In this document: positions 1-64,000 of the stretch, piece by piece
Layout of the letters: each line of letters begins with the position of its first letter
Position numbering within the stretch: the first letter of the stretch is position 1
From: a virus
Direction: 5' to 3' (one strand)
IMG/VR virus record: IMGVR_UViG_3300043823_000114
Span: 26,209 to 90,208 of that record
DNA: 64,000 nt
Made by a program: the position numbers and the translations under genes
Notes under the pieces: generated by a model
Database searches by the model: none
Seen by the model: only the letters and a program-made list of their open reading frames with translations
Told to the model about the DNA's origin: nothing

Positions 1-665
1 TTGCCCAACTGCTGAGCATTGACTGCTGTGCCATATAATAAGTTGTTAGCTTCTGTGGATAGTGTGATACCCGGACTGATAACACTGAATCCAGCAACAG
101 CACTACCAGCACTTAATGTGAATGGTTGATCGTAACTCACAATACAACTAACATTGTTATTTGTATAAAACTTAATAACTGTATGTGTAACGCTATTAGT
201 ATCAATAACATCTTCAACAATTGCGCCGCTCTTGCCGTCAGGAGCTTTGTATGCTGGGCCTATTAAGCTCCAGCCACTACCGTTATACATGTTGAGTTGA
301 TAGTTTGTACTATCCCACCACTGAGCACCAACTTGTGTTGTCACTGGAGCGCTGGGAGAAACCCACACTGGTGTCACTGGTAACCAACTTGTTCCGTTGT
401 AAATTCTTAGAATATAATTGCCAGCTGTACTAATATCATACCACAACTCACCCTGCAATGGGGTGGATGGGGCAGTAATATTGGCGAAATTCTGTAATAA
501 CTTGATAAAGTTTTCATCAAGATATTGACCATAGAATGGATAATTCTTACCAAATAAATCTAAGTCACTGGAATTTAAACCAGGATTAATATCTGGGCCA
601 TCCGCAGTACCATCCAGTAATGTGATTAAAACTTGACCAGTTGTTGTATTAATTGTATAAGACAT
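1..665 (-). CDS. Partial (runs off left edge) virion structural / tail fibre-like protein, MSYTINTTTGQVLITLLDG...GKNYPFYGQYLDENFIKLLQNFAN...
   Basis: Not in ORF track. ATG at 663-665 on the minus strand just after the stop of the 671..1327 ORF; reads open towards the window edge. GKNY..YG...ENF..LL.NFA..P..P..G.LWYD pattern typical of fibre/baseplate-attached proteins of large myoviruses. Confidence 0.7.
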   Translation of the reverse strand, partial: MSYTINTTTGQVLITLLDGTADGPDINPGLNSSDLDLFGKNYPFYGQYLDENFIKLLQNFANITAPSTPLQGELWYDISTAGNYILRIYNGTSWLPVTPVWVSPSAPVTTQVGAQWWDSTNYQLNMYNGSGWSLIGPAYKAPDGKSGAIVEDVIDTNSVTHTVIKFYTNNNVSCIVSYDQPFTLSAGSAVAGFSVISPGITLSTEANNLLYGTAVNAQQLG

Positions 666-670
666 TTATA

Positions 671-1327
671 TTATCCTTGTGCGGTCAAGTTTGTTAGAGT
701 CTGGATACGCACAGTGTAATCAACTTGAATCAATCTGTTTAGAGATTTCTGAACTGGGTGGAAGATAACATGAGTTAACATTGGGCCAGTTGAAGTTAAT
801 CCGCTTGTACCATCAGTACTACGACCAAATAAACCCAATTCATCGAAAGTATAAGTGTCTGTGAGTGTTTGACTGTTATCAAATGCGCTTTGCCCTGCAG
901 GCTCACCGTAGTCAAGCAAACAACTAACAAGAATATCTGTATAAACTTGTCCAGGAATATGACGAACTTGAATGTAGTTTTGTGCAGGATTTGTGTTTGC
1001 AGCCGCTGTATCGTCTACCACTTTACTATAAGTTGCATTATATAGATTACTACTTTGTCCAGTAGTATTTGGTGGAAGATATGTGATAACGCCAGTGGGG
1101 TCTACGCTAGTTCCGCCATTACCAAAATGCATCTCATAGATGTAGTTTTGATCTTTGTTTGCCAGCATATATGCTAAAGCAACGCTGATATTTTCGTAGT
1201 GAATGGCATTGCTTTTGTCTTGAAGGACAACGATGTTTTTTGGGTCTGTAACGTCACTGATCTTGATATGACCACGGACATAGATACCACTCATTTCATC
1301 TGGCTGACGGATTGTGTTTTTACTCAT
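671..1327 (-). CDS. Virion structural protein (baseplate/tail-associated), 218 aa
   Basis: ORF track; late promoter upstream; FGNGGT...FDELGL...LTHVIFHPVQKSLNR.I...YTVRI pattern; located in the baseplate module. Confidence 0.6.
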   Translation of the reverse strand: MSKNTIRQPDEMSGIYVRGHIKISDVTDPKNIVVLQDKSNAIHYENISVALAYMLANKDQNYIYEMHFGNGGTSVDPTGVITYLPPNTTGQSSNLYNATYSKVVDDTAAANTNPAQNYIQVRHIPGQVYTDILVSCLLDYGEPAGQSAFDNSQTLTDTYTFDELGLFGRSTDGTSGLTSTGPMLTHVIFHPVQKSLNRLIQVDYTVRIQTLTNLTAQG

Positions 1328-1348
1328 ATATTTCTCTGATTATCTGTA

Positions 1349-1355
1349 TATTTAT
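1349..1355 (-). promoter_or_regulatory. T4-type late promoter (ATAAATA)
   Basis: TATTTAT on plus = ATAAATA on minus, ~22 nt upstream of the 1327 start; gp55 is encoded in this window. Confidence 0.65.
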
Positions 1356-1359
1356 TGTA

Positions 1360-2394
1360 TCAAACTCTGCCTACAACGACTTCTATTATACCAATACCGT
1401 CGCCTGAATATGTTCCTAGTGCTTTACCAATTACGGTGCCAATGCTAGGATTATTATTTGTCATTGCTACCCCAGAGATACTGCTAGTAACCATTCTGTC
1501 ACCACGATTAACTGTGCCAGTGACTTTACATGGAACACGCCCCTGTAACGCAATGCTTACCCCATCTATGCCTTCGTTCATCAAATATGCAGGATTGGTA
1601 GAAACTACCCCTGCTACTCTGGCATCATTTGCTTCAGTACTAATTGTAACTTCAGTAGAATCCCCGAATACAACAACTGTTCCTGGTTCGTAATCTTGAT
1701 CGCTAGTGTATCGTTCTGCCAAGTCAGCGTATAATGCGTGAATTGCTGTACCATAGATATTATTCCACCAAGCACTTGCACTACCAATATTGTAAGTAAG
1801 ATTGGCAGATGGAATTATATTCCCACTGAAACTTGCAAGATTCAACGAGTTAAGGATAGACTGCCCGTTAGCATAAAAATACCCATTGGCAAAAACAGAA
1901 TTAAATGGGGTGATAGTTGACCCAACATTTGATGAAGTACCAGAGGCAGAAAGCACATTTCCAAAAGTTACACTGGATAATGTAGATATAAAAGGTTGAC
2001 TACTTGTTTTAACTATAGCAAGTACGTTACCAGCAGTGATGTTTCCACTCGCAATGATATTACCTGCACTGATATCCCCAGTAAATGTAGATACTCCCGT
2101 AATACTATCAAACCCCGTTACTGTTAAATTGCCACCCACCCTAACATCAGCGGTTGTAGTCAATGCGGTAGCGGCAATCGTCCCAGTAGACAGCGAGCCC
2201 GCTGTAACCAGTCCCGTAAATACCCCTGTTCCAGAATCTATCGTGGATACTGTTCCAGATGCCAAATATCCACCGATATAAGTTTTGATTGCCGAAGCGG
2301 CGATGTGTCCAGTTACGCTAGACGTTTCGACGGGAATCAACGTATTGTCGTAGACAGTAGCTTGTGACGGTAAACCAGTAATTGTAATTGTCAT
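1360..2394 (-). CDS. Tail fibre/spike protein with C-terminal intramolecular-chaperone (auto-processing)-like domain, 344 aa
   Basis: Thr/Gly/Asn-rich beta repeats followed by ALYADLAERY...PGTVVVFG...AGVVSTNPAYLMN...GRVPCKV...GKAL...IEVVVGRV. Confidence 0.65.
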   Translation of the reverse strand: MTITITGLPSQATVYDNTLIPVETSSVTGHIAASAIKTYIGGYLASGTVSTIDSGTGVFTGLVTAGSLSTGTIAATALTTTADVRVGGNLTVTGFDSITGVSTFTGDISAGNIIASGNITAGNVLAIVKTSSQPFISTLSSVTFGNVLSASGTSSNVGSTITPFNSVFANGYFYANGQSILNSLNLASFSGNIIPSANLTYNIGSASAWWNNIYGTAIHALYADLAERYTSDQDYEPGTVVVFGDSTEVTISTEANDARVAGVVSTNPAYLMNEGIDGVSIALQGRVPCKVTGTVNRGDRMVTSSISGVAMTNNNPSIGTVIGKALGTYSGDGIGIIEVVVGRV

Positions 2395-2418
2395 TTTTTA
2401 ATCTCTAGGCCTTTTCTA

Positions 2419-2425
2419 TATTTAT
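2419..2425 (-). promoter_or_regulatory. T4-type late promoter (ATAAATA)
   Basis: TATTTAT on plus, 25 nt upstream of the 2394 start. Confidence 0.65.
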
Positions 2426-2426
2426 T

Positions 2427-5400
2427 TTAACTGAGCCCCTTAATATACTGTGCTTCCACAGTATTAGAACCTTCTAATCCAAGACCATCAGTAACAGCAC
2501 CAACATTTGCCCCAGTAGTAGCCAGTATATTACCAAAGTTATCTGTGACTAAGTCGCTCAAGTTATCTACAAAGTCTTGTGGAGCCCCAGATGATTGATT
2601 CAACCAAGTAGTGGTATGTACTAAATTTCCACCTGGAATCAAGAAATTGATGTTTGTATCAACTACCTGTGTTCCCACAGTATAAACATTGGCTGCACCA
2701 GTACCATCAACAGCACGACGAATGTTAGTTAAAACATTGTTTACCATGTCGATGCCCCAGAATACGATCTTTTCACCGTTGATAAACACTACCCCCGGGA
2801 TAAGTTTGCTCACATTTGGTGAACTGATTGCTTGTGCATTGGCGATATGAATATTACTATCTGTGATATTCAAGTTTGCTGTCAAAGTAGTAATGTGACT
2901 TTCACTGATACCATAGTATTGTGGCCAAATTGCTGTATTTGTACCGGAAGCATTACCGTTCATGTTCTGAACAATTCTGTATCCAATGTTGGCAGTAAAA
3001 CCTTGTGCTATCAAATTGGCGCTCAGTGGCAATCCAACATTTGCAGCCAATCCATTCATACCAGTATAAACAGTCATATTGAGATTGTCATAAGTTACCC
3101 CTGGAACGAATTCTTCAGGCGCATGACTACTTGCAGTATCATAATATGCACCACCATCTATAATGCTATAAACATTAGAGTTGGTGTAAGTATTCTGAAT
3201 TGTAGTATCTAGATATGTTGGATTATTAAAATCATAATACTTTAGGACCAGATTAGCACCGATACTTGTGGTTGGTAGAGAACCGCTTACAATAATCTGC
3301 CATGGGTCAACTTCTGTAATATTCAACTCATAACTTTGACTCGTATCTGTATCAACTAATACAATGGGTTGTCCACTAGCATAGTTATATTGAGTAAAGT
3401 CTACTAAATTCTCTGTGGTAATTTGATTAAACGAAGAAGAACTTGCTACTGTAACACCCAAGTTGGCAGTGTTTGCAGATATCCAGTGAGTTGCATTGTT
3501 ATCAAATGTCCCAACAACATCAACTAGAGTAACTAGATTACCCACTGATGTATTATAAACAACACCAGATGCACCACTAACTGCTTGTGTAATAACATTA
3601 CCTGTATATACTACCGCAGAGTTTGTTAAGTCCAATGTAACTGTTGGAATTTGTACATTGGCGCTATAAATCGCCCGTGTATTTGCCCAAGTATAGATGA
3701 GATTGCTACTAAACACTGAAGTATTTGCTTCGTAAGTAACACCAGTTACATTAACTCCTGGATACTCTATTCCAGTCATTAGCTGTGCAAGATCGTTTCC
3801 TGGCATACCCGCAGTTGGTTGATAATATGCAGTGATACGGTCACTGGCATTACTAAACGAATTGGCATTGAGTAAGTTATACTTCGTATAGTCAAACACA
3901 TTGCTTATTGCGATAGGATTAACGTTACTATCTGTACCATTTACTAATATATTGCCGTCTCTACGGACAAAGTTAGTCGTTAAGTTACCAACAGTGATCG
4001 TTTGCTTAGTAGAATTTACAGACAGTACTCTCGCATTGGCAGTAGTATTTTTCTGAGTAATGTAATCTCCAATGTTAGCTTGTATATTACCACTAGTTGT
4101 CAAAATCGCACTACTATAAACATTTGCTGTAGCTTGATATGCTTGCCCGTTATAACTTACAATACTGCTATTTGCCACAGTGATGTTTGGCATCCAAGCA
4201 ATAATATTACTATTGTATGTAATTCTGTCAAACGCAATAGTTGTAGCAAAGTTACGAACAGTGTTGTAGCTATTGTTGATAAACTGAGTGAAACTTGAAA
4301 TGCTTGTTACATTCGAATGCAAGTTGGCTGCATCACTGAAGATGTAATCCGTTGTATTGAATGATCCAACCGTATCAACTAGTGTCACAACATTACTATT
4401 TGTAATAGTAGTATACACTGTACCATAAGCACCTGTATTTTGCTGAGTAATAATGTTACCAACATAAACTGTGACATTGCTGTATGTAGCAAGTTGTGTT
4501 GTGGGTAAGCTATCTACTTGATAATGATTTACTAATTTAGCATACCCGAACGCACCAGAACCAGTTCCGTTAATAAAGATAGTTGGCTGACTTGTGTAGC
4601 CCGACCCTGGATTGATAACTTCGAAAGATTCAATTCCGCCAGTAGAGAAGTTAACAATGGCCTGTATGTTTGCACCAGTACCACCGCCACCAACAACAGT
4701 AACAGAGGGCGTTACTACATACCCAGATCCTGCATTAGAAACGAATACACTACCGATACCATAAGTGTGATTGTTATACCATTGACTATACTGAGGTAAT
4801 GTGCTTAATAAAGTGCTGTCTCTTGGATCAGACCCATTGGGACTACGGTAAGCACCAAACGCATCAATGTATGTACTTGGGATATCAAAGTCTGTAGTAT
4901 CACCGTAATATTCGTCGTTACCTTGATAATCAAGTTTATATTCACGGATACTTGTTCTATAAGGTTTGACTTCGTTGATGTAATCTTCGTAATATGTTTG
5001 ATTGTCTGGGCTATAACTTGCAGGTTGTCCCAGAGTCTTGAACTTATGTAAGATACTGATGAAACTTGTCTTGAATACCCAATCAACTGCTGGCTGTTCT
5101 GTTAGAACATAGTTTATCAATGTAAAGAACATTTGATTAAAATATACAGCCAAAGTGTCAATGAAAATATTATTCTGAATAGCATTGAAAATAATGCGGA
5201 TTTCATTACCAGTCACATTTGATGTATACAGTGTACTACTCAACTGTATTGTGCCGTTTTGAATACCAACAACATTTGTAGTAAGATCAGAATTTACACG
5301 GTATACTGCAAACTCACCGTTACCATTGTTTAGGACTTTCACGGTGTCCCCTGCAACTAGAGTTAGAGTTGAGATGTCTGCGGCAGTTGCCACAACATAA

Positions 5401-8400
5401 GTTGCTAGCACTGTACTGTCGTAAGTACTATCATACCAATCTGTCTTACTCCAATAGAACGGAGTATAGTAGCTTTGTTCGCTAGTCAATACCCAAGTAG
5501 TACCAGACCATTCATAAGTCGTCCATATGCCAGATTTAGTTTCGTCTGCCAACACTAGTACAGTATAACCAGCAGCCAATACACCAGTGTCGATATACCC
5601 AAGTTCCTCGTATGTCGCAACTTGAATATCGTATGTTGTATAGTCTGGTAATGGAGCAGATGCATACAATGGATTGATATTGAATTCTTCTACCACTGGA
5701 TACTGTATTAATATGCCGTTAACAAATTCTACCCAGTTTTGTAAAGCAGTTGTACGATTTACAAATAGAGTTTGATTTGGGGCATTGTTAAGACCAATAC
5801 TTTCTTGTACAGATAAACTTGCATCAGGAACTGCAAATCCGTTAGCATCAATACCACTCAAACTGTCAATGATTTTTTCAACAATGCGTGTTGGGATTGT
5901 ACTGCTCGGATTACCTTCTTGAACTAGTTGATATTCACTGTGAATGACATGACTATTACGGATAGTATCGTAATCAACGTGTAGAACGGTACTGTTACCA
6001 GACAAATAGTTACTGATACCATGCAAACTTACTGTATCATCTTGAATAACTGTTGCATAAGGAATCGATTGTGATTGTGGATTTTCGATAATGTCTTGAA
6101 TCGTGCTCACAGTATTTCTATGAACACTAGATTGTTCAAGACTATTCTTACCATATACCCAATAATAGTATGTGCTCTTTGGCAACTTAGTAGTTGGGTT
6201 AATAGTTGTTTCCACAACATAAGCACTGTTATCTGCGTACAATGGAGTTCCTAGTCCGTCGTAAGCACTCGGGGGCAGATCGCTAGACACCCACTCACAA
6301 ACTTGAACTTGACTTCCAGGGAACATCATACCCCAGTTGTTTGCACGGTAAGTCAGATTACCTTGTTCATAATCGATATAACGAAGAACACCAGTATTCC
6401 ACCAAGTTTTAGTAGTTTGATCTGGACCCCAATGATAGTCTAAACTATATGCTAGATTTGGAATACTATCTACGCTACCAACGCTGTTATAAACTGCTGG
6501 ATCGTATGCTGTGATGAAATCTAAATCTTCTTGTGCCGCACCAAGAACTTTACCCTTAGCAGGATCAATGTAGTCTAAGTTAGTAGAGATAACGCTATTA
6601 TTAACGTTATACAAATACATTCTGCTGATACTATCAATATCAACTTTTTCAGTTTCTTGATTGACAATATCCCAACCAATATTACCATTGAAGTTGTTGT
6701 AAGTGTAAAATGTTCCAGCATTACTGATTGGCATAGGAGCGCCAGTAGTAGCATTGTAAACTATCCAAGTATTGCTTGGATCAAACGCTGTAGAGTTGCT
6801 ATCACCAGGAGCACCAACGATCATAGTATTGCCATTCATAGCAACACTGTATCCGAATTGATCATGTGGGCTTAGACTATTGTTTTGTAGTCGTTGAACG
6901 AGAACATATTGGTCTTGTACATTACCAGATAGACTGCTGTTTACTAATCCATAAATGTATACAACACCTGAACCCTCAATAGTGTCAATAAAGATACTAT
7001 TGTTAAGATCAAAAGTCGTTGTGTCTGTATCAAATGAAGTTGTATTCTCTGTGCTACCACCATTTGCAGAAACTACAAGAGTTTCGCTGTTGGGACTAGA
7101 AAGAATCTGTGATCCGTATTGTGCGACATCTTCCGTTCCAGGATGTTTCAATGTTTGTGCAATACTGAATACGCTTAGCCCCAAGTTAGCCATAGCGTTA
7201 CCATTACCAGGACCAATGATCAGTTTCTGATATGGAGTTGTTACATTGCTCGTAATAGTCAGAGCACCATAGCCCTGAGCAATAGCAGTAACACCGGCGA
7301 TGTTTGCGCTGTTAATATTCTGTGCCGCTGTAATAGTATTACCAGCAGTAAATGCTACATTAATACCATTAATGCGAATACTATCACCTAGACTGACATT
7401 ACCATTGTAAGTTGTTCCTGTGATTGAGCCATAGCTTGCGCCTTGATTTACATAACGATAAACGATACCGCTGAAATATCCTGGTGCACTGTATCCTGGG
7501 CTTGCAATATAAACATCTGCGTCATTACCAGAGATGCTTGTAGTAGTACCAAAAGCACCACCGCTAGTTGGATTTGGACTTGTGATCGTTTCTAATAGAT
7601 TGAACTTGTTAGTCTCAACATTGATCAAGCTACCGATTACGGGAGCAGTAGTAAATGTTAGAGTTGTTCCAGTAAATGTATATCCGCTAGTAGCAAGATT
7701 ACCATTGACTGTTACACGACTTTGGCTGTTTACATTAGAATAAGTTGTTGTATAAGTTGTACCGTTGGCAACAAATGATTCGATACTACGATCAAATACA
7801 TACACAGTTCCAGCGGCTGTAACGCCGTTGACTGCTTGATATGGGGCACTGATTGCTACTTGATTACCTGTACTAGTTGTTTTAACATTGTACCCAAACT
7901 GTGACGATGAACTACTACCAACGCTGATAGTATTAGCGTATGAATAAGATGTGTAGAAACCAACAGTATTTGCTTGATACACATAAACATTTCCAGCATT
8001 TGGTGCCGATACATACAACCATAGACCGTCAGCGCTTGCGCTGATACTTGATCCAAACAAATCCCCCACGTTACTCAAACTTGGGCTAGTCAATGTTTGT
8101 TGCCATAGGAAACTTGCATTGCCATTGAATTCATAGATATGAACTCGTCCATATTGCGTAGATCCGTTGCCCGGATTACCGATATATAAAAAGTTTCCAG
8201 AAGTATCTAAACTCGCGCCGAATTTAGTGCCACCACTGTATTGTCCAATATTTGCAACCAATGTAAGTGTGTTGTTATTTGTGACATTAGAAACGAATGC
8301 ATAGACATTACCATTGTTTAATAATGAACTACTTGCCGCCGCAAATGCACCACTTGCGCTGATAGTTGATACCGTACCAAAACCAACATTACTAATGTAG

Positions 8401-11400
8401 CTGTTAGCATCTAGCTTCATGCTTGGGTTGAAGATGCTAGTGTTACCAGACCATGGGGTTGATTTGTTATAAACTACCCATCCGCCAGTTTCTGCATCTG
8501 TATCAACCCAAAGTTTATCATTGTCCAACCAATCATGTAGCGGAGCAATGCTGTTCAAATCTGTTGGACTATCAAGACGAACACTTTGTAGTCTGTATAA
8601 AGAACCAGTACCAGCTATCTTGATTGCTTGTTTAATCTGATCTGCGGCCTGTGCTTGGAATACTACGCTGAAGTTATAAGCATCAACAACCCCGTATACA
8701 CGGTAGAACGCATTAACTCTAACATCAAAGTTTGACAACACAACGATATCGCCATAAGCCACATTATGTGGGCTACTTGTTGTTATAACACCGATGTTAT
8801 CAACGCTATATGAAACTTGAGTTACATTAACATCTGTTTCATTAATACGGAATACATTCCAGTTACCTGTCAAATCTCTCGCTGTCCATACAGTTGAAGC
8901 AATACCGTATTGATCTATGTTAGCACTTAAATCATTGAGATTTGCATTGATATCAAATACTGTAGTTGTAATATCATTGATATTGACATATCCAGCTGTT
9001 TGTACATCGTTTTTGTAGTTGCTAGATGCATCACGGTTCACATAGATTGAAGGAGTATAACTTCCTTCAGTTTTGTATAATTGACTAGGTTGTACACCAA
9101 TGATTCCACTGATACTTGAACCATTATTAGGTAGAAGTTGTAATGTTACTGGATCACCGTTGAATGTGCCTTCAGTTAAAATCAAGTCAACACTACGATT
9201 ATTGTCTAAAGCACCGTATTCACCGACACGCATAGCCCATTCTTCATAGACATCAATTTCACTTGTCGTACCATTGACACCGGTTGCAGTAAATGCAGTG
9301 ATAGCATTCATTGTACCCTTTTGACGAATATAACCCTGATAGAATTTTGCTTGGGTAACTTCGTCTAGGCCGAAGTTTGTCAAATAATCTCGTGGTTGGA
9401 ATCCGATAGCACTATCACTATATAAGTGGAAGTCACCCAATACTTCTGGGTTATCGACATCATTAAATCTATTGAACTTCTCAGCATTGTAGCTGAAGTT
9501 TGGTAGTAGACCGGTCTTGAGTTCATCACTAGACAAACGAGCCCACAGCGTATTATCAAATGTTGTTGCGGCAGGAATGTCTTGTAGCGCAGTGTAATTA
9601 AAACTCTTGTAACTTACGATAGCACCCAATAGATAATCTTTGCCCTGTTGCCAAGCATCCACTGTTGTGTTATTGAACACAAATCCAGGAGGATTCATAG
9701 CACCAGTCCAAGAACCTGTTTTCTTACCAACAAGTTTTAAACGGTATTGTCTATTGCCAAGTTCTGGAACATAGATGATGTCATTAAAAATATCTTTATT
9801 GTCAAATAACATTACGTGTTCGTATTCGACAACATCTAGTTTTATCAGAGCAATAGTTTGTCCACCATTGACTGTTATATCACAAGTATTACCAGTAGCA
9901 CTATTTTGTCTATTGACACTCATCTGGCTATATTTGACAAAATTATAACTAGTATCTAGAACACAGCTAGAACCCGGTTGATTGTCAATCTTATCAACAA
10001 CACCCAGCGGAGTGAATAACGTTGTATGATTCAGTATTGGGCTCAATACCAATATGCTACTTGCATTCCATCCTTGTTGTGCCCAAGTTAAAAATTCTTT
10101 AGCACTGAGTAAGAAGTCTCGTTGAACTCCCAAATCAGGGTCAGAATCAATAAACTTAAACCCAACACCCTGTAGATATCTTTGATAACTCACTAAGAAA
10201 TCAACAACTTGTTGTCTTGTAGTGAACTCATATCCGTAAGGAATAGTTATCTTGTATTTCTGATAATCTTGGTAAACTACAGCGGCGTCTTGTAATACAG
10301 GAATAGAATAACTTCTACCATTTACTAGACTGGGGATAATAGTGAAGTACGGAGTGGTTGTATCATATCCGCTTACTGTGAATCCAGATGCTGTCTTTTC
10401 GACAATAACTGCACTGTAAGTTACAGAGTTAGTCGGTGTAGAAGATTGTAATAGAATTCTATAACTCTCATTGGGGATTACTACACCGTTATTAGTACTA
10501 GTCGGACTACTCTGTTCTGCAATTACTTGTATGAAACTTGAATCCGTGAATCCAGCCATCTTGTAAGAAAGTATTACATTAATAATACTTAAATTGATGT
10601 ACGAGTTAGGGTTAATCCCCAAGTATCTCAAGTTATCTGCCATCCAGTTTAGATAGCTAGCACTACGCTGAATAGTATTTGTATCACTAATATTACCGTT
10701 AATAGCAGTAGATGCAGGAGTAATGCGTTGTAGTGTAGACGCACAAATAAACTGATTTAGTTCAGTATTTTTGTAATAGTCATTTACATTAACTAGTGTT
10801 CCAAAATAGAAAGCAGGTTTTGCCATAGCCATAGCTCGTTGGAAAGCATATGGGAAATCACTGCTACGACGCCATGCTGTTTCTACGGGGCCTTGATCAC
10901 CGATTCTCCAGTCTGCACTAGCATCTCTACTGTTGAAACTCTTGACGATAAAATCTGCTGGAGCTAACAATACCCCAGTTGCGTCTACTGGAATAATTGT
11001 TTGTAATCCTGTACGGACGAATCTGCTATCAACATATGGGTTGCCGTTGTTCCAAACAATACCAGCAGCCATGTCGTCCCAAAGAACCATGTTGCCACCA
11101 GTATATGGAGCAGGACCATATCGTGTTTCCCACCAGCTTGGCATTGTTGTGAAGCCAATCATTTCCCAAGGATTAGTATGGGGACGATCTGTATCAAAGT
11201 AGTATTTGAAAATAGCGCGCCAGTTTCCTGGAAGTGGTGCACCGTTGATTACATCAACAAATCTATCGTAGTTGTAAGTAAATTCGTTGCTGGCAACAAA
11301 AGTTGTATTAGTAATATAATCTATGCGATTATCACCCGCCCATTTTAAGAAGCTAGTTGTAAGCAGTTGTGTAAATTCACTGTTGCTGTAATCTGTTGTT

Positions 11401-14400
11401 CTAAACTTTCCTGGCAAGAAATCATAGACGCTAAAGACTTGATTTGTGGGATTTACTTTAATATTGTTATAGATGCGTTTTTCAAACTCTAACAACAAAT
11501 CATCACGGTAATCACCAAACGCAGGAGTGATGCTGCCATCGTGCCCTTGTATCACATTCGTTGGAGTAATGTAAGTTGTATCGTAATATTTTTCAGGAGC
11601 AAACTTTGGATACAATCCCAACTTAGTTGGAGTTTCTGGAATATAGCACCCATCAGTACTACTATATTCATTGATAGTGATAGTATCACCAATAGTTAAT
11701 GGTGTGGTAATAGTTATACCAGCAACATTAGCATCAAAAGTATAATCTTGATCCTTGACCAACTGCGCATTATTCAAATACACCAACACAGCTTGATTAC
11801 TTAAAGTTGTGTCGCTGAAAATATTACTGATTTCATATCCAGTAATCTCTGCGCTTTCTACTGTGTATGTGATAGTATTCTTAATATCGCCGTATGGCAC
11901 CATATCACTATAGTACCATGGGAAGCTACTACTTTTTACAGCATTGATAGTTTTAAGTAGCGTATCAAGTAGTACTGGGATGTTTGTGAAATCAAGCCCA
12001 GCTGTTCTAGCGCTTAGTTCTAAAATTTTATTTTTAAACTTGCTGTATTCTCTACGGGCTAAATCTAAACCATCAACAAAGTTGAAGTATGGATCTACTA
12101 ACGCAATAGGAACTGCTAATGCAGGACTTGCGTGTTGAAGAATACTACCACCCTGCGGTTTGATATTCAAGTCTCGAAGATTGCTACTACCAGGGAAACT
12201 ACCAACAACTTGATTGCTGTTTGCAACCATAGTAGATAAGTGATTACGCAATTGCCCAAGAGTTAATGTTGTAAAGTTGGCATTCTTACTATTGAAGTCT
12301 AGATTCTTTGGAACTTCGTAATACCCAAGTTGACTCACAGCACTGCTGTTGTAAATCAAAATATCAATTTGATCACCAGTAGTCAAATCAGGATCAGTAA
12401 TGTGTACATAGTTCAAAACGCCCACAGTAATCGTTTCCCAATCAGTTGTCTGAATCGAGTTACGGTATACTCTGAAATAAGGAACTGTGGCTTCTGTACT
12501 ATTAGTAATATCTATTTGGAAATAACTATTATTTCCATCATAGACTCCACTAATAATTTGAAACTGCTTTTCTTGTTCAGTATTTGTTGTCCAACTATTT
12601 CTAATAGTAGAATTTGTTAAATCAGAGTTTTGTTGTAGCCAACCAACAGAGTTGATGTTTACGTCAGATTGTGCTGTACCAGCACCATCAGTAAAGTTGA
12701 ATGTGTCTGAATCAAAATTGTTGGTGAACTGAATGTCCCCAATTTGATTAAAATTACGGTAGCTTAGTGGGAATCCCAATACTGGATCATTTACTCCAGT
12801 ACCAATAGCGTAGCTGAAAATTTGAGTTCCAGCAAATGTGCTATTAGTGTATGTGCTGATACTTGTACCTGTATCATCGAAAATGTCAAATAAAGGTGAT
12901 TGATTAATGCCATTCTTCTGTTGTCCCTGAACCCAAGAACTACCAGTATAGTAGTATTGTAATCCCTTGTATGGACCAGACATTATAACAAGATTGTTAT
13001 TAGCATAAATGTTTTCGTCTGTTGCTGGTGCAAGATTTATTACTAAGTTACTGGAAATATCCACAACATTCACAACAAAGACTTTATCACGCACAGTAGG
13101 ATCAAAGTCGTTGGCGAAAATAACTCGCATACCTTGCTCTAATGTCACACCGTCAAGTGTTGTACCGTAGGGTTGTAATTCTACTGTACTTCTACTATCA
13201 GAGTTTGTAAAGTCAATCAAATCAACTGGAGCCACACCTACATGCCCATAGTTAAAGAGTTGGATATCAGCTTCAAACTCAATGATAGGACGATTAGCAC
13301 GAGTTGATTGGTCTAGAACAGGGGTAACACCGTTGTAAGCGGCACTAGCATTGATAATGTCAATGTGAAACCAACGGTTACTACGAGTCCATGGATTCAA
13401 GTCAATGCTAGCTCTATTGATTGTAATATAATCAGCAGTACCCAGACCATTCACTGCAAATGGTTCTGGATTGATAAATTTAGAAACATCGATAAGTTTT
13501 ATACCAGTACCCACACCCTCAACATAATAAGTATTACCTTGATATGCCGCAGGAGTTGCAGTTGCATCAAAAGTGACTGCAAGACCGTTAGTGAATACAA
13601 CCCCATTTGGGCTTTTATATCCAGTTGATCCCAAAATAGTATTTTCAACATCTACGACCCCTTGATCGGCAAAAAGCATACTGAACTGCCCAACCATACC
13701 AGAAACAGCGGCGTCTTGATAATACAGCGCAGTCAACGGGGCTGTAATATCTGGCATTAGATTAAACAAGTTTAAACTTAAATAATCATTGGCTAGAAAA
13801 TAAGAATATTCTGCTCGTGTTAACCCACTTCGAACAAATACCCGTTGTTGTGCACCGATAGTAAATGCTTGCAACAATGGATTTAAAGTGACTATTGGAT
13901 CTGCATCACTACTTAAACTGATTTGCCATGCATTACGACGAGATGCTACTGGTACTGTTTGACTGTTAACAGTCCATTTACTATCATCCAAATCTGTATT
14001 AATAAAAATCAATGATTTTAAATTCAGTTGATTGATTGCGTTGACACCATCGAATCCATTTTCGCCGGCAGCAACAATTGCGCTTAGTCTTTGACCTTGA
14101 ACTTGAGTATAACTCAATGCTGTACTCAAATCTGCTGTTCCAGCAAGAGTTAGCCGAACATAAAAGTCTTGTGCAGTTGGTTGTGGTACATTGAATGTGA
14201 TAGTACCAACATCTGCACCGTTATTTGTTACTCCCAATACATCACGACTAGACAAGCTAGTTTGATTATTTTTTGTTCCGCTAGTTCCAGGATTTGTTTG
14301 AATCCAGAATGAGTATCCGGGTTGATTTACTATGAATTGATATGTACCACCGTAGGCAAGTTGAATATTTGGATTTTCAACCCCTGATGCAGTACTAAAT

Positions 14401-14903
14401 GTATAACTGCCAGTAGCAGGGTTTCTAGTAACTGTAAACGTCTCTAGAATCGGCACTGTGCTAGCGAACACTGAAACTGCTTGTGGGCCGTTCTCTAACC
14501 AATAATACTGATTAAAGTTTACAAATTTATCAAAGTCAAAAAGACCATCATAGCTGTAACTTTCCCCACTGTACAGCCTACTTTGATTATCAGTCAAACC
14601 ACCGTAGTGGTTAATCTGATTCAATGTATCAATGTAACTAGCGTAAAACTGATTTTCCCCAGTTACTGGATTATCTATAACAACACTAGGCTCAAGCTGA
14701 TAGTTTTGTCGTTGCGCAGTGGGTTCAGGTACATAGTTGTCAGTACTCTTGAACGTTGGTGCAAATTTTCTACCCACATAGCCGTTGATATTACGCAAAT
14801 CCGGTTGCGTAACTAATTGATCTAAGGTTGCATTTAAGAACTTTTTATTTGCGTCGGTTCTATATGTTTCTGGTAAAAAGTTTGTTGTTTTAATTTGTGC
14901 CAT
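2427..14903 (-). CDS. Giant virion structural protein (baseplate wedge-like), 4158 aa, with FG-GAP-like propeller repeats
   Basis: 12.5-kb ORF immediately downstream of the gp6-like gene; N-terminal FLPE.Y.T..N.KFL.ATLDQL; repeated FG.S...S motifs at ~6800-8400; late-protein YI.EVKPY.T.IREY and GSGY...P.V...GGGG.GA motifs. Confidence 0.65.
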   Translation of the reverse strand: MAQIKTTNFLPETYRTDANKKFLNATLDQLVTQPDLRNINGYVGRKFAPTFKSTDNYVPEPTAQRQNYQLEPSVVIDNPVTGENQFYASYIDTLNQINHYGGLTDNQSRLYSGESYSYDGLFDFDKFVNFNQYYWLENGPQAVSVFASTVPILETFTVTRNPATGSYTFSTASGVENPNIQLAYGGTYQFIVNQPGYSFWIQTNPGTSGTKNNQTSLSSRDVLGVTNNGADVGTITFNVPQPTAQDFYVRLTLAGTADLSTALSYTQVQGQRLSAIVAAGENGFDGVNAINQLNLKSLIFINTDLDDSKWTVNSQTVPVASRRNAWQISLSSDADPIVTLNPLLQAFTIGAQQRVFVRSGLTRAEYSYFLANDYLSLNLFNLMPDITAPLTALYYQDAAVSGMVGQFSMLFADQGVVDVENTILGSTGYKSPNGVVFTNGLAVTFDATATPAAYQGNTYYVEGVGTGIKLIDVSKFINPEPFAVNGLGTADYITINRASIDLNPWTRSNRWFHIDIINASAAYNGVTPVLDQSTRANRPIIEFEADIQLFNYGHVGVAPVDLIDFTNSDSRSTVELQPYGTTLDGVTLEQGMRVIFANDFDPTVRDKVFVVNVVDISSNLVINLAPATDENIYANNNLVIMSGPYKGLQYYYTGSSWVQGQQKNGINQSPLFDIFDDTGTSISTYTNSTFAGTQIFSYAIGTGVNDPVLGFPLSYRNFNQIGDIQFTNNFDSDTFNFTDGAGTAQSDVNINSVGWLQQNSDLTNSTIRNSWTTNTEQEKQFQIISGVYDGNNSYFQIDITNSTEATVPYFRVYRNSIQTTDWETITVGVLNYVHITDPDLTTGDQIDILIYNSSAVSQLGYYEVPKNLDFNSKNANFTTLTLGQLRNHLSTMVANSNQVVGSFPGSSNLRDLNIKPQGGSILQHASPALAVPIALVDPYFNFVDGLDLARREYSKFKNKILELSARTAGLDFTNIPVLLDTLLKTINAVKSSSFPWYYSDMVPYGDIKNTITYTVESAEITGYEISNIFSDTTLSNQAVLVYLNNAQLVKDQDYTFDANVAGITITTPLTIGDTITINEYSSTDGCYIPETPTKLGLYPKFAPEKYYDTTYITPTNVIQGHDGSITPAFGDYRDDLLLEFEKRIYNNIKVNPTNQVFSVYDFLPGKFRTTDYSNSEFTQLLTTSFLKWAGDNRIDYITNTTFVASNEFTYNYDRFVDVINGAPLPGNWRAIFKYYFDTDRPHTNPWEMIGFTTMPSWWETRYGPAPYTGGNMVLWDDMAAGIVWNNGNPYVDSRFVRTGLQTIIPVDATGVLLAPADFIVKSFNSRDASADWRIGDQGPVETAWRRSSDFPYAFQRAMAMAKPAFYFGTLVNVNDYYKNTELNQFICASTLQRITPASTAINGNISDTNTIQRSASYLNWMADNLRYLGINPNSYINLSIINVILSYKMAGFTDSSFIQVIAEQSSPTSTNNGVVIPNESYRILLQSSTPTNSVTYSAVIVEKTASGFTVSGYDTTTPYFTIIPSLVNGRSYSIPVLQDAAVVYQDYQKYKITIPYGYEFTTRQQVVDFLVSYQRYLQGVGFKFIDSDPDLGVQRDFLLSAKEFLTWAQQGWNASSILVLSPILNHTTLFTPLGVVDKIDNQPGSSCVLDTSYNFVKYSQMSVNRQNSATGNTCDITVNGGQTIALIKLDVVEYEHVMLFDNKDIFNDIIYVPELGNRQYRLKLVGKKTGSWTGAMNPPGFVFNNTTVDAWQQGKDYLLGAIVSYKSFNYTALQDIPAATTFDNTLWARLSSDELKTGLLPNFSYNAEKFNRFNDVDNPEVLGDFHLYSDSAIGFQPRDYLTNFGLDEVTQAKFYQGYIRQKGTMNAITAFTATGVNGTTSEIDVYEEWAMRVGEYGALDNNRSVDLILTEGTFNGDPVTLQLLPNNGSSISGIIGVQPSQLYKTEGSYTPSIYVNRDASSNYKNDVQTAGYVNINDITTTVFDINANLNDLSANIDQYGIASTVWTARDLTGNWNVFRINETDVNVTQVSYSVDNIGVITTSSPHNVAYGDIVVLSNFDVRVNAFYRVYGVVDAYNFSVVFQAQAADQIKQAIKIAGTGSLYRLQSVRLDSPTDLNSIAPLHDWLDNDKLWVDTDAETGGWVVYNKSTPWSGNTSIFNPSMKLDANSYISNVGFGTVSTISASGAFAAASSSLLNNGNVYAFVSNVTNNNTLTLVANIGQYSGGTKFGASLDTSGNFLYIGNPGNGSTQYGRVHIYEFNGNASFLWQQTLTSPSLSNVGDLFGSSISASADGLWLYVSAPNAGNVYVYQANTVGFYTSYSYANTISVGSSSSSQFGYNVKTTSTGNQVAISAPYQAVNGVTAAGTVYVFDRSIESFVANGTTYTTTYSNVNSQSRVTVNGNLATSGYTFTGTTLTFTTAPVIGSLINVETNKFNLLETITSPNPTSGGAFGTTTSISGNDADVYIASPGYSAPGYFSGIVYRYVNQGASYGSITGTTYNGNVSLGDSIRINGINVAFTAGNTITAAQNINSANIAGVTAIAQGYGALTITSNVTTPYQKLIIGPGNGNAMANLGLSVFSIAQTLKHPGTEDVAQYGSQILSSPNSETLVVSANGGSTENTTSFDTDTTTFDLNNSIFIDTIEGSGVVYIYGLVNSSLSGNVQDQYVLVQRLQNNSLSPHDQFGYSVAMNGNTMIVGAPGDSNSTAFDPSNTWIVYNATTGAPMPISNAGTFYTYNNFNGNIGWDIVNQETEKVDIDSISRMYLYNVNNSVISTNLDYIDPAKGKVLGAAQEDLDFITAYDPAVYNSVGSVDSIPNLAYSLDYHWGPDQTTKTWWNTGVLRYIDYEQGNLTYRANNWGMMFPGSQVQVCEWVSSDLPPSAYDGLGTPLYADNSAYVVETTINPTTKLPKSTYYYWVYGKNSLEQSSVHRNTVSTIQDIIENPQSQSIPYATVIQDDTVSLHGISNYLSGNSTVLHVDYDTIRNSHVIHSEYQLVQEGNPSSTIPTRIVEKIIDSLSGIDANGFAVPDASLSVQESIGLNNAPNQTLFVNRTTALQNWVEFVNGILIQYPVVEEFNINPLYASAPLPDYTTYDIQVATYEELGYIDTGVLAAGYTVLVLADETKSGIWTTYEWSGTTWVLTSEQSYYTPFYWSKTDWYDSTYDSTVLATYVVATAADISTLTLVAGDTVKVLNNGNGEFAVYRVNSDLTTNVVGIQNGTIQLSSTLYTSNVTGNEIRIIFNAIQNNIFIDTLAVYFNQMFFTLINYVLTEQPAVDWVFKTSFISILHKFKTLGQPASYSPDNQTYYEDYINEVKPYRTSIREYKLDYQGNDEYYGDTTDFDIPSTYIDAFGAYRSPNGSDPRDSTLLSTLPQYSQWYNNHTYGIGSVFVSNAGSGYVVTPSVTVVGGGGTGANIQAIVNFSTGGIESFEVINPGSGYTSQPTIFINGTGSGAFGYAKLVNHYQVDSLPTTQLATYSNVTVYVGNIITQQNTGAYGTVYTTITNSNVVTLVDTVGSFNTTDYIFSDAANLHSNVTSISSFTQFINNSYNTVRNFATTIAFDRITYNSNIIAWMPNITVANSSIVSYNGQAYQATANVYSSAILTTSGNIQANIGDYITQKNTTANARVLSVNSTKQTITVGNLTTNFVRRDGNILVNGTDSNVNPIAISNVFDYTKYNLLNANSFSNASDRITAYYQPTAGMPGNDLAQLMTGIEYPGVNVTGVTYEANTSVFSSNLIYTWANTRAIYSANVQIPTVTLDLTNSAVVYTGNVITQAVSGASGVVYNTSVGNLVTLVDVVGTFDNNATHWISANTANLGVTVASSSSFNQITTENLVDFTQYNYASGQPIVLVDTDTSQSYELNITEVDPWQIIVSGSLPTTSIGANLVLKYYDFNNPTYLDTTIQNTYTNSNVYSIIDGGAYYDTASSHAPEEFVPGVTYDNLNMTVYTGMNGLAANVGLPLSANLIAQGFTANIGYRIVQNMNGNASGTNTAIWPQYYGISESHITTLTANLNITDSNIHIANAQAISSPNVSKLIPGVVFINGEKIVFWGIDMVNNVLTNIRRAVDGTGAANVYTVGTQVVDTNINFLIPGGNLVHTTTWLNQSSGAPQDFVDNLSDLVTDNFGNILATTGANVGAVTDGLGLEGSNTVEAQYIKGLS

Positions 14904-14904
14904 A

Positions 14905-17900
14905 TTAAACTACTATTCCCAATCCTGCTAGTGTTTGGTTAATTTGTGCCGCTGTGATTGCGCTGATGATTTGCACATTGTCTGCTGTTGCCGCGCTGAC
15001 CATGATTTCGTCTGGATTGCTATTGATTTGCAATAGTCCCCCGAAAGCAACATCTGTGCTTGTTGGTACAATAATAATACTTGCTACATTAGGAGCCAAA
15101 GCATTGTGTAGATACGTGCTTAGTTCACTAAAATAGAAAGTATCACCAAAGTCCCAGTTAGCTGTATCAAAATAAGTATTGATGGCAGCAATAGTGCTAC
15201 TGATAACATCATTGTCGCTGACATTCACATTTGGATTCTTAACGATCTTAAATGTTGCTTGCAAGTTTGTGTCAGCTTTTGCCCCGAACAATGGTTTATA
15301 TTTACCAGCATTGTATACTAGTGTGTCACTGATAGCTTTGTAGTTTTCTAAACTACTTGTACCAGTACCATACTCTGTCTTTAAATCATCGTTTGTGGGC
15401 AGAGTTGGTTGAGTAACGACTCCCGAAGTGTCTTGTATCCATGCAAGATAATCGGCACTATAAGCTGTCGTTAGGATATACAAATCAATCATGTTATTTG
15501 GAGCAGGATCGATACGACGATCATTTGGACTACTATGGCGATATTGGAATTGTAAGTTTTGACGACCCACTTCTGCTACATAATTTGTCAATAGTGATAA
15601 GCTACGAACATTTGTGCTACTGATAGATAACTGATAGAAGTTATTTTCGCTAGTAGCATAGAATACCTGCCCACTCAAATATAAATTCCAGTTTGCAGTT
15701 ATTGCACTCTGTGTAGCATAGACGCTAACAACTGTTGAGTTATCTACTGGGGCACTTGTTAAGAAGTTATCAGTTCCAAGAATTTCTTGGAAGAACACAT
15801 ACTTGTATTGTGGATTCACTGTTGGATTTACTGTATTTGTAAATAAATCTGGATCATCTGGAACGCCATCGTTATTAGTTTGTGGGAATGTAACTTTAAT
15901 CTGTGTGTTGTCTACATATCCGTCTTGATCTATCACTTGATCATATATGTACCACAGTTGATCTTGTCCAATCGGACTAGAATTGTCTGGTTGTGTATTT
16001 GTTTTTAATACTGTGATTTGATCATTGATTGTTAAACCAGTTGTACTATCAAATGTTTTAACATCTGGATCGAAATAAAATCGTGTCTCTCTGGCACTTT
16101 GAAAAACATATTCAAGTCCACGTTGAGCGATATCGTAAATTACCCCGTTATAAGTAAATGCTAATAGCCAACTACTATCTAGACCCATACCAGTAGTATC
16201 ACCTTGATTTGTTAAACTAAACGAACCTAAATTTAAGTTCTGTGGCAAAATAATTTGCCAAGACTGAGTTGCATTGTTATAACTTAAGCCAATATTTTGA
16301 TAGCTCTGTAATAATCTAACCAAAGTAGCAATAAATGATCCAGTGGGTAGAGAATTATTGAATACTGGTATAACACTAGAAACTACCGCCCCTGATGGGA
16401 TATTTTGACTCAATTGTACTTGGAATCCAGTATTGGCACTAACTACACTGGCCCACAAATAAGTGTGTTGATTTGGATATTGTGGTGTGCCCACTTGAAT
16501 ATTATTTTGTGCATCGAAATAATTTCCTGCACCAGCAGTGAACTTAATCAATGAACCAGTAGTGATGTATTGTAGACTACTGCTTACTCCCATGCCAATT
16601 TGTTGTACTACATTACTACCATTTACAAAATATCCAGTACTGCTATTGCCAGTGGCACTGCTTTGTGACCATACTGTATTAGTGGGAGCAGTGTATCTTG
16701 GGAAGTTAGCGTAATAGTATTGCAACATAGGGGTGCCAGCTACTATCGGAGCAACTGTATTGTAGATTGCTTGATACACATCCTGTGCTGTTGTGAAACT
16801 AAATGCTGTAGTTTCTGTTGGAGTTTGTTCGTATAATATTCCATCAGCACAGAAGATATTTGTACTAGAATATTTACCAGTTACATCTAGAACATCCAAG
16901 AAACGACTAGTCCCACTACTTGTGCGATTGACTGCTTTAGCTTTTAGAATACTACTGAAATTAGTATATGGCAGAAGATTATAATCTTCACCAGTAATCA
17001 TACGATTTTGTGTGTAGTATTGTGCGGGCGCCTTAGCACGGATATCATCAATACTTTCACGGGTCTGTGCATTAGCAACTGTATATTGCAAACTTGCAGT
17101 AATAGTTACAGTTTCTATAGAATTATTTCTACTTACGTATGGGAAACTAAATGAAATGCTTTGCATCTCATCTGGGGTAATCTTATATTGCAGACCATTA
17201 CTAGTTCTGTAATAGAGTCTGAATATACCCTGTGGAATGTTGGCAAAACTACCGTCACCGAATACTAAATCAACTTGATCGTTGGTTCTACTATTAACTT
17301 GGTAAAGATTTCTATCAGTACTTTGATTGTAAATGACATTAATACCAGCGACAGCGGGAACTTGTGCCCAAGCAGTCGCAGGATTACCGTTAACATCCAA
17401 TTGATATAACCACACATCGTCATTGTTAATATTGTTGAAATTAACATTGACTACACGATTTGGTAAGCTCTGCGTTAAGTTAAAATCTTGTGTGCTTAAT
17501 GTACCCTGTTTAAAATATAAGAAATATCCAGTGTTTACACTATTATTACCCAAGTTATCATTTCGATAAAGAAAGTTAAACTTACCAGTAGGAATTGGAT
17601 CTGGTTCATAAACATATGTTTGATTTGCAGATGATGCACCAACAGCTTCAAAAGCCATGTTTGTATTTTCTACAATAGCATTGAAACTCTGTCTAGGCAA
17701 TGTGCCGGGAGTTAAGTTTATACTATATTCGTCAGTCTGTATCCCAGCAATGCTTTGACTATTGGCTGGTTTACCGATAACTTGATTGTTGATTAAGGCT
17801 GCATTTAATACTGTAATAAACTGCTCTTGCCAGTCTTGATTAGCAGTATCGTTCCAGTTAATCTGAATATTGCTTAGATTTAACCCGTTGCTGTCAAATA

Positions 17901-18285
17901 CATTTTCTGTTGTGCTAACGCTGTCGAACTTCAAATAACCGCTGGCTTCGATATTACGCTTTGGATTATAGCTAATCAAACGAGCAAGTTTAAGAATACT
18001 GTCTCTGCGTTCTGCTGTGTCAAAGAAGTTTTCACGGGCATTCATGTCCGTTCTGAACGCTAAACTTTGACCCAAGAATGCGATTAAATCAATAAGTGCG
18101 ATATATTCACTTGATTCTGTAAAGTCGTTGAAATCTTCTGGATAATAATTACGCAAGTAATCAATCATGGTCTTGCGTAGTGTCTCAAAGTCGTAACTTT
18201 GGAAGTCAGCTTGTTTAAATGTTTGGTAAACCGTTGTCCAGTCTTGGTTTACTAATAAGTTGGTCTGACGAGTTGTGATTGACAT
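14905..18285 (-). CDS. gp6: Baseplate wedge subunit (T4 gp6-like), 1126 aa
   Basis: DFETLRKTMIDYLR...DFNDF.ESSE..ALIDLIAF..Q.L.FR.D.NARENF.DTAERRDSIL.LA...SYNPKR; LVFGDG; ES.DDIR..AP..YYTQNRM.T.EDY; lies next to the gp25-like gene. Confidence 0.8.
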   Translation of the reverse strand: MSITTRQTNLLVNQDWTTVYQTFKQADFQSYDFETLRKTMIDYLRNYYPEDFNDFTESSEYIALIDLIAFLGQSLAFRTDMNARENFFDTAERRDSILKLARLISYNPKRNIEASGYLKFDSVSTTENVFDSNGLNLSNIQINWNDTANQDWQEQFITVLNAALINNQVIGKPANSQSIAGIQTDEYSINLTPGTLPRQSFNAIVENTNMAFEAVGASSANQTYVYEPDPIPTGKFNFLYRNDNLGNNSVNTGYFLYFKQGTLSTQDFNLTQSLPNRVVNVNFNNINNDDVWLYQLDVNGNPATAWAQVPAVAGINVIYNQSTDRNLYQVNSRTNDQVDLVFGDGSFANIPQGIFRLYYRTSNGLQYKITPDEMQSISFSFPYVSRNNSIETVTITASLQYTVANAQTRESIDDIRAKAPAQYYTQNRMITGEDYNLLPYTNFSSILKAKAVNRTSSGTSRFLDVLDVTGKYSSTNIFCADGILYEQTPTETTAFSFTTAQDVYQAIYNTVAPIVAGTPMLQYYYANFPRYTAPTNTVWSQSSATGNSSTGYFVNGSNVVQQIGMGVSSSLQYITTGSLIKFTAGAGNYFDAQNNIQVGTPQYPNQHTYLWASVVSANTGFQVQLSQNIPSGAVVSSVIPVFNNSLPTGSFIATLVRLLQSYQNIGLSYNNATQSWQIILPQNLNLGSFSLTNQGDTTGMGLDSSWLLAFTYNGVIYDIAQRGLEYVFQSARETRFYFDPDVKTFDSTTGLTINDQITVLKTNTQPDNSSPIGQDQLWYIYDQVIDQDGYVDNTQIKVTFPQTNNDGVPDDPDLFTNTVNPTVNPQYKYVFFQEILGTDNFLTSAPVDNSTVVSVYATQSAITANWNLYLSGQVFYATSENNFYQLSISSTNVRSLSLLTNYVAEVGRQNLQFQYRHSSPNDRRIDPAPNNMIDLYILTTAYSADYLAWIQDTSGVVTQPTLPTNDDLKTEYGTGTSSLENYKAISDTLVYNAGKYKPLFGAKADTNLQATFKIVKNPNVNVSDNDVISSTIAAINTYFDTANWDFGDTFYFSELSTYLHNALAPNVASIIIVPTSTDVAFGGLLQINSNPDEIMVSAATADNVQIISAITAAQINQTLAGLGIVV

Positions 18286-18307
18286 TTAAAATACATCCGT
18301 TATCGTG

Positions 18308-18314
18308 TATTTAT
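18308..18314 (-). promoter_or_regulatory. T4-type late promoter (ATAAATA)
   Basis: TATTTAT on plus, 23 nt upstream of the gp6-like start. Confidence 0.65.
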
Positions 18315-18335
18315 TACTTGTCAATATGTGCGTAG

Positions 18336-18722
18336 TTAATATGGACCGTTTGTAGTCAGCGTTTGTGAGTTAGAATCGAACTGTAAACTCATGGAAGTCG
18401 CTTGATTTGTGGGTATATAAGTCAAATCTAGTTCGATTTGCATACCATAATCTTGCTCTGTTATCGTGATATTAGTAAGTGTGACTCTTGGGTCATAGTT
18501 AACAATAGTAGTAACGTCATCTATCACAAACTGTCTAGTCTGATCATCAAACGGTTCAAATAACAAACCCCAAATGATAGACCCGTAGTTTGGGTTCATC
18601 AATCTCTCACCTTTACGGGTACTAAAATGATTTAATAAATCTTGTTTAACCAAGTCAATGTCCGTAACACGAAATTTCTTGCTACGGTTGATTGTACTGA
18701 ATCCACGATATAGTATTGGCAT
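18336..18722 (-). CDS. gp25: Baseplate wedge subunit gp25-like (GPW/gp25 family), 128 aa
   Basis: D.DLVKQDLLNHF.TRKGERLMNPNYGS.IW.LLFEP...YDPRV is the gp25 signature. Confidence 0.85.
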   Translation of the reverse strand: MPILYRGFSTINRSKKFRVTDIDLVKQDLLNHFSTRKGERLMNPNYGSIIWGLLFEPFDDQTRQFVIDDVTTIVNYDPRVTLTNITITEQDYGMQIELDLTYIPTNQATSMSLQFDSNSQTLTTNGPY

Positions 18723-18729
18723 AGTCTAG

Positions 18730-18736
18730 TATTTAT
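18730..18736 (-). promoter_or_regulatory. T4-type late promoter, probably leaderless transcript
   Basis: Minus strand reads ATAAATA-CTAGACT-ATG (7-nt gap to the start codon). Confidence 0.6.
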
Positions 18737-21700
18737 TGCGATGCATTTGCTAGTTGGATGTGTACTGCATCAGGTTTACTGAATGTTCCACCCCAGCGTA
18801 ACCCATAACTTGGAAGATCAACAGTTCTAGCAATTAATGGACATTGACTGCTATCAATGGCGACACCACTGTTGTGTGGACTACCTTTACCACCCTGACT
18901 TAACGGTACCGCAGGGGTAGTGATACCACCAGCAGTAGGATTGTTTGGTCCACCACCTGCGGCTAGCCATTTTGAATAGATTGCATCTTGATCTGCTGGA
19001 CTGCGATAAGCACTAGTAATAGTAATCTTGCTACCAGCTTTTGATTTGAAATCTTGTGCCATCTTCAGAATCGCATCTTTAAATGTGCCATTTAGTTGAT
19101 CAAAGTTTGCTCTTGTTCCGCTTGCCCCGCTGAATATAAACACATCATCGGGGTTGATACCTGTAGTATTATCACCACTTAGTCCAGAAGTCTGAGCAAC
19201 ACTTGCTACGGCGCCCCCAGCAGCCAGAATATCAACTGAGTATCTACCTTGATTATACATGGTAGCACCAGTTAGTGATGAATCCATTTGATTGCTTGCG
19301 CTCATACCATCAGAACGCCATTGTTTTGCGGCATCTGCTGTTCTATATTCGTGAACAACAAACATCATACCAGCAGCCGTACAAACATCATCATCTGACT
19401 TGATGCCACCATTGGCTATCAATGCTGAATAACTTGCAGTAAACTCATTAAACTGAATAGTTTCTTGAATACTTGGGCTATTGAAGAAATCATCTTGACT
19501 CTGAATATTGTCACGACCAGTCCAGCTGTTGCTATTAGACAATGCACTGCTACCGTACTGAGTGATAGCGTCGGGCTTGATATAACCCGCAGTGGCTAAG
19601 TATTGAGCATCCACTGCGTATTTACCGATACGCTGACTATCACTAGAAACAAAACTATAGTTAAACTGACTCAAGAAATAACCCAACTCTGCCATCATGG
19701 CTTTAGCTTGAATTTGACTCAAGTTAGGAGTCGTTGCTCCGAAATTGTTTGCTGGACTGTATGTGGTAGTCTTGGCTAAGTATTCTGCCGGGCAAGTTGG
19801 TTCAGCAACTGGCTGACCACTGGCTTGTGTTATTCCAGCATCTGCTGAACTACTACCAGTGAGTACTGGATTGCCACTGCTATCTGTAACTGCTGAGCCT
19901 GACCCAGAAGCTAGAGCACCAGAAGGTGCCGCAGGACTCTGAGCACCCGCATTTGCAAGTGCTTGCTGAACTGTCGGTAACCACTTGGCCGCAGCCGCAC
20001 CAACACTGGCTGCTGTAATGCTACCATCTGCGGCGTTCAATGATTTATTTTGTATTGCAACTTTACTGCCAGCAGGGGCAATGATATAGCTACCTGGCTT
20101 ACCAACAGCGGCTGGCCAGAAGATACAGTTGTATAAGTCTTGCAATGCCGGAGTAGGAGCTTTAGTATTAAGCCTAGTATATTGGAAGAATTTCAATACC
20201 CAGTCCATTTGATCTACACGACTCAATGATTTTAGTGTAGAAGTGCTTGTACCGATACCCGTTGCAGTTGTTGGCATAAACTGAATAAGACCAGTTGCAC
20301 CGATACTATTCACTAATCCAGGATCAAATGTCGCCCCAGTTTCATTGGCCATACAAGCAAGAAGATCGATATAGTTACAGTTTAATGAGCTTGCAACGCT
20401 TTGAACTTTTGCGATAAATGCGCTATCAGTACTCCATGGAGTAGGAACTCCATTGACTTTACCGTTATCTGATTTGTTACCATTAGCCGCAGGCAGTGTA
20501 TAGCTACCAGGTTGTCCCGCTGTTTTCGGAGCACAAATACTACTACTCACTGATTTTGTCAGAGGAGCTGGGGTACCTGTTCTTGTCCATGGTTCGTGAC
20601 TTGGTAAAATCGTTACTATACTGTCAACGCTTTGTGGAACGCTGTACCACAACTTTGTCTTTTGATCGTCGAATGTAGTATCTGCAAGTTTATTCTTTTG
20701 TAGAGTTGGCATGCTAATAGAATTGCCACCACTGCCACCATTGATATCAATAGTTGACCCTGATATGGTCATTGCACCACCGGAACTAACATTTAATGTA
20801 CCGTCTGCGCTCATTGTGAGTTGTCCAGCACCGATGTTAGTTTTTGCCCCGTAGATCAAGAAACTTTCACTGCCACCTAGATTTACTTGTGCTGAGTTCA
20901 CAGTAAAACTAGTATCACTGACCATGTTTATATTTCCACCGCTTTGAAAATTGATGTCTTCGTCTGCATGAAAGTTAAATGTACCTTCACTACGCACACT
21001 AAAATCACCCGCTGTGTATATTTTTATACCCGTTGCATCAATCTCTACCCAACTCGTCCCATCCATATGACTGACATACATTGTTTTTTGTTCGTCATTT
21101 AGCAATATTTGATGCCCAAATGCTGTGCGCAATCGAATCAGTTGATCTCTACCATTCACATCACCGTCATCCATAACGAATGTGTGACCACCTTTGCGAG
21201 TGGGAACGCTGTATTGATCTTCTGGGACTGTACCAGAGTTTACTTTGGCTGCGTAATCTGGATCATCTGCTGGATCTTTTGTCAGTGGACGACCAGGAGT
21301 AGATATACCAAATACATGACTAGGAGTTTCTCTTTGTGCACTACTGCTAATAGCTCCACGAGTAGCATCACGATCTAGACCTTGTTTGAATAAGATGTTT
21401 GCCTGAAACTCATGCACTGGCTTTTTGTTAGTGTAAAAGGTCCCGTTGATATTGCTTTCTATATTTTCATTAAACTCTGCTACTGGCAATACTTGCGGAG
21501 GCACATTGCTTTCGGGCAATATGCTTACCTTTATGTCATCACTAACAGTCGAAGTATCGACATTAGTACTGCTACCAACAGCGGGCAACATCCAGTTACT
21601 CAGATTTCCAGGAACACAAGCAAACCAGAACCCTTTGTCTGGATCACCGTTAACAAATGTACATAGAACTTGACTCCCGATATCAGGAGTAACCATCCAC

Positions 21701-21987
21701 ATACCATAAGTGTGTTGCACTCCAGTAAAGCTATTGTTCTTACTGCTTTGTGGTTGATATGTAGTGCCTAAATATGGGCTAGCATAACTCACTGTACGCC
21801 AGAATACTGGGTTCTGCTGATCGCCACCGAACTCTGGAATCCACACACGCAAACGCCCGTCTCGTGCTGGACTTAGATTGTCCATGACGAGGCCAAGCTG
21901 TGAGGCTGTTTCATATCTATAACCTGGAACAGCGTCTCTGTTATAGAATTTCGATGTCCGTCTACCTTGCGTTTTATCTTGTGCCAT
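18733..21987 (-). CDS. gp5: Baseplate hub spike (gp5/VgrG-like) with lysozyme/transglycosylase-like and M15 peptidase-like domains, 1084 aa
   Basis: N-terminal OB fold (GRLRVWIPEFG...YGMWMV.PD.G..VLC.F.NGD); GGH.FVMDDG...RLRT..GHQILL.D region then beta-helix; ANETG..F.P...N..GATGLIQFMP (SLT/lysozyme-like); C-terminal SAYRS...SPHNSG.AID...WGG...D.VHIQL (Zn peptidase M15). Confidence 0.8.
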   Translation of the reverse strand: MAQDKTQGRRTSKFYNRDAVPGYRYETASQLGLVMDNLSPARDGRLRVWIPEFGGDQQNPVFWRTVSYASPYLGTTYQPQSSKNNSFTGVQHTYGMWMVTPDIGSQVLCTFVNGDPDKGFWFACVPGNLSNWMLPAVGSSTNVDTSTVSDDIKVSILPESNVPPQVLPVAEFNENIESNINGTFYTNKKPVHEFQANILFKQGLDRDATRGAISSSAQRETPSHVFGISTPGRPLTKDPADDPDYAAKVNSGTVPEDQYSVPTRKGGHTFVMDDGDVNGRDQLIRLRTAFGHQILLNDEQKTMYVSHMDGTSWVEIDATGIKIYTAGDFSVRSEGTFNFHADEDINFQSGGNINMVSDTSFTVNSAQVNLGGSESFLIYGAKTNIGAGQLTMSADGTLNVSSGGAMTISGSTIDINGGSGGNSISMPTLQKNKLADTTFDDQKTKLWYSVPQSVDSIVTILPSHEPWTRTGTPAPLTKSVSSSICAPKTAGQPGSYTLPAANGNKSDNGKVNGVPTPWSTDSAFIAKVQSVASSLNCNYIDLLACMANETGATFDPGLVNSIGATGLIQFMPTTATGIGTSTSTLKSLSRVDQMDWVLKFFQYTRLNTKAPTPALQDLYNCIFWPAAVGKPGSYIIAPAGSKVAIQNKSLNAADGSITAASVGAAAAKWLPTVQQALANAGAQSPAAPSGALASGSGSAVTDSSGNPVLTGSSSADAGITQASGQPVAEPTCPAEYLAKTTTYSPANNFGATTPNLSQIQAKAMMAELGYFLSQFNYSFVSSDSQRIGKYAVDAQYLATAGYIKPDAITQYGSSALSNSNSWTGRDNIQSQDDFFNSPSIQETIQFNEFTASYSALIANGGIKSDDDVCTAAGMMFVVHEYRTADAAKQWRSDGMSASNQMDSSLTGATMYNQGRYSVDILAAGGAVASVAQTSGLSGDNTTGINPDDVFIFSGASGTRANFDQLNGTFKDAILKMAQDFKSKAGSKITITSAYRSPADQDAIYSKWLAAGGGPNNPTAGGITTPAVPLSQGGKGSPHNSGVAIDSSQCPLIARTVDLPSYGLRWGGTFSKPDAVHIQLANASQ

Positions 21988-21990
21988 ATA

Positions 21991-24786
21991 TTATGCTATT
22001 AAACTTTGTGGGTAATTTGTTTCTGCCAATGCTTGACTGCTAGCCAAATCTGCGATATCAACGGTAGGGGCATTATTTGCCACATTAGCCAAAGCATCTT
22101 CAGCTGGAGTTGGTTGGCTATCAGTCTGTGTTACTGCGTTTTGATCCGGGGCTTGCTCTGTACTAGATGCGGCGTCGTTGTCTGCCCCAGCATTAGCATT
22201 GGGAGCTGCCTGAGCAGGGGTGTCAGCATTAGTTGTGGCGTTTGCAGAGTTATCACTCGGGGTTGTCGGGGCAGTTGCTTTATCGTTCCTATTAGCATCA
22301 AGTCCCACTGGATTTTGCGCAGGGTTTGTGTTTGGACTGTCTTGCATGGGATAACGGATCATATTAAGAGTTTGAGTAAATTTGCCACCCTTAAATTCAC
22401 TATCAACTTGTATTACCCTATAATATCCACTAAATTCACTTGTATGAAACTTGTTTGCACCGTTTAAATTGTACATGCCTGTAGTGTCATTAAAATCTGT
22501 CGGAGTTTTAAATGTTACATAACAATAAATCTCACCATCATCCATGTTTAAACTTTGAACATTGCTTGCAACAAATACACTGCTGGCATCTGAAGCAAGG
22601 GGAGGGGTAACATCTGGAACTATGAACAAGTCGTCTTGCTTTATAAAATGTGGATCACCTATGATCTGCATTTTCAAATTAAGCATATCACCTGCCGCAC
22701 TAGTATAAATGCTTTCTAGCGCACTTTTGGCATTCTGTGTGGCACTACGGTTATTTGAGCCACCAGTACCAGTTTGCATCTGTGATCCTGTATTGACTTT
22801 TTGTTCTGCGGCGTTGAGTCCAGATTTGCCACCTACTGTAGTTGTTCCATCCTTGTTTGTATCTTCAGGTTTGGCTGTTGTTCCAGCAGTCGATTCAGTA
22901 TTACTACGATCAATTTGTACTGCTGTAAAATACAATGCATTAAAGTCGATATCAAAATTTATTACGGCACTATTATGCCCAGTATAAAAATAATCGTATC
23001 GTTTAACTGGCTTCGGTGGGGGACTTTTTGGGAGTCTAGGGTCCCGTTGTTGATATGCTTTGTATTTTTTAATGTTGAATTCGATAGTTTTACCCCAAAC
23101 ATTCCGTTCTGTATCAAACTCTGTTAGTTTTATTTTTGGAATCACCTTCCACATGTACACAGGTGTTGCCTGTGCTTGTACTGTAGCATCATCTGCGGCG
23201 TTTGCATTTACTGGGGTTTTGCTATCTGTATTGGAATCTTTTATTTGACTTAAAAAGAATTGACTATTTGGAATAATAGCATTGATGATTTCATTCACTG
23301 ATGTACCAGCTTCGAAACTATGAACAACAGACCCAAGATCCAATGTATTTGAATCTTGTCCTTGCTGTGCCTGCGATTCTTTTTTAACAGATGTTTCCCC
23401 TGTTCGTTTGGCTGTATTTGTTTTGGGATCTACTATTTTAGAACCACCTATGTCTGGATCTATATTAAAAGAAATTTGATCTGCAAATTTTACATCATTG
23501 GTGTTTTTAGATGATTTGTTCCAAGCATTGTATGCTGATGTAAAACTTTGCAGTTTAAGAGACACCTGTGCAGAATCTGATGCCGCAACTTGACCCAATA
23601 TTCGTGGGTCACGAGCCTGCCCACGAAGACTTCCGCCACCAGCTTGCCCAGAACTATATGCTTGGCTTTCTGCTTGTGTGTCCCTAAAACTGTCTACATC
23701 TTGTTGTACAGATGGTTCAGATGCTGGAGCAAAAAAATCACTCACTGTTGACGCTGTGATTTCCATTCGTGTTTTTATAGCCTGTACACTTTCGAGATTT
23801 GCGGTGTGATTGAATGGTACGGCTTGCACAGTATATTCGCTTCCCTTAACACTGGCCTTGATTTTAAAATTTATTAGCTTGATAGGGAAGTTTTTTGTTT
23901 GATTTTGAATTTTTACAGCTTTTCCACTATCATCATACCCAAAGAACTCTAGTCTCAGCAAATAAGGAATATCTAGATAGTTTTTTGCTGCCAGATTATT
24001 CAAAGACACATTCATGATACGGTCCAGTAGCGTCATACCATAAGGTTCAATGATTGTAAAATCCAGTGCAATAGCGTTTGACCCACGAGCATTGGCATTC
24101 ATGCCGATAATTGTACTGACTTTAAAACTATCAAAGTAAAAATCTTCAGTGAAGTTTGGATCACGAATATCTTTATATCTACCTGCACTACTGATCAATG
24201 CCACATTCGGTGTAAATGATGTTGGTGTATCTACTAGAGTATTGTAATCTGTCTTAGATAATGCAAATAGCGTTAACCCGTAAGTATAGCTTGTATAAGC
24301 GTCTAGCGGGTTAGACGACACCCCCGCAGTATTAGAAGACTGATTTCCACCAACGCTGACATTTGCCGCAGGAGTCGCATTATCTGCTGCCGAAGGAGTG
24401 TAGGTATTTGTTACTGTTGTCGTTGCAACAGCATCACCAGTCGATGATGCATTGGCGATGTTTTGTTGTTCTTGATCTGTTGTAGCTTCTGGTTCATCAC
24501 CTGTGGGAGTTGTCGCAGGATCTGGTGCTGGCGGAACTGGAAGTGGTGCTGTTGTCAATTCACCAGTTTGAATATCATAGTATGAATTGTCAGGATCGGA
24601 TCCAGGATGCACAGACTCCCACAGAGATGTTTGTGCTTCTGTAGGCTCATTCGGGCTCTTTAGTAATTCTTTATTGCCGTTGGCATCGTATCCGGTTATA
24701 TATACATTGAGACCAGTCACTGAGTCTTTACCCACATAACCATAGCTAGATGTATTGGCAGTAGAGATTTTTACACTATCAGCCAT
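21991..24786 (-). CDS. Baseplate hub/tail protein (gp27-like position), 931 aa
   Basis: NPLD.Y.SYTY..TL; F.IIEPYG.TLLD; PYLL.LEF.GYD; KRYDY.YTG.N..V..FDI.FN; I.GDP.FI; FSG.Y.V..V.S.F..GKFTQTL...R; upstream of the gp5-like gene. Confidence 0.6.
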   Translation of the reverse strand: MADSVKISTANTSSYGYVGKDSVTGLNVYITGYDANGNKELLKSPNEPTEAQTSLWESVHPGSDPDNSYYDIQTGELTTAPLPVPPAPDPATTPTGDEPEATTDQEQQNIANASSTGDAVATTTVTNTYTPSAADNATPAANVSVGGNQSSNTAGVSSNPLDAYTSYTYGLTLFALSKTDYNTLVDTPTSFTPNVALISSAGRYKDIRDPNFTEDFYFDSFKVSTIIGMNANARGSNAIALDFTIIEPYGMTLLDRIMNVSLNNLAAKNYLDIPYLLRLEFFGYDDSGKAVKIQNQTKNFPIKLINFKIKASVKGSEYTVQAVPFNHTANLESVQAIKTRMEITASTVSDFFAPASEPSVQQDVDSFRDTQAESQAYSSGQAGGGSLRGQARDPRILGQVAASDSAQVSLKLQSFTSAYNAWNKSSKNTNDVKFADQISFNIDPDIGGSKIVDPKTNTAKRTGETSVKKESQAQQGQDSNTLDLGSVVHSFEAGTSVNEIINAIIPNSQFFLSQIKDSNTDSKTPVNANAADDATVQAQATPVYMWKVIPKIKLTEFDTERNVWGKTIEFNIKKYKAYQQRDPRLPKSPPPKPVKRYDYFYTGHNSAVINFDIDFNALYFTAVQIDRSNTESTAGTTAKPEDTNKDGTTTVGGKSGLNAAEQKVNTGSQMQTGTGGSNNRSATQNAKSALESIYTSAAGDMLNLKMQIIGDPHFIKQDDLFIVPDVTPPLASDASSVFVASNVQSLNMDDGEIYCYVTFKTPTDFNDTTGMYNLNGANKFHTSEFSGYYRVIQVDSEFKGGKFTQTLNMIRYPMQDSPNTNPAQNPVGLDANRNDKATAPTTPSDNSANATTNADTPAQAAPNANAGADNDAASSTEQAPDQNAVTQTDSQPTPAEDALANVANNAPTVDIADLASSQALAETNYPQSLIA

Positions 24787-24789
24787 AGA

Positions 24790-25095
24790 TTATAGTCCCA
24801 AGTTGCTGGCCAAAGTAGTTTTCTTTGGTATCATAATAGTGACTCCAGATTGAAAATCAAAAATAGGATCATCAATGACATTTGGATTTCTGGCACGGAA
24901 TACCCACCACAAAGCACTATCACCGTATAAGTCAAACGCCAGTAAATCTGGGCGAAGACTATAAGTGTTGTTTATAGTGAAACTAACATCATCCACTTGC
25001 TTGTCTATAGGGGTATAAACTAACACATCCAAAAACTTATTACCAAATAATGGAGTATTGAAATACGGGCTAGTTTTGCTGTATTGTACTGTCAT
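24790..25095 (-). CDS. gp53: Baseplate wedge protein gp53-like (LysM-like), 101 aa
   Basis: RPDLLAFDLYGDSALWWVF...NP...DPIFDF..G..I.IP motif. Confidence 0.75.
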   Translation of the reverse strand: MTVQYSKTSPYFNTPLFGNKFLDVLVYTPIDKQVDDVSFTINNTYSLRPDLLAFDLYGDSALWWVFRARNPNVIDDPIFDFQSGVTIMIPKKTTLASNLGL

Positions 25096-25982
25096 AGGAA
25101 TCCACCTTTATTTGCCAGCAACTGCCCTTGACTAAACTGCGTAAGTGACATATTCGTGGCAATATTCTGTCTGCTGTATACAGGTTGTAATGTTACATTG
25201 AACGAACTTGTTGTTGGTACTCTGGCAGTTTGTTTACCGCTGTTAGCATAATAACTAGTCGCAACGGCTTTTGAATCATTGCCCTGTGAATATGCAATTT
25301 CCATATAGTCCACTTCTGCTGGCATAGTATGCTGAAAACTCGTCACAACACAAGTAACATTTGGGAAATAGTAATCCCCGTAGCCATTTAAGTAAACGAT
25401 CGGCGGAGGATTACCTGCATCTGCATCACTACCAAAGAACATTTTTGTACAGCTTCGGAAGAAATACACTGCCGCTAGTACATAAAGAGCTTCGTCTTTG
25501 TTCTGAACTGTGAAATCACCAACAATGTTGATAGCGGCAACATCACTGCCTTCATAGAAATAATTTTTATAGTTATTATGAGTTAATGCTTGTTCTTGAT
25601 ATCTTGCATTATGTGTAACTGTGATACTGGGGGTATATGGAAATACTACCCCATTTGTTCTAGACAAGATGTTCAAGAATGGGTTCGATGTGTCATAATG
25701 TAAGCTACTTTTTGTGGGCAAGCTAATCTTTACTCGCCAATCTTTTATCTGTGACGCCCCAGCCCCACCATTACTATTTCCGCCCAATGGGTTGATGTTA
25801 ACTGTGGGTGCTTTGCCAGTTATAAAACTAGATATACCACCAGACATTAATCCTGATAGTTGAGTTCGTATTTTTCCCGGGTCAAGCAAACTTGCGGCAG
25901 TGTCTAACACTCCACCCGTAGTGTCACCGGCAGATGGACCTTGCTGTGATGAACTTCCTAAAATATTGTCAAAAATCGACAT
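25092..25982 (-). CDS. Baseplate / tail-tube initiator protein (gp48/gp54-like), 296 aa
   Basis: GVVFPYTP.I...H.A.Y....LTH.NY...FY..S; FFRS.TKMFFG...GNPPP...L.GYG...F..V..VV..F; 4-nt overlap with the gp53-like gene. Confidence 0.6.
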   Translation of the reverse strand: MSIFDNILGSSSQQGPSAGDTTGGVLDTAASLLDPGKIRTQLSGLMSGGISSFITGKAPTVNINPLGGNSNGGAGASQIKDWRVKISLPTKSSLHYDTSNPFLNILSRTNGVVFPYTPSITVTHNARYQEQALTHNNYKNYFYEGSDVAAINIVGDFTVQNKDEALYVLAAVYFFRSCTKMFFGSDADAGNPPPIVYLNGYGDYYFPNVTCVVTSFQHTMPAEVDYMEIAYSQGNDSKAVATSYYANSGKQTARVPTTSSFNVTLQPVYSRQNIATNMSLTQFSQGQLLANKGGFL

Positions 25983-26003
25983 AAGTAACTATACCCTTTC
26001 ATA

Positions 26004-26010
26004 TATTTAT
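26004..26010 (-). promoter_or_regulatory. T4-type late promoter driving the baseplate operon
   Basis: TATTTAT on plus, 22 nt upstream of the 25982 start. Confidence 0.65.
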
Positions 26011-26044
26011 TATTAAGCATTAAGTGCTAATATAATAAAAAGCC

Positions 26045-26073
26045 TTGACAAATATGTAATACTTTGCTATTAT
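26045..26073 (+). promoter_or_regulatory. Host sigma70-type promoter for gp55
   Basis: TTGACA (26045-26050), 17-nt spacer ending TGC, then TATTAT (26068-26073): consensus -35 plus extended -10. Confidence 0.75.
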
Positions 26074-26096
26074 TGTCACAGTTTTAGGAAACTACA

Positions 26097-26978
26097 TTGA
26101 AAACAAATTACTTAAACAACAAGGATATTCTCAAAGAAATCCACAAAAGCAAAACAACCTACTGCAAATACACAGACCAAGTTTATGCTGATTACGATAT
26201 GATTTTACCCGATTTTAGTAAAATCAACAAGAAAAATACATTGGAAGCTAGAAAACTTCGAGCAGAACGATTGGCAAAAGTCGCACACGAAGCGGCAACT
26301 GCTGATGGAACTAAACGAAAACTAGACGAATTTGAAGTGAAACTCAAAGATGTCAAAGATACCGATGTAGTATTTCGAGTTATGACTTGGGAACATATAC
26401 CGTTAGACGATGTAAAAACCCGTAAAGCGAGAATGGCTGCTCTTGATATTGAGGACGAAAACGATCCATTATTGGACGGATTCGATGAAAATGATACAGA
26501 GCACAACAAATATGTCAAAGTCAACTTTCCCCCGTTTCAACATTATAAACTAGATGAAAATGGGGAACCTTATTGCGTGGGTAAAAGTCATTGGAAAGGA
26601 TCTTTGGAAGATGGTGAGTTCAACAAAGATCACGGGAAGATGACCAATAAGCTCGCTAATATGTATATCAAGTTATGCGAGCGTTATGCTACCCGTAGTA
26701 ACTGGCGTGGATACACTTACAACGATGAAATGAGAGCACAGGCATTGCTTCAACTAACTTACATTGGTCTACGATTTGATGAAGCCAAATCACAGAATCC
26801 ATTTGCTTATTACACTGCCGCTGTTACTAATAGCTTTACCCGTGTTCTAAACATTGAGAAGCGTAACCAGAATATCCGTGATGACATTTTAGAGATGAAT
26901 GGTCTGAACCCAAGTTATACTCGTCAGGGTATGAGTGGCGGATATGTTCATTACGAGGGTGGTAACCATGATGATTGA
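26097..26978 (+). CDS. gp55: Late-transcription sigma factor (T4 gp55-like), 293 aa, TTG start
   Basis: NYLNNKD.L.EI N-terminus; L..RYA.RSNWRGYTY.DEM...A...L.....FDE.KSQNPFAYYT....NSF.R.L..EK; AGGAA ribosome-binding site at 26086. Confidence 0.85.
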   Translation: MKTNYLNNKDILKEIHKSKTTYCKYTDQVYADYDMILPDFSKINKKNTLEARKLRAERLAKVAHEAATADGTKRKLDEFEVKLKDVKDTDVVFRVMTWEHIPLDDVKTRKARMAALDIEDENDPLLDGFDENDTEHNKYVKVNFPPFQHYKLDENGEPYCVGKSHWKGSLEDGEFNKDHGKMTNKLANMYIKLCERYATRSNWRGYTYNDEMRAQALLQLTYIGLRFDEAKSQNPFAYYTAAVTNSFTRVLNIEKRNQNIRDDILEMNGLNPSYTRQGMSGGYVHYEGGNHDD

Positions 26979-27004
26979 CTTTAGTCTATCATTTTTGTTA
27001 CACT
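26975..27004 (+). promoter_or_regulatory. Probable sigma70-type promoter for gp47/gp46
   Basis: TTGACT (26975-26980), 18-nt spacer ending TGT, then TACACT (26999-27004). Confidence 0.5.
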
Positions 27005-27010
27005 CATTGA

Positions 27011-28027
27011 ATGAGTAATCTATTTAAAAAAGCCGCCCTGATAACGGACATACATTTTGGCCTAAAGTCAAACAGTTCTCTACACAATGAGGATTGTTTG
27101 GCTTTTGTCAAATGGGCCACTGCCAAAGCACGAGAAGAAGGTTGCGAAACTTGTTTCTTTTTGGGTGATTGGCACAATAACCGTGCTAGTATCAACATCT
27201 TAACACTACAGTATAGTTTACAAGCACTAGAGCATTTGAATGATAATTTTTCAAATGTTTATTTTATTCCTGGCAATCACGATCTCTATTATCGGGATAA
27301 GCGTGATGTGCAAAGTGTCGAATGGGCAAAGCATCTCTCTAATATACAGATTTGCAACGATTGGTTTGACAGCGGCGATGTTGTTATTGCTCCTTGGCTA
27401 TGTGGTGATGATCATAAACATCTACGCAAGTTAAAGGGCAAGTATCTATTTGGGCATCTTGAACTTCCAGGTTACTTGATGAACGCAATGGTAGCGATGC
27501 CAGAGCATGGGGAATTCAGAACCGATGACTTGAATCATTTCGAGCATTGTTTCACTGGACATTTTCACAAGAGACAGACTAGAAAGAATGTTACTTACAT
27601 TGGTAACTGTTTCCCACACAACTACGCAGATGCAGGGGATGATGACAGAGGATTATCTATATTAGAATGGGGCAAAGATCCAGAATACCATGCTTGGCCC
27701 GATCAACCCCGGTATCGTGTATTTCAGTTAAGCGATGTTCTAAAGAATACAGAATCTATGCTTCTGCCCAATATGCATGTCAGAGTAAATCTTGACATAG
27801 ATATCAGCTATGAAGAAGCCGCATTTATCAAAGAAACATTCATTGATACATATAAGCTCCGTGAGATTACCTTAATTCCAGCTAAAGTCACCGATTTAAC
27901 TGACTATGAGTTGCAGGGTAATATAGAATTTGAGAGTGTTGATCAGATTGTTACTGGTCAACTCACAAATATCGAAAGCGACAAGTTTAACAAAACTCTA
28001 CTACTAGACATCTACAGAAATCTTTAA
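27011..28027 (+). CDS. gp47: Recombination endonuclease subunit (T4 gp47 / Mre11 / SbcD-like), 338 aa
   Basis: Metallophosphoesterase motifs DIHFG, GDWHN, GNHD, FGH, GHFH. Confidence 0.9.
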   Translation: MSNLFKKAALITDIHFGLKSNSSLHNEDCLAFVKWATAKAREEGCETCFFLGDWHNNRASINILTLQYSLQALEHLNDNFSNVYFIPGNHDLYYRDKRDVQSVEWAKHLSNIQICNDWFDSGDVVIAPWLCGDDHKHLRKLKGKYLFGHLELPGYLMNAMVAMPEHGEFRTDDLNHFEHCFTGHFHKRQTRKNVTYIGNCFPHNYADAGDDDRGLSILEWGKDPEYHAWPDQPRYRVFQLSDVLKNTESMLLPNMHVRVNLDIDISYEEAAFIKETFIDTYKLREITLIPAKVTDLTDYELQGNIEFESVDQIVTGQLTNIESDKFNKTLLLDIYRNL

Positions 28028-29799
28028 TGACATTTAAAATACGAGACCTCGCAGTTAAAAACTTTATGAGTGTGGGTAATGCCACACAAGCAATCAACTT
28101 TGATCGTCGTGACCTAACACTTGTTCTGGGTGAGAACTTAGACTTGGGTGGGGACGATAGTGGTGCAAGAAATGGTACAGGTAAGACTACTATCATCAAT
28201 GCACTGAGTTATGCGTTATACGGTAATGCTCTAACAAACATCAAGAAAGACAATCTTATCAACAAGACCAATGGTAAGAATATGATTGTGACTATTGATT
28301 TTGAGTGCAATGGTATTGACTATCGCATCGAGCGTGGTCGTAAACCTGGCATTATGAAGTTCTTTGTCTCTGGTACAGAGCGAGAAATTACAGACGAAGC
28401 GCAAGGTGATAGCAGAGAAACACAAGCAGAAATAGAGCGTATGTTGGGCATGAGTCACGAAATGTTTAAACACATCGTTGCTCTAAACACATACACAGAA
28501 CCATTTTTAAGTTTAAAAGCTAACGATCAACGACAGATGATCGAACAGTTATTGGGTATTACTTTGCTCAGTGAAAAAGCAGATAAGCTAAAAGAACAGA
28601 TTAAAGAAACCAAAGACTTGATTACTAAAGAAGAATTTAGAATCAAGGCTGTGGGTGATGCAAACAAACGAATACAGGATCAAATCGATGCTTTACTTAG
28701 ACGCCAGAATTTATGGACCACTAAGATACATGACGATGTTACAGCGTTGCAGTCTGCTTATGATCAACTTGCTAAACTTGATATCGAGTCCGAACTCAGG
28801 GCACATCAGAGTCTGGCAATATTCAATGCTAAGTCAAAGCGCATCAACGAACTCAACAACTGGATTAGGCGTTGTGAACTTGATGAACAGCGTGAGCAGA
28901 AAAATATTGACAAACTCAAGAAGGATATTGAAAGTCTAGAGAATCATACTTGCCACAGTTGTGGGCAAGCATTTCACGATGACAAGCAAGAAAAGCTATT
29001 AGAAGAAAAACGCACTGCACTACAGGAAGCCGCATTACAAGCATTGTCAACAAACACTCAGTGGATGGAACACACTGATGCCCTTAAAGAACTGGGTGAG
29101 TTGGGTACAGTTCCAAAAGTATATTACGATAGTGAAAGTGATGCGTTTGAACATCGAAGTAGTATGGGTGCATTGTTGGCTCAAATGAGTGCTAAACAAG
29201 CAGAACAAGATCCATATACTGATCAAATTGCAGAGATGAGAGAACAGGCTCTAGAAGAAATCAGTTTTGATACAATGAACGCACTGGATGACTTAAAGAA
29301 TCACCAAGAGTTCTTGCATAAGTTATTGACTAACAAAGATAGCTTTATCCGTAAACGAATCATTGATCAAAACTTGAGCTACTTAAATGGTCGTTTAGGT
29401 CAGTATCTTGATCGCATTGGATTACCGCACACAGTTAAGTTTAACAATGACTTGACTGTAAGTATCACTGAACTAGGTAGAGATTTAGACTTTGACAACT
29501 TGAGTAGGGGCGAGCGTAATCGTTTGATTCTTAGCTTGAGTTGGGCATTCCGTGATGTATGGGAATCATTATATCAACCCATCAACTTGTTGTTTATTGA
29601 TGAGCTTGTTGACAGTGGTATGGATAGTTCGGGCGTTGAAAATGCTCTTGCTATTCTCAAGAAGATGAGCAGAGATCACAATAAGAGTATTTGGCTAGTC
29701 AGTCACAAAGACGAACTAGCAGGACGGGTAAATAACACCTTAAAAGTTGTTAAGGAAAACGGCTACACAAGTTATAATACAGATGTAGAAATAGTTTAA
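28027..29799 (+). CDS. gp46: Recombination ATPase subunit (T4 gp46 / Rad50 / SbcC-like), 590 aa
   Basis: KNFMSVG; Walker A NGTGKT; coiled coil with CHSC zinc hook; LSRGE signature; Walker B LLFIDE; VSH; stop/start overlap with gp47. Confidence 0.9.
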   Translation: MTFKIRDLAVKNFMSVGNATQAINFDRRDLTLVLGENLDLGGDDSGARNGTGKTTIINALSYALYGNALTNIKKDNLINKTNGKNMIVTIDFECNGIDYRIERGRKPGIMKFFVSGTEREITDEAQGDSRETQAEIERMLGMSHEMFKHIVALNTYTEPFLSLKANDQRQMIEQLLGITLLSEKADKLKEQIKETKDLITKEEFRIKAVGDANKRIQDQIDALLRRQNLWTTKIHDDVTALQSAYDQLAKLDIESELRAHQSLAIFNAKSKRINELNNWIRRCELDEQREQKNIDKLKKDIESLENHTCHSCGQAFHDDKQEKLLEEKRTALQEAALQALSTNTQWMEHTDALKELGELGTVPKVYYDSESDAFEHRSSMGALLAQMSAKQAEQDPYTDQIAEMREQALEEISFDTMNALDDLKNHQEFLHKLLTNKDSFIRKRIIDQNLSYLNGRLGQYLDRIGLPHTVKFNNDLTVSITELGRDLDFDNLSRGERNRLILSLSWAFRDVWESLYQPINLLFIDELVDSGMDSSGVENALAILKKMSRDHNKSIWLVSHKDELAGRVNNTLKVVKENGYTSYNTDVEIV

Positions 29800-29827
29800 T
29801 ATATTTTTAATCAGGGCACATTTAGGC

Positions 29828-29834
29828 ATAACTA
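29828..29834 (+). promoter_or_regulatory. Variant late promoter (ATAACTA) upstream of the GIY-YIG gene
   Basis: One mismatch to ATAAATA, 6 nt before ATG 29841; same spacing as the other apparently leaderless late genes. Confidence 0.35.
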
Positions 29835-29840
29835 TAGTTG

Positions 29841-30281
29841 ATGACATGGATATTTCAAGGAAACCCTGTAGAAGTTTTACCCGATGACTGCGTGGGCTTC
29901 GTATATCTCATCACCAATTGTATATCAGGGCGCAAATACATAGGCAAAAAACTCTCAAAATTTTCTAAAACAACATATAAAACAGTCAAACTCAAAAACG
30001 GCAATAAGAAACGCAAGAAAATTAAATCAAAGATAGATAGCGACTGGCTCACATATTATGGCTCAAATCTCGAACTCAGTAAAGATGTAATAGCATTGGG
30101 TGCTGAAAATTTTACAAGGGAAATACTATACCTTTGTAAAAGTAAAGCAGAATGTAGTTATATTGAGGCACGAGAACAATTCACAAACAAAGTTTTAGAA
30201 AGCTCAGACTGGTACAATGGACAGATATCAGTCAGAGTACATGGCTCCCACATTCTCAATAAAATTCAGTTAAACGGTTAA
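29841..30281 (+). CDS. Stand-alone GIY-YIG family nuclease, 146 aa (ATG 29841; TTG 29838 alternative)
   Basis: GFVYLITN...GRKYIGKK; Y.GS; F.REIL; E....F......YN motifs; Lys-rich insertion KTVKLKNGNKKRKKIKSK; no C-terminal DNA-binding extension. Confidence 0.8.
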   Translation: MTWIFQGNPVEVLPDDCVGFVYLITNCISGRKYIGKKLSKFSKTTYKTVKLKNGNKKRKKIKSKIDSDWLTYYGSNLELSKDVIALGAENFTREILYLCKSKAECSYIEAREQFTNKVLESSDWYNGQISVRVHGSHILNKIQLNG

Positions 30282-30701
30282 GGCTCACACAGGCCAATTT
30301 CTTGTGTATATGATAAGAGGACCCAGGGTCGCTCGGACATAAATCTCTGCCGTTAAGAGTGCTCAACCACTACCCATTTGGATGAAGACAGCTAATGCCG
30401 CTGTTTGGTTGCTTGAATAGGAATAATTATGGCTAAAAAGACGACACAGCGATGTGTCACGGTTATTATGTAAGTTAGCGTTTATATAATAACTCGCCGT
30501 TGAAAAAGACGGGGATGGAGGTACCGGTCAACCGCCTCTGCTAAACACCCCAACGCTAAGTGATGTGCTACTCGGATGAAGGCAACTTCAAACTTTTTGC
30601 CCGGGAAACCGGGCAAAGTGTGACGATTAATCTGGATGAATAGCCCATCGCTCCGCGAGAATACCGATGATAAATGTTGTTGAGCGATAGCGAAAACAAC
30701 A
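30282..30701 (+). ncRNA. Putative large structured non-coding RNA (or ssDNA structure) directly downstream of the GIY-YIG gene
   Basis: Largest non-coding gap in the window, filled with inverted repeats: ACACAGG/CTTGTGT, CAACCA/TGGTTG, ACAGC/GCTGT, GACACA-GCGA-TGTGTC, 13-bp stem 30461-30494 whose loop TTAGCGTT complements AACGCTAA (30552-30559), TTTGCCCGG-GAAA-CCGGGCAAA, CATCG/CGATG, TGTTGTT/AACAACA. G-U pairs and GNRA loops favour the plus strand. Confidence 0.65.
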
Positions 30702-30719
30702 GATGTGCTTTGCACATCT
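30694..30719 (-). terminator. Rho-independent terminator of the minus-strand chaperone genes
   Basis: Minus strand AGATGTGC-AAA-GCACATCT followed by GTTGTTT, directly after the TGA stop. Confidence 0.55.
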
Positions 30720-30937
30720 CAAAAGAATGGAAGCCCAGACTTCTTAGTTGTTTCTAAATGACCCTTGACGATATCTGAAATAATAGTTCTTTCTTCAAGA
30801 CTTAGTATCATTGCTTCGTCATAGGTGATACTTCCCCGCATATACCAACACAGTGATAAGATTTCATGTTTGAGGGCTTTTGCTGATTCCTCAATCTTAT
30901 TAATCTCCTCTAAGATTTCGGAGTCAGACATCCGCAA
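30719..30937 (-). CDS. Small baseplate/tail assembly protein (gp51-like or lambda T-like frameshift extension), 72 aa
   Basis: CWYMRG.ITY.EA..LS.EER..I....K..LETTKKSGLPFF; in the -1 frame relative to the upstream chaperone gene. Confidence 0.6.
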   Translation of the reverse strand: MRMSDSEILEEINKIEESAKALKHEILSLCWYMRGSITYDEAMILSLEERTIISDIVKGHLETTKKSGLPFF

Positions 30938-30942
30938 AAGCC

Positions 30943-31785
30943 TTATCCGAAAAAACTGCTCTGATCAAATGTGAGATTAGTTTTGAACTCTTTCTGGCAT
31001 TCTTCATTTGCACAGGTCAATGTCAGTGGTGGAATTTTATAGAAATTCGTTAGTTCTTCCATAGAGTCTTTGACACTAGAGTATACAGCACGACTACAGC
31101 TTTCTAGAAACTCTGCAATCATTTCTCTATCTTTTACTTCAATACCATCTTCGGTAGTAACGCTATAAATCCCATCAATAACTAGATTTAGATTCAACTC
31201 ACGGATCTTGTTAAAACTAAAATTGAAGTTTGCCAGTTTCTGCTCTTCGGTTAGTTCTTCATTTTTAATAATGTTTTGAATCAGCTTCTCTTGTTCAAAG
31301 TTAATCATATTGGCATTGTTCATATTCTTATACATTTGTGGTCTGAACTTAAAAGTTAGTCCGTCAAAGTTGTATGATTTAGAATAATCTGCTTTACCAA
31401 CACTGTCTAGTACAGCATTTAAGTCTACGCTGTATTCGTCGGACTGATTGCAATGTGGGCAAGTACTATTGAAATCCATCGCTTTACCATAACTTGCCAA
31501 TCTCATTGCAATGAATATTGGGTCTAGGTCCACTGCTGGGATTTCCCATGGATCTTTGATTGCTGGACAGCAACTCTTAATCACATCTGCAATAGCTTGC
31601 CCACTGAGTAATGCGTCTGGAGTTTTTAGTGATAGTTCATCTCGGACTGTCATTGGGTACACTGGAATAGTACCGTTTGCAGCCAGTTCTAATCCGTTTT
31701 CGCTGTAAAAGCGCCCTTTACTGGGTAAGCTGAGATAAAGTGCAGGCTGTCTGAAATGTTTTGCCAATGGATTAGCGGTAACCAT
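30943..31785 (-). CDS. gp26: Baseplate hub / tail assembly chaperone (T4 gp26-like), 280 aa
   Basis: NPL..HFRQP.LY..LPS.G.FY; V.PMT.RDE...KTPDALL.G; DLD.I.IA.R.ASYG; CPHC and C...C zinc-binding pairs; ends SFFG. Confidence 0.65.
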   Translation of the reverse strand: MVTANPLAKHFRQPALYLSLPSKGRFYSENGLELAANGTIPVYPMTVRDELSLKTPDALLSGQAIADVIKSCCPAIKDPWEIPAVDLDPIFIAMRLASYGKAMDFNSTCPHCNQSDEYSVDLNAVLDSVGKADYSKSYNFDGLTFKFRPQMYKNMNNANMINFEQEKLIQNIIKNEELTEEQKLANFNFSFNKIRELNLNLVIDGIYSVTTEDGIEVKDREMIAEFLESCSRAVYSSVKDSMEELTNFYKIPPLTLTCANEECQKEFKTNLTFDQSSFFG

Positions 31786-31798
31786 AGTTTGAACTCCA

Positions 31799-31824
31799 AT
31801 AAATATATGTATTGAATATTTATA
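31799..31824. promoter_or_regulatory. Crossed divergent late promoters
   Basis: ATAAATA on plus at 31799-31805 (tape measure) and a perfect TATAAATA on minus at 31817-31824 (chaperone) within a 48-nt intergenic gap. Confidence 0.7.
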
Positions 31825-31833
31825 GGGTAGAAT

Positions 31834-34149
31834 ATGGCCAGTCCAGTAAAAATTAACATCCCCGGTGTGGGTCTCATAGAAGCTACTAATGCTGCCTCGG
31901 AAGACACTCTACTCAAAATTCTTGAAGCTACTAAGAAAAGCGAATCTACTAAGAAAAAAGAAGAAAAAGAAGCCGAGAAACAGCGCAAGCAGATTGATGA
32001 AACTACTGATAGTTTAAAAGGTTGGCAAAAAGGTCTAATAGGGAATTCTTCCAAAGCTAGCAAATTGATGGACGAGCATGTGGCCAGTGGCAATGCCGCA
32101 AATGCCAGTGTCAATAAACTTGCCGCCGGAGCATCAATGGCCGCCGGTGCGATTGGTCAAGAACTATTGCAAATGATTGGTTCTTTGGCTCAGAGTGCCG
32201 CTAGTCTGACATCTGCATTCATGACCAGTTATGATCAAATGGCTGAAAACCCAATCAGCGCTGGGCTAACAGTGTTACAAACAGAAGTTGATGCAACTGC
32301 CACAATGTACAAAACTGCCGCTACAGCATTGCTAACTGGTATAGGTGCAATTTTTGGTCCAATTGGTATGTTAGTGGGGGCTGGCATTGGGGAATTGGTC
32401 GGCACTCTGATTGGTGGTGCCGCAGAAATACAAAAGCAGTATAATCAGAAAATGGCTGACGAGATGCAGAAATCAGTCAAAGTGCAAGGCGAATACACCA
32501 AGATGGGTGCAAGTTTTGCTGGTGGTATGATGGAGATGCGAAATGTAGCCAATGACGCTGGCATAAGCATGTCCTTACTCAGCAAAGCCGCATCTAAGTC
32601 TGCCGCAGATTTAACTGCTACTGGCCTGTCACACGGTGAAGCCATTAAAGTCATGGCAGACGGTATGAAAGGTCTTGCTAAGACAACTGGTAAGAGTGGT
32701 GCATCACTACGAGATGAAATGTTATCATTGGGCTATAGTTACGAAGAACAGGGCGAAGTCATGGCTTCGTATATGGCTCAGCAACGCAGTGCGGGTATAA
32801 ATTTAAAAAATCTTGCCCCAGAAGAACTTGCTCGTGGTGCCCGTGAATACGCCACAAACTTAAAAGTCATCAGTGACATCACCGGGGAAGATGCTAAAAA
32901 GCTAATGGAAAAAGCCAAAGCTGAGTCGTTGCAGGCTGGAGTATTTTCCGAAGTTATGAGAAAAGGTGGTCCAGAAGCTGTTAAGAAACTACAGAATCAA
33001 CTAGCCACAATGCCAGAAGGTTTGAAGAAAGCATACATAGAGAAATTAAGTCTAGGCAAAGTAGTCGATGCCGCGTCAAACATCTACATGAATGCTAATG
33101 AAAAAGCCGCAGATCAATTAACTAACATGAGTGATGACTTGTACAATGCTGGTGTTAGTGCCGCAGACGCAACAAGAAGGACTGGCGAGTATAGTGAACA
33201 AACTGGTAAGTATGCATTAGAACATGCAGATAAAATGGCTGAAATTGGTAAAGCAAGTATTGCGGGTGTGGTTGGTCCAGCAAAAGATACTTCCGATCTT
33301 GCTAACAAGATAACCATGGATGCTATAAAGCGACAAGAAGGTGCGACAGACGCCAGTGTTGACGCCGCTAAAAAGCAAGCCGAACTTGCAGGTAAAGCTG
33401 AAAGTGTGGAAGCAGGATTTGCAAAAGTAACCAGTGCAACGCAAGACTTTGCCAAAAATATGGAGCAATTGACTGGTAAAGAGCTTGGTACATACGCTAA
33501 GAATTTAGCAGATGGATTCAGCACTGCCAAAGATGCGATACAAGATTTTGCTAAAACAATAGATAGTGTGCATAGCAGTATTGCCAGTAAAGCACCAAAT
33601 GCCAGAGAAATAGGTTCAGCAGTTAAATCTGGTGGTTCTTCTTTTCTAGACTTTTTAGGGAAAGTTGGGTCTGCCTACTCTGAGTCTCCTGGGCTTGCTG
33701 AAGGTGGTTGGGCTAACGGAGATCCAGCTGGATTTTTGCAAAAACTTCATGGGACAGAGCTAGTTATCCCCACTAGTGGGGGGATGCTAGACACTAGCAG
33801 TAAGGGATTCTCAGAGTTAATAAAAGCTATGACTGGTACTGATTTGCCCAGTGGTAATATATCAGATACTATTAGTAAAGGTTTTTCAGAGCTAGCTAAA
33901 TCTGGGGATGATCTAGCTTCTTCTACTTTAAATAATGATCAATTACTGAAAAAAATAGACGATCTAATATCAGTTATTGGTGAAAAGTTTAATAGTACAA
34001 GCACTAACAGTGCTGGTGATATTATTACTAATGCTTTCAATGGTATGACTGATATCCTAACTAAACAATTGGGGTTCCACGAAGAAATTGCAGATCATGC
34101 CAAAGACAACAAAGATTTACTAGACAAACTTCTTAAAGTGTCCATGTAA
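31834..34149 (+). CDS. Tape measure-like protein, 771 aa
   Basis: Ala/Gly/Lys-rich helical composition; NAASE.TL N-terminus; hydrophobic Gly-rich segment; LAEGG.......G....LHGTE.VIP motif near the C-terminus; adjacent to chaperone genes. Confidence 0.6.
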   Translation: MASPVKINIPGVGLIEATNAASEDTLLKILEATKKSESTKKKEEKEAEKQRKQIDETTDSLKGWQKGLIGNSSKASKLMDEHVASGNAANASVNKLAAGASMAAGAIGQELLQMIGSLAQSAASLTSAFMTSYDQMAENPISAGLTVLQTEVDATATMYKTAATALLTGIGAIFGPIGMLVGAGIGELVGTLIGGAAEIQKQYNQKMADEMQKSVKVQGEYTKMGASFAGGMMEMRNVANDAGISMSLLSKAASKSAADLTATGLSHGEAIKVMADGMKGLAKTTGKSGASLRDEMLSLGYSYEEQGEVMASYMAQQRSAGINLKNLAPEELARGAREYATNLKVISDITGEDAKKLMEKAKAESLQAGVFSEVMRKGGPEAVKKLQNQLATMPEGLKKAYIEKLSLGKVVDAASNIYMNANEKAADQLTNMSDDLYNAGVSAADATRRTGEYSEQTGKYALEHADKMAEIGKASIAGVVGPAKDTSDLANKITMDAIKRQEGATDASVDAAKKQAELAGKAESVEAGFAKVTSATQDFAKNMEQLTGKELGTYAKNLADGFSTAKDAIQDFAKTIDSVHSSIASKAPNAREIGSAVKSGGSSFLDFLGKVGSAYSESPGLAEGGWANGDPAGFLQKLHGTELVIPTSGGMLDTSSKGFSELIKAMTGTDLPSGNISDTISKGFSELAKSGDDLASSTLNNDQLLKKIDDLISVIGEKFNSTSTNSAGDIITNAFNGMTDILTKQLGFHEEIADHAKDNKDLLDKLLKVSM

Positions 34150-34156
34150 TAGTCTA

Positions 34157-34163
34157 ATAAATA
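34157..34163 (+). promoter_or_regulatory. T4-type late promoter (portal)
   Basis: ATAAATA then AGGA ribosome-binding site before ATG 34183. Confidence 0.65.
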
Positions 34164-34182
34164 TAGCATTACAGGAACAAAT

Positions 34183-35901
34183 ATGGCTGGGTGGAAAAAA
34201 TATTTTAAGACCGGAAACTTTCAGGGTTCAGTGAGTCCAATTGGTAGCGCTACCGGCTCGCAATCAGTAAATCCCGCATACCGTGCTACAGCAAGCACAT
34301 TACCAGAAGTCTATATCGGTCATCCAAATCGTATTGAGCGTTATAATCAATACGAGCAAATGGACATGGACAGTGAAGTTAATGCCGCTCTAGATATTCT
34401 TGCTGAGTTCAGCACACAAAAGAACACAGAGAATCTAAGCCCATTTGATTTACATTTTCACGAAAAACCAACAGATAACGAAGTTAAAATCATTAAAGAG
34501 CAACTGCAACAATGGGTGCAGATGAATGAATTAAACAAACGTATCTTCAAGATTTTTCGAAACACTATCAAGTATGGTGATCAAGTTTTCATCCGTGATC
34601 CAGAAACATTCAAATTATTCTGGGTTGAGATGTCCAAAGTTGTTAAAGTTATTGTTAACGAAAGTGATGGTAAAAAGCCAGAACAATACGTTGTCAAAGA
34701 CATTAACCCAAACTTTCAAAATCTTACAGTCACAGCAGTAAGTACAAGCGATACATTCACTAATCACCCCCAAGTTGGTGGCGCAAGCGGTGCTTATGTT
34801 CAGCCACGAAGCCCATATAGTGGTGGAAGTCGTTTCAGTCATGCACAAAACGAAGCAGTTGTTAATGCTGAACACGTTGTTCATTTGAGTTTAACTGAGG
34901 GTCTAGATATATTCTGGCCTTTTGGTAATAGTGTATTAGAGAATGTTTTCAAAGTATTCAAACAAAAAGAACTACTTGAAGACAGTATCATTATCTACCG
35001 TGTTCAGCGTGCCCCAGAGCGTAGAATGTTCAAAATCGATGTGGGTAACATGCCAACACACATGGCTATGGCCTTTATTGAGCGTGTTAAAAATGAGATT
35101 AATCAACGAAGAATTCCAACACAAAGTGCCAGTGGTCAGAATATGATGGATGCCACATACAATCCATTGCAGACTAACGAAGACTTTTTCTTCCCACAAA
35201 CTGCTGATGGTCGTGGTAGTAGCGTTGAAATTCTTCCTGGTGGACAGAATTTGGGTGAAATCACTGACTTGAAGTTCTTTACTAATAAGCTATTCCGTGG
35301 TCTACGAATTCCAGCAAGTTATTTGCCAACAGGTATTGATGACGGTACTCAAGCAATCAGTGATGGCAAAGTGGGCACTGCCCTGATTCAAGAATGGCGT
35401 TTCAATCAATATTGTAAGCGTCTACAAGGTATGGTTATCGATAAACTCGATCAAGAGTTCAAGATGTTCATGCGTTGGAGAGGTATTAATATTGATGGGC
35501 AAATCTTTGATTTAACTTTCAATGAACCACAAAACTTTGCTCAATACCGTCAAGCAGATATTGATAGCGCAAAGATTGCTACATTCACACAGCTAGAAGC
35601 ATTTCCTTACTTTAGTAAGCGTTTCTTAATGAAGCGTTATCTGGGTCTGAGCGAGATGGAGATGGCAGAAAACGAAATTCAATGGGCAGAAGAAAAAGGC
35701 AAAGGCGAAAGTTCTGAAGCTGGTCAAGCCAATCTGCGTAATGTTGGTATCACTCCTGGTGGTCTTGCCAGCGATCTTGAGAATGTCACTCCTCCTGCTG
35801 GTCCAGCAGGTGGTGGCGGTGCACTTGATGGTATGGGTGGTGCAGAAGCTGGAGCCCCAGCAGCCGGTGCTGCCCCAGCAAGTCCTCCAGGTGTAATGTA
35901 A
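34183..35901 (+). CDS. gp20: Portal vertex protein (T4 gp20-like), 572 aa
   Basis: MD.DSEV.AALDI; LED.IIIYR.QRAPERR.F.IDVGNMP...A; EDFFFP....GRGS.VE.LPGGQNLGEI.D..FF..KL.R.LRIP.S.L. Confidence 0.92.
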   Translation: MAGWKKYFKTGNFQGSVSPIGSATGSQSVNPAYRATASTLPEVYIGHPNRIERYNQYEQMDMDSEVNAALDILAEFSTQKNTENLSPFDLHFHEKPTDNEVKIIKEQLQQWVQMNELNKRIFKIFRNTIKYGDQVFIRDPETFKLFWVEMSKVVKVIVNESDGKKPEQYVVKDINPNFQNLTVTAVSTSDTFTNHPQVGGASGAYVQPRSPYSGGSRFSHAQNEAVVNAEHVVHLSLTEGLDIFWPFGNSVLENVFKVFKQKELLEDSIIIYRVQRAPERRMFKIDVGNMPTHMAMAFIERVKNEINQRRIPTQSASGQNMMDATYNPLQTNEDFFFPQTADGRGSSVEILPGGQNLGEITDLKFFTNKLFRGLRIPASYLPTGIDDGTQAISDGKVGTALIQEWRFNQYCKRLQGMVIDKLDQEFKMFMRWRGINIDGQIFDLTFNEPQNFAQYRQADIDSAKIATFTQLEAFPYFSKRFLMKRYLGLSEMEMAENEIQWAEEKGKGESSEAGQANLRNVGITPGGLASDLENVTPPAGPAGGGGALDGMGGAEAGAPAAGAAPASPPGVM

Positions 35902-35909
35902 CCAAATAA

Positions 35910-35917
35910 TATAAATA
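35910..35917 (+). promoter_or_regulatory. T4-type late promoter (perfect TATAAATA), probably leaderless
   Basis: TATAAATA-ACACT-ATG. Confidence 0.7.
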
Positions 35918-35922
35918 ACACT

Positions 35923-36165
35923 ATGTTTGTATTAGATTTATTTGAATCACCTGAATCTGCTAAGCCAGGTTATCAGAGTGAACAAGATGACAACTCAGTC
36001 ATGAAGTTAAGCGACCTACGCAAAACTCGTTTAACACTAGCACATCTAAATCGTCTACGGATGGCGAATGATGTGCGTAAATTTGAATTCGAAACCAAGA
36101 TGAAAGATATCCAAAGTCAGTACGGTGCAAGTGCTGAAGCTGCCGCGGGGCCAGGTGGAATCTAA
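35923..36165 (+). CDS. Small head-module protein, 80 aa
   Basis: ORF between portal and scaffold-like gene with its own late promoter; D.S....D.RKTRLTL..LN.LR motif. Confidence 0.6.
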   Translation: MFVLDLFESPESAKPGYQSEQDDNSVMKLSDLRKTRLTLAHLNRLRMANDVRKFEFETKMKDIQSQYGASAEAAAGPGGI

Positions 36166-36222
36166 TTATTCTGAAAAAACATCAAAAAAACACGCATAAA
36201 ACCCCCAAAACTGCGTAGTTTT

Positions 36223-36229
36223 CTAAATA
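36223..36229 (+). promoter_or_regulatory. Late promoter variant (CTAAATA) for the head operon
   Basis: CTAAATA followed by AGGAG ribosome-binding site before ATG 36271. Confidence 0.55.
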
Positions 36230-36270
36230 ATAATACAAAGCTACAAACAAATTTTACAGGAGTTCCTTAA

Positions 36271-37545
36271 ATGAACAAATATGAACAACTTATTGAGAGC
36301 ATTCTCAATGAAGACGAAGCAACAGCGAAATCTTTGTTCCACGACATCGTGGTAGCAAAATCTCGTGAAATTTATGAAAGTCTAATGGACGAAGAAATGG
36401 GTGGTAATCCTGCTCAAGGTTTCGTTTCTGACATCACTAATCAAGATCAATCTGCTCAAGACATGGGTCTTGGTGAAGACGACATGGAAGGTGGCGATAT
36501 TGAATTAGGTGGTGACGACATGGATGACGGCTTCGGTGACGAAGAAACATTCGGTGGTGACGACGAAATGGGTATGGGCGGTGAAGAAGGCGATCACGCT
36601 GAAATCATCGGCAAAATGGATGACCTAGAAGCACAACTAGCTGAACTAAAAGCTATGTTGGGCGATGAGGGTGGCGAAGACTTTGGTGGTGAAGAACCAG
36701 CTGGCGACATGGGCGGTGACGACTTCGGTGGTGAAGAAGGCGAAAACGACTTTGACATGGACGGTGGCGAAGAAGGTTCTGGTACATCTGGTAGCGGTAA
36801 ATCTAGCTCTGGATTTGGTACAAGCGGTTCTGGCAAATCAGGATCAGGTTCTTCTGACTTCGGTGGCGAAGAACTAGAAGAAGCATTCGGTATGAGTGGT
36901 TCTGGTGCATCTGGATCAGGTAAGTCTGGTTCTGGTAAATCAGGTTCTGGTAAAATGGAAAGCGCTAACCCATTCGCTAAGAGTGGTTCTGGCAAGTCAG
37001 GCAGCGGTGCTTCTGGATCAGGTAAGTCTGGTTCTGGCAAATCAGGTTCTGGCAAGACAGAAAGCTATGTTCGTAAGACAGAAGCTGAAATCATGAAAGA
37101 ATACGTTGACAAGATCGGCGAAATCTACAAAGTAAATAGTCCAAACAACGAAACTGGTAAAACAGTTGGTACTGGTGGTGATGAGCCTAGCGTAAATCAC
37201 AATTCTATAAGTCTAGACAAAGGTCCTGACTTCGGTGGAACAAACGAAAACATTCTAAGCGGTAAAGGTAACGAAGTTGCTGCCGATGGTAAGCAATTCA
37301 AAGCTCCGAAGAATGAATATAGCAAAGGTCAAACAGAACAACCTTTAGCTAATAAAAACGGCGGTTATAAAAACAAAGTTGGTGGTAACACTCCTTGGAA
37401 TCAGAAAGCTCCTAGCGAAGGTCACGGAGCAGAGAAGAAATCTAGTCGTGAAGGTGGTAACGTAGGTGCTAAAGACACTATCGGTACTAACATCAACAAA
37501 AAAGGTGAGTTGGGCGGCGCAGGTCAACCAACAGGTAAGAAGTAA
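36271..37545 (+). CDS. Acidic, largely disordered prohead core/scaffold-like protein, 424 aa
   Basis: E/D/G-rich with SGSGK repeats; lies between portal and prohead protease, the position of T4 gp67/gp68. Confidence 0.6.
   Translation: MNKYEQLIESILNEDEATAKSLFHDIVVAKSREIYESLMDEEMGGNPAQGFVSDITNQDQSAQDMGLGEDDMEGGDIELGGDDMDDGFGDEETFGGDDEMGMGGEEGDHAEIIGKMDDLEAQLAELKAMLGDEGGEDFGGEEPAGDMGGDDFGGEEGENDFDMDGGEEGSGTSGSGKSSSGFGTSGSGKSGSGSSDFGGEELEEAFGMSGSGASGSGKSGSGKSGSGKMESANPFAKSGSGKSGSGASGSGKSGSGKSGSGKTESYVRKTEAEIMKEYVDKIGEIYKVNSPNNETGKTVGTGGDEPSVNHNSISLDKGPDFGGTNENILSGKGNEVAADGKQFKAPKNEYSKGQTEQPLANKNGGYKNKVGGNTPWNQKAPSEGHGAEKKSSREGGNVGAKDTIGTNINKKGELGGAGQPTGKK
36775..37055 (+). repeat. Low-complexity coding repeat (Ser-Gly-Ser-Gly-Lys)n
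   Basis: Multiple TCTGGT/TCAGGT/AAATCAGG units; TCTGGATCAGGTAAGTCTGGTTCTGG occurs at both 36910 and 37012. Confidence 0.8.
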
Positions 37546-37558
37546 TTAGGGACGTAAA

Positions 37559-38200
37559 ATGGCTTTGTACCTAAAAGAGACGCTTACTTTTAATCATGCA
37601 GGGATTCAAATTCTCGAAGAGGATTCCCACGATGGTAAAGGTAAGAGTCTTAAAATGAAAGGGATATTCATCGAGGGAGGTGTGAAGAACGCTAACCAAC
37701 GTGTTTATCCTGTTCAGGAAATCTCAAAGGCCGTTAATACAATCAATGAACAGATCAAGAGTGGTTATTCAGTTCTTGGTGAGTTAGATCACCCGGATGA
37801 TTTAAAAATCAATCTTGATCGTGTCACACACATGATTGAAAACATGTGGATGGACGGTCCCTGTGGTTACGGACAACTAAAGATTTTACCAACTCCGAGT
37901 GGCAAGATTGTGGAAGCAATGTTGACAAGCGGGGTTAAGTTAGGCGTTAGCAGTCGTGGAAGCGGCAATGTTAACGAAAGCAGTGGTCATGTTAGTGATT
38001 TTGAAATCATTACTGTGGACATTGTGGCACAACCAAGCGCACCTCATGCTTATCCTAAAGCAATTTATGAGAGCTTGATGAATATGCGTGGTGGTGCACA
38101 GTTATTTGAGATGGCCCGTGAAGCATCTCAAGATCAAAAAGTACAGAAGTACGTTGAACAAGGCGTGTTGCGCCTTATCAAAGACCTGAAAATAAAATAA
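37559..38200 (+). CDS. gp21: Prohead protease (T4 gp21-like), 213 aa
   Basis: GIFI....KNANQRVYP; GELDHP (catalytic His); LPTP.G; GVSSRG.G (catalytic Ser); D.VA.PSAP.A. Confidence 0.92.
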   Translation: MALYLKETLTFNHAGIQILEEDSHDGKGKSLKMKGIFIEGGVKNANQRVYPVQEISKAVNTINEQIKSGYSVLGELDHPDDLKINLDRVTHMIENMWMDGPCGYGQLKILPTPSGKIVEAMLTSGVKLGVSSRGSGNVNESSGHVSDFEIITVDIVAQPSAPHAYPKAIYESLMNMRGGAQLFEMAREASQDQKVQKYVEQGVLRLIKDLKIK

Positions 38201-38213
38201 GGAGTAGGATCCA

Positions 38214-39323
38214 ATGTTAGACGCTATCAAACCATTGTTGGAGTCCGGTATCATTAACGAAGGTACTCAGCAAGCAATCAGCGAAGCATTCGAGGCTCGT
38301 ATCAACGAAGCCAAAGAAACTGTTCGTGCTGAATTGCGTGAGGAATTCGCACAACGCTACCAACACGACAAGAAAGTTATGGTTGAAGCTCTAGACAAAA
38401 TGGTGACTGAATCTTTAACAGCAGAAATCTCTGAATTCCAAACTGAGACACAAAAGCTAGCTGAAGACCGTGCAAAATTCAATGTTCGTATGGTTGAAGC
38501 TACAAACAAGTTCGACAATTTCTTAGTTACTAAACTAGCTGAAGAAATCCAAGAACTTCGTGCTGATCGCCAACAATATCAAAATAGCATTGCTAAACTT
38601 GAGAAGTTTGTGGTTAAGGCTCTTGCAGAAGAAATTCAAGAATTCGAAGCAGACAAGAAAGCCGTTGTTGAGACAAAGGTTCAACTTGTTGCTGGTGCTA
38701 AAGCAAAACTTGCAGAACTTCAATCTGCATTTGTTGCTCGTAGCGCAGAAATGGTTAAAGAATCTGTTACTGCTAAACTAGAGTCTGAGATGACTCAACT
38801 TAAAGAAGACATCCAACTTGCTCGTGAGAACATGTTTGGTCGTCGCTTATTCGAAGCATTTGCTAGTGAATTCGCTGTTACTCACTTAAATGAGAACAAA
38901 GAAATTGCTAAGATGCGTGAAATCATCAATACACAATCTAGTGTTATCGCTGAAGCACGCAAAGTAGCTACAGAAAAAGCAACTTTAGTTGAATCTAAAG
39001 AGAGAGAAATTCGTATTATCAAGGAATCTACAGATCGTAAGGTAAAACTTGCTGAAATGTTGAAACCTCTAAACAAAGAGAAAGGCGCTGTTATGAGCGA
39101 ACTTCTCGAATCAGTGCAGACCGACAAGTTACAGTCCGCATTTGATAAGTATCTTCCTGCTGTATTGGGCGGAACTACTGCTAAAGCACCCGCAAAGGTA
39201 GCTTTGACAGAAAGTAAAGTCGAAGTAACAGGAGATAAATCTGCTAAACCAACTCAAGTGCAAGAAGTTGCTGAAACAGCAACAAATGTATTTGATCTAA
39301 AGCGTCTAGCAGGGCTAAAGTGA
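38214..39323 (+). CDS. gp22: Prohead core scaffolding protein (T4 gp22-like), 369 aa
   Basis: Glu/Lys/Ala coiled coil; GRR.FEAFA.E motif; located between protease and capsid. Confidence 0.75.
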   Translation: MLDAIKPLLESGIINEGTQQAISEAFEARINEAKETVRAELREEFAQRYQHDKKVMVEALDKMVTESLTAEISEFQTETQKLAEDRAKFNVRMVEATNKFDNFLVTKLAEEIQELRADRQQYQNSIAKLEKFVVKALAEEIQEFEADKKAVVETKVQLVAGAKAKLAELQSAFVARSAEMVKESVTAKLESEMTQLKEDIQLARENMFGRRLFEAFASEFAVTHLNENKEIAKMREIINTQSSVIAEARKVATEKATLVESKEREIRIIKESTDRKVKLAEMLKPLNKEKGAVMSELLESVQTDKLQSAFDKYLPAVLGGTTAKAPAKVALTESKVEVTGDKSAKPTQVQEVAETATNVFDLKRLAGLK

Positions 39324-39352
39324 CTTAACCCTAAAAGGAAAAAGGAAATAAA

Positions 39353-40525
39353 ATGACACAAGCATTATTAGAAAGCCGTTGGGGCGAGACAAAAGACGCC
39401 CTGTTGGAGGGCTTACAAGGTTCTAAGCGTACATCAATGGGTGTAATCTTAGAAAACACTAAAAAGTATCTTGCAGAAAATGCAACAGCTGGCGCAACTA
39501 CAGCAGGTAACGTAGCAACACTTAACCGTGTTATTCTACCAGTTATCCGTCGTGTTATGCCAACAGTTATCGCTAACGAAATCATTGGTGTTCAACCAAT
39601 GACTGGTCCTGTTAGTCAGATTCACACTCTACGTGTTCGTTACACAGACGGTGTTACTGGTACTAACGGTGCTACTGGTACTGTTCCAGGCGACGAGGCA
39701 TTGTCTCCATTCAAAATTGCTACTGCATATTCTGGTACTAGTTCTGGATATGCTACAAGTACAGCAACACTTGAAGGTGTACCTGGAAATCGTATCAACG
39801 TTCAAATCTTGAAACAAGTTGTTGAAGCTAAAACTCGCAAGTTGTCAGCAAGATGGACATTCGAAGCCGCTCAAGATGCACAATCTATGCACGGTTTGGA
39901 TATCGAAGCAGAAATCATGGCTGCTCTAGCACAAGAGATCACAGTTGAGATCGATCAAGAAATTATCGGTTCTTTATCTGCTCTAGCCGCTACAGACTAC
40001 GCATATGACCAATCTGCTGTATCTGGTACAGCTACATTCGTTGGTGACGAACACGCCGCATTGGCAGTTCTTATCAATCGTTCAGCTAACTTGATCGCAC
40101 AACGTACTCGTCGTGGCGCAGGTAACTGGGCTATTGTTTCTCCGGCTGCATTGACAGTTCTACAATCTGCTACTACTTCAGCTTTTGCTCGTACTACAGA
40201 AGGAACTTTCGAAGCTCCTACAAACACAAAGTATGTTGGTACATTGAACGGCGCAATGCGCATTTATGTAAACTCATACGCAAACGATTCAACTCCAGTT
40301 CTAGTTGGATATAAAGGTACTTCAGAAGCTGATGCTCCAGCATTCTATTGCCCATATATTCCATTGATGTCTTCTGGTGTTGTTCTTGACCCTAACACAT
40401 TCGAACCAGTCGTGGGCTTCATGACTCGTTACGGATATGTTGAGTTAACAAACACAGCGTCTTCTCTAGGTAACGCAGGCGACTACGTTTCTGAGATCAG
40501 CATCGCTAATCTTTCATTCCAGTAA
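39353..40525 (+). CDS. gp23: Major capsid protein (T4 gp23-like), 390 aa
   Basis: RRVMP..IA.EI.GVQPMTGP..QI..LR; V.AKTRKL.ARWT.E.AQD....HG.D.EAE....LA.EI..EID.EI; FYCPYIPL; P....MTRYG. Confidence 0.95.
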   Translation: MTQALLESRWGETKDALLEGLQGSKRTSMGVILENTKKYLAENATAGATTAGNVATLNRVILPVIRRVMPTVIANEIIGVQPMTGPVSQIHTLRVRYTDGVTGTNGATGTVPGDEALSPFKIATAYSGTSSGYATSTATLEGVPGNRINVQILKQVVEAKTRKLSARWTFEAAQDAQSMHGLDIEAEIMAALAQEITVEIDQEIIGSLSALAATDYAYDQSAVSGTATFVGDEHAALAVLINRSANLIAQRTRRGAGNWAIVSPAALTVLQSATTSAFARTTEGTFEAPTNTKYVGTLNGAMRIYVNSYANDSTPVLVGYKGTSEADAPAFYCPYIPLMSSGVVLDPNTFEPVVGFMTRYGYVELTNTASSLGNAGDYVSEISIANLSFQ

Positions 40526-40573
40526 TCTTCTGTTCGGTAGATGCGACTTCGGTCTCATTATGGAAGGAGCAAG

Positions 40574-40598
40574 AAAGCACTCGCAAGAGTGCTTTTTT
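40574..40598 (+). terminator. Rho-independent terminator after the capsid gene
   Basis: AAAGCACTC-GCAA-GAGTGCTTT followed by TTT. Confidence 0.85.
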
Positions 40599-40618
40599 GT
40601 TGGGTGCATTAACTTCAA

Positions 40619-40625
40619 ATAAATA
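40619..40625 (+). promoter_or_regulatory. T4-type late promoter for the desaturase-like gene
   Basis: ATAAATA-TTTGATC-ATG (ATG at 40633). Confidence 0.6.
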
Positions 40626-40632
40626 TTTGATC

Positions 40633-41487
40633 ATGAAGATTTTTGCATATTCTAAAAAAGACGCATATTTGATTTTGTACACTATTGTTATGTGTGTATT
40701 CCCATATTATATGGCTTTATATACTGACCCTAGTATTTGGTGGTTGTTGATAGTACCATTTCATGCGTATTCTATTGCGAACTTGATGAATACTAGTCTT
40801 CATCATCAAAGTCACTGGCCAATGTTTGTTAATAGAACATTCAACAAATATTACGAATTATTCATGAGTATGCACTGTGGATTTACGCATGCCGGGTGGA
40901 AATACGCTCACTTATTACATCACAAGTACGTGAATGACAAACCTATTGATGGACAAACTAGAGACCCAGTATCAGTGTTCAAAGGGGGGAAAAATGGCGA
41001 ACCGATGAATTTCTGGATTTACAGTGTTGGTAAAGCCGTGAATGATCTTTTGGTTATTTTTAAAAATATACCATTCGCAAAACCCAATTTAAAGAAGTAT
41101 GCAGATCGGTATAAGCATGAACAGTGGGCTAGAAAGCTGTTCTTCATCACAATATTTTTAATAAACCCATTATACTGTCTCTCGCTATTTTTTGTATATT
41201 TTGTTGCGTTTGTTATGAATCGTGCAATCAGTTACGGTGAACATTGGACTGTGCTTGATCGTCGTGGGGACACTACTCAAGATAGTATCGGGTGCTATGA
41301 CTACTGGGTCAATCTCATAGGATTTGGTGCAGGACATCATCAAGAACATCATCATAGTCCCGGGACACATTGGACAAACTATGGTCGCGTAACAAAGGAC
41401 TTGCATCCTGACAGGAAAATCGTTCACGAATTACACATTATGAACAATCCTTTTTGGGAACACTTCAAGCTCTTATTCAAGCGATAA
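40633..41487 (+). CDS. Membrane fatty-acid desaturase / hydroxylase family protein, 284 aa (start revised from TTG 40597 to ATG 40633)
   Basis: Three His boxes HHQSH, HLLHH and HHQEHHH with intervening hydrophobic segments; the ORF-track TTG start lies inside the terminator T-tract. Confidence 0.8.
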   Translation: MKIFAYSKKDAYLILYTIVMCVFPYYMALYTDPSIWWLLIVPFHAYSIANLMNTSLHHQSHWPMFVNRTFNKYYELFMSMHCGFTHAGWKYAHLLHHKYVNDKPIDGQTRDPVSVFKGGKNGEPMNFWIYSVGKAVNDLLVIFKNIPFAKPNLKKYADRYKHEQWARKLFFITIFLINPLYCLSLFFVYFVAFVMNRAISYGEHWTVLDRRGDTTQDSIGCYDYWVNLIGFGAGHHQEHHHSPGTHWTNYGRVTKDLHPDRKIVHELHIMNNPFWEHFKLLFKR

Positions 41488-41507
41488 GCTAAATTTCCTT
41501 ATTCGAA

Positions 41508-41514
41508 ATAAATA
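41508..41514 (+). promoter_or_regulatory. T4-type late promoter
   Basis: ATAAATA, then a ~60-nt leader and TAAGGAG ribosome-binding site before ATG 41581. Confidence 0.65.
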
Positions 41515-41580
41515 CTAGACTCGTCAGAGTTCCACAAAGTCATGTGGCGGTCTAGAACACCGTACTAAGGAGAAACAAAA

Positions 41581-42318
41581 ATGGCAAAACTAAAAATTAC
41601 TGCTCAAAGCAGTATCACAAATGTAAACTATCCCGGTCCAATCATTGACGCTTATGTTCAACCGCAATTAGTCGGTGGCTCTCACACTGGTGGTACTGGC
41701 GGATTGACAAGTTTGACAGGTCTACAAATTCAACCACAAGTATACATTAAAACTGGTAGTTCATTACCAGGTAGCATTACTGCACAAAAAGGTGCTCACA
41801 AATTCCGCGTTACTGACGGTACATTAACTGGTGACTGTGTTTTAACAAACAGCCCAAATTTGACTGCTGGTCAAATGAATATTTTAATCAACTTGAATAC
41901 TGCGGCAGGGAATGTTGCGGCAGCTAACGTAGTTGGTGGTGCAACAAGTACTACAGTTACATATGACACTCGCACAGCAGTAACTGGTCCTCTAGCAAAT
42001 GCCCGTGTTGGTGATTACTTAATTTGGACTAGCCCAAGTGCTAACATTAGTGGTGTAGCACAAGTGACAGGTTCAAGTGGTGGAACATTTACTATTTCTA
42101 CTTCTGGTAACATTGCCGCGGCAACTGGTGTTACATTGACTACAAGCACATACGCAAGTCGTATTGACAACAAGTATGTTCGTGACTTTTACAGTGACGG
42201 TCAACAAGACAGTACATATGGTACAGTAACTTATTACACAAGTGGTTATAACCCAACAAAATGGCGTTATCACTTGGCTGCTCCAACAAGCACATTTGTT
42301 CAAGTACAATCAGCATAA
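41581..42318 (+). CDS. Virion structural protein (possible head decoration), 245 aa
   Basis: Own late promoter, strong ribosome-binding site and terminator (monocistronic); G.I..QKG..KF.V.D motif; Thr/Gly-rich. Confidence 0.5.
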   Translation: MAKLKITAQSSITNVNYPGPIIDAYVQPQLVGGSHTGGTGGLTSLTGLQIQPQVYIKTGSSLPGSITAQKGAHKFRVTDGTLTGDCVLTNSPNLTAGQMNILINLNTAAGNVAAANVVGGATSTTVTYDTRTAVTGPLANARVGDYLIWTSPSANISGVAQVTGSSGGTFTISTSGNIAAATGVTLTTSTYASRIDNKYVRDFYSDGQQDSTYGTVTYYTSGYNPTKWRYHLAAPTSTFVQVQSA

Positions 42319-42356
42319 TAACAACTATGCTATAGTGAGATAGCAACGAAAAAATT

Positions 42357-42379
42357 TGGCCCCTAGTGGGCCATTTTTT
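42357..42379 (+). terminator. Rho-independent terminator
   Basis: TGGCCC-CTAGT-GGGCCA followed by a T run, preceded by an A run. Confidence 0.75.
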
Positions 42380-42403
42380 ATGGTTTTGTATTATCTAGAC
42401 AAG

Positions 42404-42410
42404 CTAAATA
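42404..42410 (+). promoter_or_regulatory. Late promoter variant (CTAAATA)
   Basis: Upstream of the 42436 operon. Confidence 0.5.
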
Positions 42411-42435
42411 GTATATAAACAGGGTATAAAGTAGA

Positions 42436-43005
42436 ATGTCTACCTACAAACGAATAAGCGGTGATTATACAATTCAGAGTGTAAACACTGGCGATAGAAT
42501 TATTTTGAATAGTGGTAATGTGTATATTGAAGGAAACTTAAATGTTTCTGGAAATACGCAAACTTTCACTTCCAATAATAGCTCTATTACAAATAACATC
42601 ATTACTCTTAATGCCGGGGCAACGAGTCCTAACCCGTTTGGTGCACAGATTATCGTTAATCGTGGGACTGGGCAATCAAACGCCGCTATTACATGGAATG
42701 AAACAGTTGGTGCTTGGCAAGTCAGTGAAGTTGTAAATGGCAGTTATTACACTGCTAACATTGCTACATCTATTGGGACTCAAAACTTCATTTCCAATGT
42801 GTCACAAGATACAACCCCTATGCTAGGTGGTAACTTAAACATTGGTAGCTACTCAATCTATAGTAATGTCAGCGGATCACAAATGTATAGTACAACTGCT
42901 CCTGGTGGCGGTGGTACTGGAATAACAGTAACAAATTCTCGATATGCAAACGTCGAACTTATGAGTAAGACTAAGAGCATTGTTTATAGTATTATTTTTG
43001 GATAA
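42436..43005 (+). CDS. Fibre-associated structural protein, 189 aa
   Basis: GNL.V.G.T......I.NNIITLN.G; RG......I.WNE; QDT.P.LGGNL; ends YSIIFG. Confidence 0.55.
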   Translation: MSTYKRISGDYTIQSVNTGDRIILNSGNVYIEGNLNVSGNTQTFTSNNSSITNNIITLNAGATSPNPFGAQIIVNRGTGQSNAAITWNETVGAWQVSEVVNGSYYTANIATSIGTQNFISNVSQDTTPMLGGNLNIGSYSIYSNVSGSQMYSTTAPGGGGTGITVTNSRYANVELMSKTKSIVYSIIFG

Positions 43006-43014
43006 GGATATAAG

Positions 43015-43326
43015 ATGGCGATTCTAAACGCAAACGTAACAACAGTAGCAAGTCCGATCTATGTTAGTTCGGGTAACAATGCTATTACTACAGTTCATTT
43101 ATGTAACTACAGCGGCAGTAGTGTGCAAGCCAATATATATCTTGCTCCTAGCACTGGCAACGTTGCTAATGGCACAACGGTTATATATGGTAATGTGACT
43201 ATCAGCGCATACAATACATTGATTATCTATCAAGAGAAGTTTGTATTGGCTAACGGTGACACAATCTACGCTAACGTAAGTGCAAACAATAGTGTGACTG
43301 GTACAATAAGTTCGATTGGATTCTAA
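43015..43326 (+). CDS. Small beta-rich virion protein, 103 aa (paralogue of 57992..58321)
   Basis: IY.......T...CN and L..GD.I.A motifs shared with 57992..58321. Confidence 0.55.
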   Translation: MAILNANVTTVASPIYVSSGNNAITTVHLCNYSGSSVQANIYLAPSTGNVANGTTVIYGNVTISAYNTLIIYQEKFVLANGDTIYANVSANNSVTGTISSIGF

Positions 43327-43328
43327 AC

Positions 43329-43757
43329 ATGGCAAGATTTCTTAAAAATCCTGACATAGCAAACGGAGCACAAGCGGCAAGATTGCCAATTGTTCCTAGT
43401 AGCGCATACGGTGATGTCCCAACCAATGGCCTGATTAGATTTAATCAAGCCACTAGTAGAATTGAATTCTTCTATAACAATGCTTGGAGTCAGATTGCTA
43501 AGATCGGTAGTGTTCAACTTGTGGTTGATACTCTTGGTCCTGGTGATGGCATCACAGTTAACTTTACTATGAGTCAGCAAGAAACAGACCCAACAGCTAT
43601 CGCGGTGTTTGTTGGCGGTGTTTATCAACAACCAACAACTCATTACGGTGTCAGTGGTTACGGCTTAAGTTTCACTACTGCTCCTCCATTGGGTACAATC
43701 ACTCCGACTACTATTATTGTGATACACAATATTAACAGCACTAACGTGCCAGCATAA
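43329..43757 (+). CDS. Fibre-associated structural protein, 142 aa
   Basis: G.IRFN......E.....W module plus GDG...F......V.V.GV.Q.P...Y......L.F..AP module. Confidence 0.55.
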   Translation: MARFLKNPDIANGAQAARLPIVPSSAYGDVPTNGLIRFNQATSRIEFFYNNAWSQIAKIGSVQLVVDTLGPGDGITVNFTMSQQETDPTAIAVFVGGVYQQPTTHYGVSGYGLSFTTAPPLGTITPTTIIVIHNINSTNVPA

Positions 43758-43765
43758 GGAACAGT

Positions 43766-45757
43766 ATGTCACTGGGACGCATCAACGGGCCAATGCTAAC
43801 ACCCAACTTGGAGCGCCAAGGTATCAACATCGCCTTGGATGCAAACTTGACATATTGGGATGTTAATAACCGTTATGTTGGTATAAGAACAACTACTCCG
43901 AACTATCCACTACAAGTTTCTGGTAATGCTTACATAGGTAATGTGTATCTTTTAGGTAACACTATTACAACTGATTCTGGTGTGCTGGGGCTGGGTGCTA
44001 CTAGTAATATTAGCATCACTGGTGGTAGTAAAGATTATGTTTTAACTACCGATGGTAGTGGTAATATTTCTTGGGCTAATGTTTCTAGTATTGTAAGCGT
44101 TACTGGTTTGACTGGTAATATTATTACGCTGGGTTCAAATACATCACAGGCATTGATTAGTAATGCTGTTTCACTTACATCTAGCACAGATATCACAGAC
44201 GCAATCGCACAGTTAAACTATGTTCTTGGTAAGCTAGTACCGCAAAGTCCTCCGAATTTTCCGAACAGTACAACTATCTCAATCAGTACTGGTACTACGA
44301 CCGGACTTATGACTAATTTTACTCAGACTGATAATTCGGGTTGGGGTAACCTAAGTGTCACCGCTGGCACAAGTGTCAGTGCAGTTCGTACAGCAGTATT
44401 CCAAACTTCCGCAGTCACAAATGTAGGTCCAGGCAGTACAGGCACTGTGACTGCATATGTCAACGGAGTTCCAAACGGTAACGTCACATTGACTGGTAGC
44501 AATGCTAACACAACTAATGGCAACATTTATGTCTATAATGTAGAAGATTATCATAATGTGGTTAGCAGTGTAACGGCAGGATTCTGGACAGTGTTCTCAA
44601 CTTATGCTGTGGCTACGGCAGGTGTGCCGGCAGGTTGGAACAGAGTACATATCTATGACAGTGGTGCGGGCACACAGACAAACGATGCCACTTGGTACTA
44701 TGACTCTAGTAGTACAGGAGCTCCTGTATTCAGTAATACCAGTGTGACATTAACCAGTAACAGTACAACTTATTCTAGCACTATACCACATTTTAACAGC
44801 AGTACAGTGTTTAGATTAAAAGGTAATGTGTCTAATTTGAGCGGAGACTTATATGCAAGTTCACCATTCAGTACCAGTGCAGGTGGTGCGTTCGCTGCAC
44901 CAACAACACCCTCATACTCAAGTTTTGTACCCACTGTGTCAACCCCGTTGAGTCGTAACCTAACAGCCACTCAGTATTTTGAGACTAACACTGGCATTAC
45001 ATCTGGATTTGGTTCTAGTGCGACTGGCCCGTCAGTATCATTCACTAGCCCATATTCAGTTGGATCTTCTGGCTCAATCAATCCAGGAGTAACAGTCTTG
45101 TACAAAACTGGCACAGGCAATCAAATTGAAGAAACTGCTATCACTAATAGCTACAGTGGTGCCAGTGCCGCTTATAGAATAGTCAATCCAGATGCGGGCA
45201 CGGCTGCTGATAATCCTGCCTATACTGGCAGCGAAGCTACATTTAATAGTCAAACTAGTACGCTATATGCCACAGATGCCACAGTGGTTGCCGCAGTATT
45301 AAAGTATGATGTAACGAATTATTCAACTGGATATTTACCAGTTGGTCCTAACTTAAGTAGTGGTAGAAGCTCAAGTCAATACTTCACATTCAAGTGGACT
45401 AAGGCTGCTGTAAGTAAGTTTAATATCATTTATAGTGGAACAATAGCTGGTCTATGGGTAGCATTGCCCGGAGTCACAGATGCTAGCTATGCTAGTCCCA
45501 CAAACGGTTGGTTGAATATGGCAACAGCTTATGCGGGTTCAGGGGTTCCTGGAACTGGTACTGGGGGCAATGGTAGTACTGGGTGTAGTACAGGTGGAGC
45601 CGCAGTATTGAATTCAGTAGTAAGTGGTGGAAGTTATACTTGTACTTTTGGAACAGTGAGTTCAACATCATCGACGAACAATGAAATTTATATCCGTGTT
45701 AAACTAACAAGTGGTCAAAGTTTAACAGCATTAAGCATAGGGGCTCCGACTAACTAA
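43766..45757 (+). CDS. Tail fibre / virion structural protein, 663 aa
   Basis: GRI.G.ML..NL.R.G; VGI.T..P...L.V.G; VL.TDGSG..SW; Ser/Thr/Gly-rich. Confidence 0.6.
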   Translation: MSLGRINGPMLTPNLERQGINIALDANLTYWDVNNRYVGIRTTTPNYPLQVSGNAYIGNVYLLGNTITTDSGVLGLGATSNISITGGSKDYVLTTDGSGNISWANVSSIVSVTGLTGNIITLGSNTSQALISNAVSLTSSTDITDAIAQLNYVLGKLVPQSPPNFPNSTTISISTGTTTGLMTNFTQTDNSGWGNLSVTAGTSVSAVRTAVFQTSAVTNVGPGSTGTVTAYVNGVPNGNVTLTGSNANTTNGNIYVYNVEDYHNVVSSVTAGFWTVFSTYAVATAGVPAGWNRVHIYDSGAGTQTNDATWYYDSSSTGAPVFSNTSVTLTSNSTTYSSTIPHFNSSTVFRLKGNVSNLSGDLYASSPFSTSAGGAFAAPTTPSYSSFVPTVSTPLSRNLTATQYFETNTGITSGFGSSATGPSVSFTSPYSVGSSGSINPGVTVLYKTGTGNQIEETAITNSYSGASAAYRIVNPDAGTAADNPAYTGSEATFNSQTSTLYATDATVVAAVLKYDVTNYSTGYLPVGPNLSSGRSSSQYFTFKWTKAAVSKFNIIYSGTIAGLWVALPGVTDASYASPTNGWLNMATAYAGSGVPGTGTGGNGSTGCSTGGAAVLNSVVSGGSYTCTFGTVSSTSSTNNEIYIRVKLTSGQSLTALSIGAPTN

Positions 45758-47316
45758 TGACAATATCACAAACACAGCTAGTTGATATTTTATACAAGAA
45801 ACTTAGCGGAGTTTCTAAAACAGACACCTCTACGGCAAAAGCTCCAGCAAACGAAAGTAATGCTAGCCCACAATTAAGTCCTGGCACAACTATATGGTCA
45901 CAAGACTACTATATTCCTAATGTTAGCACGCTTCCGTCAAGTAATACTACAGTCAATGGGAGTTCTGTTGTCAGTGTATATACAGGAAGTTTGGGCAGTA
46001 TTGTTCAACTATCTAGCTTGAGTGAAAGTGTAACAAATGAAACTTGGGCCACTGGTTTAACTAACTGGATTAGTCCACAGTACGGAGCAGGATACCAACT
46101 TAAGCTATATGCTGGTCCACCTGGCGCGACTGGTACAACTCCGGCAAACTACACAAACTTGCCAGTGGGTGGTTCAGGTAATAGTGATAGTTGGTACTTT
46201 GATTATATAGCGGGTATCGTTAACTTTGCTGATACAAATGTCCCAACAGCGGCGGCAAATGTGTCTAATGTAGTTTATGCTGTTGGTGCACGATATACGG
46301 GTACTCTTGGTATCAGCGTACTACCCAATGTAACAGTCACTGGTACTATAGTTGCTAACGTAGTCAATGCTAACACATATATCGGTAATATTGGTGGAAA
46401 TCTTACAGGTAATGTGAGCGGTAATGTAAGTGGAAATATTACTGGTAATACTGGTACATTCGGTAATATCTCTGGTAATGTAACTACACCATATCAGCCA
46501 TTAATTACTGGTCTTGGCACTTTGACTAACTTAACAGTCAGTGGCAATACTATCGCAAGTAATATAACTGTATCTGGTAGCTATTACGGAAATATTGTAG
46601 CAGATACGATCACTCCATATTTGACAAACGTAGTAGCATTTACAAATACCACAGCAGTCAAACTGCCCTATGGTAGTTCGAGTGCAAGACCAGCGAATAT
46701 TGCGGGTTATTTTAGATACAACAGCGATATCGCAACCATCGAATACTGTAACGGTTCAAGCTGGGTTCCATTTAATAATCAAATTACTGATCAACAGATT
46801 ACCCCTGATGGGACGCATAACAGCTTTGCGTTGTCACAGGCGGCAACAGCGGCTGGACTTATCGTAAGTATTAACGGTACAATGCAAACCCCTGGGGTAG
46901 CTTATACTGTTACTGGAACAACGATTACTTTTGCTGAAGTTCCACAAGTAACAGACTATGTTGATGTCCGTTTCATTGCTAGTGCTGGTACGACTACGCT
47001 TGACTATAACATAGTTGACGTAGCAAATGTTACTGTTGGTACTTCTAATGTTATTGTGGACAGCTTCAGCCCAGCTATCTATAGAAGCGCAAAATACATT
47101 GTTTCCAGCAGTAACGGTACAGATGCTAGTATGGCAGAAGTCATGTTGTTACAAAACGGTGCCACAACAGCTATTAGTACTATTGGAAACGTAAATACTG
47201 GGGCAAATAATCTCACATTTTACGCTAATGTCTCTGGGGGCTTAGTCAACTTCATAGCTCAGGGCACTACAACTTCTAATCAACTTAGAATTCAACGCAC
47301 TTACTTTAACGTCTAA
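45757..47316 (+). CDS. Tail fibre / virion structural protein, 519 aa
   Basis: Stop/start overlap with the previous gene; GN(I/V) repeats; C-terminal modules shared with 47395..54426. Confidence 0.6.
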   Translation: MTISQTQLVDILYKKLSGVSKTDTSTAKAPANESNASPQLSPGTTIWSQDYYIPNVSTLPSSNTTVNGSSVVSVYTGSLGSIVQLSSLSESVTNETWATGLTNWISPQYGAGYQLKLYAGPPGATGTTPANYTNLPVGGSGNSDSWYFDYIAGIVNFADTNVPTAAANVSNVVYAVGARYTGTLGISVLPNVTVTGTIVANVVNANTYIGNIGGNLTGNVSGNVSGNITGNTGTFGNISGNVTTPYQPLITGLGTLTNLTVSGNTIASNITVSGSYYGNIVADTITPYLTNVVAFTNTTAVKLPYGSSSARPANIAGYFRYNSDIATIEYCNGSSWVPFNNQITDQQITPDGTHNSFALSQAATAAGLIVSINGTMQTPGVAYTVTGTTITFAEVPQVTDYVDVRFIASAGTTTLDYNIVDVANVTVGTSNVIVDSFSPAIYRSAKYIVSSSNGTDASMAEVMLLQNGATTAISTIGNVNTGANNLTFYANVSGGLVNFIAQGTTTSNQLRIQRTYFNV

Positions 47317-47357
47317 CATCAAAAATATGACGCTAGGCACCAAAACCACGGGGTAAG

Positions 47358-47364
47358 CTAAATA
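47358..47364 (+). promoter_or_regulatory. Late promoter variant (CTAAATA)
   Basis: Followed by AAGGA ribosome-binding site before ATG 47395. Confidence 0.55.
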
Positions 47365-47394
47365 CGATATCAGACGGATTTTTAAGGAATATTC

Positions 47395-50300
47395 ATGTCT
47401 ATTACTCGTATTCAGAATAACCAGATTACCGACGGAACCATTGTTTCTTATGCAAAATTGCAAGCAGGTTCTTTAACAGGTAACTTATTTGCTCCCACAG
47501 TTACACTTAATAGTAACGTTACTATCAATGGTAATTTGTTTTTGGCAAACTCTGGTAACACAGCGACAATCAACGCTACAAATACTTTTGTTAATGACCC
47601 ATTAGTTGTTTTCAACAACGGATATACTGGATCGCTGACTGGTTATGATATTGGTATTCTTGTTAATCGTAACTTAAGTCCACTTGCGAGCTATGGCTCT
47701 GTGAACACAGCATGGGTATGGAGCGAAGCTGACCAGGCTTTTGAAGCTATTGCTACTACAGATACTGGTACGGGTATTGCAAGTATCAACAATAGTGGTT
47801 GGACAAATACTAAAGTTGGTAACAGCACAGTTGTTTATACACAAACTGTTGGTAACTTGGTTGTTGGCGGTAGTATTACATTAAGTGGGTCTGCTTCATT
47901 AGGCCCAATCACAGCGTCAAGTTTTCAAGGTGTTATTGGTAATGTAACACCAGCCACAGGTACATTCACTACAATAGTAACTGGTGGCCTACAAGCAGTA
48001 GCGATAGGTAACGTTACTCCAGGTACAGCAGTCTTCACTACAGCGACAACAGGTGGATTACAAGCAGTAGCGATTGGTAATGTCACGGCAGGTACTGGAT
48101 TCTTTACTCAGATTGGTTCAACAACTACAGCTAACTTAAACACTATCACTGGTGCTAGTTTTCAAGGTGTTATCGGTAATGTGACGCCCGCGGCTGGAAC
48201 ATTTACAAGCATTACTGCACAAACTGAAATAGTTGGTGGTTTACAAGCAGTTGCAATCGGTAACGTAACTCCAGGTACAGCAGTCTTCACAACACAAACA
48301 ACTGGTGGTTTACAAGCAGTGGCGATTGGTAATGTGACTCCTGGAACTGCGGCATTTACTACATTGAGTGCTACTGGTGCAAGCACATTGAACACAATAG
48401 TAGGGGCTAGCTTCCAAGGTGTTATTGGTAATGTGACTCCTAGTACAGCAACATTTACTACTGCAACTACTGGTGGATTACAAGCAGTGGCGATTGGTAA
48501 TGTGACTCCTGGAACTGGTGCATTTACAACTGGTACATTCAATACTGCAACAACTGGTGGTTTACAAGCAGTTGCAATCGGTAACGTAACTCCAGGTACA
48601 GCAGTCTTCACAACACAAACAACTGGTGGTTTACAAGCAGTGGCGATTGGTAATGTGACTCCTGGAACTGCGGCATTTACTACATTGAGTGCTACTGGTG
48701 CAACTACACTGAATACAGCAACGGGTGCAAGTTATCAAGGTGTTATTGGTAACGTTACTCCAACAACAGCATTCTTTACAACAGCGAATGCGACTACTGT
48801 TCAGGCAGCAACAATTGGTAACAGTGGTGCAGTCTTATATGGTACTTTGAATAGTGCCAGCGCAAGTCAAACAAACATCACAGCAGTTGGTACATTAAAT
48901 GGCTTAACTGTGGCAAGTGGCTATACAGCAGTAGTAAACGGTACTGCAAATAATAACGGCACTGTGTTTAGTAGTGGTGCGTTACAAGTTGCAGGTGGTG
49001 CTGGATTTGCAAGCAATGTATATGTTGGCGGCAACTTAGTGGTTGTTGGTAATATTCTGGCTAACTTGGGAAATATCAGTACTGTCACAGTGACTGGTAA
49101 CAGCGCTCAGTTCTTGGGTAATGCGGCTGGTTTTGGTGCGTTGTACGCTGGTATCACGAGTGGTTATGTATATCAGCCACAGACAGTTATCCAAGCAAGT
49201 ACAAACTTCAACGGTTACGCTCAAGTTAACCATCAAAACATTAACGGTGGTTCTTCTGCATCTACTGACTTTGTTGCAACAATGGATACTGGTACTGCTG
49301 GTGCAGGCTATATCGACATGGGTATCAACAGCAGTGGCTATGCTAGTGCTAGTGCAACATTAAGCTATGCTGGTGACGGTTATGTATATGTACAAGCTCC
49401 TGCAAGTGGTTCGCTAGGTAACTTGATGCTTGGTACTGCGGCTGCTACGGGTAACATCTTCTTTGTAACTGGTGGTCAAAACATCAATAACCAAGTGATG
49501 ACTATTACTACAAGTAATACAGTCGTAGTCACAAGTACAGTTGCGGCAACTAGCACATCAACGGGAGCTTTACAAGTTCAGGGTGGTTTGGGCGTTACTG
49601 GTGCAACATATGCTGGTTCAGTATATGATGCTGGTAATCGTGTACTAACAAGTTTGTCAAGTTCTGGTGCTGGTAATTTAACAGTTACAATCAGCGCACC
49701 ATCAAGTTCTACGATAGCTCTACCATCAACTGGTCCTGGCACTGCTCAATGGGGCGGACAGACTCAATTGCCAGTTGTAGCATTTGATGCTTATGGTCGT
49801 GCAAGCACTGCAAGCAACATTGCACTCAATACTATAGCGGTAACACAAGCTGGAAATACAGCAAATATTACAGCTAATGCAACTACTGGTTTGGTAGGAT
49901 TTGATTTAACAAACACTACAGTAACAGCGGGGGTATACGGAGATACATCTCATGTACCACAAGTAACAGTAGACAGCAAAGGTCGTGTAACAAGTTTAAG
50001 TAATGTGGCGTTCTCGTCTAGCTTTACAATTGCAGGTACTACTGGATCACAATCAGTGGCAACAGGTAGTACGCTAAGTCTTGCTGGAACATATGGTGTA
50101 ACAGTCGCAGTTGGTGCAGAGTATGCAAACATTAGTACTCCACAAGATTTAAGAACAACAGCAAGTCCTACTTTTGCCGCACTAACAAGCACTGGTGTAT
50201 TGATTTCTAGTGGTAATATTGTTGCGGCAAGTGGAACAGCGAGTACAAATACAACAACTGGCGCGTTGGTAGTTAAAGGCGGTGCTGGTGTTAGTGGTGA

Positions 50301-53300
50301 TGTTAATATAGGTGGCAATTTATCAGTTAGTGGTACACTAACTTATATTAATACAACGCAAGAAATTGTGTCTGGAGTTGAGATAGTTGCAGGCAACTTA
50401 GTAGCAAACAGTGGTACAGCAAGTTCTAACACTACTACTGGTGCGTTAGTAGTAATCGGCGGTGCAGGTATTAGTGGCGCAATTAACACAGGTGGGACTA
50501 TAAATGCAGGTGGCAATATTGTAGCTGCCGCTACTACAGTCAGCACTAGCACTACAACGGGTGCATTGATTGTGGCAGGTGGTGTGGGTATTGCAGGTGA
50601 TACTTATCATGGAGGTAATATTACTCTTGGTGGTAATATAGCATTTACTTCTAGCGGCAACGTAACACTGAATGGCGGTAATATAAATCTTGGCACTGCT
50701 GGGACCCCATCGTCAATAATGGCACCTGTTCAGACATCTCTTTACCCCTATTCATTCCAAGGTTATCCCAATACTGGAATACACGCAATTACTGGTGGAC
50801 TGATGAGATTCACGCAGAACGGTACAGATTATTTTGCCTTTAATACTTACGGCCCATACAGTCTTGTATCACACCAGTTTATTCAAGGTTCTAGTAATAC
50901 ACCTGCCATTCGTAATGGTGGATTTAATACAGGATTTTACTTTCCTTCTGCGGGAAATATTGGTGTATCAATGGGCACTGGTATAGATACGGCATATTTT
51001 ACAACTGCTGGTACTAGTAGCGCCAATATTATAAGTGGTGCTTTTACAGTCAACGGTGGCGTTGGTATAAACGGAAATGTCTTTGCTAACGCTGTCTACG
51101 ATGCTGGCAGTAGAACAGTCAGCACTAGTTCTGGCAGTGGTAATTTAACTATCTCTGCTAATTCAATATCACTGGCACTGACTGGTCCTGGTAGTACTAC
51201 TGTCGGTAGCTCAACAAGTATTCCAGTTATCACAACTGATCAATATGGTCGAGTATCAAGTCTAGGCACTGCATCTGTATCAACTTCTTTTTCAGTTGGT
51301 AACTCTACAGGCTCTACAACTACAGTGTCAAGTGGAAGTACATTGACAATTGCAGGTACATATGGTGTAACAGTTGCAGTTGGTGCAGAATATGCAAACA
51401 TTGGTACACCACAAGATCTAAGATCAACTGCTAGTCCAACATTTACTGGATTGACTGCACAAACAATCAGTACTGGTGGATTACAAGCAGTAGCGATTGG
51501 TAATGTAACCCCAGGAACTGGTGCATTTACTACAGCAACTACGAGCAGTACATTCATTGCTAGTGGTAACATTGTTGCGGCAGCATCAACAACAAGTACT
51601 TCAGCTACAACTGGTGCGTTGATTGTTCCGAACGGTGGTGTTGGTATCAGTGGTAACTTGAATGCTGGAACAGCAGGCACAAGTATCCATCAACTACTTG
51701 GTAATGTGGTCATCGGTACTGGTAATGGTCCAGCGGGTGCTTTAACTTCATTGGAAGTTAATCAAAACAATACCACTCCGTTCAACAGTACATCAACAGT
51801 TCACATATTTGGTCAACAAAGTGCTCCAACCAAACTAACTTTAGACAGCGTGGGTACTAGCGTAACATCTATGTTCATCGCTAGAACGGCGGCTGGAACA
51901 GCGACAAGCCCCAGCGCAGTACAAAGTGGTCAAGCATTAGGTGCGTTCATTGGTAGGGGTTATGGTGCAACTGGTTTCTTACTAGCCAACGTAAATCAAT
52001 CTGCGGGTATGTTGGTTAAATCCACACAAAACTTTACTGATACTGCTCAAGGAACAAGTCTATTATTCAATGTTACTCCGAACAATAGTAACTTGGCAGT
52101 AACTGCGGTAACTATCGGTAATGATGGTAACGTATTATTGGCTAACTCATTGAGTGTTGGTGGATATACATCTTTGAACGGTGTGACTGTTAATAATACT
52201 GCATTTATCTATGGTAACTTGACAGCCAACACATATACTACTTCATATGGTATACTACATGTGGCAAACACTACTGTTACTAGTAGTGCGGTTACTGGTG
52301 CTGTAGTAATCGATGGTGGTATCGGTATCAGTGGGAATATTAATAGTGCGGGGCAATTATTTGTTGGTGCCCAGGCACAATCAACGGTATTGACAAGTCC
52401 ATTGGCTGTATATCGAGGATCAAGCGCTACTGGACCTGGTGTACAGTACACTCAAGATGCATTAATCAATGCCACAAATACTGGTTCTAGCGACTTTATC
52501 GCTTATGCCAACAACTATCCTGGTCCAAGTAGTGATCATGGCTGGATGGATATGGGCTTCACTAGTGATGCATTTAATGATCCAGTCTACACTATCACGA
52601 AAACCAACGATGGTTATATATTTGCATCAGGTGCTAACAGCACAGTTGGTGGTAATTTAGTAATCTCTACGGACTATTCTGGCAGTTACAACGACATTGT
52701 TATTGGTGTTGGTAGCTTCTACGCTAATTCTGAAGTTGCTAGATTCCATGGTAATACAAGCAACAGTGGATATCTAAACTTAGAATACACAACAACAGCA
52801 TCTAGTACAAGTACTGGTGCATTGCGTGTACAAGGTGGGGTTGGCGTAGCTGGTAACATTTATGCAGGTGGTATACAAAATACTCCGATAGGTTCAGCAA
52901 CTGCAAGTACTGGTGCTTTCACAACATTGACTGCAACAAGTTTGTCATTGGCTGCACTCAATGGAACAGTTATTGGTAATGTAACCCCAGCGGCTGCAAC
53001 ATTCACTACAGTTTCTACTGGTGGTTTACAAGCAGTAGCAATAGGTAACGTAACTCCAGGAACTGGTGCATTTACAACTGGTGCATTTAGTAGCACTCTT
53101 GGTGTAACTGGAGCCACAACGCTAACAACAGCCACAACAGGTGGCTTACAAGCAGTGGCTATTGGTAATGTGACTCCTGGTACAGCAGTATTCACAACAT
53201 CTACAACAGGTGGCTTACAAGCAGTAGCCATCGGTAATGTAACTCCTGGTACAGGTGCATTTACGACTGTTACTGCTAGTGTCAGTGCTAACGCAACAGT

Positions 53301-54426
53301 GGCAAACATCACAGGTACAACAGCTACAACAAGTACTACAACTGGTGCTCTAGTAGTAGCAGGTGGTACAGGTATTGCTGGTAACTTGTGGACTGGCGGA
53401 GCCGCAACACTCAATGCGTCACAAACAAGTAACTATGACTTCAAGGTCTATGGTAACAGAACTACAAACTTGTTATGGGCTAGACCAAACAGCACATACG
53501 ATACTGTCATTATTGGTAACACGATTTCTGCGGGCAGTATCGTAAACGGAGCCGCACTACAAATTGCCACAACAGATAGTATTTTATTACCAGCTGGTAC
53601 AAGTGCTCAACGACCATCAGCAAGTGGATTGGGCACTGATACTGTCGGTATGATACGTTATAGTACAACAAGTAACGGTCTTGAATTCTATAATGGTACT
53701 GCGTGGCAAGCTCCGAGTAGCACGATCACAGTTATCACAGACCAACAATTTACTGGAACAGGTAGTACTAATACATTTACACTAAGTAGTGCAACTACTA
53801 CAGCATCAACTATTGTTAGTATCAACGGTGTTATGCAGATTCCAACACTGGCTTACAGCGTAAGTGGAACTACTCTGACATTCACAGAAAATCCATCTAA
53901 CAATGATGTTATCGATGTGCGTGTTCTGACTACTACAAGTTCAGTTAGTGAATTGACTGATATTAGTGGATTTAATAGTGTACAAACATTGGCTGCTGGG
54001 TCAACTAACAGTAACACTGCTATATTGTTTACTACTGGTTTGACAGGCGGAAGTGCTATATCACAGTACAGTATTAATACAGACGGTGGCTTTGTAACAC
54101 TAAGTCCAAACGTAACTGTTGCAAGTGCTGGTACTAGTGTCATTGACAACTTGTTTGCCAATACATATAGCAGTGCAAAATACACTATTACAGCAACACT
54201 AGCAGGTACAAATATCCGTGAAATCAACGAAGTATTAATGGTACACAATGGTGGCGTGAGTGGTGCAGGAACAGCTACAGTTATGAGCTATGGTAAAGTT
54301 AATACGGCAGGTAATACTCTAGTGACATTTGGGGCTACAACTACAGGCAATATAGCACAGTTGCAAGCAACTACAACAAACGCAAATACAATCTTCAGAA
54401 TTAAACGGGATTATATGGCAATCTAA
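47395..54426 (+). CDS. Long repetitive fibre protein, 2343 aa
   Basis: 11 copies of GGLQAVAIGNVT; multiple (S/T)TTTGAL.V.GG.G..G units; duplicated TYGVTVAVGAEYANI.TPQDLR.TASPTF. Confidence 0.7.
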   Translation: MSITRIQNNQITDGTIVSYAKLQAGSLTGNLFAPTVTLNSNVTINGNLFLANSGNTATINATNTFVNDPLVVFNNGYTGSLTGYDIGILVNRNLSPLASYGSVNTAWVWSEADQAFEAIATTDTGTGIASINNSGWTNTKVGNSTVVYTQTVGNLVVGGSITLSGSASLGPITASSFQGVIGNVTPATGTFTTIVTGGLQAVAIGNVTPGTAVFTTATTGGLQAVAIGNVTAGTGFFTQIGSTTTANLNTITGASFQGVIGNVTPAAGTFTSITAQTEIVGGLQAVAIGNVTPGTAVFTTQTTGGLQAVAIGNVTPGTAAFTTLSATGASTLNTIVGASFQGVIGNVTPSTATFTTATTGGLQAVAIGNVTPGTGAFTTGTFNTATTGGLQAVAIGNVTPGTAVFTTQTTGGLQAVAIGNVTPGTAAFTTLSATGATTLNTATGASYQGVIGNVTPTTAFFTTANATTVQAATIGNSGAVLYGTLNSASASQTNITAVGTLNGLTVASGYTAVVNGTANNNGTVFSSGALQVAGGAGFASNVYVGGNLVVVGNILANLGNISTVTVTGNSAQFLGNAAGFGALYAGITSGYVYQPQTVIQASTNFNGYAQVNHQNINGGSSASTDFVATMDTGTAGAGYIDMGINSSGYASASATLSYAGDGYVYVQAPASGSLGNLMLGTAAATGNIFFVTGGQNINNQVMTITTSNTVVVTSTVAATSTSTGALQVQGGLGVTGATYAGSVYDAGNRVLTSLSSSGAGNLTVTISAPSSSTIALPSTGPGTAQWGGQTQLPVVAFDAYGRASTASNIALNTIAVTQAGNTANITANATTGLVGFDLTNTTVTAGVYGDTSHVPQVTVDSKGRVTSLSNVAFSSSFTIAGTTGSQSVATGSTLSLAGTYGVTVAVGAEYANISTPQDLRTTASPTFAALTSTGVLISSGNIVAASGTASTNTTTGALVVKGGAGVSGDVNIGGNLSVSGTLTYINTTQEIVSGVEIVAGNLVANSGTASSNTTTGALVVIGGAGISGAINTGGTINAGGNIVAAATTVSTSTTTGALIVAGGVGIAGDTYHGGNITLGGNIAFTSSGNVTLNGGNINLGTAGTPSSIMAPVQTSLYPYSFQGYPNTGIHAITGGLMRFTQNGTDYFAFNTYGPYSLVSHQFIQGSSNTPAIRNGGFNTGFYFPSAGNIGVSMGTGIDTAYFTTAGTSSANIISGAFTVNGGVGINGNVFANAVYDAGSRTVSTSSGSGNLTISANSISLALTGPGSTTVGSSTSIPVITTDQYGRVSSLGTASVSTSFSVGNSTGSTTTVSSGSTLTIAGTYGVTVAVGAEYANIGTPQDLRSTASPTFTGLTAQTISTGGLQAVAIGNVTPGTGAFTTATTSSTFIASGNIVAAASTTSTSATTGALIVPNGGVGISGNLNAGTAGTSIHQLLGNVVIGTGNGPAGALTSLEVNQNNTTPFNSTSTVHIFGQQSAPTKLTLDSVGTSVTSMFIARTAAGTATSPSAVQSGQALGAFIGRGYGATGFLLANVNQSAGMLVKSTQNFTDTAQGTSLLFNVTPNNSNLAVTAVTIGNDGNVLLANSLSVGGYTSLNGVTVNNTAFIYGNLTANTYTTSYGILHVANTTVTSSAVTGAVVIDGGIGISGNINSAGQLFVGAQAQSTVLTSPLAVYRGSSATGPGVQYTQDALINATNTGSSDFIAYANNYPGPSSDHGWMDMGFTSDAFNDPVYTITKTNDGYIFASGANSTVGGNLVISTDYSGSYNDIVIGVGSFYANSEVARFHGNTSNSGYLNLEYTTTASSTSTGALRVQGGVGVAGNIYAGGIQNTPIGSATASTGAFTTLTATSLSLAALNGTVIGNVTPAAATFTTVSTGGLQAVAIGNVTPGTGAFTTGAFSSTLGVTGATTLTTATTGGLQAVAIGNVTPGTAVFTTSTTGGLQAVAIGNVTPGTGAFTTVTASVSANATVANITGTTATTSTTTGALVVAGGTGIAGNLWTGGAATLNASQTSNYDFKVYGNRTTNLLWARPNSTYDTVIIGNTISAGSIVNGAALQIATTDSILLPAGTSAQRPSASGLGTDTVGMIRYSTTSNGLEFYNGTAWQAPSSTITVITDQQFTGTGSTNTFTLSSATTTASTIVSINGVMQIPTLAYSVSGTTLTFTENPSNNDVIDVRVLTTTSSVSELTDISGFNSVQTLAAGSTNSNTAILFTTGLTGGSAISQYSINTDGGFVTLSPNVTVASAGTSVIDNLFANTYSSAKYTITATLAGTNIREINEVLMVHNGGVSGAGTATVMSYGKVNTAGNTLVTFGATTTGNIAQLQATTTNANTIFRIKRDYMAI
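48234..48703 (+). repeat. Perfect 149-bp direct repeat (48234-48382 and 48555-48703) inside the fibre gene
   Basis: The two copies read identically by eye; offset 321 nt (107 codons). Confidence 0.85.
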
Positions 54427-54428
54427 TC

Positions 54429-54458
54429 AGTAGGGGTAGATGGGCTACCCCTACTTTT
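54429..54458 (+). terminator. Terminator-like hairpin between fibre genes
   Basis: AGTAGGGGTAG-ATGGG-CTACCCCTACT followed by TTT. Confidence 0.65.
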
Positions 54459-54493
54459 GATCCTTTTCGGGGAATATGGAACCGGGGAAATAA

Positions 54494-55990
54494 ATGGCAA
54501 ATAGTAATTTTATAGTTCAGAATGGTCTTCAAGTAGGCTCTCTGACAATCTTCGCTGGGAACGGCGACATCACAACAACAGGTAATATTGGTGTTACGGG
54601 CAGTGGATCGTTTGGCGGGCTAAACCCACAACAGATTTATAACGGAACGACTAATGTAACAGCTACATCATCACTGGTAAATGTGGCAATCAGTGGTAGT
54701 AACATCGCTAGTATTAATTCTACAGGGTTATCATTGACTCCGCAGTTGACAAGCACAGTAGTTACCGCAAATGCAGGTACACTAAATGTTGGTGGTAATA
54801 TTAACTACGGGCCAGACTATGGGCTGGCAGCAAGTTTTGTCAGTAATATCAACGGCTATAACTATATAGCTGTGCAAAACTTAAACAGCAGTGGTAACGC
54901 CAGCTCAAGTTTCACAGCATATAACAATACTGGCACAAGCTATATCGACGTTGGTGTTAATAGTTCTGGATTCAATGCGTCATCCAGTGGATTTGTTAAT
55001 AACTCACTGAACACACCCAGTGCCAGTTACGCTTATTCCTACGGGGGTGAGATGGTTGTTGGTACTTGGAACAACAACGGTATTCACTTTATTACCAACG
55101 CGGTGACTACTGCTGGTGACAGCATGTTTATTGCTGGTAATGGTAATGTCTATATCAGCGGTAACTTGACAGTTAGTGGCAATACAACACAAATTTACAC
55201 AACTACAACCTTCCTTACTGAATCGGCTAACTTAGTTCAAACAGCATATTTACAAGGTAATGCCGTTACTAATAGCGGAACTATCACACTACAAAATAAC
55301 TTAGTACCGGACGGTAGCGGAAATCGTAACTTAGGTAGCTCAGGTAATCCATATGGTAGCATTTATGGTACTATTGCAACAGCAAGCCAACCAAATATCA
55401 CAACATTGGCTGGTGTAACAAGTGTTGGTGCTAGTGGATCAACAACTTTAACTGGTACATTACAGACTGCAAGCCAAACGAACATTACAGCAGTTGGTAC
55501 ACTATCTGGCTTGACAGTGAGTGCGGCTATTGTGCCAAATGCCAATGCCAGTGTAAACTTAGGATCAACTAGTGCTTGGTGGAATAACATTTATGGTACA
55601 GCAACTCATGCATTATACGCTGACTTGGCAGAGAACTATCTAGCAGACAAAACTTATCCCCCTGGTACAGTTCTTATGTTTGGTGGCTCAGCAGAAGTCA
55701 CTATGGCAGACGCTGATACGACAAAGGTTGCAGGGGTAGTATCTACAAATCCAGCACATCTTATGAATGGCGCATTACAAGGTGCCAGTGTTACTCCTCT
55801 AGCATTGATGGGTCGTGTTCCCTGTATGATCGTTGGCCCAGTTGCAAAAGGCGATATTATGGTCAGCGCAGGTTGGGGATATGCCAAAGTCAACAATACC
55901 CCTGCAGTGGGTACAGTTATTGGTAAAGCACTAGAAGACTTCCCAAGTCAGGCTAAGGGTGTTATCGAAGTGGTTGTCGGTAGAGTCTAA
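54494..55990 (+). CDS. Tail fibre protein with C-terminal intramolecular-chaperone-like domain, 498 aa
   Basis: NF.V.NGL N-terminus; C-terminal ALYADLAENY...GRVPC...IEVVVGRV is paralogous to 1360..2394. Confidence 0.65.
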   Translation: MANSNFIVQNGLQVGSLTIFAGNGDITTTGNIGVTGSGSFGGLNPQQIYNGTTNVTATSSLVNVAISGSNIASINSTGLSLTPQLTSTVVTANAGTLNVGGNINYGPDYGLAASFVSNINGYNYIAVQNLNSSGNASSSFTAYNNTGTSYIDVGVNSSGFNASSSGFVNNSLNTPSASYAYSYGGEMVVGTWNNNGIHFITNAVTTAGDSMFIAGNGNVYISGNLTVSGNTTQIYTTTTFLTESANLVQTAYLQGNAVTNSGTITLQNNLVPDGSGNRNLGSSGNPYGSIYGTIATASQPNITTLAGVTSVGASGSTTLTGTLQTASQTNITAVGTLSGLTVSAAIVPNANASVNLGSTSAWWNNIYGTATHALYADLAENYLADKTYPPGTVLMFGGSAEVTMADADTTKVAGVVSTNPAHLMNGALQGASVTPLALMGRVPCMIVGPVAKGDIMVSAGWGYAKVNNTPAVGTVIGKALEDFPSQAKGVIEVVVGRV

Positions 55991-56007
55991 CTAACTAAAA
56001 CTCAATA

Positions 56008-56035
56008 TAAAGGGGCATTTAGCCCCTTTATTTTT
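56008..56035 (+). terminator. Rho-independent (possibly bidirectional) terminator
   Basis: TAAAGGGGC-ATTTA-GCCCCTTTA followed by TTTTT. Confidence 0.75.
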
Positions 56036-56036
56036 G

Positions 56037-56043
56037 ATAAATA
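56037..56043 (+). promoter_or_regulatory. T4-type late promoter
   Basis: ATAAATA immediately after the terminator, 22 nt before ATG 56066. Confidence 0.65.
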
Positions 56044-56065
56044 CAACATTGACGGACAAAGCTAA

Positions 56066-57982
56066 ATGGCATTAACAAGAATCAGCCCAGACATGTTGAA
56101 CACTACTACGGAGTTTTTCTCGGCTCCGATGGTAGTACTGCATCAAGGTGCAACTCAAGCAAACGTTGATGTTGGATTCTTATTCAACCGCGCTCAAGGG
56201 TTAGTGCCCAACGTAGCTTTATACTGGAGTGAAAGCACTCAGAGTATCGTTACAGCTTTCACAAATAATACTGGGATAACCAATAGTAACATTTCAGTTA
56301 CTGGCTATGCTAACTTGACTGTTGGCAATGTGCTATTAGTTAATGCTCAAATTTACGCAAATGGCGTACCAGGATTAGCTGGGCAGTTCTTACAATCTAC
56401 AAGTACTGGAATGACATGGAGCAACGGTACCCCTTTCACGGGTGGGTATGTTTCAAACGCAGTCACTGTGGGTTCGACATTATTGGCAAATAGCGGAGTT
56501 GCAAGTACAAGCACGAGTACTGGTGCATTGCAAGTTATTGGTGGTGCAGGTATATCTGGTAATCTTTATATTGGTGGTAATCTATCTGTTGCTGGTAACA
56601 TTAATAATGTAAATTACGAGACAATTTTATACACAGAAGTAGCCAATGTATTAACAGCAAATACACTAACAGTCAGTGGTAATGTCACTGGCGGTAATGT
56701 TATCGGCACAGTTTATAGCCCCACAGTAAACATCAATAGCACCTTAGGTGGTTATAATGTATTGAATATCACTGGGGCGGCACTACCTGCATACGGGTCT
56801 CAGACGTGGTCGTTCTTCACTCAGAATATAAGACTTACTGGTGGTGCAGGTAGTTGGATTCTATTCCCAGATAGTTCAACACAGACAACAGCATATCCTG
56901 GAACACTACTCTCTGGAACATCAACGCTGGCAATATCGACGCTAAATGCAGCCACAATTGGTAATACAAATGCCGCACTAACAGGGTCAAGCGCAGTTAT
57001 AACAGGCACAGCTAACTCAACGGGTACATCAAGTGGTGCTTTACAGGTTGTTGGTGGAGTTGGTGTTGGTGGTAACGTTTATGTTGGTGGCAATGTAGTT
57101 GTTACGGGTAACGTTATCAGCGGAGCGGGTAACATTACAGTCCAATCTTTCACTGGTAATAGCGGCCAGTTCTATGGCAATGCCGCTGGCTTCAGTGCAC
57201 TATATGCAGGTATTCCAAGTGGTTATGCCGCAACCCCTGACACAATTATTCAAAGTGCTGGTAACTTTAACAGTTATGTACAGAATAACAGCCAAAACAT
57301 TAATGCAGGCAGTCAAGCAACAACTGACTGGGTAGCAACAGCAAGCAACGGATCTGATACAATTTATTATATTGACTTGGGCATTGCTGGAGGTGGTTAT
57401 TCTAACGCAAGCCCATACAACAGTCTTGGTACAAGTTTGTGGCCAAACGATGCATATCTATATGCACAAGGTAACGTTGCTGGTGCTCCCGGTGGTAACT
57501 TAGTTGTTGGTACAAGTATTCCTGGCACAGTTACCCGCATTTTAGCAGGTGGTGTAAATTCATCAAATGTAGTTGCTATATTCTCTAACACTGGGTTGAC
57601 GGTTAGTGGCAATGTTATATCAAGTAACGTTTATACAAATGGTTTGTTCTGGGCCGGCAATGGCAATGTGATACAAACTGGTGGCGGTAGTGGAGGTAGC
57701 ATCACTTACACTGCAAACACTGCACCTCCAGCCACTGGAAACACAGTTGGTTCACAGTGGTACAATACATCAACTGACACGCTATATGAATACGAATATG
57801 ATGGTACAACATACCATTGGGTAGATATATCGAGCCCAACATTAGCAACAAACGTAAACCTAATCAGTGGTAACTTAACTGTGACTGGAAACTTATTTGT
57901 TCAGAGTAATACAGCATCTGGAACTGTTACAAGAGTAGAATATAATATACCGCATCCATTCTTATTGATGGGTGCGACATAA
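56066..57982 (+). CDS. Tail fibre protein, 638 aa
   Basis: TGAL.V.GG.G..GN repeats; shares the GN..QF.GNAAGF.ALYAGI module with 47395..54426; P......G.QWY.T......Y.DG....WVD; ends HPFLLMGA. Confidence 0.6.
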   Translation: MALTRISPDMLNTTTEFFSAPMVVLHQGATQANVDVGFLFNRAQGLVPNVALYWSESTQSIVTAFTNNTGITNSNISVTGYANLTVGNVLLVNAQIYANGVPGLAGQFLQSTSTGMTWSNGTPFTGGYVSNAVTVGSTLLANSGVASTSTSTGALQVIGGAGISGNLYIGGNLSVAGNINNVNYETILYTEVANVLTANTLTVSGNVTGGNVIGTVYSPTVNINSTLGGYNVLNITGAALPAYGSQTWSFFTQNIRLTGGAGSWILFPDSSTQTTAYPGTLLSGTSTLAISTLNAATIGNTNAALTGSSAVITGTANSTGTSSGALQVVGGVGVGGNVYVGGNVVVTGNVISGAGNITVQSFTGNSGQFYGNAAGFSALYAGIPSGYAATPDTIIQSAGNFNSYVQNNSQNINAGSQATTDWVATASNGSDTIYYIDLGIAGGGYSNASPYNSLGTSLWPNDAYLYAQGNVAGAPGGNLVVGTSIPGTVTRILAGGVNSSNVVAIFSNTGLTVSGNVISSNVYTNGLFWAGNGNVIQTGGGSGGSITYTANTAPPATGNTVGSQWYNTSTDTLYEYEYDGTTYHWVDISSPTLATNVNLISGNLTVTGNLFVQSNTASGTVTRVEYNIPHPFLLMGAT

Positions 57983-57991
57983 GGAAATAGA

Positions 57992-58321
57992 ATGACAATA
58001 GCATATCGAGTATTGGGGCAAGCAAATCCCACAGCAAACACAATGACAACGCTGTACACTGTGCCGGCGGCTACAAGCACCATTGTCAGTACTATCGCAG
58101 TGTGTAATCAAAATGCTAATGCAACTGCATTTAGCATTGCAGTTAGACCACAGGGCGGGGCAACTTTCGCAAACAGTTATGTTAACTTCAACACTCCGAT
58201 TCCAGGTAACGACACGATTACTTTAACTATTGGTATGACGCTAGGCAACACTGATATTATAAGTGCTAACTGTTATAGTAGCAATGTCAGTATTAATGTA
58301 TTTGGAAGTGAGATAAGCTAA
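57992..58321 (+). CDS. Small virion protein, 109 aa
   Basis: Y.VLGQ..P.A...TTLYTVP......VSTI.VCN...FGSEI pattern seen in fibre clusters. Confidence 0.6.
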   Translation: MTIAYRVLGQANPTANTMTTLYTVPAATSTIVSTIAVCNQNANATAFSIAVRPQGGATFANSYVNFNTPIPGNDTITLTIGMTLGNTDIISANCYSSNVSINVFGSEIS

Positions 58322-61300
58322 TGGCTATTAGAGCGGCAAGTACTAGAAGATCACAAGCGGCCAGCGCACAAAGCGGCGAAACAGTTGCCATCTACAATGG
58401 CACGGGAGTTACTGTTGCTGGAGCAGTAGTATCTAGTAGCACACAAATCAGTCTTGGCACTACTGTAGTAGGGCAAACTTCTGCACAGTCAACTACTACT
58501 GCCAGTGGTGGCTCATCTGGCCCTATTATCGGAAACGTACAATATCTCAGCGCCAACAACACACCAATCTCGGGCGATGTTGCTGTAAGTACACTAGGCG
58601 GAAATGTTTTAATCAATGGCAGTAACTTTGTTGCCAACAGCAGTGTTTATGTGAATAATGCCTTGGTATCAAACACTTTTGTTAGTAGCACACAGATTAT
58701 TGCCACTGTGCCGGCTAATACCGGAAATGTCTCACTGTTTATTTTTAGTCCAACAAATGTAGGCACAGTGGGTCCAAATATTCGTTATGACGTTGTGCCA
58801 GTTTGGACAACTTCGGCAATAAGTTTAATCAATGGTGTTTCGGCCAATATTACATTGTCGGTTACCAGCGATAGTACGCTGACTTATACATTGTACAGTG
58901 GAAGTTTGCCTACTGGCATGAGTTTGTCAAGTACTGGCTATATATCAGGTACTGCTACAGGTTATAATGTTACTTCAGCAACCACAGCCGTATTAGTTGC
59001 CACAAACCAAGCCGGACAAGCCACACAACAAACTATCAATTTTACTATACTAATAGGTGACACATATTGGTCTTATGATTCTACTTTAATAGGTGCCGGT
59101 ACTAACTTTGGTGCTAATACATTTATTACAGATAATAGCACAAGCAACAATCATTTGACAGTTGTGGGCGCAACAAAAGCGCAAAACTTTAATCCTTATC
59201 AGTTAGGCTATTACAGCGTGGGGTTTGGTGGGTCAGATTATCTTACTATGTCTGCATCTCCCCCACTAATGGGCACGGGATTCGCCGGCAATCAAATCAC
59301 AATAGAGGGTTGGATATACCCTACGGTTTACACCAGTAGCAATAGTTACGGTATGGGCATAATTGGTAATTATGCCGGGGTTGCCGCAAATGGTCGTTGG
59401 GCGATAGTTCTTGTTGGATCTGCGACAAGTTCGGGTACTTTGCAAATCACTTATACTACGGGCACAGGTTCTCAGAATAATGTACTCAGTACAAAATCAT
59501 TTAATTATCTAAATTCTTGGAATCATATCGCAGTCACAATTAACGCTACTACTTCGGCATCAACGACAATCAACTTTTTTGTTAATGGGGTCTTAACTGA
59601 TAATTTTACTGGACAAAACTTATCCACACAAACTAGTTATTATAGTGCTCCTATTATAGGGGGAAATCTATCCAGTTACATCAATAACTACATTGGGTAT
59701 ATGTCAAATTTCCGTATTAGTTCAGGGTTGACCTACACCAGTAATTTTTCTGTGCCCACAACACCACTATTGACAAATAGTAGCACAGCCTTTTTAGGTC
59801 TACAGAGTAATAGATTTATAGACATCAGTCCCGCAAATACTGGATTAACCATAAGCGGTGTTCCAACAGTTCAATCAACAAATCCGTTTGCTACTGCATA
59901 TCAAGCTGGCGCACCATATTATTCAACGTATTTCAATGGAAGTTCAGATTATCTTAGTATTGCTGGATCATCTAGCTTTGCATTCGGTACTGGGGATTTT
60001 ACTGTAGAGTGCTGGATAAATCTTACAGTTTCTTCTGCAACTGACCAAGCGGCTTTTAGTACAGCCGGTGCAAGCACAGTGCAGAATAACGGAGTCAGCT
60101 TGGGGTTATACAACAATATTCCCCGTGCTTTTATTGGCAATGGTACTGGTACAGGAGATATTACACTTAATGGAACAGTTTCGTTATTAAATGCCGGGTG
60201 GACTCACATTGCTTGTGTTCGTCATGGCGGAACGTTTACGTACTATGTAAATGGAATTTCAGTAGCTTCAGCGACTGATTCGCATAACTTAACAGCCACG
60301 AACACAGTTTTAATTGGTTCAGTATACACTGATTTGTCACGTTATTTTGGTGGCGAAATCAGCAATTTGCGAGTTGTTGCAGGCACAGCATTATACACTG
60401 CCAACTTCACTCCATCAACAGCACTATTAACAGCAGTAGCAAATACAGTACTATTGACTTGCCAAAATTCAACATTCGTTGACAATAGCACAAACGCATT
60501 TTCAATAACACCTGCAACTACAACCGTTAAACCTGTAGCAGTAAGTCCATTTACACCAAGCAGTTATACATCAAATCAGATTACAAACTTTGGCAGTGGA
60601 TTACTAAATGGTAGTACAGATTATTTGACTAGTAGCTACCCAATAAACTGGTCAACATATGGTTCATATACGCTTGAATTTTGGGTGTATCATACAGCAG
60701 TATCTGCCACTAATCAAACTTATGCGAGTACGGGTAGTACAGGGTATACGAATTTTTATTCATATGGGTCCGGGGCAACAAACCCAAATTCTATTGCAGT
60801 GGGTATTCAGGGAACAAATGAAATAAGAACTGCCAACAATGTAATTACAGCAAACCAATGGTATCATATAGCATTTACTTACAATGGCACAACAACTGTA
60901 ATATATTTGAACGGAGTGCAGGTTGCATCCGCTACCACAGCAGTATATCCCAATAACTCTGGAAACTTAGTTATTGGTACAGGTTTATCATCGCAACCAG
61001 TTGCTGGCTACATGTCAGATTTTCGTTTGACAAAAAGTGTAGTATATACAAGTAACTTTGTACCACCAATCAACAGTTATAACACAGCATTAGCAAACAC
61101 ACAATTACTGACCTTGCAAAGCAACGGTCCTGCAAACAATAATGGTATAATTGATCAAAGTAATTTTACATCAAACAATGTTATTACCAGAACAGGTACT
61201 CCTACATCTGCATCGTTCTCGCCATATGGGGACAATTGGAGTGTCTTGCAAAGTTACGGTCCTAACGGATATTATAAATTAACAACAAATGCCAACTATG

Positions 61301-63879
61301 ACATAACCGGCGCAAACTTTACTGTTGAATGTTGGGTTAACTTCAAGTCTTGGAGTACGGTGGCTACTTCCCCCCAAGGGATAGTTGGTAATTATGGCGG
61401 CAGTACTGGGTGGATTTTTGGATTTACCAATGCCATTAACAGTCCTCTTCAACAACCGCTAAGTTTTTTAGCATACGGTACCACATCTACAGCAGTGTAT
61501 AGTACCGGCATCGCTACAGGCACAAACATTTCTTTGGGACAATGGAATCATCTTGCGGTTATGCAAAGCAGCGGAACCATTTACTTCTTCCTTAACGGGG
61601 TCATGACCTATTCTACTACTGCTCCTGTGGCTGTTGGTGCTGGTAGTTCTTTATACACAACTTATGCATCAAACTCAACAGCAAACCATAGTATATACAT
61701 TAGTAATCTGAGAATCGTAAAAGGAGTGGCGGTATATTCTACAAGTGGATTTACTCCGCCCACTGCCCCTCTTACTGCAATTCCAGGAACAACATTGTTA
61801 ATTTGTCAAAGTAATAGACATATCGACAATAGCCCAATCAACGGAACAATTGCAGTTCAAAATGGATCTGGTGGGGTTCAACCGCTCATCACAAACTTTT
61901 CACCGTTTAGCAATTACACCTTGCCTAAATACTATTCAACAGCGTTTAACGGTACAACTGATTATTTGAGCATAGCAAACAATTCTGCATTAAATTTTGG
62001 AACCAACGCATACACTATTGAGTGCTGGTTTTATCTAACAAGTTTACCGGCCACGAGCGCACAATATAACTTTTACGCACAGGGTCTACATCAAAGTGGA
62101 ACAGCATTCCATGAATTTTGTGTGTTTAATAACGCTGGCGTTTATCAAATTAATGGAAATTTGTACAATGGTAGTTCTTATGTGTATCAAGCCGCAGTTA
62201 CTGCCACAGGTTTAACAACATACACTTGGTATCATGCGGCCATGATCTACAACGGCACTAGTGCCACAATGTCTTTTAACGGTACACTAGGTACACCAGC
62301 AACAGGTACGGGCACTACTCCTACGACCACAGTGTGGATCGGCTATGGTAATGGTACTGGACTTACCTCGCCCCCGCGTTATTTCCCTGGATATATTTCT
62401 AACTTGAGAATACTTAACGGAACAGCACTGTATACTACCAACTTCACACCACCAACTGCGCCATTGACAGCAATACCAAATACAGTATTGTTAACCTGCC
62501 AAAACTCAACATTTGTTGATAACTCAGTTAATAATTTTACTGTAACGTCAGCCACTGCTACAGTAAAACCCTGGATGGTGAGCCCGTTTACTCCCGCTGT
62601 AAATACTATCGCCAGCTATACTCCTGCACAGTTTGGCTCTAGTGTGTATTTTAACGGTAGCACAGATTACTTGACATTGTCGGCTCCGCCTGCAACAGCA
62701 CTTGGGTCTGGCAATTGGACCATTGATGGTTGGTTTTACAGTCAAAATTGGAACATCACTAGCGGCGCAATACTTTTTGATTTTAGACCTTCGGGTACAA
62801 ATGGATATTATCCTGAGCTGGGATTTACGACATCCGGTGGTCCCGTTGTGTATGTCAATGGAGCTAACCTTATTACAGGGTCAACCAATCTGTATATAAA
62901 TGAATGGTATCATTTTGCCATAGTAAAACTCAATAATGTAACTACTTTATATATCAATGGTGTTTCAAATGGCTCTGCTAGCGATACAAATACTTACGCT
63001 GTCGGGGCAAATGCTCCTGTTATAGGCGGCAGTGGGTTTGGTCGTGGTGGTCAATACTTTACAGGTTATATTGCAGATTTTAGAGTTATTAATGGTGTTG
63101 GGCTATACCAAACATCCTTCTATCCAGGGTCTGCACCCGCACTGCCAAACTTAACAGGCAATGTAACATTGAATGGCAATCTCTTGGCATTGAACAGTAA
63201 CTTAACTGCAAATTCTACAGTAACATCATCATTGATGTTAAACGGCACTGCTGGCGGTATATTTGATTCTACTAGAATCACTGAATTTGTTACTGTTGGC
63301 AATCCCGTAATAACCAGCAATCTAGTGCCATATACCCCTGCCGCAGGATTGAGTAGTGTGTATTTCACTGGTGCAAGTTATTTAACCGCAAACACAACAT
63401 CCGTTTCTACGTTTGCAAACGTAAACTTCACCGTTGAGACTTGGTGGAAAAGTAGCGGTACGCAATCGCAATACGCACCCCTAGTCAGTAACTACTTTAC
63501 ATCAAGTCCAGTAACTGGATCTTGGGCATTTAAGATTTCGGGGTCAACTGCTAATTACTTAGAGTTTACTTATTATAATGGAAGTAGCTTAGTAAACATT
63601 GATGGCACAAGTAATGTCAATGATGGTAACTGGCATCATATTGCGGCTGTTAGAAATAACAATTATATTTTACTATTTGTTGACGGCACTCAACAACAAA
63701 ATACGGCTATCTCTAATACTCAGACAATTGGGGTCACAACAGGAAATCTTCTAATAGGTTACGAACCACGTGATAATGTTTATATCAATGGCTACATCAC
63801 TGATCTTAGAATTACCAATGGCTACGCAAGATATGTTGCTAACTTTACACCATCTATCTATCAATTCCCAACAAAATAA
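58321..63879 (+). CDS. Multi-LamG (concanavalin A-like) adhesin/fibre protein with N-terminal Ig-like domains, 1852 aa
   Basis: Seven T(I/V/L)(E/D).W ... W.H.A ... NG ... G.(I/M)S(N/D).R ... YT.NF repeats; N-terminal IPT-like (I.G.NF...S.V) and He_PIG-like (GSLP.G.SLSS.G.ISGT) segments. Confidence 0.8.
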   Translation: MAIRAASTRRSQAASAQSGETVAIYNGTGVTVAGAVVSSSTQISLGTTVVGQTSAQSTTTASGGSSGPIIGNVQYLSANNTPISGDVAVSTLGGNVLINGSNFVANSSVYVNNALVSNTFVSSTQIIATVPANTGNVSLFIFSPTNVGTVGPNIRYDVVPVWTTSAISLINGVSANITLSVTSDSTLTYTLYSGSLPTGMSLSSTGYISGTATGYNVTSATTAVLVATNQAGQATQQTINFTILIGDTYWSYDSTLIGAGTNFGANTFITDNSTSNNHLTVVGATKAQNFNPYQLGYYSVGFGGSDYLTMSASPPLMGTGFAGNQITIEGWIYPTVYTSSNSYGMGIIGNYAGVAANGRWAIVLVGSATSSGTLQITYTTGTGSQNNVLSTKSFNYLNSWNHIAVTINATTSASTTINFFVNGVLTDNFTGQNLSTQTSYYSAPIIGGNLSSYINNYIGYMSNFRISSGLTYTSNFSVPTTPLLTNSSTAFLGLQSNRFIDISPANTGLTISGVPTVQSTNPFATAYQAGAPYYSTYFNGSSDYLSIAGSSSFAFGTGDFTVECWINLTVSSATDQAAFSTAGASTVQNNGVSLGLYNNIPRAFIGNGTGTGDITLNGTVSLLNAGWTHIACVRHGGTFTYYVNGISVASATDSHNLTATNTVLIGSVYTDLSRYFGGEISNLRVVAGTALYTANFTPSTALLTAVANTVLLTCQNSTFVDNSTNAFSITPATTTVKPVAVSPFTPSSYTSNQITNFGSGLLNGSTDYLTSSYPINWSTYGSYTLEFWVYHTAVSATNQTYASTGSTGYTNFYSYGSGATNPNSIAVGIQGTNEIRTANNVITANQWYHIAFTYNGTTTVIYLNGVQVASATTAVYPNNSGNLVIGTGLSSQPVAGYMSDFRLTKSVVYTSNFVPPINSYNTALANTQLLTLQSNGPANNNGIIDQSNFTSNNVITRTGTPTSASFSPYGDNWSVLQSYGPNGYYKLTTNANYDITGANFTVECWVNFKSWSTVATSPQGIVGNYGGSTGWIFGFTNAINSPLQQPLSFLAYGTTSTAVYSTGIATGTNISLGQWNHLAVMQSSGTIYFFLNGVMTYSTTAPVAVGAGSSLYTTYASNSTANHSIYISNLRIVKGVAVYSTSGFTPPTAPLTAIPGTTLLICQSNRHIDNSPINGTIAVQNGSGGVQPLITNFSPFSNYTLPKYYSTAFNGTTDYLSIANNSALNFGTNAYTIECWFYLTSLPATSAQYNFYAQGLHQSGTAFHEFCVFNNAGVYQINGNLYNGSSYVYQAAVTATGLTTYTWYHAAMIYNGTSATMSFNGTLGTPATGTGTTPTTTVWIGYGNGTGLTSPPRYFPGYISNLRILNGTALYTTNFTPPTAPLTAIPNTVLLTCQNSTFVDNSVNNFTVTSATATVKPWMVSPFTPAVNTIASYTPAQFGSSVYFNGSTDYLTLSAPPATALGSGNWTIDGWFYSQNWNITSGAILFDFRPSGTNGYYPELGFTTSGGPVVYVNGANLITGSTNLYINEWYHFAIVKLNNVTTLYINGVSNGSASDTNTYAVGANAPVIGGSGFGRGGQYFTGYIADFRVINGVGLYQTSFYPGSAPALPNLTGNVTLNGNLLALNSNLTANSTVTSSLMLNGTAGGIFDSTRITEFVTVGNPVITSNLVPYTPAAGLSSVYFTGASYLTANTTSVSTFANVNFTVETWWKSSGTQSQYAPLVSNYFTSSPVTGSWAFKISGSTANYLEFTYYNGSSLVNIDGTSNVNDGNWHHIAAVRNNNYILLFVDGTQQQNTAISNTQTIGVTTGNLLIGYEPRDNVYINGYITDLRITNGYARYVANFTPSIYQFPTK

Positions 63880-63882
63880 ATA
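63876..63882 (+). promoter_or_regulatory. T4-type late promoter
   Basis: ATAAATA overlapping the LamG gene stop, 17 nt before ATG 63900. Confidence 0.6.
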
Positions 63883-63899
63883 CACTAAAGAGAATATAA

Positions 63900-64000
63900 A
63901 TGGCATTTCCAAGCGCACCATCAAACGGACAGTTAGCAACAGTAAACGGTATCAGTTATACCTATAACAGTACTAACAATGCCTGGACACGGAATGTCAA
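63900..64000 (+). CDS. Partial fibre-type protein (MAFPSAPSNGQLATVNGISYTYNSTNNAWTR...)
   Basis: ATG at 63900, open to the window edge; FP..P.NG......G..Y.Y......W N-terminus typical of phage fibre proteins. Confidence 0.6.
   Translation, partial: MAFPSAPSNGQLATVNGISYTYNSTNNAWTRNV

What the first reader, a model, noticed from the sequence alone, without database searches (positions are those of the whole stretch)
29828..30719. Minimal GIY-YIG nuclease followed immediately by a ~430-nt pseudoknotted RNA: candidate nuclease-RNA (possibly RNA-guided) system
Seen: a 146-aa GIY-YIG protein made of the catalytic domain plus a Lys/Arg-rich insertion, with no C-terminal DNA-recognition extension. From its stop codon to the convergent gene runs the only long non-coding stretch of the window, almost fully base-paired. 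It contains ACACAGG/CTTGTGT (30287-30307), CAACCA/TGGTTG enclosing ACAGC/GCTGT (30364-30411), GACACA-GCGA-TGTGTC (30443-30458), a 13-bp stem (30461-30494) whose loop TTAGCGTT matches AACGCTAA at 30552-30559 (8-bp pseudoknot), a GGGG/CCCC-closed GGAGGT/GCCTCT domain, TTTGCCCGG-GAAA-CCGGGCAAA (30596-30617) and two further stems. No terminator separates gene and RNA. Established: homing GIY-YIG enzymes such as I-TevI get specificity from appended DNA-binding domains, whereas IscB and TnpB get it from an adjacent structured RNA. Inference: the gene and RNA are co-transcribed and form a ribonucleoprotein, perhaps guiding cleavage next to the gp46/47 recombination genes. Alternatives are an independent large phage ncRNA or a replication origin.
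Basis: partly seen in the sequence, partly recalled or inferred. Interest (0 to 1): 0.9.

Follow-up and report, generated by a model that had tools for sequence, protein, structure and literature searches.

The report
Twin-box Polynucleobacter-1 phage RNA beside nuclease
The gene-free 440 bases behind a small nuclease gene of this uncultured freshwater T4-like phage encode a real, knotted non-coding RNA. Its first third is the catalogued but unexplained Polynucleobacter-1 motif. The nuclease looks like a habitual neighbour rather than an RNA-guided partner.

Summary
Window 30282-~30719 (+) is a structured RNA gene with heavy covariation, including the predicted loop pseudoknot and a second knot. 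It follows a 147-aa GIY-YIG-only protein with no predicted terminator between them.

It is not new as a family. Bases 30282-30414 match Rfam RF01718 (Polynucleobacter-1, 86 bits). Weinberg et al. 2010 already noted that this motif lies downstream of PSSM2_218-like genes, and that is this nuclease family (41% identity). This scan has met the same RNA many times on other DNA (388 notes, at least 274 genomes).

The uncatalogued 3' core (about 30461-30642) is shared by at least three RNA types. It carries one 7-mer twice (GGATGAA at 30574 and 30634). The two copies are identical in 98 of 100 RNAs through at least 43 independent joint changes, and I found no complement anywhere.

The RNA-guided reading is poorly supported:
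- The nuclease family occurs in six cultured phages with no long gap behind the gene. In the five scanned with my model there is no match.
- The RNA also occurs next to a PD-(D/E)XK nuclease, or next to no nuclease.
- Genes are sometimes inserted between the nuclease and the RNA.
- There is no long variable guide.
- Nuclease residues do not track the boxes.

The function remains unknown.

The parts
29838..30281 (+). Minimal GIY-YIG nuclease gene (147 aa from TTG; ATG at 29841). It belongs to the T4-GC 213 / phrog_447 family, which databases mislabel 'NAD synthetase'.
   Evidence: Pfam PF19835, E 7.8e-32. phrog_447, E 5e-37. The fold is closest to the I-TevI catalytic domain (Z 8.4), PD-T4-3 (7.4), UvrC-N (5.6) and T4 EndoII (5.5). 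It is 41% identical to P-SSM2 PSSM2_218. Invariant residues include Y23, Y34, G36, R94, E110 and N127.
30282..30414 (+). 5' domain of the RNA, equal to Rfam RF01718 Polynucleobacter-1 (three hairpins plus a long-range helix).
   Evidence: cmscan gives 86 bits against a gathering score of 37, covering model positions 1-141. Compensatory changes appear in all helices.
30443..30458 (+). Hairpin GACACA-GCGA-TGTGTC in the linker between the two domains.
   Evidence: Five pairs, with 10-14 sequences each showing changes on both sides (columns 236-240 with 255-259).
30461..30494 (+). 13-bp hairpin whose loop (30475-30481, UUAGCGU) pairs with 30553-30559 (ACGCUAA). This is pseudoknot 1.
   Evidence: Helices 1 and 2. 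All 13 stem pairs and all 7 knot pairs change on both sides. Type-2 RNAs carry CUAUUCU/AGAAUAG at the same place.
30496..30551 (+). Core knot. Helix 30497-30503 with 30528-30534 is interleaved with helices 30511-30514/30548-30551 and 30518-30521/30535-30538. It includes the near-invariant GGUACCGGNCAACCGCC.
   Evidence: Helices 3, 5 and 6. The GAGG/CCUC helix is 100% paired, with 16 double changes. Invariant columns are listed.
30574..30580 (+). Twin box A (GGAUGAA), preceded by ACUC.
   Evidence: Identical to box B in 98 of 100 RNAs across 12 variants. Mutual information is 0.9-1.1 bit with the same position of box B only. There are at least 43 concerted changes on a tree.
30595..30618 (+). 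Hairpin UUUUGCCCGG-GAAA-CCGGGCAAAG between the two boxes.
   Evidence: Helix 7, where 6 of 9 pairs change on both sides. The extra pair 30595/30618 shows 5 pair types.
30634..30640 (+). Twin box B (GGAUGAA), preceded by AUCU.
30675..30701 (+). 3'-tail hairpin TGTTGTT / AACAACA with the conserved loop GAGCGAUAGCGAA.
   Evidence: The same loop motif GAGCGNNAGCGAA sits between covarying arms in most of 112 distinct tails. Variants such as GAACGAAGUGAA and GAGUGGUAACGAA keep an inner 2-bp stem.
30701..30719 (.). Terminal hairpin AGATGTGC-TTT-GCACATCT. It is the predicted terminator of the convergent minus-strand genes and the likely 3' end of the RNA.
   Evidence: The terminator scan predicts it on the minus strand, followed by GTTGTTTTCG. 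An equivalent hairpin follows the RNA in most related loci.

Best explanation
Window 30282 to about 30719 (+) is a full-length copy of a large phage non-coding RNA of about 440 nt with two pseudoknots.

**Anatomy**
- The 5' third is the orphan Rfam motif Polynucleobacter-1.
- The uncatalogued 3' core is the universal part of the family.
- The core presents the same 7-nt word twice (GGAUGAA), on either side of a conserved hairpin.

**The neighbouring gene**
- The upstream gene encodes a stand-alone GIY-YIG nuclease of a family that is widespread in T4-like phages (T4-GC 213).
- That family works without this RNA elsewhere.
- In this phage lineage the nuclease and the RNA are fixed neighbours. 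They are probably read from one transcript, because no terminator is predicted between them. This is inferred.
- They sit in a variable island between the gp46/47 recombination genes and the baseplate genes.

**How it most likely works (inferred, not shown)**
- The RNA acts on its own as a folded particle, not as a guide.
- Its two boxes must stay identical because they are matched against each other. Either they touch directly (for example homo-base pairs between parallel strands), or they are used in turn by one process that needs two identical sites.
- A fast-co-evolving outside reader is a less likely cause of the identity.

What the particle does in infection is unknown.
For: **The RNA is real and lies on the plus strand**
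- 38 of 71 predicted pairs show compensatory changes.
- 82.9% of cells are paired, against 68.4% in shuffles and 40-51% with slid partners.
- G-U pairs are frequent in the helices, for example GU:22 and UG:21 at single pairs. On the other strand these would be A-C mismatches.

**Family membership**
- RF01718 scores 86 bits.
- The 2010 supplement places the motif downstream of PSSM2_218-like genes. PSSM2_218 is 41% identical to this nuclease.
- The raw 2010 alignment already runs on through ...GGUACCG...AAUCUGGAUGAAA in some rows.

**The 3' core is universal**
- Model R1 finds it in type-1 and type-2 RNAs at 110-182 bits.
- It finds type 3 weakly (20-29 bits), at the right place and strand.
- Type 2 has no RF01718 match.

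**The RNA is independent of the nuclease**
- Among 57 RNA-centred loci, 51 have the GIY-YIG gene upstream, 8 of them with a gene inserted in between. Four have a PD-(D/E)XK gene (PF24608) instead, once downstream of the RNA. Two have neither.
- In Melnitz, ACP17, P-RSM4, BUCT-ZZ01, phiM12 and P-SSM2 the nuclease has other neighbours and no long gap.
- R1 finds nothing in the five genomes searched.

**The twin boxes**
- 98 of 100 RNAs have identical boxes.
- Each box position couples only with the same position of the other box.
- Positions 1, 5 and 7 changed at least 22, 16 and 13 times, each time jointly.
- No complement is enriched in the RNA, its flanks or the window.
- Nuclease residues track the boxes no better than gp46, gp26-like or orf72 residues do.
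Against: - No transcript data could be obtained, because only DNA runs hold the stretch. Transcription, the RNA's ends and co-transcription with the nuclease gene are therefore inferred.
- The linkage to a nuclease gene is very strong. 55 of 57 loci have some nuclease next to the RNA. It survives one rearrangement (L085) and a swap of nuclease family. That pattern would also fit a functional nuclease-RNA relation.
- R1 may miss very divergent RNAs in the cultured phages, since type 3 scores only 20-29 bits.
- The idea that the boxes contact each other rests on logic alone. No structural test was possible. Four of the seven box positions are nearly invariant, which also fits an outside sequence-specific reader.
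Confidence: 0.7

Rival explanations
1. Nuclease-RNA ribonucleoprotein. The RNA binds the domain-less GIY-YIG protein (or the PD-(D/E)XK protein that replaces it). It then supplies target specificity, for example through the two 7-nt boxes, or switches the enzyme on or off.
For: - The RNA shares the nuclease's strand and abuts its stop codon, and no terminator is predicted between them.
- 89% of RNA-centred loci have the GIY-YIG gene upstream. 7% have another nuclease family at the same spot, and in L085 that gene sits beside the RNA after a rearrangement.
- The protein has no DNA-binding extension.
Against: - The nuclease family occurs in 507 cultured-phage records at under 60% identity.
- Six of these were inspected and have no long gap after the gene. 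Five were scanned and give no R1 match.
- Two RNA loci have no nuclease neighbour.
- Genes of 0.8-1.8 kb sit between nuclease and RNA in several loci.
- There is no long variable tract. The boxes are only 7 nt and have no matching targets in the window or flanks.
- Nuclease residues do not co-vary with the boxes above background.
- T4 EndoII shows that a GIY-YIG enzyme of this size can work without an extension (for the fold match; the enzymology is from established knowledge).
Confidence: 0.07
2. Homing scenario. The nuclease is, or was, a free-standing homing endonuclease that inserts beside the highly conserved RNA gene. The RNA gene is its landing pad and a co-converted marker, not its partner.
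For: - The pair sits in a variable island. There are 0-2 kb of differing genes between gp46 and the nuclease, and 0-3 kb between the RNA and orf72.
- The nuclease is more conserved (70-80% identity) than the flanking gp26-like gene (27-53%).
- A different nuclease family occupies the same slot in some phages. Established knowledge of T4 seg/mob genes shows this pattern at homing hot spots.
- The Pfam and PHROG matches are to SegE-type homing endonucleases.
Against: - The gene is nearly universal in this lineage rather than sporadic.
- It lacks the DNA-binding domains that Seg enzymes and I-TevI use.
- The same family is a conserved gene cluster at other loci in cyanophages.
- I found no RNA-bearing T4-like locus with an empty slot.
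Confidence: 0.1
3. Cis-acting 3' untranslated element. The structured region is the 3' end of the nuclease mRNA and controls its stability or translation.
For: The region starts at the stop codon and no terminator is predicted in between.
Against: - A conserved fold of about 440 nt with two pseudoknots is far beyond what known 3' stabilisers need (inference).
- The RNA occurs behind other genes, such as MazG-like, PD-(D/E)XK and inserted genes, and once upstream of the nuclease gene.
- Distant nuclease homologues lack it.
Confidence: 0.04
4. DNA element. The hairpins act in DNA, for example as a replication origin or packaging site, rather than in RNA.
For: The region lies next to replication and recombination genes and is rich in inverted repeats.
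Against: - Many helix positions alternate with G-U pairs on the plus strand only.
- Pseudoknots and conserved single-stranded loops are typical of RNA.
- The 5' domain matches an RNA covariance model at 86 bits.
Confidence: 0.02

Closest known systems
Polynucleobacter-1 RNA motif (Rfam RF01718; Weinberg et al. 2010, Genome Biol 11:R31, PMC2864571)
   Same: Window 30282-30414 matches the full model at 86 bits. The setting is the same, downstream of PSSM2_218-like genes in fresh-water sequence. The function is unknown in both.
   Different: - The Rfam model covers only the first 141 positions. The RNA continues for about 300 nt more, with two pseudoknots, the twin boxes and tail hairpins.
- The 3' core also occurs without the Polynucleobacter-1 domain, in types 2 and 3.
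- Part of the extension is visible in the raw 2010 alignment but was not described.
Large orphan ncRNAs linked to phages (GOLLD, ROOL; named from my own knowledge, not tested here)
   Same: They are several hundred nucleotides long, intricately folded, found in phages or prophages, and have no known function.
   Different: There is no sequence or model match. The Rfam scan at E up to 10 gives nothing for 30415-30718. Twin identical boxes are not a described feature of those RNAs, to my knowledge.
OMEGA systems (IscB or TnpB with omega-RNA; HEARO RNA)
   Same: A nuclease gene lies next to a large structured RNA on the same strand.
   Different: - The nuclease fold differs (GIY-YIG or PD-(D/E)XK).
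- There is no long guide segment.
- Co-occurrence is not obligate.
- I saw no transposon ends.
T4 Seg and I-TevI homing endonucleases, and T4 EndoII (GIY-YIG enzymes)
   Same: The catalytic fold is the same (Z 8.4 to 1LN0, 5.5 to 2WSH). The GIY, YIG, Glu and Asn positions are conserved. Like EndoII, it is a stand-alone domain of about 140 aa.
   Different: It lacks the C-terminal DNA-binding modules of Seg and I-TevI. It carries an inserted basic beta-hairpin at residues 41-67. Its substrate is unknown.

Membership tests
Rfam RF01718 Polynucleobacter-1 | The covariance-model score reaches the curated gathering score (37 bits) over the whole model. | tested here: met
   86 bits, model positions 1-141 of 141, window 30282-30414 plus strand.
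Rfam RF01718 Polynucleobacter-1 | Location downstream of GOS11034 / PSSM2_218-like genes, as described in 2010. | tested here: met
   The supplement text states this. The upstream protein is 41% identical to PSSM2_218, E 3e-20.
RNA-guided nuclease systems (OMEGA / CRISPR-like) | A variable guide segment (about 16 nt or more) joined to a conserved scaffold. | tested here: not met
   Alignments A1-A3 show only covarying stems, optional inserts and two 7-nt boxes that are identical to each other. The 3' tail is made of conserved hairpins.
RNA-guided nuclease systems (OMEGA / CRISPR-like) | Obligate co-occurrence of the nuclease family and the RNA. | tested here: not met
   The nuclease occurs without the RNA in the cultured phages inspected. 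The RNA occurs with PD-(D/E)XK or with no nuclease.
RNA-guided nuclease systems (OMEGA / CRISPR-like) | The guide matches target sequences in phage or host DNA. | tested here: inconclusive
   No box complement is enriched in the window or in 1 Mb of related flanks. The host genome is unknown.
Seg / I-TevI-type GIY-YIG homing endonucleases | An N-terminal GIY-YIG catalytic domain. | tested here: met
   PF19835, E 7.8e-32. Z 8.4 to 1LN0.
Seg / I-TevI-type GIY-YIG homing endonucleases | A C-terminal DNA-binding extension that gives site specificity. | tested here: not met
   The protein has 147 aa, and the profile covers residues 4-130. The model shows no second domain.
Seg / I-TevI-type GIY-YIG homing endonucleases | Sporadic presence among otherwise collinear relatives. 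| tested here: not met
   The gene is present in 51 of 57 RNA-centred loci, and more than 571 relatives exist in IMG/VR.
T4 EndoII-like stand-alone GIY-YIG nucleases | A single-domain enzyme of about 135 aa with the EndoII fold. | tested here: inconclusive
   Z 5.5, rmsd 3.7 over 84 residues to 2WSH. This ranks below I-TevI and PD-T4-3. There is no sequence-level match to any PDB chain.

The most novel reading that the evidence does not exclude
The RNA is the specificity or control subunit of whichever small nuclease is encoded beside it (GIY-YIG here, PD-(D/E)XK in some relatives). Its two identical 7-nt boxes would read the two arms of a repeated or palindromic nucleic-acid site. That would make it an RNA-programmed nuclease of a kind not yet described.
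Probability: 0.04. Interest if true: 0.95.

Novelty: new member of a known kind. Interest (0 to 1): 0.45.

Why it matters
This is one of the most abundant unexplained RNAs of fresh-water T4-like phages.
- More than 571 nuclease-linked loci exist in IMG/VR.

Rfam holds only its first third. The full molecule is a doubly knotted RNA of 400-470 nt, in the size and complexity class of ribozymes and of RNA-only assemblies.

The rule that two 7-nt boxes stay identical through dozens of independent changes is unusual. It gives a sharp handle for experiments: change one box, then change both.

For the scan's purposes, the attractive idea of an RNA-guided GIY-YIG nuclease is not supported by the evidence here, and the gene-RNA adjacency itself was already recorded in 2010.

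Tried and rejected
- **Cultured-phage DNA search.** blastn of 29800-30760 against 50,697 cultured phage records gave no match.
- **Prokaryote genome scan.** The pattern scan with GGTACCGGNCAACCGCC returned 120 stretches. Model R1 showed only the motif itself or noise, so these are chance matches in GC-rich genomes. The bacterial context could therefore not be studied.
- **Second viral pattern.** A pattern taken from the Polynucleobacter chromosomal copy gave 9 stretches, almost all inside coding sequence. L332/L333 was not followed up.
- **Expression.** No RNA holder is listed among the public runs, only DNA runs. I laid no reads.
- **PDB sequence search of the nuclease.** Nothing significant. 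Foldseek alone was weak. The wide structural search then gave the GIY-YIG matches.
- **Internal partner of the boxes.** Mutual information found none. Pair scanning was swamped by the split between type 1 and type 2. Own-box complements were not enriched. A small cluster 126-308 nt downstream of box A lies mostly inside a conserved convergent gene, so I read it as chance.
- **Local folds around the boxes.** Inconsistent, so I cannot say whether the boxes sit in hairpin loops.
- **Third pseudoknot.** I considered UCGCUC pairing with the GAGCGA of the tail-hairpin loop. The loop has its own inner 2-bp stem with covariation, so I do not claim this knot.
- **Other RNA classes considered.** A tmRNA or tRNA reading was dropped because ARAGORN found none. 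For a group I intron, RNase P or known ribozymes, no Rfam family matches the 3' part at E up to 10.
- **Translational hop.** The idea was a hop between matched codons followed by stops (GGA-UGA at both boxes). I rejected it because no conserved reading frame enters either box.
- **Literature.** Searches found no paper on the extended RNA.
Full report
**Setting.** The window is part of an IMG/VR virus record of a T4-like phage. The order of genes is:
- gp47-like (27011-28027);
- gp46-like (28027-29799);
- a 147-aa ORF (29838-30281);
- a gap;
- then two convergent genes, a 72-aa ORF (30719-30937, minus) and a T4 baseplate-family gene (30943-31785, minus).

**The protein.**
- The ORF matches only Pfam PF19835, the SegE-type GIY-YIG domain, over residues 4-130.
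- It also matches PHROG 447, a family of about 148-aa proteins mislabelled 'NAD synthetase'.
- A model built on 23 relatives (pLDDT 88.7) is one domain with a basic beta-hairpin inserted at residues 41-67.
- Its best structural matches are all GIY-YIG enzymes: I-TevI catalytic domain (Z 8.4), PD-T4-3 (7.4), UvrC N-domain (5.6) and T4 EndoII (5.5).
- The GIY and YIG tyrosines, an Arg, Glu110 and Asn127 are invariant, so I take it to be an active nuclease. This is inference.

- 30282-30942 is the largest stretch of the window without an ORF of 100 aa or more.
- The plus strand folds better than shuffles (z -3.5).
- Rfam finds one family in the whole window: RF01718 Polynucleobacter-1 at 30282-30414, 86 bits against a gathering score of 37.
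- Nothing in Rfam matches 30415-30718, even at E up to 10. No tRNA or tmRNA is found.

**Relatives.**
- A scan of IMG/VR for the nuclease gave more than 571 relatives. I kept 80 loci.
- Iterated nhmmer showed that a conserved element of about 356 nt follows the nuclease gene in most of them.
Of 71 predicted pairs, 38 have double changes.

**Pair counts on the 3' part.** On 78 non-redundant sequences I counted pairs for a hand-drawn structure that includes both knots.
- 82.9% of cells pair, against 68.4% in shuffles and 40-51% when the partners are slid.
- 496 cells have changes on both sides, against 187 expected.
- All seven pairs of the loop pseudoknot (30475-30481 with 30553-30559) change on both sides.
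- The GAGG/CCUC helix is 100% paired.
- That helix and the GGGG/CCCC helix interleave with helix 30497-30503/30528-30534, which makes a second knot.
- G-U pairs are frequent in the helices on the plus strand, so this is RNA and the strand is that of the nuclease.

**The 3' tail.**
- It holds a hairpin (30675-30701) whose loop GAGCGNNAGCGAA is conserved in most relatives.
- It ends in a hairpin (30701-30719) that the scan calls as the terminator of the convergent genes.
- No plus-strand terminator is predicted between the nuclease gene and the RNA.

**Three RNA types.**
- Type 1 (this window) has the Polynucleobacter-1 domain.
- Type 2 has another 5' domain, with no RF01718 match in 20 loci, but the same 3' core.
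- Type 3 is more divergent.
- A covariance model of the core (R1) scores 110-182 bits on types 1 and 2. It scores 20-29 bits on type 3, at the right place and strand.
- The universal part is therefore the uncatalogued core, roughly 30461-30642.

**What was already known.**
- The 2010 supplement says most Polynucleobacter-1 RNAs lie downstream of GOS11034 genes 'with possible homology to PSSM2_218'.
- PSSM2_218 of cyanophage P-SSM2 (T4-GC 213, 145 aa) is 41% identical to the window's nuclease, E 3e-20.
- The raw 2010 alignment already runs through the core in some rows.
- It also shows the Polynucleobacter chromosomal copy with ...ACUC AGCGAAA... and ...AUCU AGCGAAA....
- So the family and its gene neighbour are known. 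The full architecture is not described there or in Rfam.
- Earlier notes of this scan describe the same RNA on many other genomes (388 notes in at least 274 genomes). They reach similar conclusions.
- I reached the twin-box result before reading them.

**The twin boxes.**
- GGATGAA occurs three times in the 64-kb window, all inside the RNA.
- The copies at 30574 and 30634 follow ACUC and AUCU, on either side of hairpin 30595-30618.
- In 100 RNAs aligned to R1, 98 carry the same 7-mer at both places, in 12 variants. Examples are GGAUGAA, AGAUGAU, GGAUAAU, AGACGAA, GCAUAAU, UGGUAAU, AUGAAGA and ACGAAAU.
- Each variable position shares 0.9-1.1 bit with the same position of the other box and with no other core column.
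- On a tree built without the box columns, positions 1, 5 and 7 changed at least 22, 16 and 13 times, each time in both boxes. An average site outside the boxes changes 13 times.
- The boxes are not faster than the rest overall. They are simply always changed together.
- The third GGAUGAA, in the 5' domain, does not follow them.

**Search for a reader of the boxes.**
- Own-box complements (Watson-Crick plus G-U) are not enriched from -430 to +130 of the RNA: 60 sites against 69.6 for other boxes.
- They are not enriched in 1 Mb of flanks: 0.075 against 0.063 per kb.
- They are not enriched in the window.
- My reasoning, which is inference:
  - A protein would have to switch specificity dozens of times.
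  - A pairing partner with U opposite position 1 would tolerate a G in one box and an A in the other, which is almost never seen.
  - The simplest logic is that the boxes are compared with each other.
  - That could be direct contact of parallel strands through like-with-like pairs. It could also be a process that moves between two identical sites.
- I could not test this.

**Is the nuclease the partner?**

Points for:
- In 57 RNA-centred loci with enough upstream DNA, 51 have the GIY-YIG gene upstream on the same strand.
- In the nuclease-centred set, every locus with enough downstream DNA has the RNA except L073 and L080.

Points against:
- Eight of the 51 loci have a gene inserted between the nuclease and the RNA.
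- Four loci have an unrelated PD-(D/E)XK gene instead (PF24608, PHROG 'RusA-like resolvase'). In L085 it lies downstream of the RNA in a rearranged setting.
- Two loci have neither nuclease. L090 has a MazG-like gene upstream and an exoribonuclease nearby. L157 has bacterial-looking genes upstream.
- The nuclease family is in 507 cultured-phage records at under 60% identity.
- In Melnitz, ACP17, P-RSM4, BUCT-ZZ01, phiM12 and P-SSM2 it has other neighbours and no long gap.
- R1 finds nothing in the five whole genomes searched.
- Nuclease residues share at most 0.27-0.35 bit with box positions. That is no more than orf72, gp26-like or gp46 residues share (0.28-0.62).
- There is no long variable tract that could serve as a guide.

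I therefore read the nuclease as a fixed neighbour, perhaps on the same transcript. I give the ribonucleoprotein idea about 7%.

**The homing reading (about 10%).**
- It fits the variable island, the swap of nuclease families and the high conservation of the nuclease relative to its flanks.
- It does not fit the gene's near-universal presence or its lack of a DNA-binding domain.

**What could not be done.** No RNA sequencing run holds this stretch, so expression and the RNA's ends are inferred. The scan of prokaryote genomes gave only chance matches.

**Verdict.**
- The object is a new copy of a known orphan RNA family. Its full architecture and twin-box rule are uncatalogued, though this scan has already seen them repeatedly.

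Noticed in passing
L099:3893-4423 (-), L134:335-853 (-), L148:9422-9925 (-), L085:8380-8883 (+): In a few related phages a 167-176-aa PD-(D/E)XK protein (Pfam PF24608, PHROG 'RusA-like Holliday junction resolvase') takes the place of the GIY-YIG gene beside the RNA. In L085 it lies downstream of the RNA, and gp26-like and orf72 lie upstream on the same strand.
   Followed up: partly
L157:7722-7921 and flanks (IMGVR_UViG_3300016476_000328): An RNA copy with twin box ACGAAAU sits between bacterial-looking genes and three ORFs. The bacterial-looking genes are a TctC/Bug-like protein (named by eye, not tested) and a PNP_UDP-family protein. The first ORF has a GS...DxD motif like a nucleotidyltransferase. 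The second is weakly GNAT-like. The third has a KWDG motif like a ligase. The motifs were read by eye only.
   Followed up: partly
L011:3151-3383, L027:3112-3337, L039:3054-3271 (insert after the CCUCUG strand of the core): Some RNAs carry a 30-55-nt insert made of repeated TTATAGT / CTATAGTCAA units at one fixed place in the core. Others have a plain hairpin there.
   Followed up: no
window 30943-30962 / 30719-30937 (minus strand): Earlier notes of this scan propose a -1 frameshift at T-TTT-TTC that would join the gp26-like gene to the 72-aa ORF. I only saw that the pair is conserved and adjacent in nearly all related loci.
   Followed up: no
L073:2920-4059, L080:2926-4071, L042:2930-3607, L068:2931-3761: In some phages a 225-381-aa ORF follows the nuclease gene directly. 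In L073 and L080 no RNA is found within the 2.5 kb held.
   Followed up: no
L324:3019-3091 (Prochlorococcus phage P-RSM4): In this cyanophage the homologous nuclease gene is followed within 150 nt by a tRNA-Arg gene instead of the large RNA.
   Followed up: no
L244:6568-6757 (-) (Phocaeicola MAG) and L332:8200-8750: There is a weak full-length R1 match (21 bits, E 0.055) in a gut Bacteroidota contig. A non-coding stretch in L332/L333 has a GGAGAAAGCGAAACCGCC core. Both may be chance.
   Followed up: no
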